From a virus, in the IMG/VR virus record IMGVR_UViG_3300047443_000115, positions 1 to 64,000 of that record: 64,000 nucleotides of DNA; one strand, written 5' to 3'. The notes under the pieces are model-generated. The model was not told where the DNA came from and did not search any database. It was given only the letters and a program-made list of their open reading frames with translations. A program made the translations under genes and the position numbers. Below are positions 1 to 64,000 of the stretch, in pieces; position 1 is the first letter of the stretch; every line of letters starts with the position of its first letter.

Positions 1-44
1 CGGGCCGCCTCCCAGCGTACTCAGGGAGGCGGCCCGGCCGCGTC

Positions 45-284
45 TTACTTCTTGCTGACTTCACCCACGTGGCCCGGCACATACTCCTGCCCGGTCTCCT
101 CGGCGTGGCGCTTCCGCTCGCCCTCTATGGCGAGCACGCAGCCGCGGCAGGCGCGCGCGTCGTACCGGACGCCGGCGGGAGTGTCGATCTGCTTGACGCT
201 GGCCGTGTCGACGCCGGTCTGCGCGCATCGGAAGCAGTCACCTGGCGCCCATTCGTAGAGGGCGAGGAGTTCGGGGTCGTCCAT
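45..284 (-). CDS. Small Cys-rich hypothetical protein
   Basis: MDDPELL... start with AGGAGAGG RBS; CxxC...CxxC motifs. Confidence 0.6.
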   Translation of the reverse strand: MDDPELLALYEWAPGDCFRCAQTGVDTASVKQIDTPAGVRYDARACRGCVLAIEGERKRHAEETGQEYVPGHVGEVSKK

Positions 285-604
285 GGAGCCTCTCCTTGTG
301 GGCGGGCCGGGTGATGGCGGGTGCGCGATCATCATGCTTAACGAGAAGCCCAGGCCAAAGGTCATTCACTCGTTCGAGTGAACATGTGTGCGATTTCAGC
401 GCAGCATCTCAAGCCTCGGGGCGTAACCCCGAGGCGAGACGTGTGTGCGACAGGCGGGACCACCCGAGTGCCCAGCACCGGGCAGATGTATGCACCACGG
501 GTGAACGTTTCCCCTGTCGTTTGTGCCGCAACCTTCGAGTGGGATCACAAAAGGCCGCATGAAAGCTGCTCCCATATGATCATCCGGGTCACAGCGTTTG
601 TCGA

Positions 605-847
605 GTGCCAGATCCTCAACCCGCCTGGGTGCTCGACCACCGGCGGGCCACCGCCGCCCGTATCGTGCAGCTCCGCAAGGCCGCCAAGATCACCCAGCAA
701 GGCCTCATCGACGCCACCGGGCTGCAGCGCAGCACCATCCAGCGCATCGAATACGGAGGCGTCGACCCGCGGCTCAGCACTCTTGCCCGCATCGCGCAGG
801 CCATCGGGGTGCCCGTCGCCGACCTCATCGCCGACCTCCCGGAGTAG
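605..847 (+). CDS. XRE-family HTH transcriptional regulator
   Basis: LRKAAKITQQGLIDATGLQRSTIQRIEYGGVDPRLSTLARIAQAIGV is a typical HTH_3 sequence. Confidence 0.9.
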   Translation: MPDPQPAWVLDHRRATAARIVQLRKAAKITQQGLIDATGLQRSTIQRIEYGGVDPRLSTLARIAQAIGVPVADLIADLPE

Positions 848-1021
848 CTGCCGTGCCGGCGTGGCACGAGCAGCGGCACGACGCAGCCGCCAGCAGCACC
901 CCGTGGGCACCGGGCAGCGGCACATCCTTCGCGCTGCGGCAGTAGCGGTGGAGTTCGGCGGTGTTGCGGTCGGCGGCCATGCTGCACTCGGCGGACAGCG
1001 GCACTGGCGCCGCGGGGGCGG

Positions 1022-1450
1022 TCACGGGCCGGGCCTGTGGAGCGCGGCGGCCGTACCGGGCCGGATCGGCTCCCGGTCGTCGTGGCCGTCCGCTGTGGCT
1101 GTCCAGCCGCCGGCGTCCTTGACTCTGTCGAGGAGCTTGGTGCGGGCTTCGGGGTCGCGGGAGAGCCGGTCCCAGTCATGGATGAGGCACACCCGGCCGC
1201 CGGTGTGGCTGGCGACGGTGTTGCACAGGGCGTCGAGGGCGGGCCTGGACGTGTCGGACAGGGCGTCGTCGTCGGTGTCGACGAACCAGCCGCCTATCGG
1301 CCAGCCCTGCCGTGCGGCGTAGGCCTTCACGCGGGTGAGGCGGTCATCGAGGACCAGGGTGGTTTTGGTGGCGTGCCGGTCGTAGATGAACGCGAGTGGC
1401 GGCGGGCCGGCTGCTGTTCGGGGGCCCGGTACGTCCGTAGCATCGTCCAT
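1022..1450 (-). CDS. Serine-recombinase/resolvase catalytic-domain-only protein (no DNA-binding domain)
   Basis: AFIYDR...RPALDAL...CLIHDWDRLSRD resolvase motifs; the YxRVS serine is replaced (YDRHA). Confidence 0.7.
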   Translation of the reverse strand: MDDATDVPGPRTAAGPPPLAFIYDRHATKTTLVLDDRLTRVKAYAARQGWPIGGWFVDTDDDALSDTSRPALDALCNTVASHTGGRVCLIHDWDRLSRDPEARTKLLDRVKDAGGWTATADGHDDREPIRPGTAAALHRPGP

Positions 1451-1591
1451 GTCGAGGCTCCTCCGAAGCGTCGGCCATGCCCCCGGGGCCGTGTCGCGCG
1501 GTCGCCGGGGGTTTTGCTGGAGTTTGAGCGTAGCGCGCTATAGCTCGCCTGGCGCACTATCGGTCGCCTTAGCAGATCATGGCTGCCTACG

Positions 1592-1852
1592 GTGCGCCGT
1601 ATGGAGATGGAGTTCGCGGGCAATCGCCCCAGGTGGCGGCAGGTCCACGAAGTCATCGAAGGGCGTATCCGGTCGGGGCAGTACCCGTCGGGCGCGCGCG
1701 TGCCGTCACTCGTTCAGATTCAGTCCGAGTTCGGGATCGCCAACGTGACGGCCCAGAAGGTGCTGCGGCAGCTGCGGGCGGACGGCCTCATCTACACGGA
1801 GCAGGGCATGGGCTCGTTCGTCGCGGAGACGCTGCCGCCGGCCGAGGGCTGA
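1592..1852 (+). CDS. GntR-family winged-HTH regulator (wHTH only)
   Basis: IRSGQYPSGARVPSLVQIQSEFGIANVTAQKVLRQLRADGLIYTEQGMGSFV. Confidence 0.9.
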   Translation: MRRMEMEFAGNRPRWRQVHEVIEGRIRSGQYPSGARVPSLVQIQSEFGIANVTAQKVLRQLRADGLIYTEQGMGSFVAETLPPAEG

Positions 1853-1894
1853 CACGTTCACCCCGCTGTCGCTGCCGCGCTCTAAGCTTGATCC

Positions 1895-2092
1895 ATGCCC
1901 CCCACCCCCGCCGCACCCTCTCCTGGCGCGCGCTCGTCCGCCGAGGTCAACGCGCGGATCCGGGCTCTGTTCCGCCCGCGCTGGGGTCGCGGTCTGACCG
2001 CGGAGGAGCGCGGGGAGTACGAGCGGCTACTCGCGGAGTGGAAGGCGGCCGTGCGGGCCGAGGGGCAGGGCGGGTACGGGCGGGCCGCGTAG
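1895..2092 (+). CDS. Hypothetical protein
   Basis: Short ORF (RSSAEVNARIRAL...) in tandem with neighbours. Confidence 0.6.
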   Translation: MPPTPAAPSPGARSSAEVNARIRALFRPRWGRGLTAEERGEYERLLAEWKAAVRAEGQGGYGRAA

Positions 2093-2095
2093 CCT

Positions 2096-2416
2096 GTGGT
2101 CATGGATGAGAAGCCACTCCGGGCCGGGATGATCCGGTGCGTGTTCGTCGGTGGCCCGCTCGATGGTAAGACGACCGATGTGGACGCCTACCTGTCGTGG
2201 CAGACGCCGCCGGAGTCGATTACCGCAGCCCACCCGCTGGAGTCGCCCGGCGTTGAGCACCTGTACGTCAGGGACGGTGAGGTGGAGGACCGACCGGGCG
2301 TTGGCCGTCATCTGCTGATGCGGCACGACGGCGAGCGCCCGAAGCCGCCAGCGGGTAACTCCCACGACCGTGCGGCACGGCGATCAGTTGCAGCCGGGTG
2401 GGGCGTCAGCGGGTAG
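2096..2416 (+). CDS. Hypothetical protein
   Basis: FVGGPLDG motif common in small phage proteins. Confidence 0.55.
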   Translation: MVMDEKPLRAGMIRCVFVGGPLDGKTTDVDAYLSWQTPPESITAAHPLESPGVEHLYVRDGEVEDRPGVGRHLLMRHDGERPKPPAGNSHDRAARRSVAAGWGVSG

Positions 2417-2464
2417 CGACGGTCCCCGACGGTCGCTGTCAGACCCGTCGCCTACGCTCCCGCC

Positions 2465-2725
2465 ATGAGCATCGACATCCCTCCCGCCCTGGCCGACCTG
2501 CAGCGCACCGCGACGGCCGCGTTCGAGGCGATCAGCGCCTACGAGGACCGGGTGGGCAAGCCAGCGTTGGAGTGGTCGGATGAGGAGCGGGCCCACCTCG
2601 GTGAGCTGTGGGTGGTCACGAACGCGGCGGCCGACGCCCTGCGTGACGCGGTGGTGGCGTCCGGGCTGGAGGCGGACAGCTACGCGTTCCGGCGGGCGCT
2701 GCACGAGGCGGCGCGGGACGAGTAG
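2465..2725 (+). CDS. Hypothetical protein
   Basis: Helical ORF with coding-like codon usage. Confidence 0.65.
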   Translation: MSIDIPPALADLQRTATAAFEAISAYEDRVGKPALEWSDEERAHLGELWVVTNAAADALRDAVVASGLEADSYAFRRALHEAARDE

Positions 2726-2726
2726 G

Positions 2727-2993
2727 TCAGCGTTCGGGCTGCGACGCGATGGCAGGCGGCGTCATCGCTACCGCAAGTGACTGCCGCAGTTTGGCCATCG
2801 CCTCGGGCGACGGCGGCGCGAACCGGACACCGGCGAGCGGTGCCACGCTGATCGCACGCATAGCGTCGAGCATGTTGCGCATCACCCACGCCGCGGCTGG
2901 GGGCAGCGTCACCGTAGGGATGGTGTCTGGCTGCTCGTGGCGGTCGAGTTGATGCAGGGCGCGGTCGGCGCGCGGGTACGGGCGGTACGTCAC
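2727..2993 (-). CDS. Hypothetical protein
   Basis: GTG start with GGAGG RBS (VTYRPYPRADRA...). Confidence 0.55.
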   Translation of the reverse strand: MTYRPYPRADRALHQLDRHEQPDTIPTVTLPPAAAWVMRNMLDAMRAISVAPLAGVRFAPPSPEAMAKLRQSLAVAMTPPAIASQPER

Positions 2994-3009
2994 AGCGTCC
3001 TCCGCCCGC

Positions 3010-3180
3010 TCAACGGCTGAACGACTGGAACGCCGCCCGCTCCACGCGCCCGGCACTCGCCGCGTCGGGCATGATGCGCGCCAGGGCGGGTGACGCGGCG
3101 GCGCTGCCCCGGGAGGCCAGTTCCGCGAGGGTGATACGGCGGCGGGTCTGGGGTGCGGCGGCCAGGTGGGTGTGGTCCAT
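3010..3180 (-). CDS. FxSxx-COOH-like small peptide, 56 aa (not in the ORF track)
   Basis: Hand translation: MDHTHLAAAPQTRRRITLAELASRGSAAASPALARIMPDAASAGRVERAAFQSFSR*; GGAGGAG RBS. Confidence 0.65.
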   Translation of the reverse strand: MDHTHLAAAPQTRRRITLAELASRGSAAASPALARIMPDAASAGRVERAAFQSFSR

Positions 3181-3283
3181 GGGGGCTCCTCCGTGGGGGC
3201 GGCCTCGACTCGACGGGGGCGCGAGCCGAGGCCTGAAGTGAGGGTAGCGCGACAGGGGGAAGCCCCCGGCCGAATCGGCGCGG

Positions 3284-3470
3284 GGGCTGCATCCCCGTGG
3301 GTACGGGGCAGAGGTTGCGACCGAGATGTCTCCCGGTCCATCCCCACGTTGGTGGGGAACATCCGGTCTGCTTGCAGTCGATGGCGGTGGTGCCGCTCCG
3401 ACATGAGCCAGTCTCGCTGGCCTGCGAGTCGACCGGTGGTGCGTGCCATCCCCGCCGCAGCGGGGTTGAG
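3284..3470 (-). CRISPR. Three solitary, mutually divergent type I-E CRISPR-repeat-like units (no cas genes)
   Basis: Minus strand: CTCAACCCCGCTGCGGCGGGGATGGCACGC (3441-3470), ATGTTCCCCACCAACGTGGGGATGGACCG (3334-3362), CTCTGCCCCGTACCCACGGGGATGCAGCCC (3284-3313); each has a 6-bp stem, 4-nt loop and ATG tail. Confidence 0.7.
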
Positions 3471-3503
3471 TACCAATGTGCCATACGGGGCCGACATTGG
3501 TGT

Positions 3504-3893
3504 CTAGAACGCGGCGAGTCCAGCGGTCTCGTCTTCCCAGCGCTCTGCGGCGGCCTGGCGGTCCGAGTACAGGCGGCGCCAGCCGCGCTCAACCGCTGGG
3601 GCGCCGGGCACGCCGTCCGGGTGGAGCGATGTGCGTCGGACCTCGTAGACCGTGATGGCGAGGCTGGCGGCGCGCATCTCCCGGAGGCTGAAGGAGAGGC
3701 GCGCGGTGTCGCCGCTTCGAGTGAGGGTCTCTTCGGCCTTGGTGCGCACGAGACCCTGTCGGAGGTCGCCGTGCATGGCGGCTTCCCGGATGGCCTTCTC
3801 GGTGTCGGGGTCAAGGCCCTTGCGGTCGGCGCCGCTAAGCCACTGGGGGATGTCGGCGATGTGAGCAGTGCCGATGGGAACGGCGGGCTGCAT
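3504..3893 (-). CDS. Hypothetical protein (anti-defence candidate)
   Basis: MQPAVPIG start with GAGGAG RBS; between the HTH gene and the repeat mimics. Confidence 0.65.
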   Translation of the reverse strand: MQPAVPIGTAHIADIPQWLSGADRKGLDPDTEKAIREAAMHGDLRQGLVRTKAEETLTRSGDTARLSFSLREMRAASLAITVYEVRRTSLHPDGVPGAPAVERGWRRLYSDRQAAAERWEDETAGLAAF

Positions 3894-3997
3894 GCGGGTC
3901 TCCTCGTGTCGTGCCGGGCGGGTGCGCGGCAGGGTCAGGGGGTGGGGTTGACGATGGCGACGGAGTAGCGGGGGTGGCTCTCCGGCCGCCTGTAAGG

Positions 3998-4360
3998 TCA
4001 GCGCTTGCCGAGCCACCTGCGGACGGCCATCCGGTCGACCCCTGCCTGCTGCGCGAACCCAGCTTCGGTGGCGTCGCCGTTGTTGATCCGGGTGACGCCG
4101 ATCTGTCGCAGGGCGACGAGAGCCTTGCGCTCGGCCGCGCGGGCGTTGACGCGCTCACTGGCGAGTTCGGCGATGAGGTCTTCCGGGGCCTCGACCATGA
4201 GGCGGTAGGCAGCGGTGAGAGCGGCCTCGCGGTCGTCGCGGTCGTCCTCGTCGGGGTACTGCTCTTCGATGTCACCGGCGGTGCGGAGGAGTTCGGCGAT
4301 CTGGTCGTCGTCGAGTCCGTGGTCGTTTCCGAGCCAGGCTTCAAGTTCGTAGAGCTGCAT
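3998..4360 (-). CDS. Small acidic protein with C-terminal HTH (Aca-like candidate)
   Basis: TEAGFAQQAGVDRMAVRRWLGK HTH; operator pair directly upstream. Confidence 0.75.
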   Translation of the reverse strand: MQLYELEAWLGNDHGLDDDQIAELLRTAGDIEEQYPDEDDRDDREAALTAAYRLMVEAPEDLIAELASERVNARAAERKALVALRQIGVTRINNGDATEAGFAQQAGVDRMAVRRWLGKR

Positions 4361-4393
4361 GACGGTCCCTTCCCGAAGCGCCCCTCGCTCCAT

Positions 4394-4434
4394 CTGTAGA
4401 CCAGACTACAGGCGGGGTGTAGTGCTGTCTACAG
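4394..4434 (-). promoter_or_regulatory. Promoter (-35 TAGACA, 17 bp, -10 TAGTCT) overlapped by two TGTAG-N6-CTACA operators
   Basis: TGTAGaccagaCTACA at 4395-4410 and TGTAGtgctgtCTACA at 4418-4433. Confidence 0.65.
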
Positions 4435-4461
4435 GCTTGCGGTAGTCGTACGCTCGAACGC

Positions 4462-4854
4462 GTGAGCGAACAACCACCCCCGCGCGTCACCGTCACCCTC
4501 CCCGACGGCACGGCCCTCGACGGACGACTCCACGCGCGACGACAGCGGCCCGACGGGACCTGGTGGTACGAGGTCACGGTTGAGGTACCTGTTGGGGCCG
4601 TCACGCCGGTCCGCGGGGAGGAGTACGGCGGGGTGCCCACCGAGCGGGAGCAGGTCGAGGTGCGGTACGTGGTCGACAACGGACTGCCACCGGTCGACGG
4701 ACGGCCACGGCTCGAACTCCACATCGCCGGATGCTGGTCCATCAACCAGAGACCCGGAGTCATCGTCACAGCCATCCCAGACGCGCGGGAGGCACGGATG
4801 ATGCTGCGGTTCGAGGACACCGTGGCTTGTGGGGTGTGTAAACCGGAGCCGTAG
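4462..4854 (+). CDS. DUF6233-like protein
   Basis: WWYEV...GEEYGGVPT...LHIAGCW...ACGVCKP pattern. Confidence 0.7.
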   Translation: MSEQPPPRVTVTLPDGTALDGRLHARRQRPDGTWWYEVTVEVPVGAVTPVRGEEYGGVPTEREQVEVRYVVDNGLPPVDGRPRLELHIAGCWSINQRPGVIVTAIPDAREARMMLRFEDTVACGVCKPEP

Positions 4855-4865
4855 GGGCACGTAGT

Positions 4866-4895
4866 ACTACAGAATAATGACCGTTATCCTGTAGT
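4866..4895. other. dif-like tyrosine-recombinase crossover site
   Basis: ACTACAGAATAA-tgaccg-TTATCCTGTAGT: 12-bp arms (one mismatch), 6-bp spacer, ATAA/TTAT inner ends, 1 bp before the recombinase ATG. Confidence 0.65.
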
Positions 4896-4896
4896 C

Positions 4897-5943
4897 ATGA
4901 GTCTGCTTCCGGAACCCGTCACCGCAGCACCCAGTGAGCTTGAGTCCGCACCCGCTGCGGCGGTGAAGCTGCGCGGCACACCTCCCGCCGCGTCACCGGC
5001 CGCGCTCGCCGCCCTGCTCCGTGACGCCGGCGCCGCGCCCGGCATCCTCGAAGCAACTGAGGCGTGGATGAACAAGCGCGAGTCCGAGCACTCCCGCATC
5101 GCCTACGCCAAGGACGCGTCCTGGTGGCTCGCCTGGTGCGCCGCATCCCAGACCGACCCGGCCGCCGCGCGCGCGGTCCACACCGACCAGTACGCCGCCG
5201 CCCTGCGCGAGTCCGGTCTCGCCAAGTCCACCCGGGCCCGCCGCCTCGCCGCCGCCTCATCCTGGTACGCCTACCTGGTGCGCGCCGAGGTCGCAGAGCG
5301 GAACCCATTCGCCGGTATGGACCGTCCGTCGGTGTCCGCCGACGACTCGCCCACCCGGGGCATGACGCCCGCCCAGTTGGCCAAGTTGCTGACCTACGCC
5401 CGCGAACACGAAACCGCGCGCACCTACGCCCTGCTCGTCACCCTCGCCACCACAGCCGGGCGCATCGGCTCAATCCTCGCCGCACCCGTGGCGGCCGTCG
5501 GGCATGACGAGGGGCACCGCGTCATCGACCTGGTGGTGAAGGGCAACCACGCCAAGCGAGTCGTCCTCGTCCCCCTCGCCGTCGCCGCCATCGAGACGTA
5601 CCTCGCTGAGCGCGGCAAGGCCGACCCCGAGGCGCCACTGTTCGCGACGAGCACCGGCCGGCCGATGGATGAGCCCGCCGCGTTCCGTACCGTGCGGCGG
5701 GTGGCGAAGGCCGCGGGTATTCCGCACGCTGACGCCATTTCTCCCCACTCGCTGCGCCACTCCTACGCCACGGCACTGCTCAGCAAGGGCGTGCCGCTCG
5801 CCGACGTACAGGACGCCATGGGACACGCGGACCCGCGGACCACTCGACGCTACGACCGCGCGGCGGGTGCCCTGCACCGATCGCCTTCGTACCGGATGGC
5901 GGAGGAGTTGGCGAAGGCCATGCACGCACCGCCAGGTCCATAG
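4897..5943 (+). CDS. Tyrosine recombinase, XerC/D-like
   Basis: TTAGR, VKG, SPHSLRHSYAT, MGHADPRTTRRY catalytic motifs; N-terminal core-binding domain, no arm-binding domain. Confidence 0.93.
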   Translation: MSLLPEPVTAAPSELESAPAAAVKLRGTPPAASPAALAALLRDAGAAPGILEATEAWMNKRESEHSRIAYAKDASWWLAWCAASQTDPAAARAVHTDQYAAALRESGLAKSTRARRLAAASSWYAYLVRAEVAERNPFAGMDRPSVSADDSPTRGMTPAQLAKLLTYAREHETARTYALLVTLATTAGRIGSILAAPVAAVGHDEGHRVIDLVVKGNHAKRVVLVPLAVAAIETYLAERGKADPEAPLFATSTGRPMDEPAAFRTVRRVAKAAGIPHADAISPHSLRHSYATALLSKGVPLADVQDAMGHADPRTTRRYDRAAGALHRSPSYRMAEELAKAMHAPPGP

Positions 5944-6454
5944 CGCCTACGGGGCGCCCTCGACAGCAGAACGCCCCCACCGAAGCGGGGGCGGACGCGG
6001 GCGGCCACCGTTGGCGCGGCAACCGCGTGGGCACTCAGCCCGAGATGACCCGAGGACAGGGTACCGCCCGCCTACGACAAAACCCCGCCCACGAGGGACG
6101 GGGTGAGTTGGTGCCAGCCCGGGGTTCAACCCCTCCCGGGAGCACGGGTTCGCGCGGGCCAGCGGGGACCATCCGGCGATCAACCGGGCGGTGCTCCATC
6201 CGCATCAGCGTACTGCCGCCACATCCGTGTGGCCCCGCCCGGCTCTCCAGGTGAGGCCACACTCCGCGCTCCCCGTGGGTGGCTGCGCGTTCAGCCGTAT
6301 GGGTAGCGTGGCATGTGGGTCTGACAGTAGGTCTGATGTCTTCGTCGGACCGCCGCGGGGTCACGGGATGGTCACCACCACGGCGCGCGCGGGTGTTAAC
6401 CGGGTTCACAGCTGTACGGTCATGTCTCCATCTACCAGTCCTTGGGGGGACTTA

Positions 6455-7081
6455 ATGACTCAGCCGCCGCAATGGGGACAGCAGCCCGGCCAGCAACCGC
6501 AGTGGGGACAGTCCGCGCCGACCGTGACACTGCCGCCTGGCCCGCCCGGTCAGGGGCCGAGATGGGCGCGGAAGCGCATCGTGATCCCGGTTGCCGTCGG
6601 CCTGTTCTTCTTCGGTGTCATCATCGGCGCGGCAGGCGGCGGCGACAGTACGACCACCGCCAGTGCGAAGCCCGCACCGACCGTCACCGTCACCACGAAC
6701 ACCGTCACCAAAGTCAGCGCCGCGCCGGAGCCCGCGGTCACCGTGACGAAGACCGCCACCGCCAAGCCCGCGGCGAAGAAGACCACTGCGGCGCCTGCCG
6801 GGAAGGCCCTGTTCAAGGTGTGGGGATCGGCGCCGTCCGGGGTGGACACCACCTACGGCAGCGACGGCGAGAACATCGGCAGTCACAGCGTGTCGATGTC
6901 CAAGACCCTCACCGTCAAGGACGACGCCCTCTACTACCAGATCACCGCGCAGCTGCAGGGCGGCGGTGACATTCACTGCTCGGTCACCATCGACGGCAAG
7001 ACCAAGACCGGGCACGCCAGCGGCGGGTACAACATCTGCTCGGCACAGCTGAACGGCGACTTTGATGGCGGGTTCAGCTAG
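6455..7081 (+). CDS. Membrane-anchored surface protein with MmpS-like C-terminal domain (possible superinfection exclusion)
   Basis: P/Q-rich N-terminus, one TM helix, T/P-rich linker, ...GDIHCSVTIDGK...GYNICSAQ disulfide domain. Confidence 0.7.
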   Translation: MTQPPQWGQQPGQQPQWGQSAPTVTLPPGPPGQGPRWARKRIVIPVAVGLFFFGVIIGAAGGGDSTTTASAKPAPTVTVTTNTVTKVSAAPEPAVTVTKTATAKPAAKKTTAAPAGKALFKVWGSAPSGVDTTYGSDGENIGSHSVSMSKTLTVKDDALYYQITAQLQGGGDIHCSVTIDGKTKTGHASGGYNICSAQLNGDFDGGFS

Positions 7082-7096
7082 AGCCGGACATGATGA

Positions 7097-7130
7097 AGCG
7101 CCCCGCCCTCCCGAAGGAGAGCGGGGCGCT
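7097..7130. terminator. Intrinsic terminator between convergent genes
   Basis: AGCGCCCCGC...GCGGGGCGCT stem-loop. Confidence 0.65.
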
Positions 7131-7296
7131 GTTGCGTGCGATCGACTACGCGGTCTCCACGACGTCGTATCCGCTCAGCGGCGGCGCCGGCGGTTCGGGC
7201 GCAGCCACGGGCTGCTCGGGCAGCACGCCGAGGTCGACCATCGTTGTCGTGTCGCCCGCCGTCGGATCCGGGCGCGGGGTGACCGGGCGGGGCGGG

Positions 7297-8022
7297 TTAG
7301 ACGGCACGGTGGGCTCCGATCTTCCGGTAGGCGGCCGTCAGGGAAAGCGCACCCACCCCGAGCAGGCCATGGTTCGGCGACGGAGAATCCGTGGGGGCGG
7401 GGGTGTCGGTCGAGGTGTCCTCGCAGTCATACTGCGGGTCGTCGTCCGGCGAGTCCGCGGTGCGCGTGCACGTCACGTGGTGCGTGACCCCGGTGTCGTC
7501 CGTCCAGGGATAGGACCAGCCCGCCGGCGGGGAGCCGTCGGATCCGTCCCTGCCGTCGACCCCGGCCGGCCCGGGATCACCCTGGGCGCCGGCCGGACCC
7601 GGACTGCCAGCCACGCCGGGGGCCCCAGCATTCCCGGGAGCTCCCGATTCGCCGGGCGACGGGGTGATGGTCGGCGCCGGCTTACCCGAAGCCCCAGTGG
7701 GCCCGGGCGGACCCGGTGGTCCGGGGATCGGCACCGGCACCTCAGCGCGCGCCGACAGGGACGGCACGGCCTGGGTCGGATCGGGTGCGACTGGCGTGCC
7801 ACCCTTCGCCTTGACCTGCTGCCTGAGGGCGCGCACGTCCCCGGCGAGCGTGGAGACGGCGTTGCCGCGCAGGTCAGCTTCGGCGGCAAGGTCATCGGCG
7901 CGCCGGGACTCCGAACTGATCCACAGATAGCTCACGCCGACCGCGCCCGACAGGAACAACAGGACGGCAACCAGGGCGAACGACCGCCAGCGCCGGGCCA
8001 GGATCCGCTGCGTCCGCGTCAC
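7297..8022 (-). CDS. Collagen-like membrane protein (lysis cassette)
   Basis: N-terminal TM, coiled coil, G-X-Y repeats. Confidence 0.85.
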   Translation of the reverse strand: MTRTQRILARRWRSFALVAVLLFLSGAVGVSYLWISSESRRADDLAAEADLRGNAVSTLAGDVRALRQQVKAKGGTPVAPDPTQAVPSLSARAEVPVPIPGPPGPPGPTGASGKPAPTITPSPGESGAPGNAGAPGVAGSPGPAGAQGDPGPAGVDGRDGSDGSPPAGWSYPWTDDTGVTHHVTCTRTADSPDDDPQYDCEDTSTDTPAPTDSPSPNHGLLGVGALSLTAAYRKIGAHRAV

Positions 8023-8285
8023 GGCGCCCCCCTGAGCTGCTGCACCAGCAGCCTGAGGCGCGCGTTCTCCGCCTTCTCCGTGGCCAACTCCAGGCGCAAC
8101 GCGGCCACGTCGGAGCGCAACTCTTTGCGCTCCTCCTGGAGCTGGTCCGTGAGGCTGTTGAAGCCGTTCACCGCATTGCCCTCCCGCTGGGCCTTCCCCG
8201 CGACCTTCGAGCCGTACATGGCTGCCGCGCCGGCCACGGCGGCGCTTCCGAGGACGCCTAGAGTCGTGGCCATCGCGGCGTCCAT
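8019..8285 (-). CDS. Small membrane/coiled-coil lysis-cassette protein
   Basis: TM helix plus coiled coil; 4-bp overlap with the next gene. Confidence 0.75.
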   Translation of the reverse strand: MDAAMATTLGVLGSAAVAGAAAMYGSKVAGKAQREGNAVNGFNSLTDQLQEERKELRSDVAALRLELATEKAENARLRLLVQQLRGAP

Positions 8286-8316
8286 ACGCCCTCCGTGCCG
8301 CTTGCGTGGGGCAGGT

Positions 8317-8574
8317 TCAGACGCCCGAGGCCGTCGAGGCAGAGTTCTTGTCGCCCATCAGGCGGGCCGCGAGGCCCTTCACGAGCGAACCGACTGCGGC
8401 GATCCCGGCGGTGCCGACGGTCTGCCAGAAGCTGGCGTGGAACATGTCGGCGGGACCGGCGGCGAGGGCAACGCCGCCGGATGCGACGACGAACGTCCAG
8501 ACGACGCGCTCGCCGAGGTCCTTGGCGTAGGTCGCGGCGGTCTTGCCTATGGCGGGGAAGTCGGGAGTGGACAT
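8317..8574 (-). CDS. Holin (r1t-like)
   Basis: KDLGERVVWTFV...SLVKGLAA, two TM segments, directly after the endolysin. Confidence 0.85.
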   Translation of the reverse strand: MSTPDFPAIGKTAATYAKDLGERVVWTFVVASGGVALAAGPADMFHASFWQTVGTAGIAAVGSLVKGLAARLMGDKNSASTASGV

Positions 8575-8601
8575 GAGGAGATCCGTTTCTGCTGGGAGAG
8601 G

Positions 8602-9558
8602 TCAGGCGGAGGTGGGGGTGCCGACGCTGACGTCGACCTTGATGACGGCGGCGGCGATGGCCTGCTGGACGGCGGTCACGACGGCCGCAGTGTCGACGCC
8701 CGAGCCGATGAGCCCGACCAGCGCGGTGATGGCGGCGGTCTGTGCGGCCTCGGCGGTCTGGATGGCGCGGGTGTCGCCGTGGATGTGCGCCAGGTAGTAG
8801 CCCGCGCCGTGGAAGATCCGGTTACCCTTGGGGTCCTTCTCCGTCAGCGATCCAATGTTCAGCAGGTTGTCGTGGAGCGCCTTGAGCTGGGCGGCCTGGT
8901 CGGTGGTGAGCGCCATGGGGTCCTCCTCGGTGGTGCCGCCCTTGGCGGCGGTCAGGATTGCGGCCATCGGGAAGGCGCCGGGGTCGCCGTGTACGTTGCC
9001 GCTGGGCACGTGCTGGTGCCCGCAGTGGCCCGAGTACTTGAGCCACGCCGCATTGGGCAGTCGCACGCCGTTGTCGCCGTAGGACCCCGGGTAGGCCTTC
9101 CATGTGACGGCCGAGCTGAGCGGCACGCCGTGCTGGTCGTGCGCCCACTTCGAGAACGCGGCGAGGTCCCGGATCGCCCAGTCGGGCAGTTCCGGCATGT
9201 ACAGGTGCTTGATGCCGGCCTTCGTCCACTTGGCGTGCGTGGTGGGGTCGCAGGTGCCGACGATCTCGACCTGGTCGACGTTGAGGGTGTTCGTCGCGAC
9301 GGCGCCGGCGTGCACGAGGGCGCGGGCGGAGACGTCGAAGTCGAAGTGCTGGAACCACGTCAGCTTCTTGGCCGTGAAGTCGGGCACGGCGGTGAAGTTG
9401 GGGGCCATCGACCCGCCGGAGTACTCCGGCAGGCTCGTGCCTTCGGTGGAGTGCCAGACGATGACGTTGACTTCCATCGCGTCGCCCGGGTACTTCGTCT
9501 GGTACCAGTGGCTGGTGTTGGCGCTGGGGTAGCGCTGGGGTCCCGTTTTGGTACTCAA
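8602..9558 (-). CDS. Endolysin, N-acetylmuramoyl-L-alanine amidase type
   Basis: IVWHSTEG, QVEIVG, HCGHQHVP...HGDPG zinc-amidase motifs; TTG start with GGAGG RBS. Confidence 0.85.
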   Translation of the reverse strand: MSTKTGPQRYPSANTSHWYQTKYPGDAMEVNVIVWHSTEGTSLPEYSGGSMAPNFTAVPDFTAKKLTWFQHFDFDVSARALVHAGAVATNTLNVDQVEIVGTCDPTTHAKWTKAGIKHLYMPELPDWAIRDLAAFSKWAHDQHGVPLSSAVTWKAYPGSYGDNGVRLPNAAWLKYSGHCGHQHVPSGNVHGDPGAFPMAAILTAAKGGTTEEDPMALTTDQAAQLKALHDNLLNIGSLTEKDPKGNRIFHGAGYYLAHIHGDTRAIQTAEAAQTAAITALVGLIGSGVDTAAVVTAVQQAIAAAVIKVDVSVGTPTSA

Positions 9559-9575
9559 GGCGCCCTCCAGGGCAT

Positions 9576-9604
9576 AAAAAACGCCCCGTCGCTGCGGGGC
9601 GTTG
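9576..9604 (-). terminator. Intrinsic terminator/attenuator between tail and lysis genes
   Basis: AACGCCCCG...CGGGGCGTT stem followed by a U-run on the minus strand. Confidence 0.7.
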
Positions 9605-9622
9605 TGTGGTGCTGCGGGCGTT

Positions 9623-11818
9623 TCAGCTTGTGGTGATGACGATGACGATGCCGTCGCCGCCAGCACCGCCAGCACCGGATGCGTTGCCGTTGAGGCTGCC
9701 TGCGCCTCCTCCGCCGCCGGCGCCGTACTTACCGCCCGCGCCGCCCGCGCCCGACGCGGCTGCGGTGGCGGATGCTCCGCCGCCTCCGCCGGTGCCGGTG
9801 AGGGGGTAGCCAGCCGTTACGGTCACGCCGGCGCCACCTGCTCCGCCCGCGGTGCCCGCTGCGCCGCCCGCGTTCGCGCCCGCCGACGAGACGTTGCCGC
9901 CAGCCGCACCGGAGGATGCGGCCGGGGCTGTGGTGACACCGCCACCGCCACCCCCGCCGGGCGCGGAAATCCCGACGCTCGTGCCTGAGCTACCGGCGCC
10001 ACCCGTGCCGGACGAGGCGCCGCCCGCGCCGCCGTTCGATCCACCTCCGCCGCCTGATCCTGCGGCGGCCGCCCCAGTGGATCCGCCACCGCCGCCGGCG
10101 CCCGCATTGGCGACGAGGAATGTGGTGGCCTTGAAGACGGAGTTCGTTCCGATCGAGCCCGCATTGCCGACCGTGCCGTCGGTCGTGATCGACGTCCCCC
10201 CGGCGCCGCCCGCGCCGACGGTCACAGTCTCGGTCGCGCCGAGGAGGGACGCCGGAATGGTCCTGGTGGTGTACGCGCTGCCGCCGCCGCCCGCACCGCC
10301 GCTGGACACGGTGCCGGACGGCTCACGGGCGCCGCTCCCGCCGCCGCCGCCCCCGCCGATGGCCACGACCGTCACCTGTACCGCGCCAGCAGGCTTCGTC
10401 CAGGTGCCCGAGGAGGTGAATGTCTGCACATCACTGAGGGCCTTGGCGGGCACCCATGTTCCACCGCTCCGCACGTACAGCACTAGGTTGGTGGTGTCGA
10501 CGGCGAGGGTGCCGTTCATGGGGACGTGCGTGAAGGCGCCGTCGGTCACCGCCCCGGCGACCTGTGGGACCGGGGAGTTCCCCCACCATTTGCTGGGAAC
10601 AGTGCCGCCGACTTGGGTGCCGGTGCTGCTGTAGCAGTTGACGACCTGGAAGTCGCTCGTGCTTGACGGTTCGAAGTACAGGTGGACGCCGGTGGGTGAG
10701 GCGTTGTAGTTGCCGACGACGTTGCGCGCGACCGCTGTACCGACGCCGGAGAAAAAGTCCAGACCGGAGTTGACAGTCGAAGAGGCGCCTGTCGAGATGA
10801 GGACGTCCTCGATCGCCGAGTTGCCACCCGACCATTGGATGACGTTCTGGGCGGTGCTGTATCCGCTGTAGAAGCCGCCGGAGTACATGTACAGGTGGTT
10901 GGCGAAGACGTGGCGGCACGCGGACGTCACCTGCAGGTGGGGGCCACCCCGGACCTGGCTGGTCTCGAATTTGCTGTCCGAGATGTAGATGCCGTTCGGA
11001 TTGTTCGTCGCGGCCGGGCCCTGCTGGATCCACAAGGCGCCGGTGAAGAAATTCTCGAACCGGCAGCCAATGAGGTGGATCTGGTTGGTGTTGTCGGCGC
11101 TGTACCCGAATCCGCTGGTCGCGGCACTGTTGCGCAGCAGAATGTTGGGCGTTGAGGCATCGGCGGCACCGCCGCAGGACTCGATGACGAGGTTGTAGAA
11201 CCTGCTGTCCCAGAACTCCGCCGTGTCGATGCACGTGTCCAGATTGCTGCTGACGAAAAGGTCGCGGAAATAGTGGTTGTCCGCGTAGTACAGCTGTAGG
11301 ACCAGCCCGGTGTGGCCGTTGCCGTTGAAGCCGAGACTCTCGATCGAGCAGTACTTCCGGTGGGTCCTGCTGCTGGTGTCCGTGCCGGGGCCTGACATCG
11401 ACAGGAGAACGCCATTGGCAGTCTTCTTCAGCGTGGCTGCCTTCGAGCCTGCCCCGACGAGCCGAATGCCGTTGCCCGTCAGCGCCAGGGCCGGGCTGCT
11501 TGTCGGGGTGACCAGGTAGACCCCGGCAGGAAAGTACACGACGCCGCCGCCCGCAGCCGTGCACGCGTCGATGGCGGCCTGAATGGCGGCGGTGTCGTCC
11601 GTGACGCCATCACCGAGCGCACCCTTGTCCTTGACGTTGTGCCAGTCGCGGACGCTTCCAGCGGTACCGGCGACGACGTTTTCAAGATTGAGGTCGCCGA
11701 TCGACGCGTAGGGAAGGCGCTTGGCTGCCCGCAGTTCCCGCATCTCCTGCTCCAGCGCCTGGACCTTGCGTGCCAGAGCGTTGGAGCCGGGGGGGAGCTG
11801 GTCCAGTCGATTGGCCAT
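9623..11818 (-). CDS. Tail fibre/tailspike: pectate-lyase-like beta-helix plus Gly-rich C-terminal domain
   Basis: NVKDKGALGDGVTDDTAAIQAAID...VYFPAGVY; FTSSGTWTKPAG...GGGGGGG; TGATG coupling to the upstream gene. Confidence 0.85.
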   Translation of the reverse strand: MANRLDQLPPGSNALARKVQALEQEMRELRAAKRLPYASIGDLNLENVVAGTAGSVRDWHNVKDKGALGDGVTDDTAAIQAAIDACTAAGGGVVYFPAGVYLVTPTSSPALALTGNGIRLVGAGSKAATLKKTANGVLLSMSGPGTDTSSRTHRKYCSIESLGFNGNGHTGLVLQLYYADNHYFRDLFVSSNLDTCIDTAEFWDSRFYNLVIESCGGAADASTPNILLRNSAATSGFGYSADNTNQIHLIGCRFENFFTGALWIQQGPAATNNPNGIYISDSKFETSQVRGGPHLQVTSACRHVFANHLYMYSGGFYSGYSTAQNVIQWSGGNSAIEDVLISTGASSTVNSGLDFFSGVGTAVARNVVGNYNASPTGVHLYFEPSSTSDFQVVNCYSSTGTQVGGTVPSKWWGNSPVPQVAGAVTDGAFTHVPMNGTLAVDTTNLVLYVRSGGTWVPAKALSDVQTFTSSGTWTKPAGAVQVTVVAIGGGGGGGSGAREPSGTVSSGGAGGGGSAYTTRTIPASLLGATETVTVGAGGAGGTSITTDGTVGNAGSIGTNSVFKATTFLVANAGAGGGGGSTGAAAAGSGGGGGSNGGAGGASSGTGGAGSSGTSVGISAPGGGGGGGVTTAPAASSGAAGGNVSSAGANAGGAAGTAGGAGGAGVTVTAGYPLTGTGGGGGASATAAASGAGGAGGKYGAGGGGGAGSLNGNASGAGGAGGDGIVIVITTS

Positions 11819-12900
11819 CAGATGTCCTCCAGCAGGATCGGGGTGACCTTGTCGGCGCTGGCGTCGAGTTCCCAGGACCAGCAGCGTGCGGCGATGTCTG
11901 CGCCGCTGAAGTGGCGGGGGGATGTTTCGACGGTGAGGCGGACGGTGTCTCCGAGTCCCCAGTCCCGGCCGAGCCGGGGTGCTTGGGAGGCGGTGGCGTT
12001 CAGGGTCCATGCCTGCGCGCCCTGCGCCATGGCGGCAAGAGCCTCGACAGCATGGGCATCGAGAGCGTCGGGGTCGGTGATGCCGGTGGCCGGGGTGTAG
12101 CGGTACTGCCACAGGCACCAGCCGTTGGCGATCAGGTCGGTGGCGATGTGAGCGCTGGAGGTGAGCCGGGAGTCCCCTTCACCCTCACCCCGTGCGATGA
12201 CAGAGTTGGCGCCTTTGCCCTGTTCGTAGGACTTGACCAGGTGGTATTCGGTAACGCTGCCGGGGAAGTCGAAGGTGCCCTCAGGGGTTGCGGTCTGGGT
12301 GCCGACGGCTGCCCGGATCCTTATCGGAAGGATGAACCCGGTGCGGGTGGCGTTCCAGGCGATGTCGACGGTCCACTCGGGGCCGCCCTCCAGCGCCATG
12401 ACCTCCTGGGCGCAGGACAGGATCGTCTTGTCGTCGGAGTCGGCAACCGCGTAGTCCATGGTCACGCCCGTTGTTACGGCGTCGACGACGAAAGGCGGGC
12501 CGTTGGTGAGTGCCGGAGTGAGCAGGGTGCTGAGGACGGTGGCCTGGTCCACTCCGATGAGCGTGTGCCCACCTGGGTAGCGGCTTGCGAAGTAGGTCTC
12601 CAGTGTGGCGGCGCCCAGAGAGACGGTCTGGGAGCTTCCGCCGTCCTGGGTCAGCGTTACGCCCGCCCATAGCGGCAGGTCGGTTGCGGTGTCGACGGCG
12701 ACCAGCATGCTCAAGCCCGGGTCGGTCGCAGCCTCCCAGTCCGCGGTCGCCCCCGGCAGTGCGAGGTCGAACTGTGTGGTGGTGGAATCCCCGAGGCGCC
12801 GGCTGAGAGCCCCGGTCGGCTTCAGGGATGGCAGGTCTTCGATGATGTCGCCGGTTTTGAGGTCGCAGCCGTACCAGGCCAGTACGTAGGGCTCGGTCAC
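11818..12900 (-). CDS. Minor tail protein (baseplate hub/Tal-like)
   Basis: Position in tail module; typical actinophage minor tail sequence. Confidence 0.75.
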   Translation of the reverse strand: MTEPYVLAWYGCDLKTGDIIEDLPSLKPTGALSRRLGDSTTTQFDLALPGATADWEAATDPGLSMLVAVDTATDLPLWAGVTLTQDGGSSQTVSLGAATLETYFASRYPGGHTLIGVDQATVLSTLLTPALTNGPPFVVDAVTTGVTMDYAVADSDDKTILSCAQEVMALEGGPEWTVDIAWNATRTGFILPIRIRAAVGTQTATPEGTFDFPGSVTEYHLVKSYEQGKGANSVIARGEGEGDSRLTSSAHIATDLIANGWCLWQYRYTPATGITDPDALDAHAVEALAAMAQGAQAWTLNATASQAPRLGRDWGLGDTVRLTVETSPRHFSGADIAARCWSWELDASADKVTPILLEDI

Positions 12901-13931
12901 TAGGCGATCTCGTAGGTGACGTCGACCCGCATCTGCTGGTTGGTCGTCCAGGCGTAGGGCGTGTCGCTCCTGGCGGAGAACAGCTGCAGGTCGCCCGCAG
13001 GATCAGGGAAAAAGGGGGCGGTAGTTGTGGCGGTGGGTGATACGACGCACTGCCCGGCGTACCGGCCCACACCGGTGCCCAGTGTCATTGCGGTGCCGAC
13101 TCGGCTCCCGTGCCCGGCCACTGCGGCGAACGGAAGGGCGAAGAACCAGTTGCCGCTGCCGTATGTGGTGGTGCTGCCGGTGATCAGGTCGATGTGGACG
13201 GTGCACGTCTTGCCGACGAGGGAGTAGTAGCCCAGCAGGGTTCCGTTGCCGACGACCGGATCGGTAGTGGACCCCGTCCATGTCGGCGTGTAGGACGTCC
13301 AGGCGCCCGGGGTTTTGACGTAGGTGTCCCAGGTGCTGCCGTTGTAGCGGAGCAGGTTGGTGCCGTCGTCGTAGTACTGGCCGGTGTACGGGCTGGTGGG
13401 CGCGGCGCTGCTGGGCAGGATCCCGCCCGGCGCCACCGTCTTGGGCATCACCGTCTGCGACACCGATGCCGCCCCGCCGCCAGAGGCCGGTACCGAGATG
13501 GTGGCCAGCTGAATGTAGATCTGGGTTCCGGCCGGCGTGGGCGCAACCGGCGAGGATGCGGCGGTACCCGCGAGGTAGACGGCGTCCGCCTTGTTCAGCC
13601 CTGACGCATCGACGGCGTTGTCCCACACCCGCAGGTACACCAGGTCGATGCGGGCCAGGGTGGCGTGGGCGGCGTTCATGGTGAGTGAGGCGCCCGATGT
13701 CAGTGGCACCGCGTACATGCCCTGCCCGGACTGGTAGACCCAGGCGACGCCCGAGCCGACGGTGATGGCGGTGCCCACCACCGACACGGCCAGGCCGCCC
13801 GTGCCCGGCAGGACGCCTGCACGGGCTCCCAGTGCGGTGCCGTTGTGCATCACCGACAGAGTTGCGGCCTGGCGCAACTCGATGCCGTCGTAGGTCAGGC
13901 TGTTAATCCACAGGGGGTCGACTGCTGTCAC
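12900..13931 (-). CDS. Minor tail protein
   Basis: RIDLVYLRVWD, VAPGGI, WTSYTPTWTG motifs. Confidence 0.8.
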   Translation of the reverse strand: MTAVDPLWINSLTYDGIELRQAATLSVMHNGTALGARAGVLPGTGGLAVSVVGTAITVGSGVAWVYQSGQGMYAVPLTSGASLTMNAAHATLARIDLVYLRVWDNAVDASGLNKADAVYLAGTAASSPVAPTPAGTQIYIQLATISVPASGGGAASVSQTVMPKTVAPGGILPSSAAPTSPYTGQYYDDGTNLLRYNGSTWDTYVKTPGAWTSYTPTWTGSTTDPVVGNGTLLGYYSLVGKTCTVHIDLITGSTTTYGSGNWFFALPFAAVAGHGSRVGTAMTLGTGVGRYAGQCVVSPTATTTAPFFPDPAGDLQLFSARSDTPYAWTTNQQMRVDVTYEIA

Positions 13932-13941
13932 GGGGACCTCC

Positions 13942-14811
13942 TCATATCCATGCGGACCGCCAGCGGACGGTGAGCATCGCGGTGGCGTTGTAGGCCGAGG
14001 ACTGGAATTTGAAGCTGACGGTCTGGCCCGCCGGGATGTCCGGCCATCCGTTCGGCAGGGACAGGAAGCGCCGGCGCCCGGTCGTGCCGTTGAGGATCAC
14101 CGAGTGGGCATCGGTGTCGATGACCAACTGTTCGCCGGTCGCCAGATCCTGCGAGTAGTTGAGGAGCTTCACCGACCCGTCCGGCATGGCCGCCAGCACC
14201 TGCGGTGCGACGACCGGGCCGTCGATGACCACGACGGGCCGGGTCGAGAAGGTGCCCGCATTGGTGGCGTCGACCTGCCCGGACACGGTCGTCGCCGAGA
14301 TGGTCAGCGGCGGCGTCAGCGGCGGTGTGAGGCCGCCGGTCGTCGTGGGCAGCATCGTCGTACCGGACTGCAGGGTGGTGCTGTAGCGGCGCGGGTCGGC
14401 CGCGGTCACCATCACCGAAAAGGTGGCGGTGCGGTCCGTCACGTAACTCATGAGCAGCTTGCCGGAGCGGCGCACCATCGCCATCTTCGGCGTGTACTCC
14501 CGCACCGTCAGTTGCGTGTCCGTGAGGGCCGCGGCGACCCGCAGCTGTTCCATGCAACTCTCCAGCCCGGCCCGGTCCGGGGCCTCGATGGTGCCGGTCA
14601 GGGTGATCGGCCGGGACCCGAGGTATGCCGGGGATGCCCACGCGCCGTGGTCGGCTTCCCGGTCGGTGAACTCCGACCGGACGTCCGGTGAGTCCCAGCC
14701 CTCCAGTGTCTGCAGGAACCAGGCGACACCGTCCGTGTCGACGGCGCCGAGTTGCACGTCACCCAGGTCTGCCTGCAGGCCGCCCAGATTCGCGCCCGGG
14801 ATGTACGGCAC
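13942..14811 (-). CDS. Distal tail protein (Dit)
   Basis: Directly after tape measure; ...ADPRRY...WRSAW pattern. Confidence 0.8.
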   Translation of the reverse strand: MPYIPGANLGGLQADLGDVQLGAVDTDGVAWFLQTLEGWDSPDVRSEFTDREADHGAWASPAYLGSRPITLTGTIEAPDRAGLESCMEQLRVAAALTDTQLTVREYTPKMAMVRRSGKLLMSYVTDRTATFSVMVTAADPRRYSTTLQSGTTMLPTTTGGLTPPLTPPLTISATTVSGQVDATNAGTFSTRPVVVIDGPVVAPQVLAAMPDGSVKLLNYSQDLATGEQLVIDTDAHSVILNGTTGRRRFLSLPNGWPDIPAGQTVSFKFQSSAYNATAMLTVRWRSAWI

Positions 14812-14823
14812 CCGCGCCCCCTC

Positions 14824-17800
14824 TCAGCCCACGAAATTCAGGTGGCGGGCAATGTCCTGCGCCTGCTCGGCAGAGGACTGCTTGGCGCCGTACAGGTGGA
14901 TGGTGACCTGCTTGGACACCTCCCGGGCCACGGCCGCCGTTGACACTCCCGCCGATGCGAACCGTCCGGCGGGCACAAGCTGGTAGCCCGCGGCGGCAGC
15001 CGTTGCGGCCATGAGGGACCGGGAGCGGCTGCTGCCGTCCCAGGGGATCCACGACTCCCGCACGCCGGCCTCGCCGCCGAGGACGGCGGTGGGCCGGTTG
15101 AGGATTCCGCCGCGGGCCATGGCGACGCCGCCCTGCTGGACCCACTGCCGCACGAAGGTGTCCTTGTACTCCGCCGGCAGTGCACCGATCTGCTGGGCGA
15201 TCTTCGGCACGAGGGCCTTGATGGTGGCCGTGTCGAGTCCTGCCGCGATGAGCTGGGCGTAGCCGCTGCCGGGTGCTGCCCGCAGGGTGGAGATCAGCGT
15301 GAGGGCGTTGGTGAGGTCGTCGCCCGTCAGCGTGGCTGCGTTCTTCTTGACCGCACTGTTGGCTGTGGCGGCTGCGGTGGATGATCCGGCAGCCTCGTGC
15401 GCGAGAGTCTGAGCGGCGGCATCACCTTGCGCGGCGAGGCTTTGCGCGAGATCGCCGTAGCCTTCGGCGGCGAGTTTCTGCAGGTCAGCCGCAAATTGCG
15501 CGTTGACTTTCGTGCTTGCGTTGATCTGCTTGTTGAAGTCGGCCAGCGTGGCCTTGGCCGTGTCGCCGGTCTTGAGCAGCTTCTTGACGATGTCGTTGAA
15601 CTGCTTTTCGGACGCCCCGGCGAGGCTGTTGACCAGCGCGTAGCCGTCTTCGCCCATCGCCTCCAGGAGCGCCTCGACTTCGGCCCCTCCACGCTTGGCG
15701 ATCTTGCCGAGGCTGCTGCGCCACTTCTCGGTCGCCGCCACGGACTTGCCGAGCTGGTTCTGGTAGGCCTTCAGATCGAAGCCCGCGGGGGCCTTGGCGC
15801 CCTTCTTCAGCCCGAGCGCGGCGTCGACCGCGTTGACGCCGGACCGCGCGGAGGTGACGGCCTTCGTCGCCTTCGTCTCCGCCTCGCGGGCCTTCTTCAG
15901 CTTGTTCTCGGCGGCTTCGAGTTGCGCTTCGGTGTGGTGATGAGACCTCACCTTGTGCAGGTTGGCCTCGGCCTCGGAGGTCGCATCGGCCTTTTTCTTC
16001 GCGTCGGCCATTGCCGCCGCGAGCTTCTTCCACGCCTCCTTGAGCTGCTCGATGAGCTTGTCGTACCGCTGCTTCGCATCACCAGGGCCGCCGAGGACGG
16101 GGGCGCCGCCGGGGGTGTAGGTGAAGCCGCCGGAGGCGTAGTGCCGCAGGCCGCCGTTGGCGTACCAGGCGATGCTGGAGGGGTCTCCGCCGAGGCGGCG
16201 CACGATCTCTTCGGTGATCCTCCGCGAGCGAGGCCGCTTTGACCTCGCGAAAGGCACGTAGCCCTCACCCTGGGTCTCCGGCTCCGCCCACACACGCATC
16301 GCCCCGGCCGGGGCGATCTGCGCGATGTGCCGCTCGCGCATGCCACCGTCGGCGTAGGCGCTGAAGATGTTTCCGTTGGCGCTGCTCTTGGCCTGCTGCT
16401 TGGCCAGGGCGATGGCTTCGGAGTACGTCTTGATGTGGGTGACACGGCTGACCGAGAGCGTGACGGACTTGTCGCGCAGCCCACGGATCGCGGCTGCGAG
16501 GGCATCGACGTTCCTCTTCTGCGTGCCGGTCGGCACGGTGATCGTGACGTTTCTGCCCTTGGTCCGCTTGACCTTGTAGCCGAGGTCTTCCAGGGCCCGC
16601 TGCCCGGCCTGCGTGAGGGCTTTGACCTCGATGGTCTTGCCCTTGGTGCCGCGCACCTTGCCCTGTACGGCGTCCAGATCCTTCAGCGCGGCGGCGGCGT
16701 CGACCCTGACCTGCGTGGCGCTCTTCGGCGAGAGCTTCGCGTAGGCCTTCGTCAGGCTCTTGATCTGGGTCTCGGTGAACCCGGCCTGGCGCATGGTGCG
16801 CTTCAGAGCGTAGATGTCCTGCTCAAGCACCTTATTGCCTGCGGTCACCGAGTTCTTCTGCTCGGACACCGCCTGCGCGTGATCCATCGCCGCCTTGGCG
16901 GCATCCAAGTACGCCGACTTGTTCTTGCGGCCCTTGTCGGTGTGGATGTCCAGGCTGTGACCGTTTTCCTTGACGGAGTCCCGGACGTCGGCGAGGGCCT
17001 GCTGGAACCCGATCTGCGCCTCGGCGACGGAGATGTTGACCCCGTTGAGGGTCTTCAGTGCGTCGGTGAGCTTCTCCGCCTCGGTGCGCTGATCCGCCAG
17101 GGCGTCGGCGGTGGTCTGCGCGGCGTCGGCGAGGGCGCCCTGCTTGTCGCCGGTCAGCTTTGTCTGCGTGTCGACTCCGGCGAGGGCGTCGGTGTACTGC
17201 GGGAGCAGCGTCTTGAGTTTCTCGGTACTGGTCCCCGACGCGTTGGCCTCGGTGGCCATGCGCGCGAAGGCCTGCGCCGCGACGTCGGAGTTACCGGACT
17301 GGACCAGGGATGCCAAGGACTGATCCAGGGCAGTGACCTTGTCGCGGGCTTCCTCCAGGTTGCCCTGGTCGCCCATGAATGGGTGGGTGACCGAGTACAG
17401 CACGTCGTTGACGCGCTTGAGGACGCTCGGGTGCGCGATGCGCGCGACGGCGTCGCCGACGCCGTCCAAGTTGTCGCCGAATGCCTTGGCGGCCTCGCCG
17501 GAGACGGTGCCTTTCTGTGCCAGGTCGACCAGCGAGTTGGTGAGCTTTGCGACGTCCGGGGGGGCGTCCTTCAGGACACTGTTGAGCTTCTCCGAGGCGT
17601 AGGACATCGCGGTCAGGCCGGCCACGACCAGCGAGGCGCGCCCCATCGTCGCCATTGCCGCACTGGTGCGGGCCGACGTCAGCCCCAGTGTCTGCATCTC
17701 GGTGCGTACCGTGCGGATGCGCGGCAGGGTGAGCAGCAGCGAGGTGCCAACCAGGCCGATCGCTCCGGCCAGGCCAGCGATGACGATGGCGGACTGCTGG

Positions 17801-19482
17801 ACCGGGCCTGGCAGTTTGCCGAACCACCTGATGACCGTGGTCAGGGCCTGCACGACGTCGCGGAGCATGCTGGTGGCTCCGGAGCCTCCCTCGATGAATG
17901 CGGTCTCCAGGGCGCTCTTGAGGCGCTGCAGGTCACCGACCAGGTTGTCGGTCTGCGTGGACGCGTACCTGCTGGCATAGCCCTGGTCGTTGGCTGCTTT
18001 GGTCCACGTTTTGATACCCGCCGCACCGGACTTGTAGACGACGGTCGCCGCGCGGGTGGCATCGGATCCGAAGATCGTGGCGAACGCTGCGTTGCGGGCT
18101 TCCGGGGTCAGCTTGGAGAAGGACTGCTGCATGCGGGCCGCGGTCTCGCTGAGGCCCACAAAGTTGCCGCTGCTGTCGTAAGCGGAGAAGCCAAGCCGGT
18201 CCATGAGGTCGGCAGCCTCTTTGGAGGTCGGTGTGAGGCGCATCAGCATCGTCTTGAGCGATGTGCCTGCGTCGCTTCCCACTAGCCCGTTCTGGGCGAA
18301 CAGGGCCAGCGAACCGGCGGTCTGCTCCAGCGTCAGGCCCGTCTGGTGGGCCATGAGCGCCGACTGCGCGAAGGCCAGGCTCATGCCGTGTACGTCGGTG
18401 GCGCTCTTGCCTGCAGCGGCGGCGATGACGTCGGCGATGTGCGCCATATCCGAACCCTGCAGGCCGAAGGAGTTCATGGCCTTGGCCGCCACCACGGCGG
18501 AGTCAGCCACGTCCATCTGGCCGGCCGCCGCCAGGTTCAGGGTGCCCTTGAGGGCGCCGCCGAGAATGTCGGCGGTGGACACGCCAGCCTTGGCGAGCTC
18601 AGTCTCTCCTTCAGCGGCCTGCGTGGCCGAGTACTGGGTGGTCTTGCCCGCCTGGATGGCGGCCTGCCGCAGCTGGTTCAGCTCGCGAGTTCCGGCCCCG
18701 GTGGCGGCCTTGACGCCACTCATGGCCTTCTCGAACTTCGAGCTGGCGTATACGGCGAGACCGAATGCTGCGACGAGGGTGAGGGACGCAGTGCGAGCGC
18801 CTCGGAGGGATTTCTCCGAGCTGGCCGCGCCCACGGTCACGGCTGCGCCCATGGCGCGGGCCCTGGCGCTGACGCGGGCCAGCGACGAAGCGGCGGCGGC
18901 CTGGGACGCCCGCGACGCCTGCGTGGCCTCCGCCAGCGCCAGTCGGCTCGCCAGAGACAGCCGGTTCGTGCCGGTCACCCCGGCCGCCGTCGCCTCGGTC
19001 ATGGCGGCTTGAACCTGAACGACTGACTGGGCGGCGCCCAGCATGGCCTGACGGCTTTGCATGGCCTGGCGCGTCATGCCGCCCATGGTCTGCGTGGACG
19101 CAATCCCGGCCGCGCGGAACGCGGGAGGGATCTCGCCTGCTGCGACTGCAACCTGCCGTGCCGCCCGTGATGCGCCAGCGGCACCCTGTGCCACCGACCG
19201 TTCGGCGAGCCGGGTGGCCTGGCTGGCGGCGCGCGCTGTCTCCTGCGTCATGGCCCGCGTGCCGTTGGCCAGGGCCTGCGACGACTGAAGAGAAGCCCGC
19301 TGCACGCCTGTCAGTGAGGCCTGCGCCTGGCGCCCCACGTTGGAGAACGTGCCGCCCGCCTCCGCGGCGGCGCGCTGCGCGGACCGCGCCATCCGCTGAG
19401 TGCTCTGCTCGGCCTGACGGCTGCCCGCCTGGAAGGCCGTGGCGTCCAGGCGGAGCCGCACATTCACGACGCGATCGGCCAT
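14824..19482 (-). CDS. Tape measure protein
   Basis: 1552 aa, Ala-rich, TP901-type core (YSATQAAEG..ELAKAG; GSDAGTSLKTML). Confidence 0.95.
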   Translation of the reverse strand: MADRVVNVRLRLDATAFQAGSRQAEQSTQRMARSAQRAAAEAGGTFSNVGRQAQASLTGVQRASLQSSQALANGTRAMTQETARAASQATRLAERSVAQGAAGASRAARQVAVAAGEIPPAFRAAGIASTQTMGGMTRQAMQSRQAMLGAAQSVVQVQAAMTEATAAGVTGTNRLSLASRLALAEATQASRASQAAAASSLARVSARARAMGAAVTVGAASSEKSLRGARTASLTLVAAFGLAVYASSKFEKAMSGVKAATGAGTRELNQLRQAAIQAGKTTQYSATQAAEGETELAKAGVSTADILGGALKGTLNLAAAGQMDVADSAVVAAKAMNSFGLQGSDMAHIADVIAAAAGKSATDVHGMSLAFAQSALMAHQTGLTLEQTAGSLALFAQNGLVGSDAGTSLKTMLMRLTPTSKEAADLMDRLGFSAYDSSGNFVGLSETAARMQQSFSKLTPEARNAAFATIFGSDATRAATVVYKSGAAGIKTWTKAANDQGYASRYASTQTDNLVGDLQRLKSALETAFIEGGSGATSMLRDVVQALTTVIRWFGKLPGPVQQSAIVIAGLAGAIGLVGTSLLLTLPRIRTVRTEMQTLGLTSARTSAAMATMGRASLVVAGLTAMSYASEKLNSVLKDAPPDVAKLTNSLVDLAQKGTVSGEAAKAFGDNLDGVGDAVARIAHPSVLKRVNDVLYSVTHPFMGDQGNLEEARDKVTALDQSLASLVQSGNSDVAAQAFARMATEANASGTSTEKLKTLLPQYTDALAGVDTQTKLTGDKQGALADAAQTTADALADQRTEAEKLTDALKTLNGVNISVAEAQIGFQQALADVRDSVKENGHSLDIHTDKGRKNKSAYLDAAKAAMDHAQAVSEQKNSVTAGNKVLEQDIYALKRTMRQAGFTETQIKSLTKAYAKLSPKSATQVRVDAAAALKDLDAVQGKVRGTKGKTIEVKALTQAGQRALEDLGYKVKRTKGRNVTITVPTGTQKRNVDALAAAIRGLRDKSVTLSVSRVTHIKTYSEAIALAKQQAKSSANGNIFSAYADGGMRERHIAQIAPAGAMRVWAEPETQGEGYVPFARSKRPRSRRITEEIVRRLGGDPSSIAWYANGGLRHYASGGFTYTPGGAPVLGGPGDAKQRYDKLIEQLKEAWKKLAAAMADAKKKADATSEAEANLHKVRSHHHTEAQLEAAENKLKKAREAETKATKAVTSARSGVNAVDAALGLKKGAKAPAGFDLKAYQNQLGKSVAATEKWRSSLGKIAKRGGAEVEALLEAMGEDGYALVNSLAGASEKQFNDIVKKLLKTGDTAKATLADFNKQINASTKVNAQFAADLQKLAAEGYGDLAQSLAAQGDAAAQTLAHEAAGSSTAAATANSAVKKNAATLTGDDLTNALTLISTLRAAPGSGYAQLIAAGLDTATIKALVPKIAQQIGALPAEYKDTFVRQWVQQGGVAMARGGILNRPTAVLGGEAGVRESWIPWDGSSRSRSLMAATAAAAGYQLVPAGRFASAGVSTAAVAREVSKQVTIHLYGAKQSSAEQAQDIARHLNFVG

Positions 19483-19485
19483 GGA

Positions 19486-19851
19486 CTACCCCCCGCGCTT
19501 GGTGACGGTGACGTGCAGGCCGCGGCTGTCGCCGCCCCGGTTCTGGTAGGCGGAGACGGCCTTCGTGGCGGTCGTGCACGCGTGGCAGCGAATCAGCTCG
19601 GCCTGGTACTTGAACTCGTTGTCGGGGTCCGTGACCTCGGACCAGGGGTGCCTGCAGTCCGGGCACTTCTCGGCCTCGATCTGCGCCAGGGCCAGCACCC
19701 ATGCCCGGTCTTCCTCAAGCCACAGCGACTCCCCCCGGGCAGGCCACGGGCGGCCCATGAAGACCGATCTGGGGATGCCGTGCGCCCGCGCGACTTCTAC
19801 TTCACGTCGCCAAGGGCCGCGAGGATCGCGGAGGCGCTCACAGAGAAAGGG
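19486..19851 (-). CDS. Tail assembly chaperone, frameshift extension (gpT-like)
   Basis: ORF overlapping the end of the chaperone gene in the -1 frame; CPDC...CHAC motifs. Confidence 0.75.
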   Translation of the reverse strand, partial: PFLCERLRDPRGPWRREVEVARAHGIPRSVFMGRPWPARGESLWLEEDRAWVLALAQIEAEKCPDCRHPWSEVTDPDNEFKYQAELIRCHACTTATKAVSAYQNRGGDSRGLHVTVTKRGG

Positions 19852-20315
19852 ATGGAGGTTGCCTCCGTGTTCACCGAGTAGGCAGCCCTGAACAACTCGC
19901 CGCGCTGCCCCTCGTTCAGCACCTCGTACAGTTGCCCCACCTCGGGCTCGGTCATGACCGGGTCGAGGCAGCACGCCGCGATCAGCGCCTTGGGGAACGT
20001 GGTCGGATCCCAGAGTTCGTCCGGGTTCTTCGCCGGGTGTGCCGCCAGTAGGTCCGACCACACCTTGTCGCCCAGCGCGCGCAGCCGGAACTCCACCGCG
20101 GACTCCTGCATCCGCGTCCGGGCCGCCTGAATCTGCTGGGCCAGATCCTTCGACGGATCGGTCGCGGCCAGCGAATCCGGCGCCCATGTGTCGGCCAGGC
20201 CGGCGAGCTGCCGCTCCAACTGCTCCACCTCGGACGCAGCCGACCCGTCCAGGTAGATGGGCAGGGTTGTCTCGCGCGGCTTGGCCCGGTTGAGGATGTC
20301 GCTGATATCGGGCAT
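19797..20315 (-). CDS. Tail assembly chaperone (gpG-like)
   Basis: MPDISDIL start, between major tail and tape measure genes. Confidence 0.85.
   Translation of the reverse strand: MPDISDILNRAKPRETTLPIYLDGSAASEVEQLERQLAGLADTWAPDSLAATDPSKDLAQQIQAARTRMQESAVEFRLRALGDKVWSDLLAAHPAKNPDELWDPTTFPKALIAACCLDPVMTEPEVGQLYEVLNEGQRGELFRAAYSVNTEATSIPFSVSASAILAALGDVK
19845..19851 (-). other. Programmed -1 ribosomal frameshift site C CCT TTC
   Basis: X XXY YYZ heptamer joins ...TSIPF to the -1 frame ...PFLCERLRD. Confidence 0.75.
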
Positions 20316-20794
20316 CAGGCCACCGTGGCGGCGGTCGCGGGCGGGCTCGTGACCTTCATCGGGCTGACGAACTTCATGACTTCGTTGGCGGCGGGGCTGC
20401 TGTTCTGCGGCTCGCCGCAGGTGATCGGGTAGATCTCGGCTTTCTGTCCAGCAGTCCACGCGGTGGCGTAGGCGACGCCGCGGCGGACGGCCAGGTAGCC
20501 CGAGACGCCGTACTTGAGGGTGGCGTAGGGCAGATCCTCGGGGGTGGTGGTGCCGCGCTTGTAGGTCGTCTCGGTGTCGAATCCGACACGGCCCACGGTC
20601 TTGGTGTCGAACGTGCTGGCCAGCGACGACGTGTCGACGTCGGCGGTGGACGGGTCGATCTTCAGCCCGTCGGGGGTGATGCGGGTCGTGAAGTCCTGAC
20701 CCGCGGTGAGCTCGGCCGCTGTCGGGGCGTTGATGTTGGCGATGCTGGTCACCCAACTCACCTTGGTCATTCCGTCGTTGATCAGGTCGGACAT
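20315..20794 (-). CDS. Major tail (tube) protein
   Basis: IANINAPTAAELTAG motif; position. Confidence 0.85.
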   Translation of the reverse strand: MSDLINDGMTKVSWVTSIANINAPTAAELTAGQDFTTRITPDGLKIDPSTADVDTSSLASTFDTKTVGRVGFDTETTYKRGTTTPEDLPYATLKYGVSGYLAVRRGVAYATAWTAGQKAEIYPITCGEPQNSSPAANEVMKFVSPMKVTSPPATAATVA

Positions 20795-20856
20795 GGACCC
20801 TCCTCAGGGCATGAAAAAAGCCCCGATCAACGGGGCGGGCAGGGCTGGGCGGTGGA

Positions 20857-21189
20857 TCAGATGACGAGGTTGGCGACGGTGACGCTGGTGGTCGACGAGT
20901 AGGTGATCGAGGCACTCACGCCGTCGGCGGCCGAGGCGAATAGGTCGGCGCTGATCGGGCCGATCAGTTTGTCGCCGGTCGTCGCCGGGACCGTGATGAC
21001 CACGTCGGCGACGAGCTGGTTGCGGATCCTGGCGGTCGCCGTGAGCGTGACAGTCATGCTGGAGCCGTTGGTGTTCTTGACATGCAGGAATGACCGCTCG
21101 CCGCACGTCACTGTGGTGGATGCGGCAGCGGCGGAGTAGGTCGGGGTGAGGCCGGTCAGGGCGACGACTTGCTGGGCCAGAAGGGCCAT
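20857..21189 (-). CDS. Small beta-rich virion protein
   Basis: T/S/V-rich ORF in the morphogenesis operon. Confidence 0.7.
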   Translation of the reverse strand: MALLAQQVVALTGLTPTYSAAAASTTVTCGERSFLHVKNTNGSSMTVTLTATARIRNQLVADVVITVPATTGDKLIGPISADLFASAADGVSASITYSSTTSVTVANLVI

Positions 21190-21199
21190 GGAGAACTCC

Positions 21200-21616
21200 T
21201 CAGGATGTGGACTGGAGCCGGTATTGGATCGGCAGGAAAAAGGTGGGCGGCGAGGTGTCGTCGTCGCGTTGCACCGGGGGCCCGCCGAGCTCCTCCGGCC
21301 GCCAGGGCGTGCGGCTAGCGACGGCGAGCGGCAGGTACAGCGCGCCGCGAACCTTGTCGGCGACCCACAGGCACTGCTCCTCCGTCGGCCCCACGCACGT
21401 CACCTGAAACGAGCACGCGAAGTCCGTGCGCAGGTCGGCCAGCGACTCCGGCACGGACTGGCCTGGGTCGAAATACAGCACCGCATACCGTGTCACCGAG
21501 CCATTCGGCGGGGCACCGTCGGGAGCCTTGCCAGCACCCACCGCGCCCGACGGCAACGCCGCAACCAGGGCGGCGAGCACTGCGTCCCGGTGCGGCAGGA
21601 CCGTGGGCGCCGTCAC
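21200..21616 (-). CDS. Tail terminator
   Basis: YAVLY...FQVTCVG...VQRDDD pattern; synteny. Confidence 0.75.
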   Translation of the reverse strand: MTAPTVLPHRDAVLAALVAALPSGAVGAGKAPDGAPPNGSVTRYAVLYFDPGQSVPESLADLRTDFACSFQVTCVGPTEEQCLWVADKVRGALYLPLAVASRTPWRPEELGGPPVQRDDDTSPPTFFLPIQYRLQSTS

Positions 21617-22005
21617 CGCAGCACCGTCAGCCCGAGCGCCTCCACTGCGGCCATGAACCTGGGCTCCTCCGCCAGCAGCGCCCTGCCGCCATCGTTGTGC
21701 GGAGGATTATTGACGGAGCCGTACTCCAGAAGGTTGCCCAGCGCGCCCTGAGGCTTGTCCTTGTCCGGGCCGATGACCGCCTCGACGTAGCCCACACCGG
21801 TGACCACCGGGTCGTAGCCGATGCTGTACGGGTAGATGCGCCCATGCCGCCCCGCCGTCGCGATCGCGTTCGCACGCCAGTCGTTCTTGATGTTCAGCGC
21901 ACCCTTGGTGACGACCGCCTTGGCTTCGCGCTGTACGGCCGCCGAGGCACCCGCCAGGCTGGAGCCCAGGTGCAGCAGTCCGGAAACGTCCGCAAAGCCG
22001 GTCAT
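21613..22005 (-). CDS. Tail completion protein (HK97 gp10-like)
   Basis: ...GALGNLLEYGSVNNPP motif; synteny. Confidence 0.75.
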   Translation of the reverse strand: MTGFADVSGLLHLGSSLAGASAAVQREAKAVVTKGALNIKNDWRANAIATAGRHGRIYPYSIGYDPVVTGVGYVEAVIGPDKDKPQGALGNLLEYGSVNNPPHNDGGRALLAEEPRFMAAVEALGLTVLR

Positions 22006-22415
22006 GACCTGTCCTCCGCACTGATCCGCCACGCCGTTGCCTGCGCGTTCAACTGCTCCGCCGTCACCCACAGAGTCCGACCCGTCAGTCGGCCGTCAGC
22101 GGATGCCGTCACCTGGACCTGATCACCCGGGAGGACCGTCTGCCCCGTGGGCGGCAGCGCCGAGAATGGCAGCGACACCACGTAGTCACGAAGGACTACC
22201 TCGCGCTCGCCCGCCTCAACATCCGAGCTGGCCGACCGGCCGAAGGGCTTCACCCGCGCCTTGCCCGTGTACAACTCCACTGGGGTACCCGGCGTCTCCG
22301 TGCCCGTGGTCCGGTTGAACACGACCGGGCCCGGCCGCCAGATGCGGACCGTGTCGAGCATGATGGCCTCGTGCTCGCGCCGGCCCGACGCCAGGGCTGC
22401 ATCCAGGGCGGTCAC
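22002..22415 (-). CDS. Head closure/stopper protein (DUF6093-like)
   Basis: MLDTVRI...LYTGKARV...QATAWR pattern; synteny. Confidence 0.75.
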   Translation of the reverse strand: MTALDAALASGRREHEAIMLDTVRIWRPGPVVFNRTTGTETPGTPVELYTGKARVKPFGRSASSDVEAGEREVVLRDYVVSLPFSALPPTGQTVLPGDQVQVTASADGRLTGRTLWVTAEQLNAQATAWRISAEDRS

Positions 22416-23047
22416 GAGGCCCTCACGCTGAACGCGGCGACCCGGTAGGGCCGCAGGTCGTCCTTGTGCTGCTTGGTGAGCGCGGCGCCGCCGATGGTCT
22501 CGGAGGCGAAGGTACGGCTGTAGTCGTCGATGGCGACCGACCGCAGGTTCTCCGGATTGCTGAGGGTCATCGTGGCCAAGTCCAGGACCACGTCGAGGAT
22601 GTCGTCCGGGATCACGCTGTAGCCGTGGCTGTAGGTCAGCCGGACTTTCGGCGCCCACGCACCCAACGGCCGGTTGAACGGCCAGCCCATCAGTCGCGAT
22701 GGCGCCTGCCACGGATAGCCCCGGGTCAACTCCGAGCCGAGCCGGGAGTAGTCGCGGTTCTCCAGGGCCACCCATTCGATGCCACTGAAGTCCGCGAGTT
22801 CCACCACGGTCAGCGGATTCGACCCGTCGACCACGAGCGGACGTTGCGGAACCCGCAACACGCGCTCGCCGCCCGGAACTTCGATCGTGTCCCCGGCAAC
22901 GAATGAGATGTCCTGGCGGGTGTACCTGCGGACCCGGCCCGACGCCCGACGCAGCGCCAGCGTCGCCTGAGTGGTATCCAGGCTGCCTGTCGGGCGCTGC
23001 ATCGCCGCCTCAAGGTCGGCCACCGTCGCCAGCAGGGGAAGAGCCAC
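22412..23047 (-). CDS. Head-to-tail adaptor
   Basis: LATVADL...TYSHGY..IPDDI...NPENLRS motifs. Confidence 0.8.
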   Translation of the reverse strand: MALPLLATVADLEAAMQRPTGSLDTTQATLALRRASGRVRRYTRQDISFVAGDTIEVPGGERVLRVPQRPLVVDGSNPLTVVELADFSGIEWVALENRDYSRLGSELTRGYPWQAPSRLMGWPFNRPLGAWAPKVRLTYSHGYSVIPDDILDVVLDLATMTLSNPENLRSVAIDDYSRTFASETIGGAALTKQHKDDLRPYRVAAFSVRAS

Positions 23048-23059
23048 GGCGGCCTCCCC

Positions 23060-23443
23060 TCAGTCCTGCTCGGCGAGCTTTTCGAGCTGCTTCACCAGCG
23101 TGGAGCGCGGCTTGTCCTTCGCCTGCTCCGCCTCCAGCGCCAGCTCGGCGCGCTCCGGGTCGTCGCCGACCCAGGCCAGGATGTCGGCCGCTGTGCCGTC
23201 GGCAGGGAGCGGCTCGTCGTCTGGCTCGGGGGTGGGGTCCTCGGGGTCGTCGTCCTCTTCGGGCTCCAGGTCGTCGTCCTCGGGTTCCGGCTCCGGGTCG
23301 GCTTCGAGTACCTCCACCGACTCGCCAGGGCCGTTGTCGTCCAGGTGCCGGGCGAGGTCACCCACGAACTCCTCGCCCTCAGTGAAGGGCCGGACCTCGT
23401 AGTTCCAGTACGCCGCGAACGGCGTGACGATGCGCACGCGCAT
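23060..23443 (-). CDS. Acidic capsid-associated hypothetical protein
   Basis: D/E/P-rich; ...AEQAKDKPRSTLVKQL C-terminus typical of genes after the major capsid gene. Confidence 0.7.
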   Translation of the reverse strand: MRVRIVTPFAAYWNYEVRPFTEGEEFVGDLARHLDDNGPGESVEVLEADPEPEPEDDDLEPEEDDDPEDPTPEPDDEPLPADGTAADILAWVGDDPERAELALEAEQAKDKPRSTLVKQLEKLAEQD

Positions 23444-23504
23444 GCCTGATCTCCTTACTCGGGGGCCCGTCGGCGCAGGGCTCTCCTGCGCCGACGGGAA
23501 CCAA

Positions 23505-24842
23505 TCAGGCGTGCTCGATAACGACACCGCGCTTGAACAGCGCCGCGTCGCCCGTGCCCGCATCGGAGGGAACGCCGTAGTCGCCGACCCACGACCAGGT
23601 CGTGGAGATGACCTGCTGCAGACGGTCGGTCGGCGGACGCACGATCAGCGAGATGTCCACGCCGGCCGCCGGAGTGATGTTCCGGATCTCCGGCACATCC
23701 TCCACTCCCGAGCCTTCCAGGAGGGTTCCGGTCCGCTCGAACGGGGCGGCGATCAGCGCACCCGCACCGAGGACAACCGGCCGGTGCACCGTAAGCGTTG
23801 TCGCCGAGCCACCCAGGACGGTCGGGACCTCCAGGTTGCGCACCCAGTCAATCCCCGCAAACCGTCCGATGCTCAGGTCGCGGTAGATGGGTGAATCGAC
23901 CCTGCCTTGCAACGCCTGCTTGAAGTCGGAGTCGGCGAACAGCTGGGCCTCAGTGTCCGGGTCGATGTGCGCCACGTAGTAGCCGCCCAGGGTGGGGACC
24001 GCCATCTTCCGCAGGCGAGCGACCGCCGACCGGAAGTTCGCGAAGGTGACCGTGTTGGAGCTGGACAGGTCGAAGGCTGAACTGCCCGTCGCCCGGACCG
24101 AGACCGGAGCGTTCGCCGCGACCACCGAGTCGCCAGCGGTGTCCGCACGGGCCGTACCCAGGGTCAGCGTTCCCGGAGTGCCCGGAGTTACGCCGGTCAC
24201 CGTGTTCGCGACGCCCGCGATCGACACGGTCAGCGGGTTCGACGCCGACACGGCCGTCGGAACGCCGTTGACGAGTACCTTCTCGAAGCCGTTCGTGGAC
24301 TGCACGATGATCGATGAGTCCGAACCGGCCGTGGTGGTGCACCAGGTCCGGCCACCCGCGTAAGCGGTGTACAGCTTGTTCCGGGCGATCTGGTTCAGGG
24401 ACTGGCCGGCGTTGATGCCGAGCGTCTCGCCGTCGGACAGGAACTTGTTCGCCAGCGCCATCGAGCTGGACAGCATGTTGGTGTCCATGCTGTTGCCGTA
24501 CTGGTCCATCGTGACCGAGTACTGCTCAAGGTTGTACGTGGCCGCCGACGGGTCCGAACCCGTGATCGCGGTGGTCGCTGTCGCCAGCAGGCCGCGGCGG
24601 GTGAACGTCTTGGTGTCACCGAGGCCACCGGCCCACGGCTGCGGGTCGGCGATCTGCGGGAACAGGAACTCGGGCACGAGCGCGTCCTGGAAGACGCGGT
24701 CGAGGATGCCGTTCTGCAGCATCGCCCGGATCGCAGCCGGCACGGTGCTGCGCACGTCGTGTCGGTCGAGACGGAACCACGGCCGCGCCGCGCGCCGCTG
24801 GACATTCAGCCGCGGGCGGACCGCGGTCATGGTGGGGCTCAT
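23505..24842 (-). CDS. Major capsid protein
   Basis: 445 aa after scaffold and protease genes; HK97-fold-like segments (QYSVTMDQYG, YVAHIDP). Confidence 0.85.
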   Translation of the reverse strand: MSPTMTAVRPRLNVQRRAARPWFRLDRHDVRSTVPAAIRAMLQNGILDRVFQDALVPEFLFPQIADPQPWAGGLGDTKTFTRRGLLATATTAITGSDPSAATYNLEQYSVTMDQYGNSMDTNMLSSSMALANKFLSDGETLGINAGQSLNQIARNKLYTAYAGGRTWCTTTAGSDSSIIVQSTNGFEKVLVNGVPTAVSASNPLTVSIAGVANTVTGVTPGTPGTLTLGTARADTAGDSVVAANAPVSVRATGSSAFDLSSSNTVTFANFRSAVARLRKMAVPTLGGYYVAHIDPDTEAQLFADSDFKQALQGRVDSPIYRDLSIGRFAGIDWVRNLEVPTVLGGSATTLTVHRPVVLGAGALIAAPFERTGTLLEGSGVEDVPEIRNITPAAGVDISLIVRPPTDRLQQVISTTWSWVGDYGVPSDAGTGDAALFKRGVVIEHA

Positions 24843-24845
24843 TCG

Positions 24846-25034
24846 TCACTCCTGGGTGATTTCTACGGACACGAGGTCCGGGTACTGCCGGGCGTATTCC
24901 TCAAGCCCGAGCAGTGCGGTTTGGGTAATTGCGGTGATCGCCGCACAGACGCGGCCGTCCACGGCGTGGCCCTCGTGACCGGACACCTCAAGGAGCGTGT
25001 GTCCGTCGCCCAACCGGGCGCGGATTTCGATCAC
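24846..25034 (-). CDS. prp: Prp-like (ribosomal-processing cysteine protease/DUF464) miniprotease
   Basis: EVSGH(20)...VC(30)AAITA...LGLEEYARQYPD matches the Prp His-Cys dyad pattern. Confidence 0.8.
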   Translation of the reverse strand: MIEIRARLGDGHTLLEVSGHEGHAVDGRVCAAITAITQTALLGLEEYARQYPDLVSVEITQE

Positions 25035-25783
25035 TAGTAGCGCTGCCGGAAGCCGACCTTCGCCAACTCGGCCGCGACCTCGTCCTTCGGGGCGCTGCGG
25101 AAGTCGGTCGCAGGTGCAGGCAGACGCGGCCCCTGGCCCGGGTCAGGCTTCGGCTGACGTACCGGCTTCTTCTCCGGCTCCGGCGCGACTGGCTCGGGCT
25201 TGGCCCAGTGGGGCTTGCGCTCCAGCAGGTCAGCCAGCGCTGCCTCGATCGCGTCGGTGTCGATCTCGCCGTCCGAGTCGACGTAGTCCTTGACGTCGCG
25301 CATCAGCACGTCCACGGCGTCGCCGACGTCGGCGAACTGGCCGACGGCCAGCACCTTCACCTCGGCCTGCACCGCTCGCGCGGTCGCCTTCGTGGCCTGA
25401 TCGGTGAGCCGCTCAGCCCTCGCCTTCTGACGGTCCAGCTCGGACTTGTCGCGGTCCTCGAAGTCCTGGACCTTCTGGGCGAGGTCGGCGAGCTGCTTCT
25501 TGGCCGTCGCGGCTTCTTTCCTTGCTGCAGCCCTGTCGGCCTTCATGCGCGCAAGGGCCCTCTTGCCCTCGTCGCCGAGCTTGTCAGCGCCCTCCGGCTC
25601 AGGGTCCGGGTCCGTGGGATCGGGATCCGGGTCCGGCTCAGGATCGGCCGGGTCGGGGTCGCCCTGGGGGTCGACAGGATCCGGGTCGGCCGGATCCACC
25701 GGGTCGGGGTCGTCGTGTCGGTCGAGCCGGAACCAGTCCGCGCCCTGGGCAGCGGACAGCCAGCTTTTACGGATGCTGTGCAT
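25034..25783 (-). CDS. Capsid scaffolding protein
   Basis: D/P-rich N-terminus, coiled coil, KPDPGQG C-terminal motif. Confidence 0.85.
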   Translation of the reverse strand: MHSIRKSWLSAAQGADWFRLDRHDDPDPVDPADPDPVDPQGDPDPADPEPDPDPDPTDPDPEPEGADKLGDEGKRALARMKADRAAARKEAATAKKQLADLAQKVQDFEDRDKSELDRQKARAERLTDQATKATARAVQAEVKVLAVGQFADVGDAVDVLMRDVKDYVDSDGEIDTDAIEAALADLLERKPHWAKPEPVAPEPEKKPVRQPKPDPGQGPRLPAPATDFRSAPKDEVAAELAKVGFRQRY

Positions 25784-25843
25784 GGTGGGGTGTCTCCCAT
25801 TGCGGGATTGGTCTCGCACCGTTGCGGCGCAAGAGGTCTGTGA

Positions 25844-26122
25844 TCAGCGGGCCTTTGGCGGTTGCCCAGTCCCGGGATAAACGTCGCCGCCCAGAATCGC
25901 GGCACGTCGGGCAGCGACATGGCTCTGCTCAGCGGGGCGGGTGGTCTGGAGGCGCAGTAGCTCCTCGATCAGTTCCGTCTTCTCGCGCTCCGCCTGCTTG
26001 CATCGCTTTTGCCACTGCCGAGCGCGAGCCCGCCAGTACTCGACCGTCCCCGCCTCAATGTCAGGATCGATTTCGTCGAGCTGGCCATCGGAGGACGTTG
26101 CATCCCCATCGGAAGGCGCCAT
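25844..26122 (-). CDS. Hypothetical protein
   Basis: ORF with GGAG RBS within the head operon. Confidence 0.55.
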   Translation of the reverse strand: MAPSDGDATSSDGQLDEIDPDIEAGTVEYWRARARQWQKRCKQAEREKTELIEELLRLQTTRPAEQSHVAARRAAILGGDVYPGTGQPPKAR

Positions 26123-26177
26123 TGCGGCTCCTTTGGTAGCGGTATCCGAGGTGCCGGAGAACGGCCAAGAGTGAGAC

Positions 26178-28157
26178 TCAGACGCTCCAGCCCAGATAGC
26201 CGTATTGGCGGAGCAAACTGATGGCCTCGTCGCGGCTACCGGCGATGCGATAGATCTGCTCAGGCAGCAGACGCGGCGAGGAAAGTTGGAAACGCCTGGG
26301 GTACCGGGGCGAAGCCGTGCCCGCCCGATAGGCGCGCGACCGCTCCATCTGGAAGTACAGGCCGCGGCGCGTGGTGCCCTCGTAGGTGGCGCGCAGTCGG
26401 CCGCCGTAGCCGTCGGCCGCGGTGTACATGCCGCGGCGGGCGTTGACGACGGAGTTCATGTCTGCGCCGTCCCGGATCGCCTTCGCCCCGGCCTGGGTGA
26501 AGATGCGGTCCTGCTCGGCGCGGGACAGGCCCTTGAAGTAGGCCTGCGGATCGAACGCGCCGGGGATGTGGCGGTCACGAGCGATCAGCTTTGCGGGCAT
26601 ATGCGTACAGTCACAGTTTGATACAATGAGACTGTTCGCAACGTGCCACCCCTCGACCGAAGTGAGGCTGTAAACGTGCCCGCTCCACTCGCTCCGGCGA
26701 AGCTCGACTACGCGATCGAGCTCTACCTGTCCGGAAAGCCGATCCAGGAGATCGCGACCTTGGCGGGCATATCCGTCACGCGTTTCCACCGAGAACGAGT
26801 CTCCCGGGGCATCCCATCGCGGAAGACCCGCGATCTCCCCATCAGTGAAATCGCGTCCGCCTACCTCAATGGAGCCAGCGAGTTCGCGCTCGGCAAGCAG
26901 TACGGGGTGTCCCGAAATGTCATCGCGCGCCGCCTCGCGGAAGCCGGAGTACAGCGGCGTGACGCCAGTGAAGCTGGCGTTGTCAGGGCGGCCAAGTTGA
27001 GCGCTGGCGAGCGCAAGACCCAGGCCGCCGCCGCCAACCGGGCCGCCCGATTGCGTCGCGTCCCACAGATTCAAAAGCATCGACGCGCGCTCGGCATCGA
27101 ACTGGCCGGTCAAGCCCAGTCCTCCGGCGAGGCCGAGTTGCACCAACTTCTTGCCGACCGTGGCCAGATTGCCACTCGCCAGCGCGCGATCGGCGTATAC
27201 AACGTCGACCTCGCCTTGCTGCCCGTCGCCGTGGAAGTCCTCGGTGGCGGTTGGCATGCGGTCAAGACCGTGCACGCTGAGCGCACCCCATACGTCCTCG
27301 ATGAGGGATGGCATCTCGTGATGGTCTGGGACTACGAGGGGCGTAGCGCCCTCGGGGCGGGTGCTGCGGACTACCTCGTCGCCTTCTTGGATGAGGTTCG
27401 CCGGAACCCACCCGCGACTTGTCAGTACCGGGTGATTTCCGGTCAGGGCGAGGTTCTGGCCGCTCGCGGTAGAGAGGACAATGAGTTCCCCTTGGAACCA
27501 CCGCCGCGTGGCCGCCTGTGACCTAGGCCCCGACACCACCACTCCGGCCGGGAAGCAGCGCGGATGCCGTTGGAAGCCGGTATTCCAGCCGTACTCACGT
27601 CCGGCGAGGACGATGCACCGACTGCACGCGGGCGGGTTGACCACCCGGATATAGCCGTTGATCGTGCGGTTCCCCGCGATCGACACCCCGGTGGCCGCCC
27701 TCCCGGCGTCCGTGACCTCCGACGCCGCCATGCGCAGCAACTGCTGCAGGCCCGTCATCATCGCCTCGACCTCATCGACGCCTGCCGCGATGGCCGTCTT
27801 CGACGTGATGAGCGGCAGATCCAGCAGCGTGTCCAGCGACCGACCATCAGCAGCAAGCCCAGCGAAGGCCTCTGGACGGACACGGCCCGCGGGATCCGAA
27901 CTCAGACCCCGTGCCGCGATGATGGACTCGACGTAGGCGTCTGCGGCTGCCGCCGTAGCCAACTGGCCGGCGGTCACCGTGCGGACCACCTCCGGGCCGA
28001 TGTAGATGGCCCACGAACGGCTCAGATCGCGGCGGTCGATCTCCCGCCACAACTGCTGAACCCGGTCCGCCACCCGGCGGGCATGCGACTGCTGAGCCAC
28101 ATAGAAGGCGTTCGCGAGCTCCTCGGCCGACAAATCCCGCACCGACCCCGTGGCCAT
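26178..28157 (-). CDS. MuF/VG15-like minor head protein interrupted by an intein (345 aa after splicing)
   Basis: ACSRCIVLAG...FQRHPR|intein|CDCTHMP; splicing restores the HPxCDC motif. Confidence 0.85.
   Translation of the reverse strand: MATGSVRDLSAEELANAFYVAQQSHARRVADRVQQLWREIDRRDLSRSWAIYIGPEVVRTVTAGQLATAAAADAYVESIIAARGLSSDPAGRVRPEAFAGLAADGRSLDTLLDLPLITSKTAIAAGVDEVEAMMTGLQQLLRMAASEVTDAGRAATGVSIAGNRTINGYIRVVNPPACSRCIVLAGREYGWNTGFQRHPRCFPAGVVVSGPRSQAATRRWFQGELIVLSTASGQNLALTGNHPVLTSRGWVPANLIQEGDEVVRSTRPEGATPLVVPDHHEMPSLIEDVWGALSVHGLDRMPTATEDFHGDGQQGEVDVVYADRALASGNLATVGKKLVQLGLAGGLGLTGQFDAERASMLLNLWDATQSGGPVGGGGLGLALASAQLGRPDNASFTGVTPLYSGFREAARDDISGHPVLLAERELAGSIEVGGRDFTDGEIAGLPRWDAPGDSFSVETRDGYARQGRDLLDRLSGQVELDRVVELRRSEWSGHVYSLTSVEGWHVANSLIVSNCDCTHMPAKLIARDRHIPGAFDPQAYFKGLSRAEQDRIFTQAGAKAIRDGADMNSVVNARRGMYTAADGYGGRLRATYEGTTRRGLYFQMERSRAYRAGTASPRYPRRFQLSSPRLLPEQIYRIAGSRDEAISLLRQYGYLGWSV
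26619..26627 (+). promoter_or_regulatory. Extended -10 promoter TGaTACAAT for the antisense endonuclease gene
   Basis: Antisense of intein codons ATT GTA TCA (I-V-S), which are rare in a ~70% GC genome; ~50 bp upstream of a GTG start with GAGG RBS. Confidence 0.55.
26676..27521 (+). CDS. Antisense-encoded putative homing endonuclease: two HTH repeats plus Vsr/DUF559-like PD-(D/E)XK nuclease
   Basis: AIELYLSGKPIQEIATLAGIS; AYLNGASEFALGKQYGVSRNVIARRL; SSGE...RAIGVYNVDLAL..VAVEVLGGGWH...R...LDEGWHLVMVW. Confidence 0.8.
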   Translation: MPAPLAPAKLDYAIELYLSGKPIQEIATLAGISVTRFHRERVSRGIPSRKTRDLPISEIASAYLNGASEFALGKQYGVSRNVIARRLAEAGVQRRDASEAGVVRAAKLSAGERKTQAAAANRAARLRRVPQIQKHRRALGIELAGQAQSSGEAELHQLLADRGQIATRQRAIGVYNVDLALLPVAVEVLGGGWHAVKTVHAERTPYVLDEGWHLVMVWDYEGRSALGAGAADYLVAFLDEVRRNPPATCQYRVISGQGEVLAARGREDNEFPLEPPPRGRL

Positions 28158-29590
28158 CAGGCCACCTCCGCGGGTTCGGGATCAGCCTCAGGCATGACGG
28201 GATCGGGCGGAGGCTTCGGGCCCGCCTCCAGCGCCGAGAAGTCGCCCGCCATGATGCGCTGCATCGCGTCCTGCGCGGCGGCCTCGTCCTCTTCCTCCAT
28301 GCGCTCGATCTGCGCCTGCGTGTACCGCAGGTCTTCGCGCGTCTGCCGGAGAGGCACGATCTTCGCCTGGAACTTCTTCACCGAAGCGTCCGCGACCTGC
28401 GCCACCGTCGGAGTTGAAGCGTCCCGCCAGATCGTCTCCAGTGACCGGGCCGCCGGATCCCACTCGCCATCCTTCACTCGCAGCACAAGCCGCATGACGC
28501 GCTCCCACGAGCCGCCCCACGCCCGCTGCTTCCGCTCCGCGCGCTTCACCAGGCGGGTCTCGCTACTGCGGATCGCATCCGCCGAGGCCGGGTTCTGGGT
28601 GCTGTAGCCCAGGAACTGCGGAGGTAGACCGGACAGGCTGGAGACCAGCTGCGCGAGCTGATTCAGCGTGCTGTGGAAGTTGCTGAGCGACGCTTCCGGG
28701 AACTGGACGACATCCGCGCCATCCTGCTTGGAGCGCTCCGTCGCCCACATCCGGCCGATGATCCGGCTGAACGCCGACACCCGACGGCCGGACTCATCGA
28801 CGAAGTCCTCCTCGCCGAAGCCGAACGCCACGCGCCGCGGCGTTGCGTGATACTCGGCGCTGACCATCATGTCCGTTGCGATCTTGCAGGCCGCGTCGGA
28901 CAGTGGGATGACGTCCTGGAGCTCCGACACACCGCCCGGACACTTCAGGCGCGGCCGGTTCGGCAGCACCTCGACCAGAACCTCGCCCGTCTCGTGCTCA
29001 TCCCTCGGATACTCCGGATCCTCGACCCAATGACCCGACTCCTTCACCCACCACACCGTGGCGTCCGGCAGGTACAGCGTCGCGTGATCGACCTTCCGGC
29101 CCTCGTCGCCGTCCTCCTGCCAGCGCTTCACCGCAGCCGCCACCCGACGCGTCCGAGGATCGAACTCCGCGAACATGTCCAAGGCGCTCTCGACGGTGAT
29201 CAGCGGCGTCGAGTCGTCATCCTCGTTCGCGCCCACCACGATGTACGAGCGCCGCATCGCCAGGGCATCCAGGTGCCCCATCTGCGACTGCTCGTCCATG
29301 TCATTGGCCTGCCAGATCCGCCAGAGCTCGTCATCGGCGTCCGCCACGCCGGGGAAACGGAAGCCCTCCACGTCCAGGCGCTCCTCGATGCTGTCGACGA
29401 TCAGGCGCGGCCAGTTGATGACGACCTGGCGAACCGTCTCCTGCAACTCCACCTGAAGCTCCGGCGCCATGTACGACAGCGGCTGAGAGCCCTCGTAGTA
29501 GGAGTTCAGGCGCTTGAGCTCGTTCAACTCCTTGTCGTGGCACGAGATCAGGTGAGTCAGCCACTGCAGCTCGGAGCGCTCCACAGGCAC
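28157..29590 (-). CDS. Portal protein (SPP1 gp6-like)
   Basis: YYEGSQPL, NWPRLIVDSIEERL, IWQANDMD, NPASADAI motifs. Confidence 0.92.
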   Translation of the reverse strand: MPVERSELQWLTHLISCHDKELNELKRLNSYYEGSQPLSYMAPELQVELQETVRQVVINWPRLIVDSIEERLDVEGFRFPGVADADDELWRIWQANDMDEQSQMGHLDALAMRRSYIVVGANEDDDSTPLITVESALDMFAEFDPRTRRVAAAVKRWQEDGDEGRKVDHATLYLPDATVWWVKESGHWVEDPEYPRDEHETGEVLVEVLPNRPRLKCPGGVSELQDVIPLSDAACKIATDMMVSAEYHATPRRVAFGFGEEDFVDESGRRVSAFSRIIGRMWATERSKQDGADVVQFPEASLSNFHSTLNQLAQLVSSLSGLPPQFLGYSTQNPASADAIRSSETRLVKRAERKQRAWGGSWERVMRLVLRVKDGEWDPAARSLETIWRDASTPTVAQVADASVKKFQAKIVPLRQTREDLRYTQAQIERMEEEDEAAAQDAMQRIMAGDFSALEAGPKPPPDPVMPEADPEPAEVA

Positions 29591-29594
29591 CCCC

Positions 29595-31214
29595 TCACCG
29601 CATGACGATCATCTTGGACTTCTTCTTGGGACGGGCCAGGCCGGCGGCCGTCGCATCCCCAGCGGCCTCATGGGCGAGGATGCTCGGGATCGCAGCGTCG
29701 ATCTTCTGAGACGGGCTCGCCTTGCCGAGCACATACCGGCCGCCGACACGGGCCGCCTTACGGGCGTTCCGGACGTGCGCGGCCGTGATCACACAGCCGT
29801 CATGCCGGAACACCGACTCCGTCTTCGTGACGTCCGTTAGCAGTCGCTCCGCCGCCGCATGCATCTGCACCGTGCGGTACGTGTACCAGCGCACGACGCG
29901 CTTTTCGCCGTGTCGGTCCGCCCATCCGTCGACCTCCGACTCCCAGTACGGCGGATCGCAGTACATGCGCAGCACGTCGAAACGCGCGAACACCTCGTCG
30001 ACCGCCGCGGCCACTTCAAGGCGAGGCACCTGGCCGCCGTAGTCCGCCGGATTCCAGATTGTCGGCAACTCATCCGGGCCGAATGTCGGCGTGAACTGGT
30101 AGCCGTCCAGCGTCTCCAGGCGGAGCGCTGTCCAGTCATCAACGTCCGAGCCGTCGAAGCCGGCCACGACCGTCGTGCCGTCCGGGACCTCGCGGAACTC
30201 CGCGAGGGTGTCCCAGGCGTCGCCGTTCATCCAAGACCCGGCGCCGTACACGATGCGGTTCCCGAAGAATCGCTCCGCCTGCTCCGGATCCTTCTCCAGT
30301 AGCTCGGCAGCCTCCGCCTCGATCGCATCCAGGTCGACGTGCGTCGAGCCCATGTAGACATGCCGGTGGATCTTCCGCCGGTCCGTCTTGTTCGTGTACT
30401 TCAGCGACGCCGGCGGCACCCGGTGGAACCGGAAGATGTCCTTGACCTTCGCCTCGGACGTGGCCTGCGCGACGCTGTTCTCCGACGGGTTCCACGCATT
30501 CGTGGTCTCCATCGTGCGGCCACCCATACCGGCGGCGCCGCGGCGCTGGGTCGTGGCAACCCGGTCCATCTTGTTCGCCGGAGTCCACAGTTGGGTCTCA
30601 TCCTGAAGGACGAACGTCACCGGGTTACCCAGGCGGGACTGCGCGCTGCTGGTGACGACGTCGATGCGGCCGTCATTCGGAAGGCGAATGAACTGCTCCC
30701 CGACCCGCATCAGCTCACCCAACGGGCCGGTTCGGATCATCGCCTGCAGAGGCCGGTAGACGTTGTCGGTCTGCTCCTCCGAGAACGCCGTGATCTGCAC
30801 CAGCGGCGTCGGCCACGGAATCGCCATCGGCTCTCCCGGTGAGTACTCGTACACCCACCCGCAGCCGCAACCATGATCGCGGCAGTCGTACACCTCGCCG
30901 CCAACCGCCCAGCCGTCAAAGACCGCTGGTCCAACGCCCTCATTCGCACAGACCGCCGCAGTCCACGGACCTTTCCCCGTCTTCTGAGGAGCAACACACT
31001 GGGACCGGCGGTAGAAGAACGCCGGCGCCAACTGGCCCACCGTCGCAGTTGGCTTCACGCGGTAGAAGTTCGCCGTGCACCACAACTGCCAGTCGTACAT
31101 CTGGAACGGCTCACCCTTGCGGAAGCCATCCGGAATGCGGCAATGCTCCTCGATCCAGTCGCAAGCCACCCACAGCGTCGGAAAGTCGACGACGAACTCG
31201 CTACTCTTCTCCAT
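29595..31214 (-). CDS. terL: Terminase large subunit
   Basis: Walker A PQKTGKG, Walker B VLQDE, nuclease GFDGS..DD and KIDAA. Confidence 0.93.
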   Translation of the reverse strand: MEKSSEFVVDFPTLWVACDWIEEHCRIPDGFRKGEPFQMYDWQLWCTANFYRVKPTATVGQLAPAFFYRRSQCVAPQKTGKGPWTAAVCANEGVGPAVFDGWAVGGEVYDCRDHGCGCGWVYEYSPGEPMAIPWPTPLVQITAFSEEQTDNVYRPLQAMIRTGPLGELMRVGEQFIRLPNDGRIDVVTSSAQSRLGNPVTFVLQDETQLWTPANKMDRVATTQRRGAAGMGGRTMETTNAWNPSENSVAQATSEAKVKDIFRFHRVPPASLKYTNKTDRRKIHRHVYMGSTHVDLDAIEAEAAELLEKDPEQAERFFGNRIVYGAGSWMNGDAWDTLAEFREVPDGTTVVAGFDGSDVDDWTALRLETLDGYQFTPTFGPDELPTIWNPADYGGQVPRLEVAAAVDEVFARFDVLRMYCDPPYWESEVDGWADRHGEKRVVRWYTYRTVQMHAAAERLLTDVTKTESVFRHDGCVITAAHVRNARKAARVGGRYVLGKASPSQKIDAAIPSILAHEAAGDATAAGLARPKKKSKMIVMR

Positions 31215-31668
31215 CGCCCGGGACGACCTTCAACCGCGACCGCGCCGACGACCGCACCGGCGCCGAACGGCCAGCAGCAGGCCGGGCCGGGGCCTCCTCC
31301 GCGGTGATGCGCCACCGGTTCGCCCGCATTCCCGGAGTCGTCAGGCCGAGAGAGTCGGCCATCTGCCGCACCAGCGTCGACAAGTTCACCCGGGAATCCA
31401 TCAGCTCAGCCTCCGAGAGCCGGCGCACGTACAGCGCCACCTCGATCTCCTGGCCGAACCGCTCCCACATCAGCGCCTGCGGCATCCGCCACAACCGCTC
31501 CCACAGCTCGTCCTCGCGGACACTCTGGTCTGTCAACGGCCATACGGGCATTGCACCCTGGCGGCCCTCCGCAGGCAGAATCGTCCACTCGCCGGCATCC
31601 CGCTCACGCCGAAGCGCATTCGGATCAGGGGCAGGACCAGAACGTGCGCGTGCTCCACCCTTCGGCAT
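31201..31668 (-). CDS. terS: Terminase small subunit
   Basis: GGARARSGP...LGLTTPGMRANRW; overlaps the terL start. Confidence 0.8.
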   Translation of the reverse strand: MPKGGARARSGPAPDPNALRRERDAGEWTILPAEGRQGAMPVWPLTDQSVREDELWERLWRMPQALMWERFGQEIEVALYVRRLSEAELMDSRVNLSTLVRQMADSLGLTTPGMRANRWRITAEEAPARPAAGRSAPVRSSARSRLKVVPGDGEE

Positions 31669-31722
31669 ATCGCTCTCCTCGGATCGCGCCATTGCGGCGC
31701 AAGCGACGGCCGGGCATTGCGC

Positions 31723-32508
31723 TCAGCCGATCAGGAGCAACTGCTCCCCACCGCCCCGATTCCCCTTGGCGCTGTTGCAGCCCAAGTGAGCGAGGCGGAC
31801 GTTTGAAGGATCGTGCGCTCCGCCTTTCGACAAGGGCACGACGTGATCCAGGCTCGCGCTCCGCACATGGGGCCACGCGATCTTCTTGCCGACCCGGGTT
31901 TTACAGATGTGGCAGCGCCAGTGATCCCGATCAGCTATCCAAGCCAGAATCACAGGCTCGCCAGTAGAGGCGGCCACCTTCTGTGCCCGGCGGCGGTGGT
32001 ACTGGTCGCGGCGGGCATCGGTCCACGGTCCAGGCTTCTGCCGGCCATCAGCGCGGGACTCACGGTTGTACAGCAGCTTGCCGTGCTTCTCCGAGCAGCA
32101 GCGCTGGCGCTCGCTCTTCGGCTGGAACTCCAGGCCGCAGCCGGGGAGGGCGCAGGCGCGAAGCGGAAGAGGGAGCGCACGGATTGCGCCGGAGTTGATC
32201 GCCCAGCACCGCGCAGAGCAAAACTCCGACTTCCGAGGCTCGCACAGATCCACCGAGCACGTTCTACAACTGACGGGGCGCTCGGGGAGTCGATGCCGAT
32301 CGCGGCATTCCACCGAGCAGAACAGCGACTTCAGCGACAGCTGATCAATCTCAACCTGGCAGTACCGGCACCATCGGAAGAGCCTGACGAAGTCATTCGG
32401 GTGCAGCCTGGCGAAGTTCTTGCAACTCCGACTGCACCAGTCGTAGCGCCCGAAGGGGAGTGGGGCTACGCACCCACGGCAAGAAGCTTTGAGGTAGGAA
32501 AGATCCAT
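31723..32508 (-). CDS. HNH endonuclease with repeated Zn-finger modules (probably a selfish element)
   Basis: Repeated CxxC...(W/F)CSxxC; CHIC...SLDHVVPLSKGGAHDPSNVRLAHLGCN. Confidence 0.88.
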   Translation of the reverse strand: MDLSYLKASCRGCVAPLPFGRYDWCSRSCKNFARLHPNDFVRLFRWCRYCQVEIDQLSLKSLFCSVECRDRHRLPERPVSCRTCSVDLCEPRKSEFCSARCWAINSGAIRALPLPLRACALPGCGLEFQPKSERQRCCSEKHGKLLYNRESRADGRQKPGPWTDARRDQYHRRRAQKVAASTGEPVILAWIADRDHWRCHICKTRVGKKIAWPHVRSASLDHVVPLSKGGAHDPSNVRLAHLGCNSAKGNRGGGEQLLLIG

Positions 32509-32727
32509 CAGATCTCCAGATGAGCGAGGCCCCTCGGCGTCTGGAGTCGCCAGCGGGGCCTCTGACCCAAGGGAGCTACCCTCGGGATGGTTACGGATGG
32601 TAGCAGTCTACCGGATCCGCAAGTTGATCATGAAGTTTAGAACCCTCCTGACCTGGCAGCCACCTCCCCGGCGGTCCTTCGGCCGCCGGCCTGCAGGGCA
32701 TAGCCCCGCCCCCTCAGCCGCCCGCCG

Positions 32728-33036
32728 TCACCCTTGGTGACCGTCGGCGCCGCTGTTCGTCTCGGCCGGCGGGAGCTTGAGCTCGACCACCAGCGGCACG
32801 GTCCGCTCTTCGCTCCACGCCTGACCGTCGTGGTCGGGGTCGACGAGCCGGCTGCCATCTTCGGTGGTCTTGTACTGCTGGTATCGGATGACGGTCTGGT
32901 CGTCGTCTCGTTCGATGCTGAGCCAGTGGTCGACGACGTGCTTGGGGTCGACGTCGTTGGCCTGGAGCCAGTCGCAGAGGGCTTCGCGGTGCTGTTCGAT
33001 CTCAGCTTTGCGAATGAGCCGGAGGACGACGGTCAC
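32728..33036 (-). CDS. Hypothetical protein
   Basis: LCDWLQANDVDP... ORF. Confidence 0.6.
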   Translation of the reverse strand: MTVVLRLIRKAEIEQHREALCDWLQANDVDPKHVVDHWLSIERDDDQTVIRYQQYKTTEDGSRLVDPDHDGQAWSEERTVPLVVELKLPPAETNSGADGHQG

Positions 33037-33038
33037 GG

Positions 33039-33269
33039 TCAGCGCCAGACGTAGAGCGCGTCGCCGTCCTGGTGCTGGTGCTCGTGGCCAGCCTCGCCGG
33101 GCTCCAGTTCCTGAGCGTCGAGCTGGCAGGTGACGTGTCCGGCGAGGACGGGCAGGAAGTGCGGTGCGCCGCAGCGCGGGCCTTCGACGACTGTCTGCTC
33201 GTCGGCCTTCGGCTCGGGCTGGGCTGCCTGCTCGTCGACTGCGGGCTCCGGTTTGGCCTTGGCGGTCAT
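33039..33269 (-). CDS. Hypothetical protein
   Basis: Overlap-coupled small ORF. Confidence 0.6.
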   Translation of the reverse strand: MTAKAKPEPAVDEQAAQPEPKADEQTVVEGPRCGAPHFLPVLAGHVTCQLDAQELEPGEAGHEHQHQDGDALYVWR

Positions 33270-33535
33270 GCTGCCTCCTCGGGTGGTGTCCAGCCGAGTG
33301 CGATGAGGGCCTTGGCTGCGTGGTCGTTGACGATGACGCGGGCGGGCTGGAGTTCGGTGGCGTCGAGTTCGTGGATGACCGGGTCGATCGCGAGCGTGGG
33401 TAGTTCACCAGGCGCGATGGTGAGGGTGGCGCCTCTCAGTCCGTGCGATAGGTCCACGCCGTCCACGATGACCTTGTGCCGGGTGTCGTTGCTGTTGATC
33501 TGCACGGCGTGGGTGCGGTGGCCGTCCTTGCTCAT
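33266..33535 (-). CDS. Hypothetical protein
   Basis: MSKDGHRTH...LIALGWTPP. Confidence 0.6.
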   Translation of the reverse strand: MSKDGHRTHAVQINSNDTRHKVIVDGVDLSHGLRGATLTIAPGELPTLAIDPVIHELDATELQPARVIVNDHAAKALIALGWTPPEEAA

Positions 33536-33767
33536 GCGCGAAGGCCTCCGGGCCTGGGTCGATGGTCGGGTCTTCCTCGGCATGAGGCGTTGTGGCGGCC
33601 GAGGAATCGGCAGGCGATGCGGCCGGTGTACGAGTAGGCGGCGTCGCGGGGTTCGGCGAGGATGTAGCGAACGGTGTAGGCGAAGGCCGATCGGCATTCG
33701 CTGCGACTCCGGTAGCGCGGTCGAAGGCGCCGCGTCTTTGCCGCCGCTCGTCGGGGCCGCGTCACGC

Positions 33768-34163
33768 TCATCGCCGGTTCCAGCCGCCGGCTTGTTCCGG
33801 GTTGGCCGCCGTCTCCTTGGAGTGGCAGGGACCGCACAGGCCGCGTCCGTACTGCGGGTCGTGTTCGTCGAGCCCGCGCGCCCGTAGCTCCCGCTTGTCG
33901 AGCGGCCAGTGGTCGGCGTGCTTGCTGGGCTGGCCACACGGCTCCGGGTGTCCGTGGCCTTCCTCGGCGCAGACGCACGTCGGGTCCTTGGCGAGGACGC
34001 CGGGGCGGAAGCGGGTGAGGTGTTGGCCGCCGTACCCGCGCTGCTTGGCGGTGCCGCGTTTGGCTTCGGCTTCGCGCCGGTGGTCTTCGCAGCGCCCACC
34101 CTGATCGGTGAACTCGGGGCAGCCTGGGGTCGAGCAGACTCGCCAGCCTGTTCGTCGGGTCAT
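33768..34163 (-). CDS. Packaging-associated HNH endonuclease (HK97 gp74-like)
   Basis: CSTPGC...RGYG...HADH...GLCGPCHSKET upstream of terminase genes. Confidence 0.85.
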   Translation of the reverse strand: MTRRTGWRVCSTPGCPEFTDQGGRCEDHRREAEAKRGTAKQRGYGGQHLTRFRPGVLAKDPTCVCAEEGHGHPEPCGQPSKHADHWPLDKRELRARGLDEHDPQYGRGLCGPCHSKETAANPEQAGGWNRR

Positions 34164-34360
34164 CGTCGTCGCTCCCGGTGCGTGGCGATCGCTATGGCCG
34201 TGAAGAGCGCCCCGATGAGGCTGAAGGTGATGACGCCGGTCGGGGCCGTGGGATTGCCGCGAGCCCAGTCGATGGCGGCGACGATCGCCGTGGCCCAGGA
34301 GGCGGCGGCCAACAGTGCGATGACCTTGATCTCGCGGCTGTCGTTGCGCTCTCTGGCCAT
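34160..34360 (-). CDS. Small two-TM membrane protein
   Basis: Two hydrophobic helices. Confidence 0.5.
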   Translation of the reverse strand: MARERNDSREIKVIALLAAASWATAIVAAIDWARGNPTAPTGVITFSLIGALFTAIAIATHRERRR

Positions 34361-34409
34361 CGCCTTCCCCTGTCCGTACCGTGTGCCATTCGATGCGAGG
34401 GGGTTGGCT

Positions 34410-34634
34410 ATGCGGAGCGATGCTGCGCTGGGCGTGTTCGTGGTGGGTCTGGCTGTGCTGATGTTCGGCGTGATCACCGAGTTCACGGTCGTCTGGCTGG
34501 TGATCGGCGGCCTGTTGATGCTGGGCGCGGTGGCGGCGACGGCGCGGCAGCGGCGGACGGGGCCGGATCCGGAGGTGACGCTGCGGCCGGGCGGGAAGGA
34601 TCGGCCGTGGCGGCGGGGGGGTGAGGACCGGTAG
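34410..34634 (+). CDS. Small two-TM membrane protein
   Basis: GAGGGG RBS; two TM helices; opposite to the operon direction. Confidence 0.55.
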   Translation: MRSDAALGVFVVGLAVLMFGVITEFTVVWLVIGGLLMLGAVAATARQRRTGPDPEVTLRPGGKDRPWRRGGEDR

Positions 34635-34635
34635 T

Positions 34636-35217
34636 TCAGGCTTGCTGCGCGAGCCACCGTCGGACGGTCTGGTTGTGCTTGGCGTCGGCGAGCGCGTTGT
34701 GCACGCCGTCCATCTGCTGCGGCAGATCGGCCAGGTCGACGCCGAGGCGTTCGATCTCCTGTTGCAGGTCGTGCGTCCACATAGGTACTCCGACCGGGAG
34801 CCGCATCATCGAGCCCCAGAGTTGGCACAGGGCCACGTGGTCGTAGGCGCCGTAGTCGGCCCAGAGTTGCGGCGTGACGGCGTCCGTGGCCTGGATGAAG
34901 TCGCGTACCTCGTTCGCGATCACGAATCGGGGCTTGACCCGGCTGTCGGTGAGATCGGGGCCGAGCAGGTTGAGGGGCGGTCGAGGATGGACGTTCGGGC
35001 TCTTCGCCAGGTACGTGTCCAGGGCCGCTCTGCCCGTGACCGGCAGGTGCGGCACGACGTTGCGCACAAGCCAGTCATTCTCCTTGATGCGGTCCCAGGG
35101 GGCCTCGCTATTGACGGCGTAGTACTCGCGGCCGTCGTCGCACACCATGCCGATCGAGATCACCTCGATCGTGCGGCCGTCCTCCAGGAATTCCAGGTCG
35201 TAGTCGATGGCGGGCAA
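34636..35217 (-). CDS. DEDDh 3'-5' exoribonuclease (RNase AS-like)
   Basis: YDLEFLEDG..ISIG; ADYGAYDHV; HNALADA. Confidence 0.88.
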   Translation of the reverse strand: MPAIDYDLEFLEDGRTIEVISIGMVCDDGREYYAVNSEAPWDRIKENDWLVRNVVPHLPVTGRAALDTYLAKSPNVHPRPPLNLLGPDLTDSRVKPRFVIANEVRDFIQATDAVTPQLWADYGAYDHVALCQLWGSMMRLPVGVPMWTHDLQQEIERLGVDLADLPQQMDGVHNALADAKHNQTVRRWLAQQA

Positions 35218-35475
35218 GGTGCGGGCCCTCCATTCAGATCGCGTCGAGGACGCCTTCGGTGATGAGGATGGCGCGCTACTCCGCAGTCGACTGATCGTCG
35301 TTGGTCCAGGTGGGGTCGTCGCCCATGGCGGGCGACGTGTGGACGAGGTGGTCGCCTTGGTGGCGGCCGTTGGGGTCGTCGCTCCAGTGGACGCAGCGGA
35401 GTTCGAGCAGCTCTTCGTCGATGGTGACGGTGGTGGTGGCGGGGCAGCGGTTCATGGGCGGGACCTCCTCCGGTC

Positions 35476-37149
35476 TCATACGGCGACCCAGCCCCAGGCG
35501 GACCCGTCGAACATCGCTTCCAGGCGCAGTATCCCGCCGGAGGCCACATTCACGCTGGTGGCTCCGGGCAGCGCCGCCACGGTGATGGTCTGCGCCGTGC
35601 CGGTCGCGACGGCCAGCACGTTGGCGCCCATGTTGTGGAAGACGTACCGCACCGGGTTGAAGTCGGCGGCGGGCAGCGTGGCGGTGAATCCTGCGCTGGT
35701 CGTGTCGCAGATCAGGGTTCGGTCGATCGGGGACGCAGTGAACGCCCCGGTCTTTCGCTTGATGGCCCGGGGCACCTGGCCGTTGCGCAGTTCGATCCCG
35801 CAGGGTCCGGATGTGCTCACCCCTGCCTCGGTGAACAGGCCAGTCAGGACGGCGTATCCCAGGGCGAACTTCACCGCGTTGGCGGAGTTACCGTCGATGT
35901 TCGGGGTGCTGGACTCCGTTGACAGCTGGTCCACGTGGATGGTCGGGCCCACGCCTTCCGACCCGGCACCGATGATGTACAGCTCATGGACGCATGCCTC
36001 CACCGAGGCGGAGATCACCTTCATTGCGTGTACGGAGCCGACGCTGCCGAAGTAGGTGCCCACGGCGCAGATGGCTGCCCAGCAGTACAGCACCATGAGC
36101 CGGAGCATCACCCCGTGCTCAGTGAAGGCGATCGCGTAGGTGTAGCCGCCTCCGCACGAGATGTCCTCGGCGATGGAGTGGTCGTTGTTCCCCGGCGCCG
36201 GCATCAGTGCGCCGAAGCTCAGTCCGGTGCCGAACAGTCCTGGGGAGGTGTAGTCGGTGGACGGGGATGCCACGGTGCCCGCTGTGCCATATCCGACGTG
36301 GGCGACGCGGGCGTTGGCGATCCCGTAGAAGTTGAACGCCCCGTAGGTGAGGCCGAAGGAGGAGTGCGTGGTGAGGATCGCCAGGTTCTCCAGCACGGCC
36401 ATGGTGTTGCTGTAGGCGGCGGCCACGCCGTACCCGCTGCCCTCGTTGGGCCCGCAGATCACGCCGGGGTTCCCGGCTGCGTTGATGCTCGTAATCTGTG
36501 CGGCGGTGGACGCGTACACGCCGAAGCTGATGATGCAGGACCCGGCGAACTGGGGCACCACCTGCTGCCAGTGGCGGACGGCGGCCGCGCCGCTGCTCTG
36601 GCCCCGGAATTCCAGGATGCGCTTCACGCCCGTGGTGGCCTGGGGCCCGAAGACGATCTGCCCGTTGCCGGATTTGCTCGCGTTCAGTGCTCCGGCGACG
36701 ATGAACGGCCGCGGGGGGAAGTAGACCTGCGCGTAGGTGTGGCCGGCGGCCAGGTAGGCCTCGGCGGCGTCGACCGCGGCCTGAATCGCGGCCTGGTCGT
36801 TGGTGCCCCAGATGACGACGGCATTGGACACGGCGCCGGCGGAGGCGTTCACCGCGTTGAGCGTGATCTGCGTGGAGCTCTGCCGGCTCGCGACGGTCGT
36901 GACGAGCGTGGTGACGCCGTTCGCTGCGGCGCCTTTCACCGAGATGGACTTGCCGACGATGTTCGTGGGCCAGTTGGCGGTTGCGCTGGTGAGGACCGCG
37001 ACGCCGGACGACATTGCTCCGTCGCCGACGACTTGGGCGTCACCGACTGCCCCGTATGCCGGGGCGGTGACGTCGAACACCCAGGGCGTGCTCCGGCTGC
37101 CGCTGCTTCCGCCGCCGAGGAAGACCCGCTGCTGGGTCGCGGCCGTCAC
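35476..37149 (-). CDS. Second beta-helix, tailspike-like protein
   Basis: FDVT..AYGAVGD...NDQAAIQAAVD...VYFPP pectin-lyase-like N-terminus; G/A/S/T-rich. Confidence 0.7.
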   Translation of the reverse strand: MTAATQQRVFLGGGSSGSRSTPWVFDVTAPAYGAVGDAQVVGDGAMSSGVAVLTSATANWPTNIVGKSISVKGAAANGVTTLVTTVASRQSSTQITLNAVNASAGAVSNAVVIWGTNDQAAIQAAVDAAEAYLAAGHTYAQVYFPPRPFIVAGALNASKSGNGQIVFGPQATTGVKRILEFRGQSSGAAAVRHWQQVVPQFAGSCIISFGVYASTAAQITSINAAGNPGVICGPNEGSGYGVAAAYSNTMAVLENLAILTTHSSFGLTYGAFNFYGIANARVAHVGYGTAGTVASPSTDYTSPGLFGTGLSFGALMPAPGNNDHSIAEDISCGGGYTYAIAFTEHGVMLRLMVLYCWAAICAVGTYFGSVGSVHAMKVISASVEACVHELYIIGAGSEGVGPTIHVDQLSTESSTPNIDGNSANAVKFALGYAVLTGLFTEAGVSTSGPCGIELRNGQVPRAIKRKTGAFTASPIDRTLICDTTSAGFTATLPAADFNPVRYVFHNMGANVLAVATGTAQTITVAALPGATSVNVASGGILRLEAMFDGSAWGWVAV

Positions 37150-37442
37150 AGCAGGCCCTTGACGGTGTAGGCGGGGGTCCCGGCGCTGATGAGTTTGATG
37201 CTGGTGGGCGAGCCGTAGCCGCTGGCGTTGACGATGAGCGAACTCATGCCCGCGGGGAGGACGTCGCAGCCTGCGCCGCCGACGGTGGGGGTGATGCCGC
37301 TGTCGACGGTGGCGTAGATCTCTGCCGCCCCGTCACGGTTGACGATCTCGACGTAGGTGTAGTCGGCGTCGAAGGTGACCGTGTCGACGGTGGAGGCGGT
37401 GAGGGTCTGGTGCTGGATACGGCTGCCGGTATAGGTCGCCAT
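37146..37442 (-). CDS. Small beta-rich, virion-like protein
   Basis: Coupled to the downstream gene; T/V-rich. Confidence 0.65.
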   Translation of the reverse strand: MATYTGSRIQHQTLTASTVDTVTFDADYTYVEIVNRDGAAEIYATVDSGITPTVGGAGCDVLPAGMSSLIVNASGYGSPTSIKLISAGTPAYTVKGLL

Positions 37443-37492
37443 GCCGGATCACCTCCGTGTGAGGGTTGCGGTCCGGCTGGGGCTGTGGGGCG

Positions 37493-37747
37493 TCAGCCGC
37501 TGGGCGGCCCGGAGACGATGCCGGCGGAGTCGCTCGGGTCCGGGGCGTCGCTCGTGGACGGACTGGGCGCGCTCGGCGACGGGCTTGAAGACCTGCTCGG
37601 GCTGGTGCTGCGGCTGGGGCTGACGGTCGGCCACACTGTGGTCGGCGTCCCGGAAGGTCCCGGCTCGGGGTGCTTGTCACCGCAGCCAGCGAGGCCGCCG
37701 AGGGCGAGCACGGTCACGGCTGCGGCGGTGAGGGCGCGGATGCGCAC
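37493..37747 (-). CDS. Lipoprotein
   Basis: Signal peptide with LAGC lipobox; P/S-rich tail. Confidence 0.65.
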   Translation of the reverse strand: MRIRALTAAAVTVLALGGLAGCGDKHPEPGPSGTPTTVWPTVSPSRSTSPSRSSSPSPSAPSPSTSDAPDPSDSAGIVSGPPSG

Positions 37748-37760
37748 TGGGTCTCCAGGG

Positions 37761-37919
37761 TCAGAGGTGCTGGCCGGCGTGGACCAGGAACGGGAGCACG
37801 AATGCGGCGAGTCCGGCGTAGGCGATGCGGTCGCGGTACGGGACGGCCTGCGGTAGGAGCGTGGCGAGCAGCAGCAGGATGAACGCGAGGAGGTAGCAGA
37901 CGAGTTCGAGCACGGTCAC
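37761..37919 (-). CDS. Small membrane protein
   Basis: Two TM helices. Confidence 0.55.
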   Translation of the reverse strand: MTVLELVCYLLAFILLLLATLLPQAVPYRDRIAYAGLAAFVLPFLVHAGQHL

Positions 37920-38098
37920 TCCCGTTCGGCGACGGTGCGGGCGATGGCGATCCATGAGTCGGCGAGGCGTTCGAGGCGTTCCATCAGCGCGAGGTCGGTG
38001 ATCATCTTGGCGTTCTGGAGGAGTCTCGCCGCATTACCGATGGCGCCGTCGACGGTGACCGGTGCTGTGGTTGCGGCGATGGGCATCTCGTCGTCCAT
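37916..38098 (-). CDS. Hypothetical protein
   Basis: GGAGG RBS, overlap-coupled. Confidence 0.6.
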   Translation of the reverse strand: MDDEMPIAATTAPVTVDGAIGNAARLLQNAKMITDLALMERLERLADSWIAIARTVAERE

Positions 38099-38260
38099 GC
38101 CACCTCCCGCCTAGCGTGGGGGCCCGCTGCCCGGCGGGCGTAGTGATGACCGGGCAGCGGGGTTCCGGCGCGCCCTTGGGGGGATGCGAGCGCCGGGGTT
38201 GTGTCCTCGCGGCCGGGAGCGCCCCGCAAGCGCTCAACCGGACCGCGAGGAGTGCAGGGG

Positions 38261-38500
38261 TTACGCGGCCTGTAAGGCGACGCGTTCGCGGCCCTTGACG
38301 GGCGGCGCGGGGGTTGCGGTGACGACGCGCCCGTCCTCATCGCGCACGGCCGGGTCGATCTCCATGAGGTCGTATCGGGCCTGCTTGCCGTGGCCGTAGA
38401 CGGTGATGCGGCCTTCGGATGCCCAGCGCCAGATGGTGCCGACGGGGCGCCCCGTCCAGTAGGCGACGTCGGAGGCTGTGGCGAGCGCGGTGGAGGGCAT
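38261..38500 (-). CDS. Small MerR-like HTH DNA-binding protein
   Basis: DVAYWTGRPVGTIWRWASEGRI. Confidence 0.75.
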   Translation of the reverse strand: MPSTALATASDVAYWTGRPVGTIWRWASEGRITVYGHGKQARYDLMEIDPAVRDEDGRVVTATPAPPVKGRERVALQAA

Positions 38501-38621
38501 GGTCACCTCCGGGTACGACAAAGGCCACCCAGCGTGGGTGGCCTTAGCGCGGACGAACTGCGATCTAAGCAGATGATCGCTTCGCTCTTGGCCGTTTGTC
38601 AAGTGACTGATGTGCCGGTTG

Positions 38622-39263
38622 TCAAGACCCTGGAGCCCACTCCGCCTTGTAGCCGGGCCAGTCGGCGAACGGCGCGGCGATGAGCCGGAGCGTTGGACAC
38701 GGATACTCGTCGCCGCACTGCGCGCACTCGAAGCCCGCTTGGTCTGGGCGGTCCCAGTCTGGCGCTCGGCGCCGATAGTGGCGCTTGACGATCGCTCGCT
38801 TGGCCTCGACTTCGACGAGAACACGGGAGGGATTGTGCCGGGCGATGTGGGTGGCGGTCGCACGTAGCTGGCGGTTGCTGAGCGCGAATGCCTCGGCCAC
38901 GGTGATGTCGTCCACGGCCAGGACTTCGTCGGCTTCGGCGTTCAGGCGCCACGGGCCAGGGCTTGCCGCCAACGCGGCTTCTTCGTCTTCAAGGAGTCGG
39001 GCGTCAATGAATCGACGGAACGCCATGGTCACCTGCGGGTCGATGGGGTCAGCGAGTGGCGCCCAGTGCTGCTGGCTCGGGCCCGACTCGCCGCCGTCGA
39101 ATGTCAGCACGATCTTCGGGTCGGTGGGCTCGAACACCGGGAGCCGGTTCCATTCCAGGAGTCCGGCATTGAACCCGTCCACCCACGCCTGAACATCGTC
39201 AGGCAAGGGCTTCGTGGACTGATCTGCCCACCGGGCAGACACCTTCGCGCTGGACATTGTCAA
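38622..39263 (-). CDS. DUF6221-like protein
   Basis: HIARHNPSRVLVEVEAKRAI...PCPTLR..A.PFAD.PGY..EW. Confidence 0.75.
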   Translation of the reverse strand: MTMSSAKVSARWADQSTKPLPDDVQAWVDGFNAGLLEWNRLPVFEPTDPKIVLTFDGGESGPSQQHWAPLADPIDPQVTMAFRRFIDARLLEDEEAALAASPGPWRLNAEADEVLAVDDITVAEAFALSNRQLRATATHIARHNPSRVLVEVEAKRAIVKRHYRRRAPDWDRPDQAGFECAQCGDEYPCPTLRLIAAPFADWPGYKAEWAPGS

Positions 39264-39553
39264 CTCTCCTTGCTGGCCATGTAGTCCGGGGGTGACGCGT
39301 CTTCGGGCTGCTTGCGGTGCGGGTGGTCTTCGCCCAGCAGCAGCGCGGCGGCGAGGTCCATGACGCCTCGGTAGTCCGGGTACGTGCGCAGCATCTCAGC
39401 GCCAGCCCGCAGAATGTCCATACGCGCCTCTTCGGCGAGCTGCCGGTTGTCGGCCTTGCAGGCGGCCAGACCTGGCTCGCAGTAGACAGTGGCGCAGTGA
39501 GTGTCGGCACGGCGGATCAGTTGCTCCATTGCGGTCTCGGCCGGGCCGGTCAC
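39260..39553 (-). CDS. Hypothetical protein
   Basis: Overlap-coupled ORF. Confidence 0.55.
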   Translation of the reverse strand: MTGPAETAMEQLIRRADTHCATVYCEPGLAACKADNRQLAEEARMDILRAGAEMLRTYPDYRGVMDLAAALLLGEDHPHRKQPEDASPPDYMASKES

Positions 39554-39882
39554 GCCCCACTCCTCGGGTCCGGGTCCCGCTCGGGCTGACCATTCTCGCC
39601 TCGGTACTCAGCGAGGGCTTCCCGGACGCCGTCCTCGCTGCCGTCGTTGGAGTCCCACCACTCGACGGCCTCCCAGACGTCGGTGAGCCGCTGCATGCGG
39701 ACCTGCGCCCGGGTCTGCCACTGCTGGAGCATGACCAGCAGCTCCTCGGTCTCGGCTGCTGCGTCTTGCGCGTACCCGAGTCCGGCGAGGCGGTCGGCCA
39801 TCTCCCGGAGGGCGCCGCGCTTGCCGTTGATCTCTTCGAGGTCTTCCGCCCAGCACAGGTAGTTGTAGCTGCCGCCGCTCAT
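39550..39882 (-). CDS. Hypothetical protein
   Basis: MSGGSYNYL start common in actinophage proteins. Confidence 0.65.
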   Translation of the reverse strand: MSGGSYNYLCWAEDLEEINGKRGALREMADRLAGLGYAQDAAAETEELLVMLQQWQTRAQVRMQRLTDVWEAVEWWDSNDGSEDGVREALAEYRGENGQPERDPDPRSGA

Positions 39883-40574
39883 GCCGCCATCACCCCCTCG
39901 GCCGCTTCCTGCGCCCGCCGCAACTCCCGCCACGCCCCGAGGTCGGGCCATTCGGTGAGGCACTTCGGGCAGCGGACCTTGTGATTGGCGGTGGTCGCGG
40001 TGAGCTGGGCCGCGCACCGTCCGGAGTCGAACACGACGGGGCACAGGCCGATACGGACCCGCCCCGGCTTCGAGTCCGGTGACAGCGCGCCTGTGCACTC
40101 CGCGTGCAGCCGTCGCACCTCCTCAATGTCCTGCCCGACTTCTTCGTACCGCTCGCACGCCCAGCCGAGGTTGTTGGTCAGAAACTCGATCTGCTTGGGC
40201 AGGGATTGGCCGGCGTTGCCGCGCCACGGGGTGACCGTCCAGCCGAGGGTCTGCCGCCACGCGTCCTCGATGACCTGCAGGCGGGTTGCGACTCCTCCGG
40301 CTGCGGCGAGGTTGAGGACTTCGGCGTTGGCGGGGATCGGCGGGACCCGTGACCCGGTGGGCATGCCGGTGCCGCGCCGGGAGCCGCGCACGAGGGCGGC
40401 AGTGGAGTTCACGCGGGCGAACAGGCCGGGGAGTTCGGCGAGCCGTTTCCCCGTCCGGTCCTGACAGGGCCTGCACGCCCAACGGTTCGTCTCGTCGGCC
40501 CACAGGTCTTTGCTGCAGGCCACGCAGCGCGGCCACTCGTAGCTCTGGTCTTCGGCGGTAGCAAGGTCATGCAC
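39879..40574 (-). CDS. Zn-binding phage protein (possible late regulator)
   Basis: Several CxxC pairs; lies upstream of the late region. Confidence 0.6.
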   Translation of the reverse strand: MHDLATAEDQSYEWPRCVACSKDLWADETNRWACRPCQDRTGKRLAELPGLFARVNSTAALVRGSRRGTGMPTGSRVPPIPANAEVLNLAAAGGVATRLQVIEDAWRQTLGWTVTPWRGNAGQSLPKQIEFLTNNLGWACERYEEVGQDIEEVRRLHAECTGALSPDSKPGRVRIGLCPVVFDSGRCAAQLTATTANHKVRCPKCLTEWPDLGAWRELRRAQEAAEGVMAA

Positions 40575-40605
40575 GGCGGGTCTCCTTGCGGGCGGGGCGG
40601 GCGGC

Positions 40606-40944
40606 TCAGTGGCTGATGTAGATGGTCGCCTTGGTGTGGGCGGCGCAGGCATCACGGAGGCGACGCAGATAGTCGAGGGCGCCGTCGTAGTCACCCCAGC
40701 CGTTGGCGGGGTTCATGGCCTCGCACTTGACCGGGTTGGCTTCCATATCCGCAACGGCGCGGATGAGGTCGTCGACGTAGTCGCCGGCCGTCTCGTCCTT
40801 CAACTCGGCAAGCCGGTAGCCGAGAGCTTCGGCCCACATGCCGGAGACGTTGGCGGTGTAGTTGCCGATGTCGGCAGGGCAGAACTCGTGGGGCTCGGGG
40901 CCGCCCGTATCGACTGTGACGTAGAGGGCGATGTCGTAGCTCAC
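40606..40944 (-). CDS. Hypothetical protein
   Basis: GNYTANVSGMW...NPANGWGDYDGA pattern. Confidence 0.65.
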   Translation of the reverse strand: MSYDIALYVTVDTGGPEPHEFCPADIGNYTANVSGMWAEALGYRLAELKDETAGDYVDDLIRAVADMEANPVKCEAMNPANGWGDYDGALDYLRRLRDACAAHTKATIYISH

Positions 40945-41180
40945 GGGCGGGTTTTCCCTGCGATGGCGTCGTCGATCCGGTCGGCGTAGTCGACGGCGAT
41001 GCCGTAGGGCGAACACCAGGTCCGCATGTCGATGGCGAGAGCCTGGACGCGTTCGACAGCGTCCTGCGCCTTCTGCGTTGCGGTCTCGTTGCTAGCGCAG
41101 ATTTCGGCGATGGTCAGCTCGTCGAAGTTCTCCATGTACCAGCGGGCGCGATCGCTGAGCTCGTCGTAAGGGTTGGCCAC
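40941..41180 (-). CDS. Hypothetical protein
   Basis: GAGGAG RBS, coupled ORF. Confidence 0.6.
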   Translation of the reverse strand: MANPYDELSDRARWYMENFDELTIAEICASNETATQKAQDAVERVQALAIDMRTWCSPYGIAVDYADRIDDAIAGKTRP

Positions 41181-41496
41181 AGGCGGGTGCTCCTCGGGTG
41201 CGGGCGGTACGAGGTGCTCAGTCTCTGACTGTAATCATGCACACCCTGGGTGACATCCGGGCCAACGACTGCGCAGATTGCACAATCTCCCCACCGTGCG
41301 CCGGTTCAGCCCGCCACACTCAACTCCATGGCGGTCGCGTTGTGGGCGTTGGGTGATGACGAGGCGGAGTTGGCCGAGTGGCTGGCTGCTCACGACATGC
41401 TGCCGGTGGGGCAGCCGGTGCACGGGGTCACGGCGCGGGCCCGGCTGATGCAGCGCTGCGAGCCGCGGGGCGTCGAGGCTGAGCCCGAGCACGGCT

Positions 41497-41523
41497 GAGG
41501 CCCCCGCTTTCGGCGGGGGCCTC
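41497..41523. terminator. Terminator at the end of the transfer operon
   Basis: GAGGCCCCCGC...GCGGGGGCCTC perfect stem. Confidence 0.65.
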
Positions 41524-41543
41524 GTGGGGCGGGGTGGCGGTCA

Positions 41544-42002
41544 TCACCCTCGGATGTTGGTCCGGTTGTCGATGCGGACGTTGACGTTGACCTTGCCGGA
41601 TCCTCCCCCGCCGCCCATGCGCATCAGGTAGACGATGGCGAGGCACACGCCGGTGCCGACGATCGCGCCGGTGGCTTCGGCCATGGCGTGGAACATCAGG
41701 CCGGCGCCCCCTCCGACTCCCACCGCGCAGATACCTCCGGCGACGAGGCGCTTGGGCCACGGGTCGGGCTGGAAGGTAGCGGGGATGGCGGGTGGTGAGG
41801 CTGCGGTCTGTGCCGGCGGGTGGGCGTACAGGCCGACGGGCCCGTTCGGTGTGTCCATGAACGCGTCCGGCGCCGGGCCGGGCATGAGGCGCCCGTCGGC
41901 GGTGCGGGGCGGCGACCAGGCGGGGCGGATGAACGGGCCTTCGGCTTCGTCGATGGTGGGCCACCCGGCAGGCGGGGACGGCGTGGGCTGCTGTCGGTAC
42001 AT
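41544..42002 (-). CDS. Spd-like membrane protein (Pro-rich, two TM helices)
   Basis: Architecture resembles Streptomyces plasmid spread proteins. Confidence 0.6.
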   Translation of the reverse strand: MYRQQPTPSPPAGWPTIDEAEGPFIRPAWSPPRTADGRLMPGPAPDAFMDTPNGPVGLYAHPPAQTAASPPAIPATFQPDPWPKRLVAGGICAVGVGGGAGLMFHAMAEATGAIVGTGVCLAIVYLMRMGGGGGSGKVNVNVRIDNRTNIRG

Positions 42003-42022
42003 GGCGGGCTCCTTGGGTGGGG

Positions 42023-44026
42023 TTAGGCGACGGCTTCTGCGGGGGTCTTGGCGGTAGCCCAGCTACCGCGCTTGATGTTCTGGACGAGGCCTTCTTCGGC
42101 AAGGCGAGCGAGCGTGGTGGACGCGGTGGACAGGGGCGCGTCGACGGCGAGAGCGATGGCACCGGTGTAGGCGTATTCGACGGTGTCGAGGTGAGCGAGG
42201 ATCGCCGCCTTGTATGTGGTGCGTGCGGCCTTGGCGGCGGCGGGGGTCTGCGCCGGCATCTTCTGGGGGCTGAAGGTCCTGGCGACGACCTGCTGCGGGG
42301 TTCGGGCGCCGTCCTTGAGGATCGCCGCCCACTTGGCGTAAGACAGTTCAGCGACCGCGCGGTCTTCGGGGCCGAGGTGCCAGGTCTCGCCCTTGGTGGC
42401 CCACCCGAACACGTCATCGATCAGCGAGGTTCGCATCACTGACGGGCGGGCCTGAGGACCGAGCGCGTAGCCGAGACCAGAGGTCGTGGTCTTGTCCGGC
42501 CACAGCCGCGGCAACTTGTTCGGCGAAACGTCGAACGACGACTGGAACGCAACCTGCCCGGACAGACCCGAGCTGGTACGCAGCACGATGACATTGCCCG
42601 ACGCGACCGAGTCCCGCAGCGGACTGGAGTTGCCGAGCTGGGACAGCAGTGGCATCTGCGTGACCAGGCGCAATTTGCAGCCGCACTTGCGGCCCATGAG
42701 TGCAATGTCCTCGGCGGCTTCGACGGCTAGCGGGTGGCAGGAGAACACGTCGTGGGCTTCGTCGATGGTCAGGGAGTACAGCGGGTCCCTGCCGTCAGCG
42801 ACACGGCCGGGCTCGAAGGACCCCTTGCCCTTGCGGGTACGCCCCAGGTGATCGGTCCAGATCATTGAGGCGTACCGCTCGTTGCGGCCCAGCATCACGT
42901 CGCGCATCACCAGCAGTTCGATGACGCCCTCGGTGGCCGAGTCGGCGAAGTGGTCGACGTTGTCCTGCCAGTCGGGCAGGGACTGGCCGCGCTGCGGGTC
43001 GACGACGCGCGACACGATGAGGCCGTCGGCGTGCCGTTCGGTGGCCAGTAGTTCGTCAAGGAGCCGGGACTTGCCGGAGTCGGAGCTTCCGGAGATGAGG
43101 CTATGAACGGCGCCGGAGCCTGGCTTGTAGTGCTGGTACTCGACCGGGATGGCGTCGGCGTAGACGCCGATCATCGAGATCCCCGTCTCGGGGTTGAATG
43201 CGGACGGGCCGGGCCAGTAGTTGAGCTGCTGCAGCGGATTCCGGGGGTACACCGACAGGTGGGCGCGGCGTTCGGAGCCGGTCTCGGTGCGCTCGATCAC
43301 AACCGATGAGAGCGGCACGTCGTAGGCGCCCGCGATCTTCACGGCGGCAGAAATCGCGTCGTCGACCGTGAGTAGGCCCGGGGGGAGGTCGATCAGTGCC
43401 TTCCATGCCCCAGGGACGCCCTCGATGCCCTCAGGTGCGATGAGCGCGGAGTCGGGAAGCCGGCGGCCCGGAGCGGCGATGCTCTCGCGCCAGATCCGCA
43501 CCCACTCGTCTTCGGTTTCCGCCTCCGTCTCGGCGATGGGGCGGATGCGGTGGTGCCACCACCACGGGCCGCCGAGGACGGCGAGGAACCACAGGAAAGT
43601 GAAGCCGGGAACGGGCGGCGCCCACGGGCCCACCAGCGTCATCGTCATCAGCAGCGCTAGAGCGGCACCGGTGTTGACGAGGGCGTAGAACAGCTCGCGG
43701 CGCGACAGGCCACGGCCGTTGCGGGTGCGGCGGCGAATCCACCAGGCCAGCGCGATGGCCGCGGCCACGTCGGCGGTCGCGGCGCTGCGTACACCGCCAG
43801 GCGCCAGGTGCATGGCACCCCCGGCGATGTCGACGAGAGCCGCGGCGTAGGCGGGGGCGAGACGCCGACGGTGCTTGATGCCAAACCGGGCAGCGCGGTG
43901 CAGGCCCTGAACGGTCCGCACGGTGCGCTCCAGCCGGATGCGGCGCGCCCTGAAGGGCACGACGGACACCGGGAGCGTCGGAACCTTACGGACTCCGGTG
44001 AGCAGCTGGGGTGTGGTGTGGTCCAT
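42023..44026 (-). CDS. traB: TraB-like FtsK/SpoIIIE conjugative DNA translocase
   Basis: N-terminal TMs, Walker A HSLISGSSDSGKS, Walker B LTIDEAH, MGRK, C-terminal winged helix. Confidence 0.82.
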   Translation of the reverse strand: MDHTTPQLLTGVRKVPTLPVSVVPFRARRIRLERTVRTVQGLHRAARFGIKHRRRLAPAYAAALVDIAGGAMHLAPGGVRSAATADVAAAIALAWWIRRRTRNGRGLSRRELFYALVNTGAALALLMTMTLVGPWAPPVPGFTFLWFLAVLGGPWWWHHRIRPIAETEAETEDEWVRIWRESIAAPGRRLPDSALIAPEGIEGVPGAWKALIDLPPGLLTVDDAISAAVKIAGAYDVPLSSVVIERTETGSERRAHLSVYPRNPLQQLNYWPGPSAFNPETGISMIGVYADAIPVEYQHYKPGSGAVHSLISGSSDSGKSRLLDELLATERHADGLIVSRVVDPQRGQSLPDWQDNVDHFADSATEGVIELLVMRDVMLGRNERYASMIWTDHLGRTRKGKGSFEPGRVADGRDPLYSLTIDEAHDVFSCHPLAVEAAEDIALMGRKCGCKLRLVTQMPLLSQLGNSSPLRDSVASGNVIVLRTSSGLSGQVAFQSSFDVSPNKLPRLWPDKTTTSGLGYALGPQARPSVMRTSLIDDVFGWATKGETWHLGPEDRAVAELSYAKWAAILKDGARTPQQVVARTFSPQKMPAQTPAAAKAARTTYKAAILAHLDTVEYAYTGAIALAVDAPLSTASTTLARLAEEGLVQNIKRGSWATAKTPAEAVA

Positions 44027-44094
44027 CGGTTCGGGTCTCCTCGCGGTGATTGGCGGCCCGGCCGCAGATGGTGCGGCCGGGCCGGGGCGGGCTG

Positions 44095-45225
44095 CTAGTC
44101 GCCGGTGTAGAAAGCCTTCTCGGCGGCCTGCGGGGTGGAGTCGTGGGCTTCCTTCATCAGGCTGTGCTTGCGGATCACCAGCTCGCGGGCGTGGCCGGCC
44201 TGGCCGCGCAGGAATTCGGCGGCCTGCAGGCGGGTCCGGGCGGCGTCGGAGCGGGACTTGAACGGCTCGATGAGGGAGTTGATGGCGCCGAGGGATTCGC
44301 CGTCCAGGCCGAGGGAGGCGAGGTTCGAGACGAGGCTCTCGATGTTGGCAACTTCGGCTTCGGAGCGCTGCACGTCGGCGGTGGCGTCGTCGATGTTCGC
44401 GGTCGCTTCGACGGCGATTGCTTCGAGTCCAGCAATGACGCCGGTGAAGTTCGCAGCGTCGGCGGTGGTGGTGGTGATAGGCACGGTCAGGGGGGTCCTT
44501 CCGTTTTTGACGGCCGGGATGGCCGTCCTTTTGTGGGATGCGATGTCGAGAACCGGGGCGAGTCCCGGCTCGGTGCTGTCGGGGCTTGGTTTGTCGTCGC
44601 GGGTGGCGGCCGGGCACAGGGGTGTGCCGTCGGCGTGAGAGAACGGGGCTTCCATCGCCGTGGAGCCGGCGCCGGGTACGACTCGGGTGGGCTTCTTCTT
44701 CACGACGGACTTGTTGCACACCGAGCAGGCGAAGTCGGGCGCCGGGTCTTCGCCGACGGTGATGACGGGGATGGCCTTCTTGACGAAGTCCGGCACGTCA
44801 AGGTCGTCTTTCAGGGGCGCTGCGGCGTTCTTGTTGTCGAGGGCGGTGATGACGACCTCGACTGTGGCTGCAGGCGCCGGGGCGTCCTCGACCTTGGGGG
44901 TCTTGGTCGCATCAACCTTGGGGTCGTCGACCGGGCGGCCGAGCTTCTTCGACGTCCAGTCCCACCCGCGGCTCCAACCGGCCTTGGTGCCGCGGCCGAA
45001 ACCGCGGGTTGCCGTCCCCAGACTGCGAGCGGTAACGACACCGACGGCCGCACTGGTGGCGCCGAACCCGATCCCGGCGATCTCGCTGCCGGACCGCTCC
45101 CGCGCTTCTTCCTCCTTTCGGGTCTTCAGTTCCTGGTAGTGGGCATAGGGGGCGATGGCGGCACTCTTGGCGCCTTGGTAGGCGCCGGTGAAGAACGCCA
45201 CGAGGATGATCAGTAGGAGTTCCAT
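44095..45225 (-). CDS. Membrane-anchored coiled-coil transfer-region protein
   Basis: MELLLIILVAFF start; helical C-terminus; upstream of traB. Confidence 0.65.
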   Translation of the reverse strand: MELLLIILVAFFTGAYQGAKSAAIAPYAHYQELKTRKEEEARERSGSEIAGIGFGATSAAVGVVTARSLGTATRGFGRGTKAGWSRGWDWTSKKLGRPVDDPKVDATKTPKVEDAPAPAATVEVVITALDNKNAAAPLKDDLDVPDFVKKAIPVITVGEDPAPDFACSVCNKSVVKKKPTRVVPGAGSTAMEAPFSHADGTPLCPAATRDDKPSPDSTEPGLAPVLDIASHKRTAIPAVKNGRTPLTVPITTTTADAANFTGVIAGLEAIAVEATANIDDATADVQRSEAEVANIESLVSNLASLGLDGESLGAINSLIEPFKSRSDAARTRLQAAEFLRGQAGHARELVIRKHSLMKEAHDSTPQAAEKAFYTGD

Positions 45226-45226
45226 G

Positions 45227-45751
45227 TCAGCGCGCCCCAAACATCCACGCGAGGGGCCAGCTGATGATGCTGGCCCAGATGGCGCAGACGCCCATGACGA
45301 TGGCCCCGGCGGTGCCCGGGATCGTGGCGCCGGCGAGAGGGGTGGCGGCGGCGTAGGCCAGGGTGCGGTTAGTGACCTTGTGGCCGTGACCGCCTCCGCC
45401 ATTACCGCGTCCGGCGCCCTTTGCGCCTGCGCCCTTGGTGCCTGCGGATGCGCCGCCCTTGTGGGGCCACAGGTCGGCGATGAGTACGGCGACGACGACC
45501 AGGCCGGTGATGCCGAGCACGACGGTGCCGGTCCACTGGCCGATGAATCCGCCGAGCCACCCGTCGGCCGTTGAAATCATGGCTCGCACGGATCGGCCGA
45601 GCGGCGTCCCGATGATCGCCGTGACTCCGGCGATCACCAGGCCCACTGTGAGTCGCGGCCACGCCTTGCGGCCGACCGTGCGGAGCAGAGCAGCGATAAC
45701 GAGGGCGATCACGCCTACGCCGACGCTGATCCCTGCATGGAGCAGGTTCAT
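45227..45751 (-). CDS. Multi-TM membrane protein (transfer/spread)
   Basis: About four TM helices; AAAGGAGG RBS. Confidence 0.7.
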   Translation of the reverse strand: MNLLHAGISVGVGVIALVIAALLRTVGRKAWPRLTVGLVIAGVTAIIGTPLGRSVRAMISTADGWLGGFIGQWTGTVVLGITGLVVVAVLIADLWPHKGGASAGTKGAGAKGAGRGNGGGGHGHKVTNRTLAYAAATPLAGATIPGTAGAIVMGVCAIWASIISWPLAWMFGAR

Positions 45752-45881
45752 GAGCGTCCTCCTTTGGATGTTGTTGCAGTTACGGACAGTTGCGGTATCC
45801 TCGCGCGCGCCCGCAGGCGCGTCGCCTGACGCGTAGGAACTGGGGACTTCACTTCCGGCAGCGAATGTGAATTGTGAAGAG

Positions 45882-46490
45882 TCACGGAGAGCCACCATTC
45901 GACGGGCCCGCAACCGCCCACAAGCCGGGGCCGATCCTCGCTACGGCCCCCCTGTTCGCGAGCCGGTTCAAGACCGTGGAGACCGACGACTTGTTCAGAC
46001 GAAGGGCATCCGCCAGTGCGGTGGTCGTCTCGGGAGACGGTGCTTGAGCGAGGTGGGCCAGAACCGATGCCGTGACCGCAGGCCTGGCGGGGGGCGTCAC
46101 GCAGGCGGCTGCGCTGATCACCTTCGCTTGCGTTCGCATCTTCGGCGGCGGCGTGGCCCTGACCAGGCGTTTCGGCGTCGATCGCGCCGGGAGTGGCCAC
46201 TGCAGGTGACCGGCCCGAACGACTTCGCGCTCGACGATCTCCACAGCGTCTCGATCGCCGAAGTCGAACCACTCGCCGCGGGTTCGGAATCGGCGCAGAA
46301 TGCTATGGAGCTTCTGCTCCAGATCCCTTCCGCCTGCGGTTTTCCACATCACGCACAGAGGGACGGGGCAGCCGCCCTGAAGGGATACGAGTCGGCGATC
46401 GATCTTCGTCGTTGTTCCGATCTTCACATACCGGAAGTCCGGAGACCCAATGACGTAGACCACCGAGCCCGCTTGCCCTGCCCCGGTCAC
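45882..46490 (-). CDS. GIY-YIG (T5orf172/Mug113-like) nuclease-domain protein with C-terminal wHTH
   Basis: VYVIG...VKIGTT...RRL..LQ...LEQKLH...RGEWF. Confidence 0.8.
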   Translation of the reverse strand: MTGAGQAGSVVYVIGSPDFRYVKIGTTTKIDRRLVSLQGGCPVPLCVMWKTAGGRDLEQKLHSILRRFRTRGEWFDFGDRDAVEIVEREVVRAGHLQWPLPARSTPKRLVRATPPPKMRTQAKVISAAACVTPPARPAVTASVLAHLAQAPSPETTTALADALRLNKSSVSTVLNRLANRGAVARIGPGLWAVAGPSNGGSP

Positions 46491-46738
46491 AGCCCGTCCT
46501 CCCTGCTCACGGCGCCCTGCAGTCCGACCAGCGTGGTTGCCAACTGCATCCACGCCTCGCCCTGCTGCTGGGGCGGGAGGTCGTTGATGATGCGGCGCAG
46601 GTGATCCCAGGAGGCAATGGCCTTCTCTTCCGGCGTGATGGCCGCGTCGTACTTGGCCTGCCAGAACACGGTGAGGTTGTCTCGCCGGCGCTGGGCTCGG
46701 GTCTTCTTGCCCGCGCGAGTCGTCTTGATCATTTCCAT
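46487..46738 (-). CDS. Hypothetical plasmid-type protein
   Basis: Coupled ORF in the transfer operon. Confidence 0.6.
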   Translation of the reverse strand: MEMIKTTRAGKKTRAQRRRDNLTVFWQAKYDAAITPEEKAIASWDHLRRIINDLPPQQQGEAWMQLATTLVGLQGAVSREDGL

Positions 46739-46746
46739 GTCTCCCG

Positions 46747-47865
46747 TCAGCTACCGGTGATGGAGCGGACGTTGGGCGATCCGAGCGCGGCGAGCTCGGG
46801 GTGGTCGGCTTCGATGGCGTCGCGGATCCGCTGGCACGACGAGCGGGAGATCGTCTTGTCGGCGAGCTTCCCGGCGACAAGCGCGTCCCGGATCTCGGTC
46901 CACTCCGGGCGCTTGCCAAGATCGGCGTACAGGGCGCGGACGCGCTCACGGCGCCGGTCGGCGACCGACTTCACGGCGCTCTTCTTGGGCTTGCCCTGAG
47001 CGCGCTCGCGGCGCTCGGTCGCGGGCTTCGGCGGGCGCCCATCCTGGGCGCGCTCAACGCGCTCGGGTTGAGCGCTCACCGGGCGCTCGATCTGGGCGCG
47101 CTCAACCACGGCTTCGGTGAGCGCCGGGCGCTCGGGTTCGGCGCTCACGATCGGGCGCTCAACCTCGACGACTGTGGGCGCATGGACGGGCGCCTCGGCG
47201 GTCGTCGCAACACGCTCGCGCCGCCGCGCCTTCTGCTCTCGCGGCGGCGCGATCATGAGGTGCATTCGCCACAGGATGAGAGACGCGATCGACGCCACCA
47301 CCGCGATCAACCACCACTGCGGCTTACCGCCCGCCGTGAGACCGAACAGGCCCACCGCAGCCAGGTGATAGATCACGTTCGCGGCGATGGTGAGACCGAT
47401 CGCCTGCAGGATGTCGCGGTGCCGGCGGAACGCCTGGATGACGTACACGTCGATGACGAGCGGCAGCAGCCACGCCACGCCGCCGCCGAAGCCGACCATC
47501 CTCGCGAGCGAGTACTCACCCGACGCGGTGAGACCGACGGCGCCGGCGATGACGACACGGGCGGCCCATACGTCGAGCTGGGCGGCGGTCTTCTTCTTCT
47601 GATCCGTCTCGGCGGCGGCCTCGTCCCGGATCCGCTGGGCTTCGGCACGCGCCCGGTCGAGCTCCGCCTTGGCGGTGTCGCGGACCCGGTCGGCATCCTT
47701 GCCGGCCTTCTCGTGCATCTCGTTGGCCTTGGCGAGCAGGGCCGCGGCATCGGCGCGGTCTGCTTCGGCTTGCGGGTCGGGCTGGGGCGGCGTGACGGGC
47801 CATACTTCGCCGAACACGGGCATGGCAAGCGGCTTGGGGGTGCCGTTCACCTGGTTGGCGGTCAC
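46747..47865 (-). CDS. SpdB2/DUF2637-like spread membrane protein
   Basis: Coiled coil, four TMs (GEYSLARMVGF...AWLLPLVIDVY), repetitive linker, C-terminal HTH-like segment. Confidence 0.7.
   Translation of the reverse strand: MTANQVNGTPKPLAMPVFGEVWPVTPPQPDPQAEADRADAAALLAKANEMHEKAGKDADRVRDTAKAELDRARAEAQRIRDEAAAETDQKKKTAAQLDVWAARVVIAGAVGLTASGEYSLARMVGFGGGVAWLLPLVIDVYVIQAFRRHRDILQAIGLTIAANVIYHLAAVGLFGLTAGGKPQWWLIAVVASIASLILWRMHLMIAPPREQKARRRERVATTAEAPVHAPTVVEVERPIVSAEPERPALTEAVVERAQIERPVSAQPERVERAQDGRPPKPATERRERAQGKPKKSAVKSVADRRRERVRALYADLGKRPEWTEIRDALVAGKLADKTISRSSCQRIRDAIEADHPELAALGSPNVRSITGS
46942..47163. repeat. Cluster of about 12 GCGCTC direct repeats (candidate clt/TraB-binding sites)
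   Basis: GCGCTC at about 46942, 46976, 47002, 47011, 47050, 47059, 47072, 47083, 47098, 47128, 47141, 47155, read in more than one codon phase. Confidence 0.5.
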
Positions 47866-47900
47866 GTCGTTCTCCTTCATGGGGTGGGGGTGTGGGTGGG

Positions 47901-48131
47901 TCAGTGCTCGGCGCTCTGGTCCTCGGCGACGGTGAACTTCGCCTGCCGCCAGGCGCCCCAAAAGTAGGCGAGGCTGTTGAAGACACCGAGGAAGGCGGAC
48001 CCCACCGCGAACACACCCACGGCGAACGGCAGGTGGTGGATGTACAGCTCGCGGGCGAGGAGCAGGGCGAAGACGAGAGCGATGGCGGCGAAGATCCCGT
48101 AGGCGATGGCGGGCTTGTCGGTGGCGGTCAC
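47901..48131 (-). CDS. Small two-TM membrane protein
   Basis: Two TM helices. Confidence 0.65.
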   Translation of the reverse strand: MTATDKPAIAYGIFAAIALVFALLLARELYIHHLPFAVGVFAVGSAFLGVFNSLAYFWGAWRQAKFTVAEDQSAEH

Positions 48132-48220
48132 GGGGTTCCTTCCGGGATTCGGGTCGGGTTCGGGGTCGCTGGCCGTTCTCCTTGGTGCTCACCCCGGGGG
48201 TTGAGCACCGCGGTCAGCAG

Positions 48221-48451
48221 TCAGCGGGTGCGGACTCGCCGCGAGTCGGTGATGGAGTCGGCAAGGAGTCGGGTGGCGTCGATACCGCGCGGCACCTCGA
48301 AGTCGTGGCGGCGGGGGCACCGGAGACGGGCCTTGCCGCCAGCGCGGCCGTAGACAGTGAGGCCCGTGCGGGCCCTGCATGACGGGCAGACGGCAGCGAC
48401 GCCGCCACCGGTGATCTCTCCTGCGTATGTGGTCTCGTACTGCTCGGCCAT
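48221..48451 (-). CDS. Small Zn-ribbon protein
   Basis: CPSC...CPRRH. Confidence 0.55.
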   Translation of the reverse strand: MAEQYETTYAGEITGGGVAAVCPSCRARTGLTVYGRAGGKARLRCPRRHDFEVPRGIDATRLLADSITDSRRVRTR

Positions 48452-48475
48452 GGGGTTCCTTCCGGATGGAGTGAG

Positions 48476-48931
48476 TCAGCGGTTGTGGATGTGCCGGGCC
48501 CCGGTTTCCCGGAGTGCGGTGTGTGCCTGCCGGGCGTGCAGTCCGGCGGTGTCGAGGTGGTCGGGGGTGGCGTCGCCGAGAGCCATGGCCGCATCGACGG
48601 CGCTCTGCGCGAGGGCGATGAGCCGGGTGTCGTCGGTGGCCATGTGGAGGGTGTCCATGGCGCTGGTGACGGCGGACCGGGCCGCGTACCGGGCGGTGCG
48701 GGCCTCGGCGGTGTCGGGCTGCTGCTCCCGGCGGGCGACGTGCTTCAGGTACTGCTGCTCCCGATGCCGGACCAGTGCGGCCAGCAGTGCGGGGATCGCG
48801 TCGGCCACGGCCTGACGGCGCCGCTCGGCCTTCGCCGCCTCGGTGGTGCGGGTGGAGGTGAGGTGCTGCAGTCCGCCGGCCACGACGCCACCCAGCAGGG
48901 TGCCGATGACGGCAACGATCGTGGCGAGCAT
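48476..48931 (-). CDS. kilB: KilB-like protein (Streptomyces plasmid kil function)
   Basis: MLATIVAVIGTLLGG...QH...ALVRHR...RYAARSAVT resembles pIJ101-type KilB. Confidence 0.6.
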   Translation of the reverse strand: MLATIVAVIGTLLGGVVAGGLQHLTSTRTTEAAKAERRRQAVADAIPALLAALVRHREQQYLKHVARREQQPDTAEARTARYAARSAVTSAMDTLHMATDDTRLIALAQSAVDAAMALGDATPDHLDTAGLHARQAHTALRETGARHIHNR

Positions 48932-49071
48932 GTGGGGCTCCTTTCGGGTTCGATTGCGGGTCGGGTCGTGCACCGGGGTCCTGGGCCGGGGGGAGCGTTC
49001 ACCCAGGACCCCGGCGGTCTTTGCCGGGCTTGGCAGGTCGTCGGAGCGGTGGTCCGTGCAAGCCCGGCGGA

Positions 49072-49260
49072 TCAAGGGGTGCGGCGGGTGATGCGGAACC
49101 CGGTGCCGTCCTCGGTCGTGTTGCCTCGGACTTCGCGCACCGTGTGGCCGTCCAGGCCGTCGTAGGCGTTCTGGAAGCCGGGCAGCACGATCGAGGTGGA
49201 TCCGTCCGGGCGGGTGAGCTCGTAGGCGGTCACTTCGTGGGACTGGCGGTCGGCGGGCAT
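49072..49260 (-). CDS. Hypothetical protein
   Basis: Small ORF in the operon. Confidence 0.5.
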   Translation of the reverse strand: MPADRQSHEVTAYELTRPDGSTSIVLPGFQNAYDGLDGHTVREVRGNTTEDGTGFRITRRTP

Positions 49261-49264
49261 GGGG

Positions 49265-49429
49265 TCAGTCGCCGTAGTTCTCGGGGAGTCCGTGGCGTCG
49301 GAGCCACTCGCTCTCCATGGAGTTGGAGCCCTGTGAGTCGTAGTAGGCGCGGGCGTCGTTGACCTCGTCGTCGGTCATCTCGCCGGAGGTCTTCGGGTAC
49401 CAGGACTGCTGGGTGTGGTCGGTGCTCAT
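49265..49429 (-). CDS. Hypothetical 54-aa protein (not in the ORF track)
   Basis: MSTDHTQQSWYPKTSGEMTDDEVN...; GAGGA RBS. Confidence 0.5.
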   Translation of the reverse strand: MSTDHTQQSWYPKTSGEMTDDEVNDARAYYDSQGSNSMESEWLRRHGLPENYGD

Positions 49430-49465
49430 GGGGTTCCTCTCGGGTGTGGCGGATGGTCGGACTGG

Positions 49466-49768
49466 TCAGACGAGCTGCAGGTCTTCGTTGGCGTCGTACA
49501 GCAGCCGGTCCGCCTGGGTGAGCAGCCGCTTCCGGGTCTTGGTGTCCTTCGGCCCGAGGTGCTGCACGGCGCGGAGGACGTCGGCGGCCTGGGTAAGGCA
49601 TTCGCGTTCGTAGCCGAGCGGGCTGAGCCGGTTGAGGACCGCGTCGAGGAAGCCGGTGAACCCGGCCTCGGTGCAGTCGGCGGCGTCGAGGGTGATACCG
49701 ACGGCGTCGGCGATGGTTACGGCGTAGTCGGTGATCAGGGAGTCGACGGTGATGGGCTTGGTCTTCAC
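49466..49768 (-). CDS. Hypothetical protein
   Basis: GTG start with GAGAGGA RBS. Confidence 0.6.
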   Translation of the reverse strand: MKTKPITVDSLITDYAVTIADAVGITLDAADCTEAGFTGFLDAVLNRLSPLGYERECLTQAADVLRAVQHLGPKDTKTRKRLLTQADRLLYDANEDLQLV

Positions 49769-49784
49769 GGGGGTCCTCTCGGGA

Positions 49785-50009
49785 TCAGTAGGCGGGGCCG
49801 TCGACCTGGCGGACGTACAGCCGCACGCCGGGGTGTTCGGCCTGGGTGCGCAGTACGTCCTGGACGATGCTGTTGAGCGATCCCGGGCCGCCGACACCGC
49901 CGAAGCTGAGGAGCTCGCCGGTGGCGTCGTTGTAGACCCGGTAGTTCATGTCGACGTCGGAGGTGTCCTTGCGGTCCGGGAGGGGCTTGCCGTTCCAGTG
50001 GTCGCTCAT
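49785..50009 (-). CDS. Hypothetical protein
   Basis: GGAGGG RBS. Confidence 0.6.
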   Translation of the reverse strand: MSDHWNGKPLPDRKDTSDVDMNYRVYNDATGELLSFGGVGGPGSLNSIVQDVLRTQAEHPGVRLYVRQVDGPAY

Positions 50010-50835
50010 CGTCCGGTCCCTCCCCGGCGCTCTCGGGTGGGTGCGATGAGCGGCTTGCCGGGAATGCAGGGGCGTCCGGCGAGGTCGTCACGGGCGCGTT
50101 CGGCATCCGCCTTGTCGTGGGCCGTTCCGAGTTCGATGAGACCGTCCTTCGTCCACGTGTAGACCGACCACGCCATCACTGGCCTCCCTGCTGGCGTCGG
50201 GCTTCGTCGATCTTGCGCTGGGCCTCGGCGATCGCGGCCTGACGCTGCCGGACCTGCTCGGCCAGCGCGCGGGCAGCGGCGCCCTGATCGGATGCGGTGG
50301 ACATGGTCACCACCGCCACTGCTGGATCGCCCGGCGACGCGCGGCGGAGCGCCTCGTCAGCCTGCGAGAGCTGGCCACCACCCGGGCGGGGCAGCGGAGG
50401 CAGGGCGGGGACGTCGTCGCGGTGGTCGGCGGCGCTCACGACTGCCCCCTCAGCGTCTCGCGCAGGCTGACGTTCGCCCGGTGGGTCTCCGCCAGCTCGT
50501 ACCGGCGGTCGAAGGGCAGGTGCGTGGTGGCCAGCAGGTGCCCCGTCTCGCGGACCGCCTCGTCGGCGGCGGCAAACGTCGTGGCCGTGGACGGCTGCGG
50601 GAGGTCGATGCGGGCGCTCATCGCACACCCCGCTTCGGCTTCCGTCGGCACCCGGCGGCGTGCTCCTCAGCGTCCCGGCGGGCGAACGGCAGACCCGCAT
50701 AGGCAGCTGGGCTGTCGCTGCGGTGACCGGCACTGCACTCCCACCGGTACGGGCTGTACGCGCGCTGCTCCGCCAGCACCTGGGCCGTGGCGCCGGAGCG
50801 CGTCGGGTAGGCCATGCCGTCGATCGGGGTCGCGG

Positions 50836-51183
50836 TCACAGGTCGGCCCCCACAAGCTCCAGCTCGGCCTCGACACGCAGGTGCTCGTCGGCCTCCCACT
50901 TGGCGAGGGCCGCTTCGGCGTCGTCCATCGCGGCGGCGAGCACCGGCGTCGGGATGCGGCGGGCGGTCAGCGCGAACGACTCGTACACCTCGAAGTCAGC
51001 GGCCTGCCAGTCGGCGACCGGAACCTCGGCGGTCAGTACGCCGGCGTCGGCAGTGTGGAACACGATCGGCGCGAACACCTGCGCGGACGGCTTCGGCGGG
51101 TTCGAGGCACCGGGAGTGCGCTTCGGGAGCGGCGCGGCGGACATGGCGGGGGCGGTCGGGCGGAGGGCGGTGGCGGTGGTCAT
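50836..51183 (-). CDS. Hypothetical protein
   Basis: Coupled to the xis-like gene. Confidence 0.6.
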   Translation of the reverse strand: MTTATALRPTAPAMSAAPLPKRTPGASNPPKPSAQVFAPIVFHTADAGVLTAEVPVADWQAADFEVYESFALTARRIPTPVLAAAMDDAEAALAKWEADEHLRVEAELELVGADL

Positions 51184-51422
51184 GATGCGAGCTCCTCTAC
51201 GGCGGCGGGGACACCCAGGAATTCGAGGACTGCGGAGGGCGGGATCTTCGTCAGGGTCTGGCGAACCTGACCGCTGCCACGACTGGTGGAGCGCAGGCGG
51301 CCGGACTTGACGGCCCGGTAGACCGTGGCCTGGTGGACGCCGATCAACTCGGCGACCTCGGGAACGGTGAGGGAATCCCTCAGCTCGGCGAGCACTGCGT
51401 CGAGTGCGGCTCGGCCAGTCAT
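51180..51422 (-). CDS. Excisionase-family HTH protein
   Basis: LTVPEVAELIGVHQATVYRAVKSGRL (HTH_17 pattern). Confidence 0.8.
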   Translation of the reverse strand: MTGRAALDAVLAELRDSLTVPEVAELIGVHQATVYRAVKSGRLRSTSRGSGQVRQTLTKIPPSAVLEFLGVPAAVEELAS

Positions 51423-51481
51423 GCGCAGTCCTCCAGATGGGTGCGGAAAGGTGAAGCTGCAGGTGAAGACCACCTGTGCAG

Positions 51482-51540
51482 CTTGGGTATCCAAGTGCGA
51501 TAGGACGACCATAGAGCGCCCGCCTTGGGTATGCAAGTAT
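51482..51540 (-). promoter_or_regulatory. Leftward promoter (TTGCAT-17-TATGGT) with two CTTG-N2-TA-N2-CAAG operators
   Basis: CTTGGGTATCCAAG at 51482-51495 and CTTGGGTATGCAAG at 51524-51537. Confidence 0.7.
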
Positions 51541-51671
51541 TGCGAGTGGGTCACCTTGGAGCGACCTCAAGTCATTGGCGAGGAGGTGTGGCCTGAGGGG
51601 CAGGGAAGGACGTTCGTAGTTCGTCTAGTCGCGTTTGACTTGACCTGTCTACCGAACTTAGACTTAGACTC

Positions 51672-51887
51672 ATGAAGTACCGGGATCTGATCAGCAAGAT
51701 CAGGAAAGCCGCGAAGCAGCTAGACATCCCCTTCGTCAAACAGCGACAGAAGGGGAGCCATCAGGTGTGGCTTTGCGGCACGACGCCCGTCGTCATCCCG
51801 AAGCACGGCGGTGAGATCAACGAGATCACTGCGATCAGCATCTGCAAGACCCTGGAAGAACCGCTCGGAGAGGGGTGGTGGAAGTGA
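51672..51887 (+). CDS. hicA: HicA toxin
   Basis: QKGSHQVW...VIPKHGGEI...I motif. Confidence 0.88.
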   Translation: MKYRDLISKIRKAAKQLDIPFVKQRQKGSHQVWLCGTTPVVIPKHGGEINEITAISICKTLEEPLGEGWWK

Positions 51888-52279
51888 AGACCTACCGCGT
51901 CAAGGCCCGCCGTGTCGGCAATTGGTGGGCACTCGAAGTGCCCGACCTGCCTGGCGTCTTCAGCCAGACGAAGCGGCTTGATCGGGCCGACAAGGAAGCG
52001 CGCGAGGCCATCGCGGTCATGCTCAACGTTGAACCGGACACGATCGGCGTCGACATCGATGTAGACCTTCCAAGGGAAGCGCGGGACGTCTTGCTGATGG
52101 CCCGACGCGCCCGCCAGGCCGCAAAGGAAGCCGCCGACGCGGAGCGGAAGGCGATGCAGGAAGCCGCCGCAGTTCTCACGCGCGATCTCAGCCAGCGCGA
52201 TGCGGGGCGCGTCATGGGCGTCTCGTTCCAGCGCATCTCGCAGCTGCTCAACCCGATGCATGGCAAGCACGCCGGCTAG
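51884..52279 (+). CDS. hicB: HicB antitoxin with C-terminal HTH
   Basis: WALEVPDLPGVFSQ...AREAIA; LSQRDAGRVMGVSFQRISQL. Confidence 0.88.
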   Translation: MKTYRVKARRVGNWWALEVPDLPGVFSQTKRLDRADKEAREAIAVMLNVEPDTIGVDIDVDLPREARDVLLMARRARQAAKEAADAERKAMQEAAAVLTRDLSQRDAGRVMGVSFQRISQLLNPMHGKHAG

Positions 52280-52288
52280 CCACTACAC

Positions 52289-52330
52289 GCACTGAAGGCC
52301 CCCGCTCGCTTGAGCGGGGGCCTTCAGTGC
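52289..52330. terminator. Bidirectional terminator
   Basis: GCACTGAAGGCCCCCGCTC-gctt-GAGCGGGGGCCTTCAGTGC perfect 19-bp stem. Confidence 0.8.
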
Positions 52331-52345
52331 GTTCGGAGAGTGGGG

Positions 52346-53119
52346 CTATACGTCGATCACGTATCGAAAGACATGGCGGTCAGTCGGCACGCGGGAGTCG
52401 AGCACCTCCAACGGCTTGCCGCTGGAGTCGTAGGCCGTCCGCAGGATCCGCGCGATGGGAACGCCGGCCGGGATGTCCAACTGCTCGGTCTCAAAGGGCT
52501 GGGGCATGCGGATGTCGAGGTCTTCGACGAACTGGACGATACGGCGGCCGATCGGGCCGTCGGGGTTCTCTATTACCGCATTGACGCCGCCCTTGATCGG
52601 GCGAGGCTCTGCGATCGGAGTCCCGGCCACGAGGTCGCGATCGTAGTAGCCGTCCACCAGTTGCATGGGGCTGTCGTCCACAGCGAAGAGGCGGCGGCGA
52701 ACCAGGACGGGCGTGCCGGTCTCGACGCCAAGCCTGCTGGCGATCTCCTCCGGGGCCGGAACCTCGGACACTTCCGTAATGGTCTGCTTGGCCCGCTGGC
52801 CCTGCGCTGCAGCCTCGGCGTTGTAGTTCGAGACGCCGGTGGCTCTGCGCTCGCGGTAGATACTGCCGACCTGGAGCATGCTGACGTGCGGTCGTTCGCG
52901 GACGAACGCGCCCTTGCCTTGGTGCGTGGTCACGAGCCCCTCCATTCGGAGGAGGGCAATGCCCTTGCGTACCGTCGCCCGGGTCACACCGAAGCGTTCC
53001 GCCAGTTGGTGCTCCGAAGTGAGCTTGTCCCCGGGGGCCAGATCGCCCCGAAGGATCTCCGCACGCAGCTCGTTGGCGACCCGCTTGAACGGGTGCTCCT
53101 GGTTCGGGTTGGGTGACAT
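52346..53119 (-). CDS. GntR/HutC regulator with UTRA domain (KorA/TraR-like)
   Basis: SEHQLAERFGVTRATVRKG...GKGAFV; C-terminal UTRA domain. Confidence 0.9.
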   Translation of the reverse strand: MSPNPNQEHPFKRVANELRAEILRGDLAPGDKLTSEHQLAERFGVTRATVRKGIALLRMEGLVTTHQGKGAFVRERPHVSMLQVGSIYRERRATGVSNYNAEAAAQGQRAKQTITEVSEVPAPEEIASRLGVETGTPVLVRRRLFAVDDSPMQLVDGYYDRDLVAGTPIAEPRPIKGGVNAVIENPDGPIGRRIVQFVEDLDIRMPQPFETEQLDIPAGVPIARILRTAYDSSGKPLEVLDSRVPTDRHVFRYVIDV

Positions 53120-53177
53120 CGCGCTCCTGATGGCCTGGATATACAAGCCAGAGTAGCCGCATCGGGAGCGAATGGGA

Positions 53178-53597
53178 CTACTCCTGTGCGGCGCACCATC
53201 CTGACCAGCGGGTTACCGTGATTTCAATGACGGGGCCGCTCGGTCGAGTCTCGCGATATTGCTCGTACTTGTATATCAAAGCGCTGACAAGTTCAGCCGC
53301 ATCCTCATTCGCCAGCACGCGTGCGTGGCCATCGGCGCGCACCCACCACAGCCGATCCCAGTCGTCCTTGTAGCGGTCCACTAGGAGAGCCACGGCAGGG
53401 TTCTCCTCAATGTTCCGGAGGCGCTTCAGATCCGTGTGGCGCTTCGGCTTGTGGTCGACAGCGATGGTGACCGTGTCGCCGTCGACAGCGAAGGTCGCGG
53501 GGACGAGGTGAGGCCGGCCAGCCGCGTCGACGGTGGCCAAGCGGAGGACTCGCGCGTCGGCAAAGCGGGCTCTGCACTGCTCCTCGGTCATCTGCAT
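53178..53597 (-). CDS. PPOX-class putative F420-dependent enzyme
   Basis: LATVDAAGRPHLVP...VDHKPK...RLRNIEENP...DDWDRLWWVRADG. Confidence 0.85.
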   Translation of the reverse strand: MQMTEEQCRARFADARVLRLATVDAAGRPHLVPATFAVDGDTVTIAVDHKPKRHTDLKRLRNIEENPAVALLVDRYKDDWDRLWWVRADGHARVLANEDAAELVSALIYKYEQYRETRPSGPVIEITVTRWSGWCAAQE

Positions 53598-53640
53598 ACC
53601 GAGACGGTACCCAGCCGCCCGGATTGCTTCATTCGCAGTA

Positions 53641-53695
53641 CTTGCATACCCATGCTGCGCAGGCTACGGTCATCGAGTCAGCTTGGGTATCCAAG
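53641..53695 (+). promoter_or_regulatory. Rightward promoter (TTGCAT-17-TACGGT) with the same operator pair
   Basis: CTTGCATACCCATG at 53641-53654 and CTTGGGTATCCAAG at 53682-53695. Confidence 0.7.
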
Positions 53696-53815
53696 TGATT
53701 CCCGGCGCTAGGCATGCAAAAGGCCGGACGGTTGCCACCGTCCGGCCGAAGATCAAGGCGGGGTGCAACCCGCCGATCAGTTGAGGTCCAACCTGCCTGG
53801 AAGGAGCGCTCTTCT

Positions 53816-54145
53816 GTGAGCGTACAACAGAGCACGTCCGTTCGACCCACCGAAACCTCTGAGGCCTCCGTCACCCCTCCCGCCGTCACGCTTCTGGCGA
53901 AGCTGTGGCAGTCGGCACCCCTCTCCCTGCTCCTCGAAGCGGCGAACGCCCGCGTCCTGGACTCGGAGATCGACGACGACTACTTCTTCGGCAGTGCGGT
54001 GCAGCGCAAGGACGGGCGTCTGTTCCTCGTCATGCCGACCGGCCGGCCCGAGGCGGAGCGGGACACGATCGTCCGCGACCTCATGGCGCGGATGCTCCGC
54101 GTACCGCTGCCGGGCATGACGCCGACCAGGCGAGTGGCCGCATGA
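53816..54145 (+). CDS. Hypothetical protein
   Basis: GTG start with AAGGAG RBS. Confidence 0.65.
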   Translation: MSVQQSTSVRPTETSEASVTPPAVTLLAKLWQSAPLSLLLEAANARVLDSEIDDDYFFGSAVQRKDGRLFLVMPTGRPEAERDTIVRDLMARMLRVPLPGMTPTRRVAA

Positions 54146-54477
54146 CCGACGGCAACATCCCCGACTACTACATGGAGCGCGCGCGCTTCCTCGCCACCGT
54201 CAAGGACATTGGCGAGGGGACCGAGGTGGCCGACGCGGCGCTCGACCTGATGATCAGGCTGGAGAGTTCCATCCAGTCACCCTGGGCAGTCACAGACCCG
54301 TTCGCCGCCGAGCGCTACCTCGTGGCACGCGGAGCCGACCCGGACGTCGCATCCGAGGAGGGTGTCGTCTTTGAGATCCAGATGCGCGCCCTCGTCAGCA
54401 TCGGCCTCGGACGCCCCGTCCAGTCGTTCAGCGAGATCGCCGGCTGGATCGCCGAACACGTCGACACCACCCCGTAG
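54142..54477 (+). CDS. Hypothetical protein
   Basis: ATGA-coupled ORF. Confidence 0.65.
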   Translation: MTDGNIPDYYMERARFLATVKDIGEGTEVADAALDLMIRLESSIQSPWAVTDPFAAERYLVARGADPDVASEEGVVFEIQMRALVSIGLGRPVQSFSEIAGWIAEHVDTTP

Positions 54478-54569
54478 TTGTCCGTCCCTGCCCGTACAGT
54501 CGCATGACCGCCCCCGACTGGATTCACGTCCAATCGGGGGCGGTTCGCGGACCGGTAAGGAGTCCACGC

Positions 54570-55649
54570 ATGACAACCGCATCGCGGCGGTCAGTTCGTT
54601 CGCTTGCCTGTGAGGCTGAGTTTCGGGCCCGCGTAGAAGAACTGGGGGGCTGCGTCCTCGAACCTGAATGGCTTGGGGTGCTGAATCGCCATCGCATCCG
54701 GTGCGCCCAAGGCCATGAATATGCACCGAGACCACGGTACGTCCTTCAAGGCGGCGGCATCTGTCGCACTTGCTCCGGCCTTGACCCGCGCGCAGTTGAG
54801 GCCGCCTTCCGGGCCCGCATAGCAGGGCTCGGCGGCACCATCCTGGAACCCAAATGGCTCGGGGCTGATCGGCCTCACCGCGTCCTTTGTGTCGCTGGAC
54901 ACGAGAGCGCGCCTCGCCCGAGCGATGTCCGCCAGGGGGATGGGATATGCAAGACGTGCGCAGGAACGGACCCACGTGCGGCCGAAGCTGCGTTCCGAGC
55001 CCGCGTCGAGGAGCTAGGCGGCACTGTCCTTGAGCCCGTATGGCTTGGGGCGCAGAAGCCTCACCGCATCCGGTGTGCCGCTGGGCACGAAGTAATGCAG
55101 CGGCCCAACAGCATTCAGCAAGGGAGAGGCCTTTGCCGCACTTGCGCCGGGAATGATCCGAAGGTTGCCGAGGCGGAATTCCGGGCGCGCGTGGAAGAGT
55201 TGGGAGGCGTTGTTCTCGAACCCGTGTGGCTTGGAGTCAAGACGCCTCATCGAATCAGATGCTCCGCCGGGCACGAAAGCACGCCGCGACCGTCAGCTGT
55301 GCAGCAGGGTGGAGGTATCTGCAGGCTCTGTATGGGACAGGTCTGGGATGCGTTCTACGTCCTCCTCGACGAGGAGGAGCAGATGGTGAAGTTCGGGATC
55401 ACATCTGGTAACGCTCGGCCCCGCCTTGCCGGCCATGCACGGGACGGATACTGCACCCGCGTGCGGCTCATGACGGACCTGCCACTGGGTGCCGCACGGG
55501 GGCTAGAGAAGACAGTGCTCGCCACCCTGGACCTCGCCGGCGTTGAGCCGGTCCGTGGTCGCGAGTATTTCCATGTGTCGGCACTGCCCGTCATCCTTGA
55601 TATCGCCGACAACTACCCGATCCCGGCGTCTAAGCCCCGACCCGCCTGA
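54570..55649 (+). CDS. Putative homing endonuclease: four ~60-aa Zn-ribbon repeats plus C-terminal GIY-YIG-like domain
   Basis: 4x AEAxFRARVEELGGxVLEPxWLG...HRIRCxxGH...GxCxxC; FYVL...VKFGIT...RL..H...LE. Confidence 0.7.
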   Translation: MTTASRRSVRSLACEAEFRARVEELGGCVLEPEWLGVLNRHRIRCAQGHEYAPRPRYVLQGGGICRTCSGLDPRAVEAAFRARIAGLGGTILEPKWLGADRPHRVLCVAGHESAPRPSDVRQGDGICKTCAGTDPRAAEAAFRARVEELGGTVLEPVWLGAQKPHRIRCAAGHEVMQRPNSIQQGRGLCRTCAGNDPKVAEAEFRARVEELGGVVLEPVWLGVKTPHRIRCSAGHESTPRPSAVQQGGGICRLCMGQVWDAFYVLLDEEEQMVKFGITSGNARPRLAGHARDGYCTRVRLMTDLPLGAARGLEKTVLATLDLAGVEPVRGREYFHVSALPVILDIADNYPIPASKPRPA

Positions 55650-55881
55650 ACATGAGCAGCCACACGTCCCGGATCGGCGAGTCCTGCCCGGCTGGCCGTG
55701 CCCATTCCAACCGCCAGCCGTAGTGCTCGACCGCTTCGATGGTGTCGGCGAGGTCGGTCAGTTCGGGTCTCTGGGTGGCTTTTACGAGCGCCCGCCACAC
55801 GAACACGGTCCCGCCGGCCTCGGCTCGGTCGCGGGCGGCGGTGGCGTAGGGCATCTTCGACTGCTTGTCGCTGATCGTCAT
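55630..55881 (-). CDS. Hypothetical protein
   Basis: Small ORF, ...IEAVEHYGWRLE. Confidence 0.55.
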   Translation of the reverse strand: MTISDKQSKMPYATAARDRAEAGGTVFVWRALVKATQRPELTDLADTIEAVEHYGWRLEWARPAGQDSPIRDVWLLMFRRVGA

Positions 55882-56021
55882 CGCGGCAGCCTAGTGGCCC
55901 CGCCCCGAACACCCGCGCGCGTGACCGCTATCACCCGGTCGACCTGCACCGATGCCGTCAACAGGGGTGCGGTCGCGGGCGGTTCGCGGGATACTGGAAG
56001 TACCACAAACCTGGAGAAATC

Positions 56022-56588
56022 ATGAGGAAGATTCCAACGCTCTTCAAGCGGGACCCGGACGACCGCCGTCATGTGCTGCCGGAGGTGAACGAGGGCTGTG
56101 AGTGGGTCCTCGCTGGCGAGGGTGTCGCGACCCGCAAGTTCGATGGCACGTGCGTCATGCTCCGCGAGGACGGCTCGTGGTGGGCGCGCCGCGAGGTGAA
56201 GCCGGGGAAGACGCCGCCGCCCAACTTCGTGCCGCTGTCCACCGACGAGGTGACGGGGAAGACGGTGGGCTGGGAGCCAGTCGAGCAGTCCGGGTTCGCG
56301 AAGTGGCACGCCGAGGCGGTCGAGAACTGCGGGCCCCCCGAGGGCGCTACGGGCACGTTCGAGCTGATCGGGCCAAAGGTCAACGGGAACCCGGAGCAGA
56401 GCCCGATGCACCTGCTCGTCGAGCACGCGCACGCCGTCAATGTCGAGGTGCCGGTGCTGACGTTCGAGGGTATCCGGAAGACCGTACTGGCCCTGGCTGA
56501 GTCCGACGACTGCGAGGGCATCGTGTGGCACCACAAGGGCGGCCGCATGGTGAAGATCAAGGCACGCGACTTCCCGAAGGGAGTCTGA
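56022..56588 (+). CDS. ATP-dependent RNA-ligase-like nucleotidyltransferase
   Basis: Motif I ATRKFDGT, FELIG, EGIVW, MVKIK. Confidence 0.8.
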   Translation: MRKIPTLFKRDPDDRRHVLPEVNEGCEWVLAGEGVATRKFDGTCVMLREDGSWWARREVKPGKTPPPNFVPLSTDEVTGKTVGWEPVEQSGFAKWHAEAVENCGPPEGATGTFELIGPKVNGNPEQSPMHLLVEHAHAVNVEVPVLTFEGIRKTVLALAESDDCEGIVWHHKGGRMVKIKARDFPKGV

Positions 56589-56590
56589 CC

Positions 56591-56998
56591 ATGACGCTTG
56601 AGGAGCTGATCACCGCTCTCGAAGTCGAGGACCCGGCGAAGGTTGTCCGTCACGGCTTCACCAACCCGCACTCCTACCGGGGCTACTACGTTGAGCTCGC
56701 CTTCGAGCCGGCCAGCAACGTCACGGTTGGCGCGATGCTGGCCGATGCCCGGTCGGCCCTCGGTGCGGTCTACCAGGGCTGGAAGGGCGGAGACTTCGAG
56801 ATGAACGGCCACACGGACTGCTGGCTGTCGCTGGAGGGCTGCGCGTCCGGGGAGACGATCGGCCCGACGCTGCTGCGGCTGATGCTCGCCGACGCGGTCC
56901 CGGCCGCCGAGGTGACGCCCGACCGGCAGAAGCGCCCACCCATGGACCCCGTGCACATCCTCGGCATCGGAGCCCCCGCCGCCGTGGCGACGACGTGA
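56591..56998 (+). CDS. Hypothetical phage protein
   Basis: PHSYRGYYVELAFEP...GWKGGDF pattern. Confidence 0.7.
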   Translation: MTLEELITALEVEDPAKVVRHGFTNPHSYRGYYVELAFEPASNVTVGAMLADARSALGAVYQGWKGGDFEMNGHTDCWLSLEGCASGETIGPTLLRLMLADAVPAAEVTPDRQKRPPMDPVHILGIGAPAAVATT

Positions 56999-57390
56999 CT
57001 GCCGCCCTGCATCTCGCGCACGTCCACCAGCCCCCGCCGGGCCCGAAGCGCAAGCGGAAGCGGGGCGGCCCAGGTGACGGCGACGGCCCGTTCCTGATCG
57101 TCCCGCGCGACGCCTGCGAGGCCTGCCTGGCCCACTGGCACCACAAATGCTGGGGCGCCGACCTGCTGCTGCCTGACGACGAGCGCCCCGACTGCCCGTG
57201 CCCGTGCGGTGATCCCGCCGACCCGACGGGTGAGCGGATGAGCGCTGCGGCGTGGGCGGATCTGGCGCAGCACTGCCCCGCGGCCGTGTGGCGGGCGGTT
57301 GAGGGGCAGCGGATCCGGGACGGAGTTGGCGTCCACCTGTGCGTGGCGGGCGAGGATGACCGGCATCAGGCATTCAAGGAGCGGCGATGA
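56995..57390 (+). CDS. Cys-rich hypothetical protein
   Basis: Coupled ORF. Confidence 0.55.
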   Translation: MTAALHLAHVHQPPPGPKRKRKRGGPGDGDGPFLIVPRDACEACLAHWHHKCWGADLLLPDDERPDCPCPCGDPADPTGERMSAAAWADLAQHCPAAVWRAVEGQRIRDGVGVHLCVAGEDDRHQAFKERR

Positions 57391-57947
57391 CCACCACCGT
57401 CCTGCCCCACGCCCCGCAGGTCCGCTCAGCCTCCCTGCTGGTGGCCGTGGACCCGGTGGAGGATGCCCGCCGTCGCACGGCCGGACTGGGCGCCGTGACG
57501 GACATGGCCGCGCTGGAGCTGCTGCTCACCCTCCCGGAGGGTTTCCCGGTCCCCGTGGCGTCCCTCCCGGACCGCGACCGCCGGGCTCTCAAGCGGCTTC
57601 CTGCGGGCGTGGTGGAGGCGTCCGGGGGTGAGGTGGTCCGGCTGGCCGTGAAGCCGCTGCGGGCGGTCCTGGCGACCGTGCGGGGTACTTGCTCCGAGAC
57701 GGCCCTCGGGAAGGCGTCGAGCTTCGCCCCGTTCTGCGCCCGCCGCGTCCTCACCCGCGTCCGGCCGGAGTTCCCGGAGACCCTCATCGAGTTCGGCTTC
57801 TACGGTGTTGGCGTCACCTACCGCGCGGCCGATGGCGCTGAGGAGACGCTCGTCGAGCCACGACCGTGGCGGCCGATGCGGCACACGCCGGCTGGCTGGC
57901 GGTTCATCGAGCAGGCATACGAGCAGTACCGCCAGGAAGCGCCGTGA
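57387..57947 (+). CDS. Hypothetical protein
   Basis: Coupled ORF with coding-like codon usage. Confidence 0.65.
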   Translation: MTTTVLPHAPQVRSASLLVAVDPVEDARRRTAGLGAVTDMAALELLLTLPEGFPVPVASLPDRDRRALKRLPAGVVEASGGEVVRLAVKPLRAVLATVRGTCSETALGKASSFAPFCARRVLTRVRPEFPETLIEFGFYGVGVTYRAADGAEETLVEPRPWRPMRHTPAGWRFIEQAYEQYRQEAP

Positions 57948-58189
57948 CCCCCGACCACACCCCCACTCCCCGCCTCCTCTCGTCCCGCGTCGCCGAGGCC
58001 CTGTACCTGGCGACGGTCGGCCCGCTGACGGCCATCGCGAGCGCCCTCGCCTGCGCGGCAACGGGCGGCCACCTGGCCGCGTACTTCGGCACACTGGTGG
58101 TGCTTGCGTTCGCGGCCGGCTGGTGGCATGAGCGGCCCGTCGCCTGGATCCAGCGGTGGCTCGCGCGGAAGCCGACGCCTGGCGAGTAG
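57944..58189 (+). CDS. Small membrane protein
   Basis: Two TM helices. Confidence 0.55.
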   Translation: MTPDHTPTPRLLSSRVAEALYLATVGPLTAIASALACAATGGHLAAYFGTLVVLAFAAGWWHERPVAWIQRWLARKPTPGE

Positions 58190-58234
58190 CCGCGCGCAGC
58201 AATCAGCCCCCGGTCCGTGGACTCGGGGGTTGTG

Positions 58235-58441
58235 TCACGTCTCGGGCAGCGTCTCCTGCGGCACCTCGAACCGCCCGACGCCCGGCCCGACCCTGATCCC
58301 GAGCTTCTGCCGGCACCGCGGCCCAAGCCTGTACAGCCGCGAGATGCGGTCGTGCAACTCCTCGTCGCACTCGTCGCACGGAACGACGACGCGCCCCGTC
58401 GCCAGCTCGTTGGAGCGGGCGAGGAGCGCGTCAGGGGTCAT
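58235..58441 (-). CDS. DUF6011-like Zn-finger protein
   Basis: CDEC..EL.D..SR...LGPRC. Confidence 0.65.
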   Translation of the reverse strand: MTPDALLARSNELATGRVVVPCDECDEELHDRISRLYRLGPRCRQKLGIRVGPGVGRFEVPQETLPET

Positions 58442-58456
58442 GGGTCCAGTGTGCGG

Positions 58457-59806
58457 CTACGCGGCACTCTCGCGGCCGGGGAGGCGCATCTCCAGCGTAT
58501 GGCCGCCGTCGACGTCCAGGAGCTTCACCAGCGGCACCGTGACGGCCTCGTGGCGCGGGATGGGCAGGGTCGGCGCCTGCTGCGGAATGCGCCCGGTAGT
58601 GGCCTGCCTCGTCCCCCACCCATTGCGCCGCAGTGTCGCCAGCGCGTACAGGCGGAGCGGGATGAGGAGCGTCAGGTTCATCAGCGCGTACAGCGGCGCC
58701 GCGGCGAACGTGAGGATCCGGTCGGTACGCGGCACCTGGCCGGCCGAACGCAGGTAGTGCAGCGACCGGAACCATGCGGCGGCCGAGACGTACACGGCGT
58801 ACCAGGCGAACACGGTCCAGGCGTGCGGGTTGCTGGCGAACACCGCGAGGGCGACCAGCAGGGCCGAGGTGAACGCGATCCACGTGGCGAGCTCGACGAG
58901 GTTCAGCCACCAGTAGGCGCGGCCCATGGAACGGACCCTGAGCGCCAGGAGGACGCCCTCGCGGATGAAGGACTTGGTCCAACGGGTCTGCTGGCGCAGG
59001 TAGCCAGAAAGCCGGTGCGGCACGTCGGTCCAGGCGACCGCGGTGGGCACGATCAGCGACTGGCCCTCCAGCAGGCAGTAGTAGGTGAGCCTGCGGTCGT
59101 CGCCGAACGTGCACTCCTTGCCGAGGAAGCGCTGCCCGAGGAAGTCGTCCAGGTACTTCCGGACGGTTGTGCCGCGGTAGAGGGCGAGCGATCCGCAGGC
59201 GCACAGGACGGAGCCGAGGCGGGAGTAGGCGACGCGTTCGCCCAGGAAGGCGTTCTGGTAGCGCATGTCGATCAGGCGGGTCAGCAGATTCCGGCTACGG
59301 TTCGCAGCCAGGACGAGGCCTGTCACGGCGTGGACGCGGCGGCGGGCGAACGGCCGGGCGGCCTCCTCGACGGCGTGCGCGTCCAGCACGGTGTCGGAGT
59401 CGACGCACAGGTAGATGGCGGCGTCCTGGCGGGCGTTGAACCCCGTGGCGAGCCCGTGGCGCTTGCCTCTGTTGACGGGGAACCGGATGAAGTCCAGACG
59501 GATCCCCGCGGCAGCGAACGCCGGGCGCAGATGGTCGATGACTCCAGCGGCCGAGCGGTCCTTCGAGCAGTCGTCGATGACCGTCAGACTGTCGGGCCGG
59601 CGAGTCTGATCGAGGATCGACTCCAGGCAGCGGCGGAGCGCGGCAGGGTCCTCGTTGAAGGTCGTGACAACTCCGTGGATGACGTGGCCGGTCGGCCCTG
59701 CCGGCTGCTGCGCGGTGGGTCTGCGGCGCCGCTTCAGCGACGCGAGGAGCTTGATGGCGAGCAGGCTGCCCACGGCTATGCCGTACCAGCCCAGGTGATT
59801 GTGCAC
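58457..59806 (-). CDS. Processive GT2 glycosyltransferase, hyaluronan-synthase/NodC-like
   Basis: DDCS, GKR, CVDSD, CACGSLALYR, GDDRRLT, QQTRW(TKS) motifs; C-terminal TMs ending WGTR. Confidence 0.88.
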   Translation of the reverse strand: MHNHLGWYGIAVGSLLAIKLLASLKRRRRPTAQQPAGPTGHVIHGVVTTFNEDPAALRRCLESILDQTRRPDSLTVIDDCSKDRSAAGVIDHLRPAFAAAGIRLDFIRFPVNRGKRHGLATGFNARQDAAIYLCVDSDTVLDAHAVEEAARPFARRRVHAVTGLVLAANRSRNLLTRLIDMRYQNAFLGERVAYSRLGSVLCACGSLALYRGTTVRKYLDDFLGQRFLGKECTFGDDRRLTYYCLLEGQSLIVPTAVAWTDVPHRLSGYLRQQTRWTKSFIREGVLLALRVRSMGRAYWWLNLVELATWIAFTSALLVALAVFASNPHAWTVFAWYAVYVSAAAWFRSLHYLRSAGQVPRTDRILTFAAAPLYALMNLTLLIPLRLYALATLRRNGWGTRQATTGRIPQQAPTLPIPRHEAVTVPLVKLLDVDGGHTLEMRLPGRESAA

Positions 59807-59843
59807 AGGGGTCCCCCGTGAGTGTGGGTCGAGTGGTGGTTGG

Positions 59844-60056
59844 TCAGCCGCGGCGGGTCTTGGCGACGACAACGTCTACGCACGCCGCGGGCAGGTCCAC
59901 GACGCCGTTGAGGTCCCCGAGCCCAATCCCGTGCTGGGCTGCGACGGCAAGCAGGTCCCGGAGTAGCTCCAACGCCGAGGCCCGCACCTCCGGGCTGATG
60001 GCGGGCCCGTGGCGGTGGACGGCGGCGATGGCCTCGGCCGGGGTGCGGGCGGTCAC
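59844..60056 (-). CDS. Hypothetical protein
   Basis: Coupled ORF. Confidence 0.55.
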   Translation of the reverse strand: MTARTPAEAIAAVHRHGPAISPEVRASALELLRDLLAVAAQHGIGLGDLNGVVDLPAACVDVVVAKTRRG

Positions 60057-60240
60057 TGCTCAGCCTCCACGTCGAGTCGCGAAGCGGCCCACTCCACACC
60101 CTCGGCGAACCCGGGGCCGCGGTCGGGGTGGGTGTCCCGGAGCCGCTGCCCGAGGCTCCGCAGGTAGTTCGCGAGCAGCGGCTCCATGACCTCGTCGAGG
60201 TGAGCGTCGCCGGCGAGGTTGATGATGTCGTTGCGGGTGG

Positions 60241-60648
60241 TCATCGGGTTGCTCCGTTCGGGTTCGGGTGGCAGTCGGCCCCGCCGTCGTGCCCGCAGTC
60301 GCACGGGCTGCCGGTCGGGCCGTGGACGGGGCAGGCGTCGGCGGGGGTGTCGAGGCCCTCGGTGGGGCCGAACCGGACGCGCGACCCGGTGGGCCACCCC
60401 GCGACCACGTCGGCGAAGAAGTGCCCAGCCTGCCGGGCACGGTCGTCGCCGTCGGGGAAGTTCGCGGCCTCCCGCAACCGGGCCTCGTAGCGGGCCTCTA
60501 CGGCGGCCGCGAGGGCGTCGGCTCGGCGCTCGGCTCCCGCGAAGCCAGACTCGTTCGGCAGGGCGACGAGGGCGAACCCGATCAGCTCGTCTCGCGCCTC
60601 GGTGACGGCCTGCTCGGCACGGGACAGGGGGGTGGTCGGGTCGGTCAT
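60241..60648 (-). CDS. Hypothetical protein
   Basis: Coupled ORF. Confidence 0.55.
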   Translation of the reverse strand: MTDPTTPLSRAEQAVTEARDELIGFALVALPNESGFAGAERRADALAAAVEARYEARLREAANFPDGDDRARQAGHFFADVVAGWPTGSRVRFGPTEGLDTPADACPVHGPTGSPCDCGHDGGADCHPNPNGATR

Positions 60649-61052
60649 CAGAACCGCCACCACGAGTCGTAGCCCTCAGGGGGCGCCGGGTACGCGGCGA
60701 GCATCGGCCGCAGGATGGCCAGGTGCCCGGCCTGGACGTCGAGGTCTTCGGCGCCCCAGTAGCCGGTGCCGTCCCAGCGGCCGTGGCAGGTGCCGCCGTA
60801 GCGGCCGTCCAGGTCGGCGGACAGAACCGCGTTCGGGTCGTCGAGGTCCAGACGCTCCGGCAGGTAGTGGCTGAACAGCATCAGCGTTCCGATGCAGGCC
60901 CGGGTGACGCCGTTCTGGCGGCGGTACCAGACGGCGTTGGCTCTGCCGCTGAAGGCGATCAGGTTGCCGCGCTCGTGTTGGTCGCCGGTGACGGTGGTGA
61001 GGTCGATGGCGAAGGGCTTGCGGGAGATCAGGAACCGGTCCTCGCGGATCAC
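60648..61052 (-). CDS. Hypothetical protein
   Basis: GAAGGAGG RBS, coupled ORF. Confidence 0.6.
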   Translation of the reverse strand: MIREDRFLISRKPFAIDLTTVTGDQHERGNLIAFSGRANAVWYRRQNGVTRACIGTLMLFSHYLPERLDLDDPNAVLSADLDGRYGGTCHGRWDGTGYWGAEDLDVQAGHLAILRPMLAAYPAPPEGYDSWWRF

Positions 61053-61681
61053 GCGGGGCCTCCTTCGGTGAAAGCGCCGGTTACGCGGTCGGCGCGGATC
61101 ATGCGCCAGGCGGCCTGGCGGCCCTGCTCGCGCATCAGCGCCAGGTTCGCGGCGGCCAGCACCTGGACCTCGGCCAGCGCCTGGTCGTCACCGGCCAGGG
61201 CACGGTCGCACAGGTCCAGGAGTTGACGGATCTCGCGGCGCATCGCGGCGCCCTGGGCGGGAGTCACGACGGGTCCTTCCGCAGCCATACGGGCTCGCCG
61301 TCGACAGCCGCGCCGATCAGGTCGCCGGAGCGGAGGAAGTGGCTGACGCGGCGGAACTTGATGCCGAGGCCGGCCAGCCTCAGGCGTGCCCAGATCGGCA
61401 ACTCCTCGGGCGGCTGGCCCATCGCGGTTGCGGTTGCGGTTGCGGTCATGTCGCGCTCCGACCGGCGGGCGTGGCCCACTCCAGCAGCCGGTGCAGGGTG
61501 TCACCGGCCACGCTGATGTCGCCGCCCCAGATGCCGCCCAGATCCTTGCGGACGGCGGAGGCTTCGGCGGCGGTCATACGGACGGTGATCGCGCCGTCCG
61601 GCTCGATACGGATGGATTCCACGTGCGGGCCCTCCTCGGGCTGTCGTCGGCGCCCGTCCTTCGCGGCCGGGCAGGGGGGCG

Positions 61682-61975
61682 CTAGTGGGCGGCGTCGCCG
61701 TGGAAGTTGAGGGCGTCCCGGGTGGCATTGGGCGCGCCGCAAGTCGGGCAGGTGAACGCCTCGGTGAGGGCTGTGCGGAGGTCGCGGAGGTCGCGCATGA
61801 GGAGGCCGGTGCGGACGCCATCGCCGTAGATGCCGTCGGTGGCCTTGACGACCAGGGTGAGGTCGGGCTGGTCCGCGAATACGGCCAGCACGTGGTCCAG
61901 TGCCTCGATCGCATTGGCCGGGGCGTCGCCGTACTGCTCGATGGTCTCGCGGCGGATGCGGTCCATGCTGCTCAT
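61682..61975 (-). CDS. Hypothetical protein with C-terminal C2H2-like motif
   Basis: GGGGAG RBS; CPTC...H...H. Confidence 0.6.
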   Translation of the reverse strand: MSSMDRIRRETIEQYGDAPANAIEALDHVLAVFADQPDLTLVVKATDGIYGDGVRTGLLMRDLRDLRTALTEAFTCPTCGAPNATRDALNFHGDAAH

Positions 61976-62002
61976 TGCGGGCTCCCCTGCGGTTAGTTCC
62001 GG

Positions 62003-62088
62003 TGTCTATCTCGTAGACAAGTTCCACTGTGTCAGAGCTTCGCCGTCGCGTCTAGCCGGTAGACACGATTCATGGCTAGCAATTAGAC
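62003..62088. promoter_or_regulatory. Three GTCTA-N5-TAGAC operators in a divergent promoter region
   Basis: 62004-62018, 62050-62064 and 62074-62088 (the last with one mismatch). Confidence 0.65.
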
Positions 62089-62112
62089 GGTGATCATGGG
62101 ACGATGGGCGGC

Positions 62113-62337
62113 ATGACCGACTGGGAGAAGCAACTCCGCCGCCGAGTAGCGGTCGACAAGAGGCGTGCCCGCGAGCTGAAGCAGGACATTGCCGCCGCAC
62201 GCCTGGCCGGTCACACCTTCCGCAAGATCGGTGAGTGGGCAGAGGTCAACCACGAGACCGTGCGCAACATCTGCATGGAGATCAGCGGGCACACCCGCAC
62301 CCAAGCCGAACTCGACGCCGCCCCTGCTGACGCCTGA
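62113..62337 (+). CDS. Small HTH regulator
   Basis: GHTFRKIGEWAEVNHETVRNIC. Confidence 0.7.
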   Translation: MTDWEKQLRRRVAVDKRRARELKQDIAAARLAGHTFRKIGEWAEVNHETVRNICMEISGHTRTQAELDAAPADA

Positions 62338-62339
62338 CC

Positions 62340-62798
62340 TCACCGCCCGCCTCCCTGGTGGCAGGCGCAGATGCAACTCACCATGTCCTGCTTGCGAGTC
62401 CGGCGGCACGACGCGTGCATGCGCTGCGCCCACCCGTCCAGTTCACCCGCGGGGTCGCCGTCGCGGCTGATGGCGCGGTAGATCGCGTGGGCCGTCTCGC
62501 ACCCGGTGGACAGGTAGACGTCGATCCAGGGTGTGATCGCGGCCAGCACGTGATCCGGCAGCTTGTCGCGGCCGGATCCGGGCGGCGGGGGCACATACCG
62601 GGACTGGATGGCGGCGAGTGCGATGTCGGCGATGGCGCCCACTTCGCCGTCGATGTGTGTGCGTCCGCCGGCCATGCCGGACCAGACAATCGGGTGGGCT
62701 TCGTAGCAGCCGGCATCGGTCAGGCCACAGATGCCGTCGCAGCGGGTCGCGGCTGCTGTGAGGGCTTCGGCGATGGCGGTTCGCAGGTCGTCGGTCAT
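62340..62798 (-). CDS. Hypothetical protein
   Basis: YLSTGC...CICACH pattern. Confidence 0.6.
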   Translation of the reverse strand: MTDDLRTAIAEALTAAATRCDGICGLTDAGCYEAHPIVWSGMAGGRTHIDGEVGAIADIALAAIQSRYVPPPPGSGRDKLPDHVLAAITPWIDVYLSTGCETAHAIYRAISRDGDPAGELDGWAQRMHASCRRTRKQDMVSCICACHQGGGR

Positions 62799-63646
62799 CG
62801 GCCGGCCTCCTCAGGCTGGTCGGTCCACGTGTGCCACACGTCCGTGCCGGGGATCCGACCGCGGTGGGCGCCGTTGGGGCGGTGCTGGGTGCAGCGGATG
62901 AGGGTGTCGGCCAGGTGGTGGGTGGCGGGGCAGGCGGAGGGCGCTTCGGCCGGCGGGGTGGTGTCGGCCGGGCCGTCGAGGGCGCGCACGGTGGCGCAGG
63001 GGTGGGCGGTGAGCAGCCCGAGGTAGTGGTGTCCGTTCCAGCCGGAGCAGGTGCGGCAGATGACCAGGCCGTTGTGGGTGGTGGGTTGGTGGAGGGCGCG
63101 GACGGCGGTGAGCTTGGCCTCGGCGGTCTCGGCGCGGCGAATAGCAGCAACGCGGTCGGTCTCGTTGTCGGCAAGTTCGTCATGCCACCGGTCGCGGTCT
63201 GCTTCGGCGTCCAGGGCGCGGGCGGTGACGGTTCGGCACCAGTCTCCGAGGCGCTCCACTTCGGCGGCGAGTTGCTGCATGCGGCGGTCGCGGACGGCCA
63301 TCACCGCGTCGGCGTTGTCGAGGTAGGAGCCTTGGGTCTCCGTGCAGAGGGTGTTCCAGGGGTGGCCGTCGTCAGCGGCGATGGCCGCCGCGTACTGGTC
63401 GCGTAGTCCGCTGTCCGGCTCCTTGTTGCTGGCCGCCGGGTTGTCCGGGGTTGTCCGGGCGGCACCGGTGAGCATGGCGGCCAGCACCGGGGCGTCCTCG
63501 CGGAACACCCAGACCGACCCGGTTTCGATGCCGTCCACGTCGAGCCAGGGGATGCGGATCGTGCGCCCGCCGTCGGCGCTGTCGATGGTTTGGGCCCACG
63601 GGTACGAGTACTCGTCGATGGCGCGGGGCTCGGGCTGGTCGGTCAC
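62795..63646 (-). CDS. Hypothetical mosaic phage protein
   Basis: Coiled coil plus VRALH...C..C...PCATVRALD module. Confidence 0.6.
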   Translation of the reverse strand: MTDQPEPRAIDEYSYPWAQTIDSADGGRTIRIPWLDVDGIETGSVWVFREDAPVLAAMLTGAARTTPDNPAASNKEPDSGLRDQYAAAIAADDGHPWNTLCTETQGSYLDNADAVMAVRDRRMQQLAAEVERLGDWCRTVTARALDAEADRDRWHDELADNETDRVAAIRRAETAEAKLTAVRALHQPTTHNGLVICRTCSGWNGHHYLGLLTAHPCATVRALDGPADTTPPAEAPSACPATHHLADTLIRCTQHRPNGAHRGRIPGTDVWHTWTDQPEEAGR

Positions 63647-63999
63647 TGGCCGTTCCTGTCGTGGATGCCGAGGGCGAGGCGTGGCCCGTCGAAGCGGTCG
63701 TTGGCGAGGGTCGCGCACTGGATCTGGAAGTCGACCGGGAGCCCGGTGCGCTGCCGGGCGAGTTCGGAGATGGCGGCGCAGAGCAGGCCCCAGCGGCCGT
63801 CATGCCGGGACGGGTAGGTGTGGTCCGGGAACAGGGCGTCGAACTCGGGGTCGGGCAGGATGAGGCGCACGTCCACGTCCCGCCACTGCTTGCCGACTGC
63901 GGCTGAGCCGACGAGGTACGGGAGGTGTCCGAACGCGTCGTTGATCTCGCGGCCGAACGCTTCGAGGTGGAGGGCGGCGGGCATGCCGACGCCGAACAT
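63643..63999 (-). CDS. Minimal nucleotidyltransferase-like protein (5' end may extend beyond the window)
   Basis: PYLVGS...RDVDVRL...VDFQIQ pol-beta motif. Confidence 0.7.
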   Translation of the reverse strand: MFGVGMPAALHLEAFGREINDAFGHLPYLVGSAAVGKQWRDVDVRLILPDPEFDALFPDHTYPSRHDGRWGLLCAAISELARQRTGLPVDFQIQCATLANDRFDGPRLALGIHDRNGQ

Positions 64000-64000
64000 G

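Follow-up and report, generated by a model that had tools for sequence, protein, structure and literature searches.

Splicing-block codons of a phage intein as candidate antisense expression signals for its Vsr-like homing endonuclease gene

How is a gene expressed that lies backward inside an intein, when the intein itself sits within a head gene? Inteins with an antisense nuclease gene have been described recently, and the expression of the backward gene within an oppositely transcribed late structural operon has been left unexplained. Here we analyze such a locus in a 64,000-nucleotide stretch of viral DNA, hereafter the window. Based on comparison of related sequences, we propose, with a probability of roughly 70%, that codons of intein blocks F and G double as the antisense -10 box, Shine-Dalgarno (SD) sequence and start codon of the nuclease gene. 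The elements of the locus are as follows.

26178-28157, minus strand: MuF-like head morphogenesis or minor capsid gene, host of the intein, 659 codons (open reading frame and translation)
26613-26615, minus strand: +1 Cys of the C-extein (translation)
26616-27557, minus strand: class-1-type intein, 314 codons, 942 bp (translation)
26619-26627, plus strand: extended -10-like element TGATACAAT, with hexamer TACAAT at 26622-26627 (antisense of block G Ile-Val-Ser)
26633-26636, plus strand: predicted transcription start, 6-9 nt past the -10 box (from the usual -10-to-start spacing)
26664-26667, plus strand: SD core GAGG, 8 nt before the start codon (antisense of block F Ser-Leu, AGC-CTC)
26676-27521, plus strand: antisense homing endonuclease gene, 281 codons plus stop, HTH and Vsr/DUF559-like (homologue starts, profiles and codon pattern)

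The host gene is matched by PHROG 1522 (E 1.8e-87) and by Pfam VG15 at E 1.3e-05, with 25.9 bits where the cut-off is 26 bits; its relatives are labelled head morphogenesis, minor capsid or MuF-like proteins in their annotations. The insert reads as a class-1-type intein whose splicing is predicted. Its translation contains Cys1 (CFPAGVVV), block B (LALTGNHPVLT, in which TGNH provides the TxxH), block F (HVYSLTSVEGWHVANS) and block G (LIVSN), ending in the SN|C of class 1, and the minus strand at the C-terminal junction gives ...HVYSLTSVEGWHVANSLIVSN|CDC. Pfam Intein_splicing matches weakly (E 0.0035). The junction HPR|CFPAG...LIVSN|CDC is kept in 24 of 25 close lineages, and the C-extein flanks are not conserved among lineages. 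In the actinophage clade Ser replaces the usual His as the penultimate intein residue, and distant clades end in HN. The GC content is 58.5% in 26600-26799 and 69% across the window.

What does the opposite strand encode? The plus-strand frame is antisense to intein residues 13-294, which include block B and part of block F. Its product is predicted to combine N-terminal HTH repeats with a Vsr/DUF559-like PD-(D/E)xK domain: among 29 relatives PF18741 matches 14, HTH_7 16 and DUF559 3, the nuclease profile matches PDB 3hrl at E 0.0026, and the window's own protein gave no match above the cut-offs in the Pfam profile search. D189, E198 and H205 are invariant among the nuclease homologues and K208 is nearly so. 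Homologues are mostly 280-285 aa long, with the N-terminus at the codon of GTG 26676, where 26 of the 29 aligned homologues begin. This GTG is in frame with a longer open frame, 26643-27521; an alternative start at GTG 26643 was rejected, because that position is ATG or GTG in some lineages only and GTA, ATA, GAA or AAA elsewhere. In all 25 scorable close lineages the plus-strand stop codon falls within the intein, 15-36 nt from its N-terminus, and a terminator scan found none after this stop. The presumed target of the nuclease is the site coding for HPxC|xC in MuF alleles that lack the intein.

The candidate -10 element TGATACAAT is the antisense of TCA-GTA-ATT (Ser, Val, Ile), and the GTT ahead of it (26616-26618, plus strand) is the antisense of AAC, the C-terminal Asn codon of the intein. 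An earlier note on this DNA had placed a TGaTACAAT-type element at 26619-26627, opposite Ile-Val-Ser, and had called the codons rare; the coordinates are exact and the codon counts agree. A count of 2072 codons from head and packaging genes of the same phage puts GTA at 1.9% of Val, ATT at 5.4% of Ile and TCA at 5.1% of Ser codons, with six NTA codons in all; the codons forming the element are the rarest synonymous choices of the phage. Across the 128 kb of strand in the 64-kb window there are 82 occurrences of TAnnnT, two of TGnTAnnnT and one of TACAAT; over the 57 nt that separate the start codon from the end of the intein, TGnTAnnnT is expected ~0.001 times. Primary sigma factors use extended -10 (TGnTATAAT) and -10-only (TAnnnT) promoters, and the -10-only type is common in Actinobacteria. 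The element, as a predicted promoter, resembles these in sequence, in dispensing with a -35 box and in its conserved T-12, A-11 and T-7, and is unlike them in its position inside a coding region of the opposite strand. A two-hexamer scan found no TTGACA-like -35 box 16-18 nt upstream of the hexamer and returned 0 sites in 25500-28500; the lack of a -35 element explains the blank at this site, and the -35 position falls within unconserved C-extein DNA.

Signals for translation follow downstream. GAGG at 26664-26667, which the earlier note had read from the block F codons, indeed precedes by 8 nt a GTG (26676-26678, plus strand) that lies directly opposite a block F His codon and is in frame with the plus-strand ORF. 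The -10 element, the SD core and this GTG all fall within the last 21 of the 314 intein codons. The 4-mer SD core is found in 33 of 45 lineages, against 10% of background windows, and the GAGG-N8-ATG/GTG arrangement is conserved among lineages, with ATG as start codon in 30 of the 45 and GTG, as in the window, in 15. The Leu codon that contributes to the SD is CTC in 72% of lineages, where the usual codon is CTG. The spacing of the SD and an N-terminus common to the homologues characterize the start as Shine-Dalgarno-led. The predicted fold of the leader is not more stable than that of shuffled sequences (z 0.44), and RNAalifold on 25 lineages predicted no pairs in it. Sequestration of the ribosome-binding site by CCUC:GAGG pairing was dropped on both grounds, as was a structural RNA reason for the conservation, there being no conserved structure in the 25 lineages.

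Is the -10 element kept where related inteins occur in other phages? The earlier note had named this as a check on its proposal, and TAnnnT sits 48-54 nt ahead of the start codon in 44 of 45 non-redundant related inteins, against ~0.03 expected per locus (background rate 0.00115 per nt), and in 12 of 13 clusters at 50% identity; because the lineages are related, counts such as 44/45 overstate their independence. The DNA-level counts leave out ~120 database homologues on short contigs, and a scan of genome contigs for the locus yielded two loci only. Replacement of the AT-rich codons by GC-rich synonyms with the ORF retained, raised in the same note as the contrary case, is not what the related inteins display: all 25 close lineages encode the Val with GTA, and the wobble position of this codon, T-12, carries 2.0 bits, while nearby fourfold sites (invariant Ser, Ala, Gly and Val codons) take all four bases at 0.2-0.5 bits. 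GTT, also rare, never occurs at the Val codon, and the common ATC and TCG are tolerated at neighboring positions. A-11 and T-7 of the hexamer are dictated by amino acids, A-11 through the second base of the Val codon and T-7 through the first base of the Ile codon, and the independent nucleotide signal therefore resides mainly in T-12 and partly in position -9.

The form of the motif varies across lineages (TACAAT, TACGAT, TATAAT, TATACT, TAGACT, TAGGTT), and where amino acids change TAnnnT shifts register or changes form. A perfect TGnTATAAT is found in a Salmonella Jersey-like phage, in Aaphi23 and in lineages L050, L057, L063 and L066; the Salmonella phage, whose version reads TGCTATAAT, and Aaphi23 are low-GC relatives. 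In close lineages the conserved block extends past the hexamer (TACAATGAGACTGTT); in distant ones the TAnnnT pattern alone survives, in other registers and over other amino acids. The earlier description as an extended -10 applies to the window, which has the TG at 26619-26620, but the extension is kept in only 24 of 45 lineages. Its Ser codon is TCA in 60% of close lineages, where genome-wide usage of TCA is 5%, but CGA, AGA and GGA variants are common. Two lineages, L053 and L020, keep the antisense ORF without TAnnnT at the -10 place. Inteins without an antisense gene were sought and none was found, all 119 phage intein N-domain matches belonging to the nuclease-match set.

Could the plus-strand ORF be an unexpressed echo, left in a high-GC genome on the strand opposite a conserved intein frame, with meaningless signals ahead of it? 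The two frames are exactly opposed (+1 versus -3), the register most prone to spurious open frames in high-GC DNA, and the protein in the window stays below all Pfam cut-offs. However, substitutions in the central ORF concentrate at plus-strand position 3 (0.45-0.66, versus 0.28-0.50 at position 1), the plus-frame protein diverges less between lineages than the minus-frame protein (for example 0.39 versus 0.63), and each lineage shows higher identity in the nuclease than in the linker. Antisense ORFs of 250-300 codons remain open at 43-50% GC (genomes of 43% and 49% included), relatives match PF18741 and DUF559, and the predicted fold of such nucleases matches Vsr at Z 10.6 (Gosselin et al. 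2025). An echo is scarcely credible. Because its central codons vary most at position 3 and the frame stays open at 43-50% GC, the ORF at 26676-27521 is, judged by these patterns, a real gene under protein-level selection. The -10 motif, in turn, might be a functionless by-product of a hydrophobic block G, which gives an A-rich antisense, possibly derived from a lower-GC intein donor. That two of the three key bases are set by the Val and Ile residues, and that GC drops to 58.5% in 26600-26799 from the 69% of the window, would fit such an origin; the neighboring wobble sites are nevertheless GC-rich and saturated beside a GTA wobble invariant in 25/25, and occurrence in 44 of 45 lineages against the 0.03 expected per locus, with retention and motif turnover in 12 of the 13 deep clusters, makes it quite improbable.

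Another possibility is that TAnnnT is a different nucleotide-level signal, such as an operator for the nuclease HTH or a phage regulator, or a sense-strand rare-codon pause at the splice junction, and that the nuclease mRNA starts elsewhere, in the C-extein or downstream of the head gene. The HTH domains of the nuclease, the rarity in the phage of the codons underlying the element and the conserved block longer than the hexamer in close lineages (TACAATGAGACTGTT) all agree with it. Selection for codon rarity, however, is a misfit with the tolerance of ATC and TCG at the neighboring positions and with a Val codon that is always GTA and never the rare GTT. Distant lineages keep just TAnnnT, in other registers and amino acids, textbook TGnTATAAT appears in enterobacterial and Pasteurellaceae phages, and the C-extein flanks, where a start might otherwise lie, are unconserved. 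We consider this explanation unlikely, and favor a promoter written into the splicing codons.

How would such a promoter serve the element? In the mechanism that we propose, the intein is a mobile cassette whose nuclease gene lies on the opposite strand, codon against codon, and synonymous codon choices in the C-terminal splicing blocks would build the signals of that gene. ATT-GTA(-TCA) of block G would provide TACAAT with a TG ahead of it on the plus strand, a site where host RNA polymerase with its primary sigma factor could initiate even though a -35 box is lacking. The transcript would begin ~7 nt downstream (~26633-26636) with a leader of ~40 nt, in which the GAGG supplied by AGC-CTC of block F may direct translation from GTG 26676, yielding a 281-aa HTH and Vsr-like nuclease. 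Since -10, SD, ORF and stop are contained in the 942-bp intein, repair-mediated copying would transfer an expression-ready unit. The earlier note had argued that the signals lie wholly inside the intein, and -10 box, SD, ORF and stop do so in every close lineage; the mobile intein thus probably carries its own expression signals. Self-sufficiency after homing would follow from the geometry, as would a nuclease transcript antisense to the head-gene mRNA. Such antisense transcription might time or damp expression of the head gene. More tentatively, the 60-bp triple code, in which selection would jointly maintain the catalytic block F and G splicing residues and, on the other strand, -10, SD and start, could be an ancient general rule for antisense-nuclease inteins in phages of Actinobacteria and Proteobacteria, though we would not count on it. 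It may also have shaped the splicing residues themselves: the change of the penultimate His to Ser creates TGA, and therefore the TG extension and an in-frame stop.

A conserved promoter, ribosome-binding site and start codon assembled from wobble choices in the splicing blocks would explain how the backward gene is expressed and how the element keeps its autonomy once it has entered another host gene. The locus would offer a natural example of overlapping constraints, with protein splicing, transcription initiation and translation initiation imposed on the same bases, and one in which synonymous recoding separates the functions of the two strands. It would also furnish an annotation rule for more than 100 phage genomes in which the nuclease gene is unannotated.

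Phage group I introns hold homing endonuclease genes with their own promoters, such as that of I-TevI in the T4 td intron; their loops are non-coding, and signals there are free to evolve. The intein described here is likewise a self-splicing mobile element in which nuclease gene and signals would move together, but unlike in the td intron each signal base must also keep a splicing-block codon on the opposite strand. In fractured genes a free-standing Vsr-like homing endonuclease gene lies between the halves of a split intein (Dassa et al. 2009, PMC2677866). The two cases share a Vsr-like nuclease that is tied to intein mobility and presumably expressed from a separate gene; in fractured genes, however, the host gene is split into two parts and splicing occurs in trans, whereas the present locus has an unbroken host frame, and its nuclease gene and signals overlap opposite-strand coding sequence. 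The DnaX intein of Synechocystis and the SpoVR-like intein of Chloroflexus reportedly carry LAGLIDADG ORFs in antisense (Gorbalenya 1998; Gogarten et al. 2002); these also place a homing endonuclease opposite an intact intein, with another nuclease family and other hosts.

The closest counterparts are the full inteins with an antisense VSR-like homing endonuclease in minor capsid genes of actinobacteriophages (Gosselin, Arsenault & Gogarten 2025, bioRxiv 10.1101/2025.01.02.630785). These share with the present locus a MuF or minor capsid host gene, a contiguous intein, an intact antisense Vsr-like ORF, an extra helical N-terminal part of the nuclease and an in-frame linker without a recognizable fold. 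The architecture is already known; that study does not treat expression (the words promoter and start codon are absent from it), and our literature search found no report of expression signals for antisense Vsr-like inteins. What the present analysis adds are the predicted signals in blocks F and G and phages of further hosts. REQ3, Sedona and ViaConlectus have the antisense Vsr-like ORF with TAnnnT and an SD ahead of it, and the family also occurs in phages of Salmonella, Pseudomonas, Klebsiella and Aggregatibacter.

Comparison of related loci leads us to propose that an antisense nuclease gene carried by an intein has its own expression signals, embedded and conserved in the intein codons, a new feature for a recently described kind of element. 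The window is phage DNA (GC 69%) with head and packaging genes on the - strand, and contains the following features.

26178-28157, - strand: ORF for a MuF-like head morphogenesis protein of 659 aa (PHROG 1522, E 1.8e-87; Pfam VG15 match)
26616-27557, - strand: intein of 314 codons, with Cys1 (CFPAGVVV), block B (LALTGNHPVLT), block F (HVYSLTSVEGWHVANS) and block G (LIVSN), followed by Cys+1
26643-27521, + strand: antisense ORF wholly within the intein, its codons exactly opposite those of the intein, + position 1 facing - position 3

Removal of the intein from the 26178-28157 protein re-forms the MuF motif HPR-CDC. The architecture is already published: in minor capsid genes of actinophages, Gosselin, Arsenault and Gogarten (bioRxiv 10.1101/2025.01.02.630785) have described full inteins that carry a VSR-like nuclease on the antisense strand. 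Their paper cites Gorbalenya 1998 for older cases with an antisense LAGLIDADG nuclease and Dassa et al. 2009 for Vsr-like nucleases of split inteins; it does not mention a promoter or start codon. Among the papers that could be searched in full text, none deals with how antisense nucleases of inteins are expressed.

Homologues, position in phages, codon-position pattern and identity comparison agree in identifying the antisense ORF as a gene. Its protein has 158 homologues in a large protein database, mostly of 280-285 aa and named very-short-patch-repair endonuclease by several sources; their alignment displays two HTH units and a core YNVDLA..PVAVEVLGGGWH..K..H. Among 29 relatives, profiles match PF18741 (14/29), DUF559 (3/29) and HTH_7 (16/29), and the nuclease profile matches PDB 3hrl with an E of 0.0026. 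By tblastn the protein is present in 122 phage records, with hosts including Gordonia, Salmonella, Pseudomonas, Klebsiella and Aggregatibacter, and in all four phage loci inspected it lies antisense within a MuF, minor capsid or head morphogenesis gene. No stop interrupts the antisense frame over 250-300 codons, even at a GC of 43% (Aaphi23), 49% (Salmonella) or 46% (locus L066). In a codon alignment of 26 lineages, differences in the centre of the overlap (+ codons 41-220) are highest at + position 3 (0.45-0.66, versus 0.28-0.50 at + position 1), and the + protein is less divergent there than the - protein, for example 0.39 versus 0.63. The reverse holds where block F (+ codons 1-40) and blocks A-B (+ codons 221-281) face the nuclease gene: there the intein frame is better conserved. 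As the centre favours the + frame and the ends the - frame, both proteins are under selection, the dominant constraint switching along the DNA. This switch at the ends of the overlap (26676-27521) makes the highly conserved C-terminus of the nuclease, QYRVI.G.G.LLA, a mirror of L.LT..HP.L in intein block B. In every lineage the nuclease has a higher identity than the linker, and the splicing ends of the intein are more conserved than the exteins. A search of related inteins for loss of the nuclease gene found no such relative.

Where does expression of this gene begin? The earlier note had placed its start at a GTG at 26676, 8 nt after a GAGG at 26664-26667; both coordinates are exact, and the GTG is in frame. 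On comparative grounds this codon, rather than the GTG at 26643, is the start of the ORF: 26/29 aligned homologues begin there, and the 45 lineages have ATG (30) or GTG (15) at this position. The GTG at 26643 was rejected, the position being GTA, ATA, GAA or AAA in many lineages. Upstream, the + frame ends at a TGA (26619-26621). Relatives carry GAGG or GGAGG at a fixed distance ahead of the start, a 4-mer Shine-Dalgarno (SD) core being found in 33/45 lineages against 10% of background 12-mers, and 72% of lineages use CTC for the Leu that faces this core, while the usual Leu codon of the phage is CTG. One metagenomic locus (L044:1321-2382) has ATC in place of ATG or GTG, in an ORF that is intact apart from this, and keeps TGATACAAT and GGAGGTT; its start may be non-canonical, or decay may have begun here.

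The -10-like element TGATACAAT lies at 26619-26627, exactly where the earlier note had read it, antisense to Ser-Val-Ile (TCA, GTA, ATT). These codons, which the earlier note had called rare, are among the rarest of this phage (GTA 1.9% of Val, ATT 5.4% of Ile, TCA 5.1% of Ser), in which 6/2072 codons are NTA. In 128 kb of strand TGnTAnnnT occurs twice, TACAAT once and TAnnnT 82 times; about 0.001 chance matches to TGnTAnnnT are therefore expected in the 57 nt before the start codon.

The loci compared (14 viral, 2 genomic, 59 metagenomic and 7 annotated phage) reduce to 45 lineages after removal of near-duplicates. TAnnnT begins 48-54 nt ahead of the start codon in 44/45, lineages that are related to each other, so that motif counts are not independent events; the background of 0.00115 per nt and strand predicts about 0.03 per locus. 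In two loci (L053 and L020) the ORF is kept but TAnnnT is absent from the usual place. Could the amino acids alone account for the motif? A-11 and T-7 are dictated by them, but T-12 is purely a wobble choice and is the invariant one, the Val codon being GTA in 25/25 of the closest lineages (2.0 bits), whereas Ser, Ala, Gly and Val codons that lie close by and are just as invariant take all four bases at their fourfold sites (0.2-0.5 bits). The Ile codon varies among ATT (84%), ATC (12%) and ATA (4%; n=25), all of which keep TAnnnT. In distant clades the residues change and a -10-like hexamer is kept (e.g. TACGAT, TACTAT, TATACT, TATGCT, TACACT), including TATAAT from Ile-Ile-Thr/Ala-His-Asn and TAGACT, TAGGTT and TAGGAT, which arise from CTA, a rare codon for Leu; Gordonia phages Sedona and ViaConlectus have TACCAT in another register. 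This turnover of form argues for maintenance of the motif, not inheritance alone, and 12/13 clusters at 50% protein identity have one. In low-GC hosts, where TAnnnT alone would not be significant, the full textbook extended -10 is present: TGCTATAAT in a Salmonella Jersey-like phage and locus L057, TGTTATAAT in Aaphi23 and loci L050, L063 and L066. The TG extension is kept in only 24/45 lineages, although enriched relative to codon usage, a second possible advantage of it being closure of the + frame by TGA. The comparison thus fails to refute the promoter reading by the case that the earlier note had set against it, GC-rich synonymous codons beside an intact antisense ORF.

Scoring was possible in 25 close lineages: the + stop is located 15-36 nt within the intein, counted from its N-terminus, and the -10 box starts one to three codons in from the C-terminus. 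C-extein DNA at the expected -35 place is not conserved and has no TTGACA-like hexamer. All the proposed sequence-specific signals are thus internal to the mobile unit, in agreement with the earlier proposal. The predicted leader has no conserved RNA structure by shuffles or alignment fold, which removes one alternative reason for its conservation. This disposes also of an RBS-sequestering hairpin, a weak pairing of CCUC (antisense of the conserved block F Gly-Glu) with the GAGG 9 nt downstream (26650-26667, +) that neither analysis supports.

What are the implications for homing? Recognition of promoters independently of a -35 box is common in Actinobacteria. The host primary-sigma RNA polymerase would recognize the block G element in this way and begin transcription about 7 nt downstream of it, producing a leader of about 40 nt that carries the GAGG. 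Translation from GTG 26676 would yield an HTH-Vsr-like nuclease that cuts MuF alleles lacking the intein, and the entire cassette would be copied by repair; its mRNA would also be antisense to late head-gene mRNA. Promoter activity and start site are here inferred from sequence, and the reading of the motifs as expression signals of the nuclease is supported by strong comparative evidence.

Several minor observations concern the element and its relatives. In the actinophage clade the intein ends in Ser-Asn (26616-26621 and relatives) instead of the usual His-Asn, and the Ser codon TCA provides the extended -10 with its TG and the + frame with its closing TGA. His-Asn is kept in the distant clades of Salmonella, L050, L057, L063, L066 and Malisha, with the -10 box one codon further in. 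Rhodococcus phage REQ3 (L080, 1965-2588) has a short intein with a shortened Vsr-like ORF lacking the HTH part, antisense to the minor capsid gene; this ORF starts MATANT... and has TACAGT and TAGAAT upstream. In GenBank the nuclease is un- or partly annotated in Aaphi23 (L001), Salmonella phage vB_StyS-sam (L002; only a 134-aa fragment, as hypothetical protein), Malisha (L003) and Fosterous (L004). The sole other TGnTAnnnT of the 64-kb window, TGCTACCAT (32597-32605, - strand, overlapped by TAGACT), sits in intergenic DNA and precedes by about 89 nt the ATG (32508) of a 261-aa - strand ORF (31723-32508), so that both such motifs stand ahead of ORFs in the right orientation.
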